Shown here: in pieces, positions 1-25,404 of the stretch
Numbering within the stretch: position 1 is the first letter of the stretch
Layout of the letters: each line of letters opens with the position of its first letter
Source: an uncultured Bacillota bacterium
GTDB lineage: Bacteria > Bacillota_I > Bacilli_A > Erysipelotrichales > Erysipelotrichaceae
Reading direction: 5' to 3'
NCBI GenBank assembly: GCA_949287785.1
Contig: CASEHR010000094.1
Span: 1 to 25,404, forward strand
Length of the DNA stretch: 25,404 nucleotides
The notes under the pieces: model-generated
Seen by the model: only the letters and a program-made list of their open reading frames with translations
The model's database searches: none
Told to the model about the DNA's origin: nothing
Made by a program: the position numbers and the translations under genes

Positions 1-260
1 ATGACAAAGACACCCTGCTTCATAAAGTACTCCAGCCATTTGTCCAGTATAGCTGGATCTGCCATATCTTTCTTAGTCAGAACCAGAAGCCTTTTCTTAT
101 CCTTGGCCAAACGTTCGATCAGAGGGTTTGCGCTGGCTAAAGGTGCTCTGGCATCCCTGAGTTCGATCACCAGATCCACAAGCTTAAGATTTTCCTGCAT
201 CTGACGACGCGCCTTTTCCATATGACCAGGAAACCATTGGATCACTTTTCCTTCGCTCAT
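1..260 (-). CDS. rbgA: Ribosome biogenesis GTPase RbgA/YlqF, N-terminal part (runs off the window)
   Basis: Not in the ORF track. Manual translation from ATG at 260 gives MSEGKVIQWFPGHMEKARRQMQENLKLVDLVIELRDARAPLASANP...LVLTKKDMAD, with the hallmark IQWFPGHM and DAR-P motifs. SD AGGAGG at 265-270. Usual position downstream of rplS-lepB. Confidence 0.95.
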   Translation of the reverse strand, partial: MSEGKVIQWFPGHMEKARRQMQENLKLVDLVIELRDARAPLASANPLIERLAKDKKRLLVLTKKDMADPAILDKWLEYFMKQGVFV

Positions 261-276
261 CTTTCCTCCTTTGTAC

Positions 277-1320
277 TCATAAAACAATTTTGACTGTCAC
301 AGCCTTTTGTCTCTGTCCGCATTTCTCAGTGTAAAAATAATGATCGATGACGAATCCGTTATCCAAAAAAGCCGCTAAGACATGACCGCGATCACATTCG
401 AACGAATCATACAGAGTAGTGACCCCGTTATTTTTAGCCTCTTCCAATATAAGATACAGCGCCTTATCAAAGTATCCGTGATGCCGGTATTGCGCTTTGA
501 TGATGATATCCAGATAACACCGGTCATCATTATGATAATAAGCACCGATCCCGATATATGCGCCCGACCTGTCATCCTTTATATAATACAATTTATCATT
601 ATTTATCTGTCTTTTCCGATATCGCTGAAGCAGATCGTCTTTACACAAAAAGATCCTGCCTGTCTTTTCATCGTAATTATTTGCGCTGATTTTATATCCC
701 TTGTTGTATGACATCGTCAGCTCATCGGCATAAAGCTCGATCTCAAAATCATCATCGATACCCGGCTCATAAAGACTGATAGCTTTATACAGATGACAAC
801 CGGTATCATGATCACAGAATACGCCGATCGCTTCAAGATAGGCGAAGATGATCCGGGGACCAATAAAACTCATACCTCTTTTTTTAAGATCATCGCTGAT
901 CCTGACGGAAATGTCATTGCTTGTAAGACCATTATAAAAGTATTTGCGTCCTTTGGTATATACTCTGAGATAATCGTAAAAGGAACCAAACTCCGCACTT
1001 ATCGCTTTGAAGATCCTGGCATTTTGAATACTGGCTCTGATCTTAGCACGATTATGAATGATATTTTCGGTTTTAAGCAAGCGTTCAACATCTTTTTCAT
1101 CATATCCGCATACTTTCCCGATATCAAACCCATCATAAGCTCTTAAAAAGAAAGCGCGTTTATCAAGGATACACTTCCATGATAAGCCCGCTTGAAAAGA
1201 CTCCAGTATGAGCATCATAAAGAGATATTGGTCGTCAGTTCTCTTTCTGCCCCATTCTTCTTCGTGATATTTTACATATATCGGATCACTTGTATCTAAC
1301 CAATGACAATACATGATCAA
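277..1320 (-). CDS. tag: Fusion of DNA-3-methyladenine glycosylase I (Tag, about residues 1-178) and a C-terminal GNAT-family acetyltransferase-like domain
   Basis: Tag motifs: YCHW, YHEEEWG, LILESFQAGLSW, IIHNRAKI, DLKKRGMSFIG, DHDTGC (Zn ligands C/H...H/C). The C-terminal part has a GNAT-like beta strand followed by YRHHGY and AFLDNGF. Start is TTG at 1320 (overlapping the lepB stop) or ATG at 1314. Confidence 0.85.
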   Translation of the reverse strand: MIMYCHWLDTSDPIYVKYHEEEWGRKRTDDQYLFMMLILESFQAGLSWKCILDKRAFFLRAYDGFDIGKVCGYDEKDVERLLKTENIIHNRAKIRASIQNARIFKAISAEFGSFYDYLRVYTKGRKYFYNGLTSNDISVRISDDLKKRGMSFIGPRIIFAYLEAIGVFCDHDTGCHLYKAISLYEPGIDDDFEIELYADELTMSYNKGYKISANNYDEKTGRIFLCKDDLLQRYRKRQINNDKLYYIKDDRSGAYIGIGAYYHNDDRCYLDIIIKAQYRHHGYFDKALYLILEEAKNNGVTTLYDSFECDRGHVLAAFLDNGFVIDHYFYTEKCGQRQKAVTVKIVL

Positions 1321-1913
1321 TCAAAGCCGATATCGGATAACGGCCATAAGGTAAGAACTCCTAAAGCCATGACATCATCAGTGGTAAATGGGCCATAGTA
1401 TCTTGAATCCCTTGAGACATTGCGATTGTCTCCGAGCATGAAATACTCATTATCCTTTAAAGTGACGGTAAAGTCCTCGGTGTATACCTCATCACTCAAA
1501 AAGGGTTCTTCGATGTACTCACCGTCGATATAGAGCTTATTGTCACTGTATTCGACTGTTTCACCCGGAAGACCGATGACTCTTTTGACGATGCGATCTT
1601 CTGTCTTTGGACTGTCGATGACCACGACTTCAAAACGATCGATGCCAAACCACTTGGTGAAGATACCGCTAAAGCCAAAATCACCGTCGTGCAGATTAGG
1701 ATACATACTCGACCCGCTGACTCTGACCGGTATGGCAACAAAATTGATCAATATGACAATAATGATAAGACTCACAAGGATATCCTTGAGCAGATCAAAG
1801 AGAAAATCACTCTTTTCTTTCTTTGGTGCTTTTTTCTGTGGCTCATCCGGGATCAGCGGTGTGATCTCCTGCGCCTTGTATTCTTTTGTCTTTTTCAGGT
1901 TGTTTTCTTCCAT
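1317..1913 (-). CDS. lepB: Signal peptidase I
   Basis: N-terminal TM helix, catalytic Ser box VSGSSMYPNL, Lys box IVKRVIG, GDNRNVSRDSR; SD GAGGT upstream. Confidence 0.96.
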   Translation of the reverse strand: MEENNLKKTKEYKAQEITPLIPDEPQKKAPKKEKSDFLFDLLKDILVSLIIIVILINFVAIPVRVSGSSMYPNLHDGDFGFSGIFTKWFGIDRFEVVVIDSPKTEDRIVKRVIGLPGETVEYSDNKLYIDGEYIEEPFLSDEVYTEDFTVTLKDNEYFMLGDNRNVSRDSRYYGPFTTDDVMALGVLTLWPLSDIGFD

Positions 1914-1924
1914 GACTTACCTCT

Positions 1925-1955
1925 AATAAAACAAGGCCGCACTCAGGCGACCTTG
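1925..1955 (-). terminator. Rho-independent terminator after rplS
   Basis: Minus strand CAAGGTCGC-CTGAGT-GCGGCCTTG followed by TTTTATT, starting 4 nt after the rplS TGA. Confidence 0.75.
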
Positions 1956-1959
1956 GTGA

Positions 1960-2307
1960 TCAGCGAACTTCTTTGAGTCTCGCAGCTTTTCCTGTGCGTC
2001 CTCTTAAGTAATATAGACGTGCTCTTCTGACTTTACCTTTGCGGATGACAGTTACATTCTCAACGATAGGTGAATGCATCGGGAAAGTTCTTTCAACACC
2101 GACACCGCTGGATACCTTACGGACTGTGAATGTCTCACCAATGCCGCTGCCTTGGACCCTGATGACCGTTCCTTCAAAAGCCTGAACACGAGATTTGTTA
2201 CCTTCTTGGATCCTTACATCTACTCTTACCAAGTAGCCGGGACGAACTTCGGGACGATTTTCCTTCAATTGACCCTTCGTCACTTCTTCAACTAATCTTA
2301 AATTCAT
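1960..2307 (-). CDS. rplS: 50S ribosomal protein L19
   Basis: [39 protein letters not shown]; SD AAGGAG. Confidence 0.99.
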
Positions 2308-2330
2308 ACATACTCCTTCTTTAATACATC

Positions 2331-2363
2331 AACGTTCATATGAAGACCTCAAAGCGGAACATT
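2331..2363 (-). ncRNA. L19 leader (ribosomal protein autoregulatory RNA element)
   Basis: Minus strand AAUGUUC-CGCU-UUGAGG-UC-UUCA-UAU-GAACGUU: a basal stem, a CGCU internal loop and an upper stem directly upstream of the rplS SD. This matches the Firmicutes L19 leader pattern as I recall it. Confidence 0.75.
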
Positions 2364-2381
2364 GATCGCCTAAGCTTTGAT

Positions 2382-2410
2382 AGTATACAATAACCGCAAG
2401 TTTAGCGCAA
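2382..2410 (-). promoter_or_regulatory. SigA-type promoter for rplS
   Basis: TTGCGC (2410-2405), 17 nt, TATACT (2387-2382), placed just upstream of the L19 leader. Confidence 0.7.
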
Positions 2411-2555
2411 GACCTTTAATGATCGGCCCGATACTAAAAACACGCCGGCTTTAAGCCGATCTTCTTTGTCTCACCTTTAGATATCGCACTTACGCAAAAC
2501 GCTGTATACATTAAATATAATACAATTTGTAGTATCGATATCATATAATAATCTC

Positions 2556-3077
2556 ATGGATATAAATGAAGAGATAAAAAGAAATAAAAGCCGGCACCGC
2601 CAGATCCTGATCGATAAGGATTCACCGTATCTTCAAAGACTGCGCATGATCATCGACACCAAGAATCACAAGTCTCTCATTACCTGGGGTCTTGCTTTGG
2701 CGAGTGAAAGCATCGCGATCTATGAGACCAAATATCAAAGCGGCATCGCTCAATATGCATATGACCTTACCTGCCTTTGGGCAAGAGGTGAGATCAAAAT
2801 GCCAAGAGCCAAGAAAGCGATCCTAGAATGTCATGCCTTGGCGAAGTCATTAGACGATAAAGCTGATATCGCTTTGGTCCATGCGATCGGACAAGCTTTA
2901 TCGATCGTTCATACCAGAGGTCATTCGTTGGGTTATCCGATCTACGATCTTACATATCAGATCTTAAAAAACGACACCAAAGATATCAAGCCGATACTGG
3001 ATAGGCGGATGGATCATTATATCGGTCTGTTCGATCAACTTGTGATCGATAACCGGTGGGCATCCTTTATCGTTTGA
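2556..3077 (+). CDS. Imm5-like (putative immunity) alpha-helical protein, orphan
   Basis: 173-aa ORF filling the trmD-rplS gap. The segment WARGEIKMPRAKKAILECHALAK...HAIGQALSIVHTRGHSLG resembles the Firmicutes Imm5-like family (recognised from memory, not searched). It is the only plausible plus-strand gene here. Confidence 0.65.
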   Translation: MDINEEIKRNKSRHRQILIDKDSPYLQRLRMIIDTKNHKSLITWGLALASESIAIYETKYQSGIAQYAYDLTCLWARGEIKMPRAKKAILECHALAKSLDDKADIALVHAIGQALSIVHTRGHSLGYPIYDLTYQILKNDTKDIKPILDRRMDHYIGLFDQLVIDNRWASFIV

Positions 3078-3789
3078 GTTCTTCAGCCAGTTCTCTTAAC
3101 AATTCTTTTTCTTCAGCGGTAAAACGATGTTTTTTCAAAAGATCACGACGATATTTGATCGTCTCATATAAAGCCATTTTTTTACGATAGCGTGCGATCT
3201 TTTGATGATCACCACTCAATAAGATATCCGGTACTTTATTGCCGTTATAATCATAAGGTTTGGTATATTGCGGATATTCCAAAAGGTTGTCATCATATGA
3301 TTCAACATCTAAAGAATCCGGATTTATGACCTCTTTTTTTAATCTGATGATCGAATCAGCAATGACCATGCTGGCTAATTCACCGCCGGTCAGGATATAA
3401 TCACCGATCGAGATGTTTTCATCTACCAAAGCCGAGACTCTTTCATCTACTCCTTCATAATGACCGCAGATAATGGCGATGTGCTCCTTTTCAGCCAGAG
3501 CTCTTGCCTTGGCTTGAGTGTATGGTCTAGCTTTGGGTGAAGTCAGTAAGACATAAGGATCGCCATCGATGCTTTTAATGGCCCGATCGATCGGACCGAC
3601 TTGCATAAGCATGCCGGCACCGCCGCCATAGGGCGTATCATCGACATGACGAAACTTGTATACCGAAAAATCACGGATATCGATAATCTCGATATCAGCA
3701 AGCTCTAAAGCTAGGGCTCTTTTGATGATCGATGTATCCAGAAAACCTTCAAACATCTTTGGGAATAGAGTCAGTATCGATATCTTCAT
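3067..3789 (-). CDS. trmD: tRNA (guanine37-N1)-methyltransferase
   Basis: VDDTPYGGGAGM, ICGHYEGVDER, SIGDYILTGGE, LLEYPQYTKP, VPDILLSGDH. Confidence 0.99.
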   Translation of the reverse strand: MKISILTLFPKMFEGFLDTSIIKRALALELADIEIIDIRDFSVYKFRHVDDTPYGGGAGMLMQVGPIDRAIKSIDGDPYVLLTSPKARPYTQAKARALAEKEHIAIICGHYEGVDERVSALVDENISIGDYILTGGELASMVIADSIIRLKKEVINPDSLDVESYDDNLLEYPQYTKPYDYNGNKVPDILLSGDHQKIARYRKKMALYETIKYRRDLLKKHRFTAEEKELLRELAEELKR

Positions 3790-4289
3790 AGCAGACCTTC
3801 AACTGTTCTGATCCTGATATATCGATCTTCAAGATCGACTTTTTCAATAAAATGACCGATAAAAGGTACCAGCCTGACAATACCATCAACCTTCTGGATC
3901 CTGATGAAATTATAGGCAGGACCTTCTGTGACTTCGATTACTTTACCGACCATCACATCCTGATCATAGACCGCAAGACCGATCAGATCACTGAAGTAAT
4001 ACTCGCCATCTTTTAAAGGACTGATATCCGCTTTAGCTTTATACAGATCCAGGCCTTTATACATCTCAATATCGTTGATATCATTGATATCTTTGAATTT
4101 GACGATGAGATCACCCTTGTATTCGCGATATCTTTCAACGACAAAAGGATGATAGACGTCATCTTTCAAAAGGTACACTTTCGATCCTTTTTTATAGCGT
4201 TCTTTAATGAAATCAGTGTCGATACTGACTCTGATCTCGCCTTTTAAGGCGTATGTGTTCAAATATTTACCGATATAAACATATTCCAT
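3786..4289 (-). CDS. rimM: Ribosome maturation factor RimM
   Basis: IGKYLNTYALKGEI, GEYYFSDLIGL and a C-terminal PRC-barrel-like segment; ATGA overlap with trmD. Start is ATG 4289 (MEYV) or 4298. Confidence 0.95.
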   Translation of the reverse strand: MEYVYIGKYLNTYALKGEIRVSIDTDFIKERYKKGSKVYLLKDDVYHPFVVERYREYKGDLIVKFKDINDINDIEMYKGLDLYKAKADISPLKDGEYYFSDLIGLAVYDQDVMVGKVIEVTEGPAYNFIRIQKVDGIVRLVPFIGHFIEKVDLEDRYIRIRTVEGLL

Positions 4290-4306
4290 AGACTGCATTA
4301 TATATT

Positions 4307-4329
4307 AAAAAAGGTGCTGATTGCACCCT
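4307..4329 (-). terminator. Terminator-like hairpin between khpA and rimM
   Basis: Minus strand AGGGTGC-AATCA-GCACCTT-TTTT overlapping the khpA stop. Confidence 0.65.
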
Positions 4330-4579
4330 AAATATTAATAGCTTCAAACTTGATGCTGATGTGCTTTTTGCCATGCGGCAAAGCCTGCATCATCGTTCTT
4401 AAGCTCTGAGCCATGACCCCTTTACGGCCGATCAGACGTGACAGATCACCTTCGGGAGCATAGACATAGATGACGATCTCCCGTTCATCCAGACTAGGCA
4501 TCTCTTTGACAACGACGCTGTTTGGCTCAGTACACAGTGGCTGTACAAGTCCTAAAAGGACTTCTTCGATATTGGTCAT
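4328..4579 (-). CDS. khpA: KH-domain RNA-binding protein KhpA/YlqC
   Basis: 83 aa, RLIGRKG (GxxG loop), canonical position between rpsP and rimM; TAATG coupling with rpsP. Confidence 0.9.
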   Translation of the reverse strand: MTNIEEVLLGLVQPLCTEPNSVVVKEMPSLDEREIVIYVYAPEGDLSRLIGRKGVMAQSLRTMMQALPHGKKHISIKFEAINI

Positions 4580-4845
4580 TACTTCTTACCTTCCAGATAC
4601 TTGGCCATGATACCTTCTTTTTTGAAGATGCTTTTGACTGTATCTGATGGAATAGCGCCCTGATTCAACCACTTAAGAGCCTTTTCTTCATCGATATCGA
4701 TGATAGCTGGATCTTTAGTTGGGTTATATGTACCGACGACCTCGATATTACGTCCGTCACGACGAGCACGTGAATCAGCAGCTACAATACGGTAAAATGG
4801 AGCTTTCTTTGCACCCATACGCAAACATCTCAATTTAACTGCCAT
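4579..4845 (-). CDS. rpsP: 30S ribosomal protein S16
   Basis: [32 protein letters not shown]. True start is ATG 4845 with SD AAGGAGG at 4854-4860. Confidence 0.99.
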
Positions 4846-4875
4846 AAACAAGACCTCCTTTTTTCAAACATCAGT

Positions 4876-4904
4876 ATCATACGTAAATAGCGGTACTATG
4901 TCAA
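4876..4904 (-). promoter_or_regulatory. Near-consensus SigA promoter for rpsP
   Basis: TTGACA (4904-4899), 17 nt, TATGAT (4881-4876). Confidence 0.88.
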
Positions 4905-4918
4905 GTATTTTTACTTAA

Positions 4919-6619
4919 CTAGTAGCTGAAATCATTTAAAACATAGGTGTATAAAAGATTGATCGGCATCGGACCATGGGCGAGGATGGCGGTATGGAAA
5001 TCAAGATCAGATATGGTCTTGCCGGCTGCTTCATTGACCTTTTGATGAAGATCTTTGATCATAGCGCCGCTGATATAGTATTTGATAAATATACCGGGCG
5101 ATAGCTGCAGCTGGCGTATGAGCGGTGATATGACCTCGCTGTCTTTTCCGACACCTATCATCTGAGCTAGGACATCTCTGCCGTCTTCACCTGAATAATG
5201 CATCTTGTAATCACTCAATATACAATTCAATGTGAGATAAGTATTAAGATCTTTTTCATAAGATGCAAGCACCGGTTCATCAGCATATCCGGCGCTGTAC
5301 TCTTCGACATAATTGGCATACCCTTCCGTATAACCGGCGATGTTCAGAATCCTTATGATATCGGGTGTCTTGTTGATTGTGGCATCGTAGATGTTCTGAT
5401 ACATATGGCCGGGGTAACTTTCATGTGCGATCGTCAAAAAATCGCTGTCGCTGTAATCACCGACGAGTGTCAATTTCTGATCGCCGAGGGGATCATCTAA
5501 AGCTGCCAGGACATAAAATGCGGAAGTAGCTCCCAGAAGATCAGCCATCGCGTCGGGAGCGACGATCATCTCATAGTCAACATCTTCGATCTCTGGGAAA
5601 TCATCTTTCATCGCATCCTTGATATGATCGATGACGGCATTGGGGTCGTTACCATCAAAAATCGGCCCTTCTGGAATATCATCATAATCAGCGATCCTGA
5701 TAGCATATGTATCTATCAGACTTTCGACATAGTTCAGATAAGCTTCCGGGTCATCAAAGCCGGTATATTCCCGGATCAATGCTTCATAGTACTCCTTACC
5801 GTAAGGCATGTCGTACAGTGTGACGCCTGTGACCTGTTTGATATCCATTTGTTGCAGACCATCACGTATCTGTGTATAAAAGTCATCGATCTTCTCATCG
5901 ATATCAGTTGATATCTGGGTGATATAAGCTTTCTTTGCAGAATCTTCAAGATCAGTGGCACCGATCTTATCGATAAAGCTGTCTTTTAAGAAGGTATAAT
6001 CACCATTTATCAAGACAGAATCGATGTTGTTTATGGTTATCGCCACTTCCTCCGGCGGCATACCGTATCCCTTGTTCTGTCTTTCCCTCTCAAAAGCAAG
6101 CAACTCCTCACCGTATTCATCCAATGTATCCAGCAAGTAGATATAGTTCTCGACATCTTGACGGTCATTGATATTGAAATAGTAAAAAGTAATGAAGATA
6201 TCCGATAGATTCCCGGTGTAAGCGCCGAGAACATTATTGGAAAGATAATAGAAAGGCTCTTCATACTCTTCGGCGATCGGCTCAAAAGCCCAATCAAGGA
6301 CATCATACGATTCCTTCAGATCTTCGTTCAGTCTTTCTCTTTCAAAAGCGTGCAATTCTTCGTAAAGCTGGTCGGAAAGATCGATAGATCGCCTGTTTTC
6401 CTCCAATGAATATTCAGGCCAGCTCACTCTGACCTTTTCAACGCCTTTGGTTTCGGCATCGAGGTACAGCTGATTGAAACCGATATCGCCGGGTTCCAGG
6501 ACTCTGAAGACAATTTCATCGAGCCATATTCTGAAAGCCTCACTTTCATCAGTGCTGGTACAGCCAAATAAGGTAACGGCTAAAAGAAAGCAGAATATTA
6601 AAGTCAGTATTTTCTTCAT
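4919..6619 (-). CDS. DUF885-family lipoprotein (putative metallopeptidase-like)
   Basis: From ATG 6619: signal peptide MKKILTLIFCFLLAVTLFGC with lipobox LFGC; IAHESYPGHMYQ, GYTEGYANYVE, DFHTAILAHGPMP motifs typical of DUF885. SD GGAG lies inside the upstream gene end. Confidence 0.85.
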   Translation of the reverse strand: MKKILTLIFCFLLAVTLFGCTSTDESEAFRIWLDEIVFRVLEPGDIGFNQLYLDAETKGVEKVRVSWPEYSLEENRRSIDLSDQLYEELHAFERERLNEDLKESYDVLDWAFEPIAEEYEEPFYYLSNNVLGAYTGNLSDIFITFYYFNINDRQDVENYIYLLDTLDEYGEELLAFERERQNKGYGMPPEEVAITINNIDSVLINGDYTFLKDSFIDKIGATDLEDSAKKAYITQISTDIDEKIDDFYTQIRDGLQQMDIKQVTGVTLYDMPYGKEYYEALIREYTGFDDPEAYLNYVESLIDTYAIRIADYDDIPEGPIFDGNDPNAVIDHIKDAMKDDFPEIEDVDYEMIVAPDAMADLLGATSAFYVLAALDDPLGDQKLTLVGDYSDSDFLTIAHESYPGHMYQNIYDATINKTPDIIRILNIAGYTEGYANYVEEYSAGYADEPVLASYEKDLNTYLTLNCILSDYKMHYSGEDGRDVLAQMIGVGKDSEVISPLIRQLQLSPGIFIKYYISGAMIKDLHQKVNEAAGKTISDLDFHTAILAHGPMPINLLYTYVLNDFSY

Positions 6620-6620
6620 A

Positions 6621-7328
6621 TCAAAACTCCGGTTGGAGAGCGATTGCTGCATCAAACTCAGCCTCGGTTATATATCCTTCCGACAGCATGCACTCCAAAA
6701 CATGTTGCTGCCTTTTATAGGTGTTGGGATTGTTTTGCGACAAGGCGTAGTTTGCCGGGCTGTTAGGAATTCCGGCTAAAAGCGAAGCTTCATAGACCGA
6801 CAGATCATCCGGTTCCTTTGCGAAATAGCCGATAGAAGCATCATAGACATTGAAATAACCATCACCGTAATTGACATTATTGATATACATCTCCAATATC
6901 TCATCTTTAGTGTAGACATCTTCAAAGTCATAAATAAAGAAGTATTCAGCCAGCTTAGCGAAAAAACCCCGGTCATAACCGAAATAGACGTTTTTGACCA
7001 GTTGTTGAGTGATAGTCGAGCCACCTTCCTGCATTGACCCACTGATGATATTGGTCAGTACCGCCCGGAAAAGAGCGATAAAATCGATTCCTTCGCGCTC
7101 GTAAAAGCGTCTGTCTTCAACAGCGACGAAGGCATCTATAAGATCTTCATCGATATCATCAAAATATGTGTATGTCGACGTATTGTCGACCACATACGAA
7201 TAGACATCGACGACGGGTAGACTCTCTTTGGCATCAGTATAAATGTAATAAGCAACACCAAACATACTAACAGCCAGGATCATGATGATCAGAAAGACCA
7301 TCAGCAATAATTTACGAAAGATCTTCAT
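6621..7328 (-). CDS. Monofunctional peptidoglycan glycosyltransferase (GT51 domain only)
   Basis: N-terminal TM helix; AVEDRRFYEREGID, GGSTITQQLVKN, KDEILEMYIN, ASLLAGIPNSP, RQQHVL; no transpeptidase domain. Start is ATG 7328 or GTG 7340. Confidence 0.9.
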   Translation of the reverse strand: MKIFRKLLLMVFLIIMILAVSMFGVAYYIYTDAKESLPVVDVYSYVVDNTSTYTYFDDIDEDLIDAFVAVEDRRFYEREGIDFIALFRAVLTNIISGSMQEGGSTITQQLVKNVYFGYDRGFFAKLAEYFFIYDFEDVYTKDEILEMYINNVNYGDGYFNVYDASIGYFAKEPDDLSVYEASLLAGIPNSPANYALSQNNPNTYKRQQHVLECMLSEGYITEAEFDAAIALQPEF

Positions 7329-7329
7329 A

Positions 7330-7354
7330 AAGAAAAACACGAATCATTCGTGTT
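7330..7354 (-). terminator. Rho-independent terminator after yneF
   Basis: Minus strand AACACGAA-TGA-TTCGTGTT followed by TTTCTTT, just after the yneF TAA. Confidence 0.7.
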
Positions 7355-7357
7355 CAC

Positions 7358-7573
7358 TTACTTCTGATTCATCGATTTCATGACCGCACGGATCTGTGCT
7401 TCACTCGGTTTTCTGCCCATCTGCATGAACATCGCTCTGATCATCTTCTCATTGATCGGTGGATTCTTCTCCAATTGTTTTTGGAAATAATGTCTTGCGA
7501 TGAAGAAACCGGCAACACCGCCAAGAACAACACCGATAAGCAAATAAATAAATGTCGTTAGACCGAATCCCAT
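7358..7573 (-). CDS. yneF: YneF/UPF0154 small membrane protein
   Basis: TM helix followed by LEKNPPINEKMIRAMFMQMGRKPSEAQIRAVMKSM, the family hallmark; SD GGAGG. Confidence 0.95.
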   Translation of the reverse strand: MGFGLTTFIYLLIGVVLGGVAGFFIARHYFQKQLEKNPPINEKMIRAMFMQMGRKPSEAQIRAVMKSMNQK

Positions 7574-7590
7574 AATTTTCCTCCATTTTA

Positions 7591-7739
7591 TAGCCTAAGG
7601 GGTAGTAAAATTTCCCTGACGACCAGGTGGGTGTCCTGTATGATCCTTCAGGATTCCACTTCATGGCATTCTACACCAAACCATAACTCCGGACTCCCTA
7701 ATTTTACATGTAGGAATTTTATCATGTCCCCCTAGGCTC
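7591..7739 (-). ncRNA. ssrS: 6S RNA (SsrS), short variant of about 150 nt
   Basis: Terminal stem AGCCUAGGGG/CCCCUUAGGCU, second stem UAAAAUUCCU/AGGGAAAUUUUA, central bubble, then GGGAGUCC/GGACACCC with the ACACCCACCUG motif typical of Firmicutes 6S RNAs. TATAAT sits 4-6 nt upstream. Located downstream of hisS-aspS, as B. subtilis 6S-1 is. Confidence 0.8.
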
Positions 7740-7743
7740 ATTA

Positions 7744-7772
7744 ATTATAACTAACTTTTCGTCTATCTTTAA
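7744..7772 (-). promoter_or_regulatory. Promoter for the 6S RNA
   Basis: Perfect -10 TATAAT at 7749-7744; weak -35 TTAAAG at 17-nt spacing. Confidence 0.6.
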
Positions 7773-7889
7773 CTAATGTTTTAAGAAAGCGTATTTTAAT
7801 GATCATTTGTTTTGATATGTAAAAGATCAAGCTGCTCAAAAGACGTGCTTTTGCGAACTGGATCAATCGATACATGGTATCCATAAACT

Positions 7890-7926
7890 AAAAAGATGCA
7901 AGGAATGAAAAGCCCTGCATCTTTTT
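7890..7926. terminator. Terminator after the giant coiled-coil gene (potentially bidirectional)
   Basis: AAAAAGATGCA(AGG)...(CCC)TGCATCTTTTT inverted repeat starting 2 nt after the TGA at 7929. Confidence 0.8.
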
Positions 7927-7928
7927 GA

Positions 7929-10900
7929 TCAGCGTTTGAAGAAACTGTGCTTGGTATTTACCTTGTCGATAACGATCTTATAATCATCAAGGATCGCCCG
8001 ATAATCAGCTTTGAATTTATCGCCGCTTTTTATATAGCTGTCCTTGGCTTTGTTATAAGCTTCCCTGGCTTTCAAGATCTCTTCGTTGACCGTTTTAGCT
8101 CGCTTGGTAAGTTCTTTTCTTTCTTCAGCGAGCTTGGCTATCTTGTCTTCGCTTTCCTTCTTGTAGCGTTCGATCTTAGCTTCTTCGTTTTTCATAAGCT
8201 CGGCAACTCTATTTTGATAATCAGCTTCCAACAACTTCAGATCATCGCGTTTCGTCGCCAGTTCTTTATTGAGATCGTCGTTAAGTCTATTGATGTCAAG
8301 CTGGCGATTACTGTTCTTGTCTTCTTCGACTAAGATCAGGGCATCGTACTCGTTTTTAAGAGCATTGCGACGTTCTTCTATCGTCTGTTTCGACATATTG
8401 AAATAAGTCATCAGCTCATCGACTTTGTTTCTGTAGGCATCCTTGATGACATTTTCCTGCTCCAGGATCTTCAGAACCATCGCATCGAGACTTTCGGTAT
8501 ACTCTTTGACCTTGGCCTCGTGTTCCCTGCGTTTATCATCGATAGCCTCTTCGTGATCGACCTTGGCCTTTTTTAAAGCTTTCTTATGTTCACTTATCAA
8601 ATTGGTCTTCTGTAAGTCGAGATCTTCGATAACTTTATAAACACTGTCGATCTTGGCGCTGTGATCGGCTTTTAAGGCACTTATCAGTCTCTCACAATCC
8701 GCAAGTTCACTACTATAAGCTTCCTTGCTCTTTTCGATCTGTCGCTTGACGACGGCAAGATCATTTTCAAGATCTTCAAGATCCTTTTTGTAACTGATGT
8801 CTGCCATGTCACGATCCTGGGTAAGCTTGACGATTTCATCACGAAGTGATGCGTTATGATCACTCAAAGCTTTGATCCGATCAGCAGTTGCCTTTCTCAG
8901 ATCCGCCAGCTCATTCTGATAAAGACGGCGTGTATTTAGATAGTTAGTATCAAGTTCACGGTGCTTTTGATCATACTCATCCTTAAGATCGCTTATTTCT
9001 TTATTCATCTTTTCATCGAGATCACGGTATTGACGATCAAGGTCGCTGTTTAGGCGTTTCAGATCGAATAAGCGTTCTTCCAGATCCTTACGCAAACGCT
9101 CATTGGCGTCATTTAGTTTACCGATATCAGCATTGACTTTAGCTTCTTTAGCCTTGTATTCGATCAGGAGGTCTTCTTCCTTGCGGGCGAGACTGGCTTC
9201 ATGATCGTTCTTTTTCTTTTCGATATCCTGAAGCAAGACGAAGCGCGCATCGTTATTAGTTGCGATGATGTCCTGCAAGTCCTTGGTATAGATCGCCTTC
9301 TTCTGGGTCAGCTCATCATTGAGCTTGGCGACATAAGCCTCGTATTCCCTGTTCTTCTCTTCAGCTTTTTCTTCGATCTGTTTATAAGCATCTTCGAGTT
9401 CTTTTGCGACAACCTCTTTTTCACTTACCTTCGCAGCGATCTTTTGACCATACTCCTTATCGAGCAGCGATCTTTCATGGTCAGCCTTGGCGATGTCCTC
9501 CTTTTTAGCGCGGATCCTGGCATCATAATCGCTTACGAGCCTTGTATACGCCAAGCGTTTTTCTTCGATCGCCGATGTCAGCTCTTTCAGTGTCTTATCT
9601 TCGTTTTCCCTATCGGTGATCTCTTGATTCTTCAGATCCTCGGTTTCTTTGATAAAATCGTCTTTTAGAGCTTTGATCTTATCATCATATTCACTTACCA
9701 TCGTGCTCAGTCTGCCATCGGCATCTTTGAGCTTCATCTCGTTTTCATCTTTGAGTCTGGCAAGCTCATCTTTTTTCGCTTCATTGATCTTCAGTAATTC
9801 GTTGTATTCCTTTTCATGATCCTTCTGGATCACTTCACGCTCATTTTTCAGGCGCTCTTCCTCTTTGGCAAATTCCTCATCTTTCAATACCAGGCGGTCT
9901 TCGTGCTCCTTGATGATACCGGCAAACACCTCATCACGTGCGCCGATCTTCTCATTCAGATCCTTTTCGATCGCCAAACGTTCCTTTTCGTAAGAACTGT
10001 TCAACTCATCGATCGATTTCTGATGGACTGATTCAAGATCAGCCAGCTCTTTATCGTGAGCGTCTTTGAATGTCTCTTTTCTTTTTGCAAATTCGGTTTC
10101 AGACTCTGCCGCTTCACTTTCTACCTGAGTGATCTTCGCTTTGGTAGCTTCGATCTCAGCGTTGATATTGGCAATGACCTCTTCGTGGTTTTTAGCTCTG
10201 GTCTCCTTAGCTTCTTTTAAAGCCGCCAACTGCGCTTCAAAAGTCGCCAGCTCTTTAGTGTAGTAGAGATCTTTCATCTCCACCTCTTTAGCTAAAGCGA
10301 TATTCTCGGCATTTAAAGCTTCACGTTCCTTTTCAAAAGCATCGCGGTGTTCAACGGTGGCGTTTTTGATCGCATCGATCTTGGCATCGTACTCTTCTTT
10401 TAATTTCTGGATCGTTCGCTTGAAGTTGAGATCTTCATCGGTCAGACGCTGATTGAGCGACATCATCTTGATCTCGTGTTTTTGCATATCCGAGTCGATC
10501 TCATCCTGCAGGATCATATTGGCCTTGCGCAAACTGCTCAACTTATCCTGATACTCACCCTTGAGGGCGTCATAATGTGCTCTTATCTCTTTTGTCTTTG
10601 TCAGATAGCGTCTTTGGTTCATCCGATAATCGGCATTGAGCCTTGAGATCTCTTTTTCCTTGTCGATGACCAGGGAATCTTTCATCTCGACATATCTTTC
10701 CCGCATCTCTTCAAGCGCCTGCCGTAAAGTCGATTCTTCCGTCGCCTTCCCAGCTTCGTGCTTGGCGATAACGTCTTGTTTTTTGTTGTCGAGAGCCGTA
10801 GTCAGATCGTCGATCTCTTTTTGTGCGTTGATCTTATAGGACGCCAGCTCATTTTCTTTTTTAGCCAGGATATCCTTCAACGTCATCAGCTCATCATTGG

Positions 10901-11858
10901 CTTTCTTTTCCGTTTCCTGCAATTGTCTGTTTTCAAGCTCGATGACTTCGTTTTCCTGATCGTATTTTTTATTGAGAGAATCTTTAGTCTTTTCAAAATC
11001 ACTAAGCGCATTGTTGTATGAGTTAGTCAATTCCGTCTTGCGCTTGGTGAGTTCCAATAATTCACTCTTTTGTCTTTCCAGTTCGTTGTCAAATTCTCTC
11101 TTCATCTTCTCGTATTCCTCATTCAGGTCACTTTTTGATTTAGCGATCTGATCGCCATGATCCTGTGCTTGTTCATCGATCTTACTTTCGATCGCAGCCT
11201 CTTTTGTGCGATGACTGTCTCTGATCGTTGCGCTCTTGTTAGTCAGCGCATCTTTACGTACACTTTCTTCTTCGATCAGTTTATTGTAATTATCGATCAT
11301 CTGTGCTTCTTCGCTTTTTACTTCTTCTTCGATCTTTTTGTACTCACCGCTCAGACGCTTGAGATTCTCTTCGATCGTATCCAGAGTTTTTTTCGCCTCG
11401 GCCATGATCCTTGTTTCCTCTTTATCGTATATTACTTTCAGATCATTGGTCTTTTCATCAAAGTCCTTCTTGAGAGCGACGATCTCCTTATCGTTGCTGC
11501 CTTTGATTTTGGCTAATTCCGAATCAGCTCGCTTTTCGATATCCGCCTTGATCATAGCTATCCGTCTTTTCTCGGCGTCGAGTTCTTCATTGACCTTTTC
11601 GATCGCTTTTTTGATCGTGTCACTTTCCTTTTTCAGTTCGGCTACTTCTTCCTTTATGATGACTTTATCATCTTCAAGATAAGCCCTCGCTTCATCGACA
11701 CCGGTCTTGCGCTTTTTTTCATAAGCCTCTTTTTGCATATCAAAAGAGGCCAAGTCATTCTCTAACCTGGCTATATCGAGTTTTATGGCATCGATATTGG
11801 CGCTGATCTCCTCAGCGCTCAGCTTATCGATCTTCTTCCTGTATAGAAAATCTAACAT
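7929..11858 (-). CDS. Hypothetical 1309-aa, almost entirely coiled-coil cytoplasmic protein
   Basis: Long ORF with SD GGAGG (11862-11866) and its own terminator. E/K/D/A/L-rich. By eye I found no Pro and no Trp. No signal peptide, TM segment, Walker A motif or globular domain. Confidence 0.9.
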   Translation of the reverse strand: MLDFLYRKKIDKLSAEEISANIDAIKLDIARLENDLASFDMQKEAYEKKRKTGVDEARAYLEDDKVIIKEEVAELKKESDTIKKAIEKVNEELDAEKRRIAMIKADIEKRADSELAKIKGSNDKEIVALKKDFDEKTNDLKVIYDKEETRIMAEAKKTLDTIEENLKRLSGEYKKIEEEVKSEEAQMIDNYNKLIEEESVRKDALTNKSATIRDSHRTKEAAIESKIDEQAQDHGDQIAKSKSDLNEEYEKMKREFDNELERQKSELLELTKRKTELTNSYNNALSDFEKTKDSLNKKYDQENEVIELENRQLQETEKKANDELMTLKDILAKKENELASYKINAQKEIDDLTTALDNKKQDVIAKHEAGKATEESTLRQALEEMRERYVEMKDSLVIDKEKEISRLNADYRMNQRRYLTKTKEIRAHYDALKGEYQDKLSSLRKANMILQDEIDSDMQKHEIKMMSLNQRLTDEDLNFKRTIQKLKEEYDAKIDAIKNATVEHRDAFEKEREALNAENIALAKEVEMKDLYYTKELATFEAQLAALKEAKETRAKNHEEVIANINAEIEATKAKITQVESEAAESETEFAKRKETFKDAHDKELADLESVHQKSIDELNSSYEKERLAIEKDLNEKIGARDEVFAGIIKEHEDRLVLKDEEFAKEEERLKNEREVIQKDHEKEYNELLKINEAKKDELARLKDENEMKLKDADGRLSTMVSEYDDKIKALKDDFIKETEDLKNQEITDRENEDKTLKELTSAIEEKRLAYTRLVSDYDARIRAKKEDIAKADHERSLLDKEYGQKIAAKVSEKEVVAKELEDAYKQIEEKAEEKNREYEAYVAKLNDELTQKKAIYTKDLQDIIATNNDARFVLLQDIEKKKNDHEASLARKEEDLLIEYKAKEAKVNADIGKLNDANERLRKDLEERLFDLKRLNSDLDRQYRDLDEKMNKEISDLKDEYDQKHRELDTNYLNTRRLYQNELADLRKATADRIKALSDHNASLRDEIVKLTQDRDMADISYKKDLEDLENDLAVVKRQIEKSKEAYSSELADCERLISALKADHSAKIDSVYKVIEDLDLQKTNLISEHKKALKKAKVDHEEAIDDKRREHEAKVKEYTESLDAMVLKILEQENVIKDAYRNKVDELMTYFNMSKQTIEERRNALKNEYDALILVEEDKNSNRQLDINRLNDDLNKELATKRDDLKLLEADYQNRVAELMKNEEAKIERYKKESEDKIAKLAEERKELTKRAKTVNEEILKAREAYNKAKDSYIKSGDKFKADYRAILDDYKIVIDKVNTKHSFFKR

Positions 11859-11884
11859 GGACCTCCATCAAGTATATGATAGCA

Positions 11885-13627
11885 CTATTCAGCTATCTTG
11901 ATCTTTAAATCGTCTAGTTGTGCCTGGTCGACGGTGTTTGGTGCTTCGCTCATCAGACACATCGCACTGGCTGTCTTCGGGAAAGCAACGACATCTTTGA
12001 TGTTGTCGGTTCCGCATAAGATCATGATCAGCCTTTCGACACCGATACCGACACCTAAATGCGGTGGCGCACCATATTCAAAAGCTTCTAGGAAGAAGCC
12101 GAATTTCTCCTGCGCCTGTTCTTTAGAAAGGCCTAGGGCTTCGAAGACTTTTTCTTGCATTTCCTGGTCATGGATCCTGACCGATCCCGAAAGAAGCTCA
12201 TAGCCGTTCAATACGAGATCATATGCCCTTGAATAGCAATTGCCCTTATCGGTCAGCAACTTATCGACATCCTCATCATGCGGGGCTGTAAACGGATGGT
12301 GACAGGCAACATAGCTGCCGGTCTCTTTTGAGTATTCAAACATCGGAAAATCGGTGATCCAGGCAAACTTATAGCTTCCTTCATCGATCATTCCCTGATC
12401 ATGAGCGACCTTGTTGCGCAATGCGCCCAAAGCGACATTGGCAATACCCTTTTCATCAGCGACCATCAGGATCAGATCGCCTTCTTCGACCGCCATCTCT
12501 TTGATGAGGCTGTCTTTTTCTTCATCGCTCATAAACTTGGCGATCGGACCGCTGAAAGTTCCGTCGGTATATTTGAGGTAAGCTAAAGCTTTGGCTTTGT
12601 AGATCTTGACGAATTCCGTCAAGTGATCGAGATCTTTCCGTGAGTACTTGCCGGCTGCGCCTTTGACATTGATGCCTTTGATCAAACCGTCGTTTTCGAT
12701 CGTGCCGGCAAAAACACTGAATGATGTAGCTTTGAACACTTCGTTCAGATCATGCAAGCGCATATCGAAGCGAAGATCCGGCTTATCACTGCCATAATAG
12801 CGCATCGCATCGTCATATTTGATCCTGACGAAGTGTTCTTCCAGATCGACACCTTTGATCTCTTTGAAGATCTTGTGCATCAATCCTTCAACGACTTTAA
12901 AAATATCCTCTTCATCAGCGAAACTCATTTCGATATCGATCTGATCAAATTCCGGCTGACGGTCAGCTCTTAAATCTTCATCACGGAAACAGCGGGCGAT
13001 CTGAAAGTCCCGATCCATCCCGCCGATCATGAGCAGCTGCTTATAGATCTGCGGTGATTGCGGCAAAGCGTAAAACTTACCCTTATACAGCCGTGATGGT
13101 ACCAGATAGTCCCGTGCTCCTTCAGGTGTTGATTTTGACAATATCGGCGTTTCCACTTCGACAAAGTCAAGACTGTGCAAGTAATCTCGCGTGATCATCG
13201 TGACCTTATCCCGGATAAGCAGATTCGAAAATATCGGCTTACGACGCAGATCGAGATAACGATATTTCAATCTGACATCTTCCAAAGCATCGGTTTTGTC
13301 GGCGATGATCATCGGTGTTGTCTTGGCGACATTCAGGATCTTAAAGCTCTCCGCCCGGACTTCGATCTCACCGGTCGGAAGATTTTTGTTTGGTACATCC
13401 TTGATGGCGACAGTACCCGTAACCTCTAAAACATACTCATTGCGGATATCTTTGATCGCATCCTGAAAACCTTCATTGAAGGTGATCTGCGTGATCCCGT
13501 AGCGATCTCTCAGATCGATAAAGCAGATCGAACCCAGATTACGCCTTTTGGCGACCCAGCCGCACAAAGTGATTACTTTACCGGCATCTTCTTTTCTCAA
13601 TTCCCCATTGGTATGCGTTCTATTCAT
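11885..13627 (-). CDS. aspS: Aspartate-tRNA ligase
   Basis: GWVAKRRNLG, FIDLRDRYG, TPEGARDYLVPSR, LPQSPQIYKQLLM, FRDEDLRADRQPEF, GAPPHLGVGIG. ATG 13627 has the best SD spacing and overlaps the hisS end. Confidence 0.99.
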   Translation of the reverse strand: MNRTHTNGELRKEDAGKVITLCGWVAKRRNLGSICFIDLRDRYGITQITFNEGFQDAIKDIRNEYVLEVTGTVAIKDVPNKNLPTGEIEVRAESFKILNVAKTTPMIIADKTDALEDVRLKYRYLDLRRKPIFSNLLIRDKVTMITRDYLHSLDFVEVETPILSKSTPEGARDYLVPSRLYKGKFYALPQSPQIYKQLLMIGGMDRDFQIARCFRDEDLRADRQPEFDQIDIEMSFADEEDIFKVVEGLMHKIFKEIKGVDLEEHFVRIKYDDAMRYYGSDKPDLRFDMRLHDLNEVFKATSFSVFAGTIENDGLIKGINVKGAAGKYSRKDLDHLTEFVKIYKAKALAYLKYTDGTFSGPIAKFMSDEEKDSLIKEMAVEEGDLILMVADEKGIANVALGALRNKVAHDQGMIDEGSYKFAWITDFPMFEYSKETGSYVACHHPFTAPHDEDVDKLLTDKGNCYSRAYDLVLNGYELLSGSVRIHDQEMQEKVFEALGLSKEQAQEKFGFFLEAFEYGAPPHLGVGIGVERLIMILCGTDNIKDVVAFPKTASAMCLMSEAPNTVDQAQLDDLKIKIAE

Positions 13628-14894
13628 ATTCATTTCCTCCCAGTTTCCGATCAAGATAAGCAACTAGATCATCCGATTTAACCACTTCTTGATTCTTTGA
13701 TCTATTATCTTTGATATTCACTTTCATATCTCTGATCTCATCTTCACCGATGATGATCGTATATCTCGCCTGATAACGGTCGACCGATTTGAATTGCGAT
13801 TTGAGCGATCGTTTATAGTAATTGACGACGACGCTGAAACCATTTCGCCGCAATATCTCAGCTACCTTCAAAACATATGGATCACCCTCACTCAGATCGA
13901 TGATATATACATCAGGTGTGGTCGTAAGATCAGGAAAAGCGCCGGCTTGTTCGACAGCCATGATCAATCGTTCCTCACCGATCGCAAAGCCGATTCCGGA
14001 CATCGCCGGTCCGCCCATTTCCGCAACGAGGTTATCATAACGACCGCCACCGAAGATAGTGCTTTGTGAGCCTGCTTCTTTATTGGTATTCATGACTTCA
14101 AAGACGGTATCCGTATAATAATCAAGACCTCTGACCATGTGCTCGTCGATCACATACGGTATTTCCAAAGTATCGAGATATTTTAAGACATCTTTGAAAT
14201 ACTCGCTCGCTTCATCATCCAGATAATCTTTGATGGTCGGTGCATTTTTAATCACATCCAGTTCATGATCGATCTTGCAGTCAAGGATCCGCAAAGGATT
14301 CTTATCTAAGCGCATCTGACAATCAGCACACAGCTTGTCAATGTGCGGTCGGAAATAGTCCTTTAAAGCCTCGATATAACGACTCCTTGAAGCATTATTG
14401 CCTAAGGTGTTCAGATGTACCTCGATGTCCTCGATCCCAAGTGTTCTTAAAAAGGTGTAGCCTAATGCGATTACTTCGGCATCGATCATAGCGGACTTTT
14501 CACCCAACACTTCAATACCCAGCTGGTTGAACTGTCTCTGCCGGCCCTTTTGCGGCCTTTCATAGCGGAACATCTCTTCGATATATGCCAGTTTGACCGG
14601 CGCTTCCAATGCATACATCTTGTGCTGGATATAAGCGCGGATTACCCCGGCTGTACCTTCCGGTCTTAACGTCAGGGAATCCTTGCCGTTGATGCTGAAG
14701 GTAAACATCTCCTTAGTGACCATATCGCTGGTATCGTTGTCTTTTTTAAATACCGCTGTATCTTCGATCACCGGCGTCTTGATCATCTTGTAACCATAGA
14801 GATTCATAAAATGGGTAAACAAATCGTTCACATAGGTGAATCTGGCATACTCATCATCCAGGATATCATAAGTTCCTCTGACATTCTGTAACAT
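13620..14894 (-). CDS. hisS: Histidine-tRNA ligase
   Basis: LRPEGTAG, FRYERPQKGRQRQFNQ, VRGLDYYT, GGGRYD, GFAIGEER; SD GGAGG. Confidence 0.99.
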   Translation of the reverse strand: MLQNVRGTYDILDDEYARFTYVNDLFTHFMNLYGYKMIKTPVIEDTAVFKKDNDTSDMVTKEMFTFSINGKDSLTLRPEGTAGVIRAYIQHKMYALEAPVKLAYIEEMFRYERPQKGRQRQFNQLGIEVLGEKSAMIDAEVIALGYTFLRTLGIEDIEVHLNTLGNNASRSRYIEALKDYFRPHIDKLCADCQMRLDKNPLRILDCKIDHELDVIKNAPTIKDYLDDEASEYFKDVLKYLDTLEIPYVIDEHMVRGLDYYTDTVFEVMNTNKEAGSQSTIFGGGRYDNLVAEMGGPAMSGIGFAIGEERLIMAVEQAGAFPDLTTTPDVYIIDLSEGDPYVLKVAEILRRNGFSVVVNYYKRSLKSQFKSVDRYQARYTIIIGEDEIRDMKVNIKDNRSKNQEVVKSDDLVAYLDRKLGGNEYE

Positions 14895-14908
14895 CTAAAA
14901 CCTCCTAA

Positions 14909-15120
14909 AAATAAAAAACGTCCATCTAAGGACGTCATAGCGCGGTACCACCTTAGTTCATGCCTGAAAAGACATGCCCTTTATACTATTAACGCTAGTT
15001 GACGTCTATCCTTTTAAGATAGAACCTAAAGCCGTGTCCGATCTTTTAAATTCTGAAAGACTTGCAGCAACCGTCTTTTCTCTTATTTCCCTTTAAAAAA
15101 TGCCCTCGACCCTAAGGCCT
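14909..15120 (-). ncRNA. T-box riboswitch leader of hisS-aspS (transcription attenuation type)
   Basis: Stem I with AGAGA and GGUUGCUG boxes; specifier region CGGACACG (15033-15040); Stem II CUAUCUU/GGAUAG; IIA/B pseudoknot with GCGUUA; Stem III CAUGUC/GGCAUG; T-box AAGGUGGUACCGCG (14941-14954) with antiterminator AAGG/CCUU and GCG/CGU; terminator ACGUCC/GGACGU plus U-tract. Confidence 0.93.
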
Positions 15121-15131
15121 ACGGGCATTTT
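15095..15131 (-). terminator. rel terminator (overlaps T-box promoter and Stem I)
   Basis: Minus strand AAAATGCCC-GTA-GGCC-TTAG-GGTC-GA-GGGCATTTTTT beginning 4 nt after the rel TAA. Confidence 0.75.
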
Positions 15132-15155
15132 AACATTATTTAAAGACTCTTTCAA
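15127..15155 (-). promoter_or_regulatory. SigA promoter for the hisS-aspS T-box leader, embedded in the rel 3' end
   Basis: TTGAAA (15155-15150), 17 nt, TGt-TAAAAT (15132-15127, extended -10). Predicted +1 is A at 15120, the first base of Stem I. Confidence 0.8.
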
Positions 15156-17373
15156 CACCTGTGACACTATTGACCTTGCGTAAATTGGCCATGATCATTT
15201 CGAGCTGTTCAAGATCGTCGACAATGATCGTCATAGAAGTCGTGACAGTCAGATAATCGGTATTGACCTTGGAATTGACAGCCAGAAGATTGGCTTTATA
15301 TTGCGATACACAGGTAACAAGATCAGTCAAAAGAAAATTCCGGTCACTTGAGTGGATGCGGATATTGGCCTCATATTTGATCTTGCCTCGATAATCCTCA
15401 TCCCAACTTACTTCAATCAGCCGTTTTTCATCCTTCAGGGCGTTAGGACAGACGTGACGATGGACTTTGATCCCCTTGCCCCTTGATACGAATCCGACGA
15501 CATCATCACCGAACACCGGTGTACAGCAGGTCGCCAGTTCGGATTTCATATCCGCATCACCGGCAACCAGTATGCCGGTCTTGGAAGTCGATGACGACTT
15601 GCGGCGTGCCTGAGCTTTGGAGGTTATCTGTTTGATGACCTCTTCGGAGTACTCGCTTTTTTTCTGTTTGACCAGTCTTTCGGCGATCGATTGTGTGCTT
15701 AACGATTTGCAAGCAATGGCGTACAAGAAGTCGTTGACACTGGAAAAACCCATTGATGAAGAGAGTGTCTCAAGTTTCTTGTGATCGGTGTACTCTTCTT
15801 CATCGATACCGCGCTTTTTCATATCGTTGCGCAAAATATCCTCACCCTGTTTGATGAGATCTTCGCGTTCCTCGTTTTCCTTCTTGGTGAGATAAGCTTT
15901 GATCTTATTTTTTGCGGTAGTCGTTTTGACGATGCTCAGCCAGTCACTGGAAGGTTCGGAGTTCTTGTTGGTCTTGACCTCTACGACATCACCGGTCTTA
16001 AGCGGCGTATTAAGCGGTACTAAGACACCATTGACGATCGCACCGACTGTCTGGTGTCCGACTTCCGTATGGATACGGTAAGCAAAATCGATCGGTGTGG
16101 CACCGGCGACAAGATCGACGACCCTGCCCTTTGGCGTCATAACATAAATATTGGCATTAAAGACATCATGGGTAACCGTCGACATAAACTCTTGCGGGTC
16201 ATCGCTGTCGGAAAAATCCTCATCGAAATTTCTCAGCCAATCAAGCTCCTTTTGGGTCGACTTCAACTCCTGGCCTTTCGCATTTCCTTTACCCTCTTTA
16301 TACGACCAGTGGGCGGCAATACCTCTTTCGGCGATTTCGTCCATCGCCTCCGTGCGGATCTGAACTTCATATATACCGCCGTCGATACCGACGATAGTCG
16401 TGTGCAGGGATTGATAAAGATTGACCTTCGGCATCGCGATATAGTCTTTGAAACGACCGGGGATCGGATGGAAAGCAGCATGAATAAAACCTAATATCTC
16501 ATAGCAATTAAGCTCGGTTTTAGTGATTATTCTGATCGCCAACAGATCTAAGATCTCATCAAAACGCTTATTTTTATCGATCATCTTTTTATAGATGCTG
16601 TAGATCTCTTTGGAACGACCGAAGATCCGGAATGGGATCTTGTTGTTGGAGAGGATCTTCGATATCTCGTTGATCATCTTCTGGATCTGTTCATCACGCT
16701 CGGATTTTTTATTGTTTAAAAGTCGGATGACTTCCTCATAATGTTCGTGATCAAGATAATAAAAGGATAGATTTTCAAGCTCGTGTTCGATCTCGGCAAT
16801 ACCTAGCCGATGAGCCATCGGCGCATAGACATCAAGAGTTTCCTGAGCGATCTTCTTCTGTTTTGCCGGCGGCTGAAAGTTGAGTGTCCGCATATTGTGC
16901 AAACGGTCGGCAAGTTTGATGAGGATGACTCGAATATCCTTAGCCATCGCAAACAGGATCTTGCGATGATTGGCTGCCTGATACTCAGCTTCGTCTTTGA
17001 ACTTGATCCCGCCGATCTTAGTGACTGAATCCACCAGGAAAGTGATCTCTTCATCAAATTCACTGGTCAGTTCTTCTTTGGTGACACCCTGATCTTCCAT
17101 GCAATCATGCAAAAAGCCGGCACAGATCGTCTTTGGACCGACCCGATATTTCGCCAATTCATAAGCGACTGCTAAAAGATGATTAAAGTAAGGTTCGCCG
17201 CTTTTGCGAAACTGGTCCTTGTGTTTATCCTGGGCGAAGTTATAAGCTTTCTCAATCAACCTGAGCGATTCTTCATTGCGGATATATGACCTTACTTCAG
17301 CAAAAAAGACCTCTTTAGTCAATTCCTTATGACCATTATTGATCTGATCGATACTGTTATCGATACCACTCAT
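15136..17373 (-). CDS. relA: Bifunctional (p)ppGpp synthetase/hydrolase Rel (long RSH)
   Basis: HD motif FLHDCMED, RFKD signature, YQSLHT, EVQIRT, TGS domain (TPIDFAYRIHTEVG), CC and ACT domains. ATG 17373 follows a GAGGGGG SD. Confidence 0.98.
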   Translation of the reverse strand: MSGIDNSIDQINNGHKELTKEVFFAEVRSYIRNEESLRLIEKAYNFAQDKHKDQFRKSGEPYFNHLLAVAYELAKYRVGPKTICAGFLHDCMEDQGVTKEELTSEFDEEITFLVDSVTKIGGIKFKDEAEYQAANHRKILFAMAKDIRVILIKLADRLHNMRTLNFQPPAKQKKIAQETLDVYAPMAHRLGIAEIEHELENLSFYYLDHEHYEEVIRLLNNKKSERDEQIQKMINEISKILSNNKIPFRIFGRSKEIYSIYKKMIDKNKRFDEILDLLAIRIITKTELNCYEILGFIHAAFHPIPGRFKDYIAMPKVNLYQSLHTTIVGIDGGIYEVQIRTEAMDEIAERGIAAHWSYKEGKGNAKGQELKSTQKELDWLRNFDEDFSDSDDPQEFMSTVTHDVFNANIYVMTPKGRVVDLVAGATPIDFAYRIHTEVGHQTVGAIVNGVLVPLNTPLKTGDVVEVKTNKNSEPSSDWLSIVKTTTAKNKIKAYLTKKENEEREDLIKQGEDILRNDMKKRGIDEEEYTDHKKLETLSSSMGFSSVNDFLYAIACKSLSTQSIAERLVKQKKSEYSEEVIKQITSKAQARRKSSSTSKTGILVAGDADMKSELATCCTPVFGDDVVGFVSRGKGIKVHRHVCPNALKDEKRLIEVSWDEDYRGKIKYEANIRIHSSDRNFLLTDLVTCVSQYKANLLAVNSKVNTDYLTVTTSMTIIVDDLEQLEMIMANLRKVNSVTGVERVFK

Positions 17374-17395
17374 AACTCTCACCCCCTCTTATAGT

Positions 17396-17418
17396 AAAAG
17401 TGAAGCAAGCTTCACCTT
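17396..17418 (-). terminator. Hairpin/weak terminator between apt and rel
   Basis: Minus strand AAGGTGAAG-CTTG-CTTCACTTTT: a G-CUUG-C tetraloop hairpin with a short U-run. Confidence 0.5.
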
Positions 17419-17929
17419 AATACTGCATGATCGAAAATACTTCGTGATCCTTTAACTTCTCGCGTCCTTTCAAGTCGACAAGTTCGATAAGGAAAGCACA
17501 TCCGGCGACGATGCCCCCCATCTCTTCTACAAGATGGATCGTTGCATCGACCGTACCTCCCGTCGCCAGCAAGTCGTCGATGATGAGGACCTTCTGGCCT
17601 TTCTTTATCGCATCGGCGTGCATGTGCAACTCATTGTGACCGTATTCCAATTCATATTGATAAGAAACGGTCTTTCTTGGTAGTTTACCCGGTTTTCTGA
17701 CCGGTACAAAGCCGATATTCAGTTCGTAAGCTACCGGACAGCCAAAGATAAATCCCCGTGATTCCGGTCCGGCAATGATGTCGGCATCGATCTTCTTGGC
17801 GAATTCAACGATCTGACTTGTCGCATAATGAAAAGCTTCACCATCCTGCATAAGCGGTGTGATATCACGGAAGATCACGCCTTCCTGAGGATAATCCTTG
17901 ATACTTGCAATATAATCCTTTAGATCCAT
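17417..17929 (-). CDS. apt: Adenine phosphoribosyltransferase
   Basis: [29 protein letters not shown]. Confidence 0.99.
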
Positions 17930-17958
17930 AATTTAACCTCACTTAAAAAAACATTCTA

Positions 17959-17967
17959 ATTATAGCA
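17959..17967 (-). promoter_or_regulatory. Extended -10 promoter upstream of apt, overlapping the recJ stop
   Basis: TGcTATAAT; no convincing -35. Confidence 0.5.
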
Positions 17968-19513
17968 CGATTTGTTTCAAAGACATGGTTATTTTGGTAC
18001 GACAACGTTCATTGACCGCCAAAGTGCCGATCGCTCCCGTTAAAGACTGACCGTACATATCCTTATCAAAGCCGAATAATTCATGACCGCATGTCAGGGA
18101 GAACTTCGGATACTGACCCTTGATGAGATAGACTCCTTTGATATCGGGATTATCGATATAGAAAAGCGGTTTTTTGATCCCTTCGCCATAAGGTTCGAAA
18201 CTGCTGATATATGCCATATTCTCCATATTCAATTCATCTTCACTGATCTTGATGATCTTAATCTTTTCTTTTGACCCACTGTACCGGAAACCTTTGGTAA
18301 TATCTTTTAAAAGGGTCAGGCCATCTTCGTCAATGGTGATACCGACTGCTTTCTGATGCCCGCCAAACTCCAGAAAACGATCCTTATACGGGGCCAGAAA
18401 CCCGTGCAGATCAAAATCACCGTATGATCGGCCGGAACCCTTGAAAACACCATTCTTATTCAAAACGATGGCCGGTCTTTTATACTCTTCGGCAAGCTTG
18501 CCGGCAACGATCCCGCAAAGACCCAGAAGATAATCCTCACTGTCCAGAATGATAAATCCTTCATCAGTCACAGCCTTCTGCGCTTTTTTGATCATCGCAT
18601 TCGTCTTTGACTTTCGCATCTCATTTATTTTTATGATCCTTTCCGTCATTGCTATGTCGAGTTTACCATCCTTGAAATAACTTATATAGTGATTGACATT
18701 GCAAAGAGGATCCATTCGCGACAGAGCATTGATCTTCGGAACAGCTTTAAAAGCGATGTCTTCAGCAGTGGCTTCCTTATTCAGATTGGCAAGTACTTTG
18801 ATGTTGCCGGCAACGAGTTCATTGGCATTATAAAGCTTAAGACCGTCGACGATTATCTTTCGGTTTACTCTGAACATCGGCACGACATCGCCGATCGAAG
18901 CCACCATCGCCAGAATCAGGCTGTATGGATCGTCATAGAAGAGCTGACTGAGTCCATAGACAAGACCACCCGTGCACATATCTTTATGATACTCATCGAG
19001 GAAAGCCGGGTGAATGATGATATCGGCATCAGCCGCTTCATTGAATTCATGATGATCGATGACGATGACCTTGATGCCGTTTTCCCTTGCCAGTTTTATC
19101 TGTTCAAAAGCGATAATCCCATTATCCAGCGTTATGATATAGTCGAAACGATATTCGATCGCCATTCTGACGATAGCTACAGACAGGCCATATCCTTCTT
19201 TAGATCTTGACGGAATATAATAATTGGCTTTTATTTTTAAATGATCTAAAAGGCGCATTAGGATGCTTAATGACATGATCCCATCGGCATCATAATCACT
19301 GACTACCAATACCCGTTTATCTTCTTCTTTGATCTTAAAAAGTTCTTCTTTGAATGCTATGCTGGCTTTAGTCTCAAACGCAACTTCCCGATCGATCGAC
19401 AGGTCTTCATCTTTGATGTCTTTGTAGTAACGCTCAAAGCGCTCTTGTAAAGACCCGCCGCTTATCAGTTCATAAGCATCATCAAACTCTGAACGACTTA
19501 ACAAGCTCGACAA
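17960..19513 (-). CDS. recJ: Single-stranded DNA exonuclease RecJ (DHH family)
   Basis: SDYDADG, ITLDNG, IDHH, IGDVVPM, GSGRS, GGHQKAVG. The likely start is TTG 19513 with SD GAGGAG (19520-19525), overlapping the murD 3' end by 32 nt; the ORF-track start at 19561 is probably too long. Confidence 0.9.
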   Translation of the reverse strand: MSSLLSRSEFDDAYELISGGSLQERFERYYKDIKDEDLSIDREVAFETKASIAFKEELFKIKEEDKRVLVVSDYDADGIMSLSILMRLLDHLKIKANYYIPSRSKEGYGLSVAIVRMAIEYRFDYIITLDNGIIAFEQIKLARENGIKVIVIDHHEFNEAADADIIIHPAFLDEYHKDMCTGGLVYGLSQLFYDDPYSLILAMVASIGDVVPMFRVNRKIIVDGLKLYNANELVAGNIKVLANLNKEATAEDIAFKAVPKINALSRMDPLCNVNHYISYFKDGKLDIAMTERIIKINEMRKSKTNAMIKKAQKAVTDEGFIILDSEDYLLGLCGIVAGKLAEEYKRPAIVLNKNGVFKGSGRSYGDFDLHGFLAPYKDRFLEFGGHQKAVGITIDEDGLTLLKDITKGFRYSGSKEKIKIIKISEDELNMENMAYISSFEPYGEGIKKPLFYIDNPDIKGVYLIKGQYPKFSLTCGHELFGFDKDMYGQSLTGAIGTLAVNERCRTKITMSLKQIVL

Positions 19514-20783
19514 AAAAATCTCCTCTTTCTTCAAAATTACTGAACTGATCCCATGATGCACACATCGGCGACAATAAGATGATATCCCCGCTTTGCGCCC
19601 ATTCCCGCGCTTTAAGCACTGCTTCTTTCAGATCTTCACACACAACAGCTTCCGGACAGATCCTTTTGATCTCGTGTCTGGTATCGCCATATACATACAT
19701 CCTTTTGACATGATTCAGATAAGGTATGATGTCATCAAAACCGGTCTTTTTATCATAACCACCAGCTAACAGAATGACTTTATCAAACGCAGACAGTGCA
19801 ACTTTGGTCGCATCAGGATTGGTTCCTTTGGAATCGTTATAATAAGTCACACCTTCGATCGTATCGACATATTCCAGACGATGTCTGACCCCTTTAAACT
19901 CGCGGATACCTCTTTGGATATCATCTGTCAAGACACCCATCTTATGAGCCATACAGGCAGCGACCATTGCATTATAAAGATTATGTCTTCCGGGCAGTTT
20001 AAGGTCTTCTAATTTAAATAGTGTCTTGCCGAATAAGGTGACCTTGTCACCTTCGACCATCAGATCAGCTTGTTTGTCGATCGAAAAGGTGATGACTCTG
20101 CACTTAACACCTTCAGCATATTTTAAAACATTTTCATCGTCGATATTCTTTAAAAACCAATCATCACCGGTCTGCTTATCGTATACAAGCATCTTTGCCC
20201 TGTAGTATTTATCGACATCTTTAAAGTAATCGATATGATCAGGTGTCAGATTCATGCATACACTGACCAACGGATGAAAATCCTTCATCGCAACCAACTG
20301 GAAAGCTGCGATCTCGATTGCCAGATCGATATCGTCGTTCCCGTTCTCTAAGACGATCTGACTTACCGGAAGTCCGATATTTCCGCAAGCAAAGCTCTTG
20401 CCTTTTTTGTATTTTAAAAGTTCACCCAAAAGCGTTGTGGTCGTCGTCTTGCCATTGGTGCCGGTGATCGCCGCATACTTATAATCCGGTGCATAACGCA
20501 AAGCGATATCAGCTTCATTGTGCATGAAACAACCTTGATCACAGAAGTATTTGACAAATGGCGTATCGTATTTTATTCCGGGATTTTTGACGATCAGATC
20601 GTATTTGATATCTTTCAAGACATCCGGATGACCATTGTCATATACCTTGATGCCAAGCTTCGCCAATTCCTCTTTTGCCGGCACTTTCTTAAGATCGGTC
20701 AGAAATACTTCATAGCCTTTATTAGCGAGCAGTTTGGCGTTTGCGATACCGCTTAATGCTGCTCCGATGATCAGCGCCCTCAT
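19482..20783 (-). CDS. murD: UDP-N-acetylmuramoyl-L-alanine--D-glutamate ligase
   Basis: LIVKNPGI, ITGTNGKTTT, GLPVS, HRLEYV, YNDSKGTN, LLSPMCASWDQFSNFEERG. Confidence 0.98.
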   Translation of the reverse strand: MRALIIGAALSGIANAKLLANKGYEVFLTDLKKVPAKEELAKLGIKVYDNGHPDVLKDIKYDLIVKNPGIKYDTPFVKYFCDQGCFMHNEADIALRYAPDYKYAAITGTNGKTTTTTLLGELLKYKKGKSFACGNIGLPVSQIVLENGNDDIDLAIEIAAFQLVAMKDFHPLVSVCMNLTPDHIDYFKDVDKYYRAKMLVYDKQTGDDWFLKNIDDENVLKYAEGVKCRVITFSIDKQADLMVEGDKVTLFGKTLFKLEDLKLPGRHNLYNAMVAACMAHKMGVLTDDIQRGIREFKGVRHRLEYVDTIEGVTYYNDSKGTNPDATKVALSAFDKVILLAGGYDKKTGFDDIIPYLNHVKRMYVYGDTRHEIKRICPEAVVCEDLKEAVLKAREWAQSGDIILLSPMCASWDQFSNFEERGDFFVELVKSFRV

Positions 20784-21751
20784 CAGATGACCCCCATAAT
20801 CAAGCCAACAACACTGAAGATCGAGGCGACGATATAAAACATGATCACGACCTTCTTTTCTTTCATTCCCATCTTTAAAGTAAAGGCATAATGGATCGGT
20901 GTATACGGTAATATCCGTTTATGAAAAAGACGCACCGAAAACTGTTGAAGACATACACACAGCATCTCGATCAAAAAGATCCCGCCGATCACAAGCAGCG
21001 ATAACTCTCTGCCCAAAACTACTGCGATCGCCGTAAACAGTGCACCAATCGCCAAAGAACCACTATCACCCATAAAGACTTTAGCCGGTGCAAAATTATA
21101 GTTTAAATAGCCTAATAAAGCGCCGATACACGAAACGATAAAGACTGCAAGGTGGAATTCATTCTGAATGAAACTGAAGATTAGGTATGGTATGAGCGCA
21201 ATAATAATCAAACAGCTGGACAGACCATCAATAACATCGGTAAAATTGACTGCATTTGCCTCAGCAGTATACATAAACACCAGAAATAAACCGTAAAAAG
21301 CACCCAACGGGATCGCTACATCAAACAGATGGATATCAAGATCGTGATCGAAGATATCTCTGAAAATGAAGTAGATCAAAGCAGCAAAAACAATTTGCAT
21401 AAGCATTTTCAGTTTCGGTGAGAGACCTTCATTATCATGCCGCCTGATGATCAGAAAATCGTCCAGAAACCCAATCAGACAAAACAAGACATAAGAGACG
21501 ATGACCATGATCGTCTTCAGATCATAAAAGACAAGCGGATCGATGATAAAAGTCACAATGATCGGAACCAGAACAAACAAAAGACCACCCATAATAGGAA
21601 TCTTCCCTTTATCTTTATATTCATCAAGAGCGTATTCCGATACCGTCTGATTGTAATTCAGTGATCGCAATAATTTAATGTATTGAGGCATAGTCAGTAA
21701 GACGATGACCAGTGATAATAAGAAGCCGATACCTAAAACAATATAATCCAT
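20783..21751 (-). CDS. mraY: Phospho-N-acetylmuramoyl-pentapeptide transferase
   Basis: Multi-TM; PIMGG, GFLDD, NAVNFTD-IDG, NFAPAKVFMGDSGS. Start is ATG 21751 (322 aa, typical length) or ATG 21790. Confidence 0.96.
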   Translation of the reverse strand: MDYIVLGIGFLLSLVIVLLTMPQYIKLLRSLNYNQTVSEYALDEYKDKGKIPIMGGLLFVLVPIIVTFIIDPLVFYDLKTIMVIVSYVLFCLIGFLDDFLIIRRHDNEGLSPKLKMLMQIVFAALIYFIFRDIFDHDLDIHLFDVAIPLGAFYGLFLVFMYTAEANAVNFTDVIDGLSSCLIIIALIPYLIFSFIQNEFHLAVFIVSCIGALLGYLNYNFAPAKVFMGDSGSLAIGALFTAIAVVLGRELSLLVIGGIFLIEMLCVCLQQFSVRLFHKRILPYTPIHYAFTLKMGMKEKKVVIMFYIVASIFSVVGLIMGVI

Positions 21752-21797
21752 AACGGAGATATTATACTCTACTTTGTGAGATCGAGCCATGTCTTTA

Positions 21798-21827
21798 AAT
21801 AAAAATGATGAGTCAAGCTCATCATTT
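21798..21827 (-). terminator. Terminator after the PASTA-containing pbp
   Basis: Minus strand AAATGATGAG-CTTGA-CTCATCATTT-TTATTT overlapping the pbp TAA. Confidence 0.78.
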
Positions 21828-24045
21828 AGGAGGATTCTTCTGTTTCTTCGCTGACCTCCGGCGCATCAGGATCCTTCAGATCTTCAAAGGTCACAACGAT
21901 CACATCGCCTTTTTTGACCTCCGCTCCGGGAGTGATCGATTGTTCGGTCACAACTCCATAACCATTAATGGTAAAGGCGATATCTGTGATCTGCCAAAGT
22001 TCTGTGACCTCTTTACGGCTCCAGCCGGTGATATCAGGCATGAGAAAACTTTCATCATCGGTCAGAATATAGACCTTATGATCGGAGTAGACAGTCGATC
22101 CTTCTTTAGGGTATTGATCGATGACACTGCTTCCCTCACCTAAGGTGATCACTTCAAGCCCTTCGAGTTTACTCGTTGCATAATCAACGGTATGTCCGAC
22201 GACGTTAGGCATCGTCATTTTCTCGATCGGTCTGGCTGTCGTCTCATTTGTTTCGGCATCTTCGACATGATCGCTGAGACCGGTGATGAGTGCGACCCTT
22301 GAGATAAGATCGGTGATCGGTTCGGTGAAGTAATGATTGTTGCGGTCATAATATGACTGATAGGCATAGTAGATCATATACTCCGGATCTTCGTAAGGGA
22401 ATGCCAGCATTACACTGTTTAAGACGTCACCGCCCTCTTGATAGTTACCGGATTCATCGAGGATCTGCTGGGTACCGGTCTTGGCGATCACATCAAGACC
22501 TTCGACCTCATAATGTTTAGCAGTACCGGCATCGTCGGCGACGACCCTTCTTAAAAGGTCCTGCATCCTTTGCGCTGTATCTTCGCTGATCGGTGTCGAG
22601 ACGACTTCTCTTTGGCCTTCATAGATGATGCTGCCGGTATCGGGATCGACGATCTTGTCGATATAATACGGCTTGATCATCTCACCGTTGCCAAAAATTG
22701 CTGAGTACGCCTGTAATAGCTGCAGCATCGTGACCTGAAGTCCGGCACCATAGGTTGCGGTCAGTTTTTCAACCGGTTGATCGAAATTGATTGAACCGAC
22801 GCTTTCTAAAATACCATCGGTATTGACTTTCTGGAAAAAGCCGAATTCATAAAGATAATCCAGGTATTTATCGGGACTGATCAGGTCGGTGATGATCGAT
22901 GCCGTAACTGTATTGAGTGACTGGATAAGACCATAATCGTATTCAACCCAACCGTACTCCTTGTTTTCCGAATTGGTAAGACATCCATAACTGTCCGAGC
23001 TGTATGTCCTGACCGGATCAGTACCGTCAGATACATAGCAGAAATTATTTGAATCGACACCGGCGGTGCCGTCGTACACTCCTTCATTCATTGCCGCGGC
23101 ATAGGCAAAAACCTTAAAGACACTGCCGGGTTCAGCTAAAGTCTGCGAACCGAAATTGTTGTATTCTTCGATATCCAGCTCATTATTATTGAAAGTCGGC
23201 ACCTGTCCCCAGGCTAAGATCTTACCGGTTTTGACTTCTACGACCGCACCCCATGCCCGACTGGCAGACCTTTCTTCCATCGTCGTCTCCAGGGCTGTCT
23301 GAAGCGCCTCCTGAATAACATTGTCCAATGTCAAGTAGACATCATAACCATTCTGTGCTTCCTTGACTTCTTCACTCATTCCTTCAAGGACATAGCCGTC
23401 CTCGTCCGCCTGATAGACACGATATCCATCAATACCGGACAATTCATCATTGAGGTATTGTTCGACACCCATCTTCCCGACAAGTTTTCCGGCCTCATCC
23501 TGGGCAAATCCGACCAGATACGGACTGAAGAAATCACCGAGTGGATAATAACGCTTGCTGGAGGCGACAAATTCTACGCCCGGCAATCCGTATTCTTCGA
23601 TCTTTAATTTTGTCTCCTCATCGATCTGACGGCCGGCTGTTCCGATCTCAGTCTGATATTTACCTTCGGCATTGACCAATATCTCGTATATTTTTGCCTG
23701 ATCACCACCTAAGATACTGGCTAAGACATTAGCGGTGTATTCCTTGTCTTCAACATATGCCGGCGTTCCGTCGGCATTGACACGCGAATGACTCAGATAG
23801 CATATGATACTGTAAGTACTCTGATCCTGGGCGACGGTCATACCGTTAGCGTCGTAGATATTACCGCGCATCGCCTGCATCGTATCCTTGATGTAATTTA
23901 CACTTGTGACATATGGTTCAAGATCGGTCATCGATCTGACATGCAATTTAAAAACACTTACCATGATGACATTGAGCACCATGACAAGTGATAATATGAT
24001 GACACTGGAAATGATGACTTTGATGAAACCGTTACGGCTTTTCAT
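21826..24045 (-). CDS. Class B penicillin-binding protein (divisomal PBP2B/FtsI-type) with two C-terminal PASTA domains
   Basis: N-terminal TM; RGNIYD, RYYP; SxxK (PGSVFK), SxN (QSLN), KTG (AKTGT); PASTA repeats MPNVVG and MPDITG; dcw position after ftsL. Confidence 0.93.
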   Translation of the reverse strand: MKSRNGFIKVIISSVIILSLVMVLNVIMVSVFKLHVRSMTDLEPYVTSVNYIKDTMQAMRGNIYDANGMTVAQDQSTYSIICYLSHSRVNADGTPAYVEDKEYTANVLASILGGDQAKIYEILVNAEGKYQTEIGTAGRQIDEETKLKIEEYGLPGVEFVASSKRYYPLGDFFSPYLVGFAQDEAGKLVGKMGVEQYLNDELSGIDGYRVYQADEDGYVLEGMSEEVKEAQNGYDVYLTLDNVIQEALQTALETTMEERSASRAWGAVVEVKTGKILAWGQVPTFNNNELDIEEYNNFGSQTLAEPGSVFKVFAYAAAMNEGVYDGTAGVDSNNFCYVSDGTDPVRTYSSDSYGCLTNSENKEYGWVEYDYGLIQSLNTVTASIITDLISPDKYLDYLYEFGFFQKVNTDGILESVGSINFDQPVEKLTATYGAGLQVTMLQLLQAYSAIFGNGEMIKPYYIDKIVDPDTGSIIYEGQREVVSTPISEDTAQRMQDLLRRVVADDAGTAKHYEVEGLDVIAKTGTQQILDESGNYQEGGDVLNSVMLAFPYEDPEYMIYYAYQSYYDRNNHYFTEPITDLISRVALITGLSDHVEDAETNETTARPIEKMTMPNVVGHTVDYATSKLEGLEVITLGEGSSVIDQYPKEGSTVYSDHKVYILTDDESFLMPDITGWSRKEVTELWQITDIAFTINGYGVVTEQSITPGAEVKKGDVIVVTFEDLKDPDAPEVSEETEESS

Positions 24046-24048
24046 CTA

Positions 24049-24354
24049 TCAGTCTCCGTTGCCTACATTGATCACATTGGCCGTATCCTGACTCAGACCA
24101 TTACTCGAAGCGATCTCATAGACACGGTCTTTACTGACGAGATTCTGGATCTCGATGTTCAGTTGACTGTTGGCATCTTTTAAAGTCGCACACTCAGACC
24201 TGATATCTTCGATCTGCATTGTCAGATGGTTTTTTTGTGTCCGGATAAAAAGACTTGAGAACAGGACACTGCACAAAGAAAAAACTAAAAACAGAGTAGC
24301 GATTCCTTCGATCTTGATTCTTCTTTTTTTGGTTTTCTTTACGATCTTTGCCAT
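24049..24354 (-). CDS. ftsL: Cell division protein FtsL
   Basis: Basic cytoplasmic N-terminus, single TM, leucine-zipper-like segment ending LVSKDRVYEIA; lies between rsmH and pbp. Confidence 0.85.
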   Translation of the reverse strand: MAKIVKKTKKRRIKIEGIATLFLVFSLCSVLFSSLFIRTQKNHLTMQIEDIRSECATLKDANSQLNIEIQNLVSKDRVYEIASSNGLSQDTANVINVGNGD

Positions 24355-24357
24355 TTC

Positions 24358-25272
24358 CTATACCTCTTTCTTTATGACTCTTAACTTGGCGCTTTTAGCG
24401 CGGCTGTTGTTTTCTATTTCTTCTTCACTTGCGATGATCGCTTTGTGATTGACTAATCTGAAATCAGGTTCTTTGATATCCTCCGGTCTCAGCATGAGTT
24501 TTTTATCGGTATTGTCGGTACTCAGCTCTTTGAAACGCCTTTTGACCAGACGGTCTTCCAAGGAATGAAAGGTGATTATCGCCACGATACCGTCTTTATT
24601 CAGATGATCGGGGAATTTTGCCAAAAACTGCTCCAGCGAATCCAGCTCGTGGTTAGTGGCTATCCTCAAAGCTTGAAAGGTCTGTTTTGCCGGATGGCCT
24701 TTTTTGCTCAAAGCCTTTTTGGGATAAGCATTCCTGACGATATCGACAAGTTCAAATGTCGTCTCGATCGGCTTCAGGGCCCGTTTTGTGACGATATCCC
24801 GGGCGATACGCCTAGCGTATGGCTCTTCACCATAATCACGCAGAATGCGGAAGATATCGGCTTCCTGATAAGTGTTGACGATATCATAAGCACTTTCTTC
24901 CTGTGTCTGATCCATCCGCATATCCAGCCTTGCATCATATCGATAGGAGAAACCACGCTCGGGACAATCAAACTGCGGTGAAGATACCCCGAGATCAAGG
25001 ATGATACCATCCGCTTTCTCGGTCAGATAGCTATCGAAATCCTTGTAATTGGAATGTTTATAAACGACCCGATCATCATGCAATCTTTCCTTCGACTCCC
25101 TGATAGCTTCAATATCCAGATCGAAGACATCGATCCTGCCGCCGCTTCCAAGCTGTTCCAGGATCTTCGCCGTATGACCGCCACGACCTAATGTCCCATC
25201 CATATAGCGACCATCAGGCTTCACATTCAGAAGCTCGATCGTCTTTTCTAGCAGAACACTGATATGTTTCAT
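24358..25272 (-). CDS. rsmH: 16S rRNA m4C1402 methyltransferase
   Basis: HISVLL, DGTLGRGGH, DLGVSSPQFD, RGFSY, LDMRMD, FQALRI, ITFHSLEDR, SRAKSAKLR. Confidence 0.99.
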   Translation of the reverse strand: MKHISVLLEKTIELLNVKPDGRYMDGTLGRGGHTAKILEQLGSGGRIDVFDLDIEAIRESKERLHDDRVVYKHSNYKDFDSYLTEKADGIILDLGVSSPQFDCPERGFSYRYDARLDMRMDQTQEESAYDIVNTYQEADIFRILRDYGEEPYARRIARDIVTKRALKPIETTFELVDIVRNAYPKKALSKKGHPAKQTFQALRIATNHELDSLEQFLAKFPDHLNKDGIVAIITFHSLEDRLVKRRFKELSTDNTDKKLMLRPEDIKEPDFRLVNHKAIIASEEEIENNSRAKSAKLRVIKKEV

Positions 25273-25404
25273 CCGATCAACAGGTCACTCAGACTTTCAG
25301 CTACTTCTTCAAAATTCTCGCTGGCTTCCGAATAGTAGTTTTCCCATACATCCTTTGCCCATATTTCAATGTGATCATTTACACCGATGACGACGCATTC
25401 TTTT
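25269..25404 (-). CDS. mraZ: Transcriptional regulator MraZ, C-terminal part (starts outside the window)
   Basis: Not in the ORF track. Manual translation gives KECVVIGVNDHIEIWAKDVWENYYSEASENFEEVAESLSDLLIG*; ATGA overlap with rsmH. Confidence 0.93.
   Translation of the reverse strand, partial: KECVVIGVNDHIEIWAKDVWENYYSEASENFEEVAESLSDLLIG

What the first reader, a model, noticed from the sequence alone, without database searches (positions are those of the whole stretch)
7929..11858. Giant proline-free 1309-aa coiled-coil protein inserted between aspS and 6S RNA: candidate cytoskeletal or scaffold filament
Seen: scanning the whole translation I found no Pro and no Trp, roughly a dozen Gly and one Cys, and no signal peptide, TM helix, Walker A motif, SMC hinge or globular domain. 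A motif like L-x-x-[ED]-[YH]-x-x-[KR]-[ILV]-x-x-[LI] recurs (LKGEYQDKLSSL, LKEEYDAKIDAI, MVSEYDDKIKAL, LVSDYDARIRAK, LKDEYDQKHREL, LKADHSAKIDSV, IKDAYRNKVDEL, LEADYQNRVAEL), which suggests 11-residue (hendecad) periodicity. Both termini carry short aromatic plus basic motifs (MLDFLYRKK...; ...KHSFFKR). The gene has a good SD, starts 26 nt after aspS and has its own terminator. Established: hendecad coiled coils occur in bacterial scaffolds such as Streptomyces Scy; short Phe/basic amphipathic ends act as membrane-targeting sequences in MinD and FtsA; B. subtilis 6S-1 lies directly downstream of aspS. Inference: an unbroken helix of this length could span up to about 195 nm (1309 x 0.15 nm). 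It may be a membrane-tethered filament or spacer specific to this lineage, inserted into the hisS-aspS-ssrS locus and possibly expressed under T-box control.
Basis: partly seen in the sequence, partly recalled or inferred. Interest (0 to 1): 0.75.

Follow-up and report, generated by a model that had tools for sequence, protein, structure and literature searches.

The report
Giant near-straight coiled-coil rod protein family
This is a real, conserved, unnamed gene for a 1309-residue all-helical rod protein (about 190 nm if one continuous helix), built from five 245-residue units, that keeps its exact length while its sequence drifts, found only in a few chicken-gut Erysipelotrichaceae genera that lack the usual rod-shape machinery; it is most likely a fixed-length spacer or scaffold.

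Summary
The ORF is real. It lies on the minus strand at 7929-11858 and encodes 1309 aa with 0 Pro, 0 Trp, 12 Gly and 1 Cys. It sits between aspS and 6S RNA and has its own terminator.

It has no Pfam, NCBIfam, PHROG or PDB relative. Homologues occur in three Erysipelotrichaceae genera and in cultured Anaerorhabdus furcosa, all annotated as hypothetical.

The hydrophobic seam has one sharp, phase-coherent period of 3.604 residues (18/5), with nothing at 3.50 or 3.67. It is organised in five 245-residue super-repeats, each running heptad-like, then hendecad-like, then 18/5-like.

Orthologues at 42-81% identity align over all 1309 residues without a gap. Family lengths fall into classes of about 1300 and about 1760 aa, a difference of roughly two units.

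Only the terminal peptides are conserved family-wide, and the C-terminal Phe is the sole invariant residue. The protein is strongly acidic (net -57).

Carriers lack MreC, true MreB and MinD.

Best reading: a self-associating, nearly unsupercoiled coiled-coil rod that acts as a length-defined spacer or scaffold with docking peptides at its ends. The structure is well supported. The function is inferred.

The parts
7929..11858 (-). Gene for the 1309-aa proline-free rod protein (stop codon included)
   Evidence: Orthologues in 8 of 10 genomes of the genus. dN 0.123 with saturated synonymous sites against the closest orthologue.
11760..11858 (-). N-terminal conserved peptide, residues 1-33: M-x-(L/F)-F/D..K(K/R)K-I-x-K-L-S-x-E-E-I. 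Hydrophobic-aromatic plus basic, followed by the first helix.
   Evidence: Among the three most conserved stretches in the genus. The motif is recognisable in distant members.
11010..11744 (-). Super-repeat unit 1 (about residues 39-283): heptad-like 39-80, hendecad-like 107-163, then about 3.6
   Evidence: Family-averaged local phase of the hydrophobic seam. Self-offset peaks at 245 and 490.
10275..11009 (-). Super-repeat unit 2 (about residues 284-528): heptad-like 277-332, hendecad-like 359-410. The best-conserved part of the rod, residues 246-513, covers most of this unit.
11043..11123 (-). Most conserved block of the rod in the genus (residues 246-272). It holds 6 of the 9 columns invariant in alignment A2.
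9540..10274 (-). Super-repeat unit 3 (about residues 529-773): heptad-like 515-560, hendecad-like 601-654
8805..9539 (-). Super-repeat unit 4 (about residues 774-1018): heptad-like 767-808, hendecad-like 852-895
8070..8804 (-). Super-repeat unit 5 (about residues 1019-1263): heptad-like 994-1040, hendecad-like 1097-1125. The 18-residue deletion of the two most distant genus members falls here, at 1170-1188.
7932..7970 (-). C-terminal peptide (residues 1297-1309, ...KHSFFKR). F1307 is the only invariant column in the 17-sequence family alignment.
11862..11866 (-). Shine-Dalgarno GGAGG, 3 nt before the ATG, inside the 26-nt aspS-ORF spacer
   Evidence: Similar GGAG(G) in orthologues.
7890..7926 (-). 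Intrinsic terminator hairpin (14 bp, 9-nt loop) followed by a U-run
   Evidence: -17.7 kcal/mol, z -3.87. Missed by the pattern scan because the loop exceeds 8 nt.
11885..13663 (-). aspS, immediately upstream
   Evidence: tRNA-synt_2, 2e-123; GAD; OB anticodon-binding domain
13620..14894 (-). hisS
14925..15123 (-). T-box leader of the hisS-aspS(-rod gene) unit. Promoter-like site at 15127-15155, leader terminator at 14917-14936.
7588..7741 (-). 6S RNA downstream of the terminator

Best explanation
The gene encodes a cytoplasmic, strongly acidic protein that is essentially one amphipathic alpha-helix about 1280 residues long.

Its narrow hydrophobic seam repeats every 3.604 residues. [quoted passage not shown] Helices that bury this seam against each other would therefore form a nearly straight, very weakly left-handed coiled coil, about 190 nm long at 0.148 nm per residue.

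The rod is modular. It has five 245-residue units (68 seam periods, about 36 nm each). Each unit has a heptad-like stretch of about 45 residues, a hendecad-like stretch of about 50 residues, and a stretch of about 110 residues with 18/5 spacing.

Selection acts on length and register rather than on sequence. Orthologues at 42-81% identity have no indel over 1309 residues. More distant members differ by register-preserving steps of 18, 7, 11 or 22 residues. Whole-protein lengths jump by about two units.

The only family-wide conserved sequence features are short peptides at the two ends. The most likely function is therefore a fixed-length spacer, tether or scaffold: the rod self-associates, and the N- and C-terminal peptides dock to the membrane or to partner proteins a defined distance apart.

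Shown: the gene is real and under purifying selection, and the periodicity, modularity, length conservation, end conservation and taxonomic range are as described.

Inferred: self-association, rod length, cytoplasmic location, docking by the ends, and the spacer or scaffold role. A link to cell shape or division is suggested only by the absence of MreB/MreC/MinD in carriers.
For: Periodicity:
- A single peak at 3.604, power 98.5, against a 200-shuffle maximum of 10.1. Power is 8.2 at 3.50, 0.2 at 3.667 and 0.4 at 3.643.
- The same peak (3.598-3.607) appears in 29 family members, with the second harmonic at 2.25.
- The register is visible by eye in 18-residue rows from about residue 150 to the end.

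Seam:
- It is about 120 degrees wide. The central 40-degree sector is 78% hydrophobic or aromatic, including 20% Tyr and 8% His, and the opposite face is D/E/K/R/polar.

Super-repeat:
- Self-offset maxima at 490 and 245 residues (+3.9 and +3.2 SD). These recur in distant members.
- A 245-residue wave in local phase is conserved among homologues.

Length and indels:
- Zero gaps among five sequences of 1309 aa at 42-81% identity.
- An 18-residue deletion plus 2+2+3 in the members at about 20% identity.
- A total insertion of 490 residues in a 1790-aa relative.
- Two length classes, 1274-1333 and about 1757-1790 aa.

Other points:
- Purifying selection: dN 0.123 with pS 0.77 (saturated); aspS dN is 0.064.
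- Ends: F1307 is the only invariant column of 17 sequences. N- and C-terminal motifs align across genera.
- All helix in AF2: H15-439, 455-830, 843-929, 952-1169.
- No TM segment or signal peptide; net charge -57 here and -36 to -102 in the family.
- The 18/5 periodicity and the 3.63 reference value: PMC4786415.
Against: - There is no experimental or expression evidence. Only DNA runs from chicken-gut metagenomes hold the sequence.
- Oligomeric state and strand orientation are unknown. The homodimer prediction for residues 246-490 gave no verdict.
- The AF2 monomer model has low confidence (pLDDT 58, pTM 0.27) and breaks the helix at 440-454, 831-842 and 930-951.
- Core occupancy by LIVMFY is only about 45-57% per main position, which is weaker than in classical coiled coils. 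Bulky Tyr on the seam midline fits poorly with a simple two-stranded straight pair.
- No conserved gene neighbour points to a partner.
- The C-terminal peptide varies. It is basic in this genus, acidic plus hydrophobic in others, and lacks Phe in some 1757-aa members.
Confidence: 0.5

Rival explanations
1. Self-assembling cytoskeletal filament or lattice, intermediate-filament-like as for crescentin, FilP or Scy. Rods would associate laterally with staggers of one or more 245-residue units to build cables or a cortical mesh. The length and super-repeat would be conserved because they set the assembly lattice.
For: - Long phase-coherent seam and a conserved 245/490-residue super-repeat that would allow in-register staggered packing.
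- Carriers lack MreB/MreC/MinD, so they might need another shape or position system.
- A. furcosa-type genomes carry two paralogues of 1635 and 1636 aa about 5 kb apart.
Against: - There is no long-range periodicity of charged residues of the kind that drives staggered packing in myosin or IF rods; only the 3.6 signal appears.
- A net charge of -57 disfavours lateral bundling without counter-ions or partners.
- There are no head or tail domains, and no DivIVA-like GYDxxEVD motif.
- Nothing here tests polymerisation.
Confidence: 0.25
2. Intramolecular antiparallel hairpin, like an SMC arm or colicin Ia. The chain would fold back near residue 650, giving a rod of about 95 nm with both terminal peptides at the same end.
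For: - Gly639 and Gly647 lie near the exact middle.
- Exact length conservation would be needed to keep two arms matched.
- Both ends carry similar aromatic/basic peptides in this genus.
- AF2 breaks and folds the helix, at low confidence.
Against: - The seam phase runs through the midpoint without a break.
- The mid-protein glycines are not conserved in the family consensus.
- The indels seen (18 residues near 1170; +490 residues in the C-terminal part) are not mirrored in the other arm.
- No hinge or head domains.
Confidence: 0.08
3. Apolipoprotein- or GPR-like amphipathic helix that lies on a membrane or lipid surface along its whole length. The straight 3.6 seam would face the bilayer.
For: - A straight seam is what a helix lying on a flat surface needs.
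- The family profile weakly matches apolipoprotein A-IV chains (E 1e-6). One of 17 members touches Pfam Apolipoprotein (1.2e-4).
- Agrobacterium GPR is a 2115-aa, mostly helical, apolipoprotein-like shape protein (PMC8262873).
Against: - Net charge of -36 to -102 across the family would repel anionic bacterial membranes.
- Acidic residues dominate the polar face and basic residues are only weakly enriched at the seam edges.
- The window protein has no PF01442 hit and no TM anchor.
- The matches are of the compositional or periodic kind.
Confidence: 0.07
4. Spurious or decaying ORF, or a mobile/phage gene such as a tape measure.
For: No named family. Low-complexity-like composition.
Against: - Intact, same-length orthologues in three genera, with saturated synonymous and low non-synonymous divergence.
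- Housekeeping neighbours and genome-typical GC.
- No PHROG hit.
Confidence: 0.01

Closest known systems
Scy and FilP of Streptomyces (DivIVA-like superfamily; PMC9858780)
   Same: Gram-positive, cytoplasmic, very long non-heptad coiled-coil proteins. Scy is recalled (from memory) as similar in size, about 1300 aa. Both are proposed or shown to be scaffolds.
   Different: - No GYDxxEVD motif and no PF05103 hit.
- Period 3.604 rather than the 51/14 = 3.64 recalled for Scy; power at 3.643 is 0.4.
- Different phylum.
- 245-residue super-repeat.
- No detectable sequence homology.
GPR (Atu1348) of Agrobacterium tumefaciens and RgsE of Sinorhizobium (PMC8262873)
   Same: Giant bacterial proteins dominated by continuous alpha-helix (1700 aa in GPR), with weak apolipoprotein A-IV-type similarity. 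GPR is needed for cell shape and its C terminus is functionally important.
   Different: - GPR has two N-terminal TM segments, many PF01442 hits and a Pro-rich region.
- The window protein has none of these.
- Unrelated lineage; no homology detected.
Length-conserved, sequence-divergent spacer coiled coils (giantin, Spc110, ROCK, WbdD; review PMC5082667)
   Same: Sequence diverges fast while length stays fixed. The functional elements sit at the ends.
   Different: - Those proteins carry recognisable terminal domains or TM anchors and are mostly heptad-based.
- Here the ends are peptides of about 10-30 residues.
- Here the rod is 18/5-periodic, and its length appears to change in steps of about 245 to 490 residues.
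EzrA and DivIVA/GpsB of Firmicutes
   Same: Cytoplasmic helical division scaffolds of the same phylum.
   Different: Carriers already encode a separate EzrA (284-312 bits) and a GpsB-like protein. The window protein matches neither family and has no N-terminal TM.
SMC / Rad50 / SbcC arms
   Same: Very long coiled coils.
   Different: No ABC head, Walker A or hinge. One distant member gives only sub-threshold coiled-coil-level hits to SMC models (18.8 bits against a cut-off of 567).

Membership tests
DivIVA-like superfamily (DivIVA, GpsB, FilP, Scy) | N-terminal (R)GYDxxEVD motif followed by a dimeric heptad coiled coil (PMC9858780) | tested here: not met
   A regex for GY[DNE]..[ED][VI][DE] finds nothing in 29 family members. 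No PF05103 hit.
Scy/FilP-type rod | 51-residue (51/14 = 3.64) repeat periodicity (value recalled from the Scy/FilP literature, not checked in a paper here) | tested here: not met
   Power at 3.643 is 0.36, against 98.5 at 3.604.
Hendecad (11/3) coiled coil | Dominant 3.67 periodicity | tested here: not met
   Power at 3.667 is 0.22 overall. Only five local stretches of about 30-55 residues exceed 3.62.
18/5 (3.6) non-supercoiled coiled coil (structural class; PMC4786415) | Hydrophobic positions recurring 5 times per 18 residues (spacing 4-3-4-3-4) | tested here: met
   Mod-18 occupancy peaks at positions 4, 8, 11, 15 and 18 (42-57%), in all homologues tested. Peak at 3.604 and harmonic at 2.25. 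That the helices actually pack as a coiled coil is not testable with these tools.
SMC / Rad50 / SbcC | N- and C-terminal ABC ATPase halves (Walker A/B) and a central hinge or zinc hook | tested here: not met
   No Walker A. No Pfam or NCBIfam hit for the window protein.
EzrA | PF06160 match and an N-terminal TM anchor | tested here: not met
   No PF06160 hit in this protein and no TM segment. A separate bona fide EzrA lies elsewhere in the genome.
Apolipoprotein-like / GPR | Multiple PF01442 domains; for GPR, two N-terminal TM segments | tested here: not met
   0 Pfam hits for the window protein at E<=1. 1 of 17 relatives at 1.2e-4. No TM segment.
Phage tape measure protein | Match to a phage family, and phage morphogenesis neighbours | tested here: not met
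   No PHROG hit. Neighbours are aspS, hisS, 6S RNA and a transglycosylase.
Single alpha-helix (SAH) domain | E/K/R-rich helix without a hydrophobic seam | tested here: not met
   Strong seam: the central sector is 78% hydrophobic or aromatic.
MinD/FtsA/MinE-type terminal membrane-targeting sequence (functional class) | Short terminal amphipathic helix with aromatic and basic residues that binds membranes | not testable with these tools
   - Sequence character fits in this genus: the N-terminal 15 residues have net charge +1 to +3 and the C-terminal 10 residues +1 to +4, each with Phe.
- The resemblance to the MinE and PspA/Vipp1 N-termini is from memory only.
- Other genera have acidic C-terminal peptides.
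- Binding needs liposome assays.

The most novel reading that the evidence does not exclude
The protein could be an intracellular length standard with quantised size.

If an undistorted helix has 3.63 residues per turn, a 3.604 seam gives one supercoil turn in about 500 residues. The 245-residue unit would then be about half a supercoil turn, so the same face of a two-stranded rope would recur every ~36 nm.

Five-unit (about 190 nm) and seven-unit (about 260 nm) versions would then set a cellular dimension in Erysipelotrichaceae that have lost MreBCD and Min. Candidates are septal-ring or cell diameter, or the spacing of division or wall-synthesis sites. The two terminal peptides would dock the ruler to the membrane or the divisome.

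Caveat: the pitch estimate ranges from about 360 to 820 residues if the reference value is 3.64 to 3.62.
Probability: 0.12. Interest if true: 0.85.

Novelty: new variant of a known kind. Interest (0 to 1): 0.62.

Why it matters
Long coiled-coil spacers and scaffolds are known, but few bacterial examples show so clearly that length and helical register are what selection keeps.

This family offers several unusual features together:
- a phase-coherent 18/5 seam over about 1150 residues, or roughly 1280 with slow phase drift;
- a conserved 245-residue super-repeat;
- gap-free evolution down to 42% identity;
- size that changes in two-unit steps;
- end peptides as the only conserved sequence.

For coiled-coil structural biology it is a natural test case for nearly unsupercoiled bundles.

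For bacterial cell biology it is a candidate ruler or scaffold in gut Firmicutes that lack MreB/MreC/Min. A cultured carrier, Anaerorhabdus furcosa (WP_078712457.1), makes it experimentally approachable.

The protein is unannotated in Pfam, NCBIfam and PDB, so a family definition would itself be new.

Tried and rejected
- **Plus-strand reading.** The coordinates read on the plus strand give only stops; the gene is on the minus strand.
- **Single-sequence searches.** The search of 5.8 bn proteins gave only the protein itself and two relatives. The same search with the G119 homologue gave only itself.
- **PDB.** Nothing with the single sequence. The profile gave only weak hits to apolipoprotein A-IV, designed coils and keratin, taken as periodic or compositional similarity.
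- **ESM Atlas.** The best cluster scored 0.89. It is a 1300-aa cluster auto-named "Ninein long coiled-coil" on 27% of members, with recognition far below the reliable range. It is a lead only, and possibly the family's own cluster.
- **AF2 of residues 1-1170.** Almost all helix, but pLDDT 58 and pTM 0.27. The tertiary arrangement is not usable, so no fold search was run on it.
- **Complex prediction, two copies of residues 246-490.** No answer (score 0.00, controls not run). This is not evidence either way.
- **Charge periodicity for staggered assembly.** None beyond 3.6.
- **Conserved neighbours across genera.** None. Within the genus only aspS, 6S RNA, the yneF-like gene and the transglycosylase recur.
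- **Literature.** A search for "octadecad" returned only fatty-acid papers.
- **DivIVA/GpsB resemblance.** The N-terminal K-L-S-x-E-E-I looks like the start of DivIVA/GpsB, but the idea was dropped because the defining GYDxxEVD motif is absent.
- **Other C-terminal readings.** Beta-clamp-binding, SSB-tail-like and FtsZ-C-terminal-peptide-like readings of the C-terminal peptide were considered from memory. No tool could test them, so they remain speculation.

Full report
**1. The observation**

The window has an open frame at 7929-11858 only on the minus strand. It encodes 1309 residues with 0 Pro, 0 Trp, 12 Gly, 1 Cys and 45% charged residues. GC content is the same as the rest of the window.

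There is no Walker A motif and no hydrophobic stretch that could be a TM segment or signal peptide; the maximum 19-residue hydropathy is 0.36.

No family matches: Pfam at E<=1, NCBIfam, PHROGs, and PDB sequences.

The gene starts 26 nt after the aspS stop, behind a GGAGG. It ends at a strong hairpin plus U-run (-17.7 kcal/mol, z -3.9). After that come 6S RNA (48 bits), a small yneF-like ORF and a monofunctional transglycosylase. Upstream are recJ, apt, relA, a T-box (82.6 bits, E 2.8e-17, below Rfam's gathering score), hisS and aspS.

No promoter-like site lies between aspS and the ORF, so co-transcription with hisS-aspS is inferred for this genome.

**2. It is a real gene with relatives**

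The genome is a 1.15-Mb MAG (82% complete) of an uncultured Erysipelotrichaceae bacterium.

Eight of ten genomes of the genus carry an orthologue. Most have it directly after aspS. In G001 an opposite-strand M28-like peptidase gene intervenes, and in G006 the same peptidase gene precedes the rod gene on a contig separate from aspS.

Against the closest orthologue (81% identity), dN is 0.123 while synonymous sites are saturated (pS 0.77). For aspS in the same genome pair dN is 0.064. So the gene is under strong purifying selection, but changes about twice as fast as a housekeeping enzyme.

A profile of the genus sequences was searched against 1.84 bn representatives. Besides generic coiled-coil noise, it found a distinct set of proteins. 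They are 1275-1333 aa long (or 1636, 1790, 1830 or 2758 aa), have at most 5 Pro, and match collinearly.

Profile-profile comparison gives 98.8% and 99.1% probability over more than 1000 collinear columns. This is subject to the usual caveat that periodic composition inflates such scores.

With a 17-sequence profile, 401 genomes of the GTDB family gave strong hits only in three genera: g1 8/10, g5 33/36, and g45 4 genomes.

One member is WP_078712457.1, a "hypothetical protein" of cultured Anaerorhabdus furcosa. That lineage has two paralogues of 1635 and 1636 aa about 5 kb apart.

No source gives any member a functional name.

**3. Anatomy of the rod**

*Periodicity.* Fourier analysis of LIVMFY positions gives one sharp line at 3.604 residues, with power 98.5. 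The maximum over 200 shuffles is 10.1. Power is 8.2 at 3.50, 0.2 at 3.667 and 0.4 at 3.643. The same value (3.598-3.607) is found in all 29 family members examined, together with the second harmonic at 2.25.

Written in rows of 18, the hydrophobic residues stack in columns 4, 8, 11, 15 and 18, with partial occupancy of 1 and 7, from about residue 150 to the C-terminus. This is the 18/5 pattern: 7+7+4, a delocalised stutter. [quoted passage not shown] Helices packed on this seam would therefore be almost straight.

*Seam.* On a helical wheel that follows the local phase, the seam is about 120 degrees wide. Its central sector is 78% hydrophobic or aromatic and unusually rich in Tyr (20%) and His (8%). 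The rest of the surface is acidic, basic or polar.

*Super-repeat.* The local phase of the seam oscillates with a wavelength of about 245 residues, in register in all homologues. A BLOSUM self-offset scan peaks at 490 and 245 residues, although the repeats are only 12-15% identical.

From the family-averaged phase, each unit consists of three parts:
- a heptad-like stretch (period below 3.58), at residues 39-80, 277-332, 515-560, 767-808 and 994-1040;
- a hendecad-like stretch (period above 3.62), at 107-163, 359-410, 601-654, 852-895 and 1097-1125;
- about 110 residues at about 3.6.

Since 245/68 = 3.603, the unit is 68 seam periods.

*Structure prediction.* AF2 on residues 1-1170 predicts helix almost throughout (H15-439, 455-830, 843-929, 952-1169), but with pLDDT 58 and pTM 0.27. 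It supports "all helical, no globular domain" and nothing more.

**4. What evolution preserves**

Five sequences at 42-81% identity align over all 1309 positions with no gap. The two genus members at about 20% identity are gap-free to residue 1170. They then lack exactly 18 residues plus 2+2+3. A 1790-aa relative has insertions that sum to 490 residues.

In the wider alignment, gap lengths are dominated by 7, 11 and 22. Alignments at this identity are uncertain, so this is only indicative.

Full-length members fall into two classes, 1274-1333 aa and about 1757-1790 aa.

The only invariant column in 17 sequences is the C-terminal Phe, F1307. The N-terminal M-x-(L/F)-F...K-(K/R)-K-I-x-K-L-S-x-E-E-I segment and the C-terminal ...(L/F)D-x-L-...-(I/L/V)-F-K-K tail are the only motifs recognisable across genera.

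Within the genus, the best-conserved part of the rod is roughly the second unit, residues 246-513.

**5. Interpretation**

A hydrophobic stripe running for about 190 nm cannot stay exposed to solvent. A protein with net charge -57 (-36 to -102 in relatives) is unlikely to lie on an anionic membrane.

The simplest reading is homo-oligomerisation into a nearly unsupercoiled coiled-coil rod.

The pattern of fast sequence drift, frozen length and register, and conserved ends is the published signature of spacer or ruler coiled coils (PMC5082667). I therefore favour a fixed-length spacer, tether or scaffold whose ends dock to the membrane or to partners. In this genus both ends are aromatic plus basic, which resembles a membrane-targeting sequence. 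In g5 the C-terminal peptide is acidic plus hydrophobic plus Lys, which looks more like a protein-docking peptide.

Oligomer number and strand orientation are open. Bulky Tyr on the seam midline argues against a simple two-stranded x-layer packing, but this is inference only. The homodimer prediction gave no verdict.

**6. Context clue**

Five carriers, four of them at least 97% complete, have EzrA and a GpsB-like protein. They have no MreC and no MinD above cut-off. Their only MreB-model hits are 61-76 bits in ORFs of about 607 aa, which by length and score I take to be Hsp70/DnaK (not checked).

Across 401 genomes of the family, MreC is present in 235 genomes and 61 of 83 genera. It is present in 0 of 10 g1 genomes, 0 of 36 g5 genomes, and none of the four g45 carriers.

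Other MreC-less genera lack the rod protein, and three genera are not independent observations. This is therefore an association worth testing, not evidence of function.

**7. Comparison with known systems**

- It is not a DivIVA-like/Scy/FilP protein. It has no GYDxxEVD motif and not the 3.64 period recalled for Scy.
- It is not SMC-like: no heads or hinge.
- It is not EzrA, which is encoded separately.
- It is not a tape measure.
- It is not a member of the apolipoprotein/GPR group: no PF01442 hit and no TM segment.

Functionally, the nearest analogues are Scy/FilP, GPR and eukaryotic spacer coiled coils.

Other unrelated families among the profile hits also show long coherent near-3.6 periodicities (3.63-3.66). 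The phenomenon as such is therefore not unique. What is new is this family and its combination of features.

**8. Verdict**

This is a new, unannotated family and a new variant of the long coiled-coil scaffold or spacer kind. The structural description is solid. The function is inferred at moderate confidence.

Noticed in passing
window 7588-7741 (-) and 7360-7573 (-): A 6S RNA (48 bits, just above the gathering score) is followed within a few bases by a small yneF/UPF0154-like membrane-protein ORF, then a monofunctional transglycosylase (6621-7340). The yneF-like gene and the transglycosylase are conserved downstream of the rod gene in the genus (6S not checked in the relatives).
   Followed up: partly
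window 14925-15123 (-): The T-box leader upstream of hisS-aspS scores 82.6 bits, below Rfam's gathering score of 93, but with E 2.8e-17 and full model coverage. A promoter-like site lies at 15127-15155 and a leader terminator at 14917-14936.
   Followed up: partly
L038:141-1370 (G001) and L056:3091-4347 (G006): In two genomes of the genus a roughly 410-aa M28-like peptidase gene on the opposite strand lies immediately upstream of the rod gene. In G001 it sits between aspS and the rod gene; in G006 the pair is on a contig separate from aspS. In those genomes the rod gene must have its own promoter and is not under the T-box.
   Followed up: partly
proteins P0016, P0041, P0052, P0075, P0090, P0092, P0094, P0122, P0147: An unrelated-looking set of 1100-2500-aa proteins has an N-terminal TM segment (...YRQLDRNNRSL...) and, in most, a C-terminal ...EVELILE... 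motif. They show strong coherent seam periodicity at 3.63-3.64 (power up to 142). This appears to be another uncharacterised family of giant non-heptad rods.
   Followed up: no
L062:1-2976 and 8001-12911 (A. furcosa-like contig): Two paralogous rod genes of 1635 and 1636 aa lie about 5 kb apart on the same strand. They are 29% identical over the C-terminal 977 residues with few gaps, which raises the possibility of a heteromeric pair.
   Followed up: partly
genomes G000, G010, G003, G119, G014, and family-wide: Genera carrying the rod protein have no MreC, no MinD over cut-off and only weak, sub-MreB-level hits to the MreB model (61-76 bits in ~607-aa ORFs, probably Hsp70). 61 of 83 genera of the family have MreC.
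   Followed up: partly
window 2556-3077 (+): An ORF with an Imm5-like putative immunity-protein domain (2.9e-29) lies on the opposite strand next to trmD-rimM.
   Followed up: no
proteins P0014, P0017-P0019, P0021, P0025, P0026: Several profile hits are lipoprotein-type proteins (N-terminal lipobox ...LTGC) with helical regions of period about 3.62. They are probably surface coiled-coil proteins unrelated to this family.
   Followed up: no
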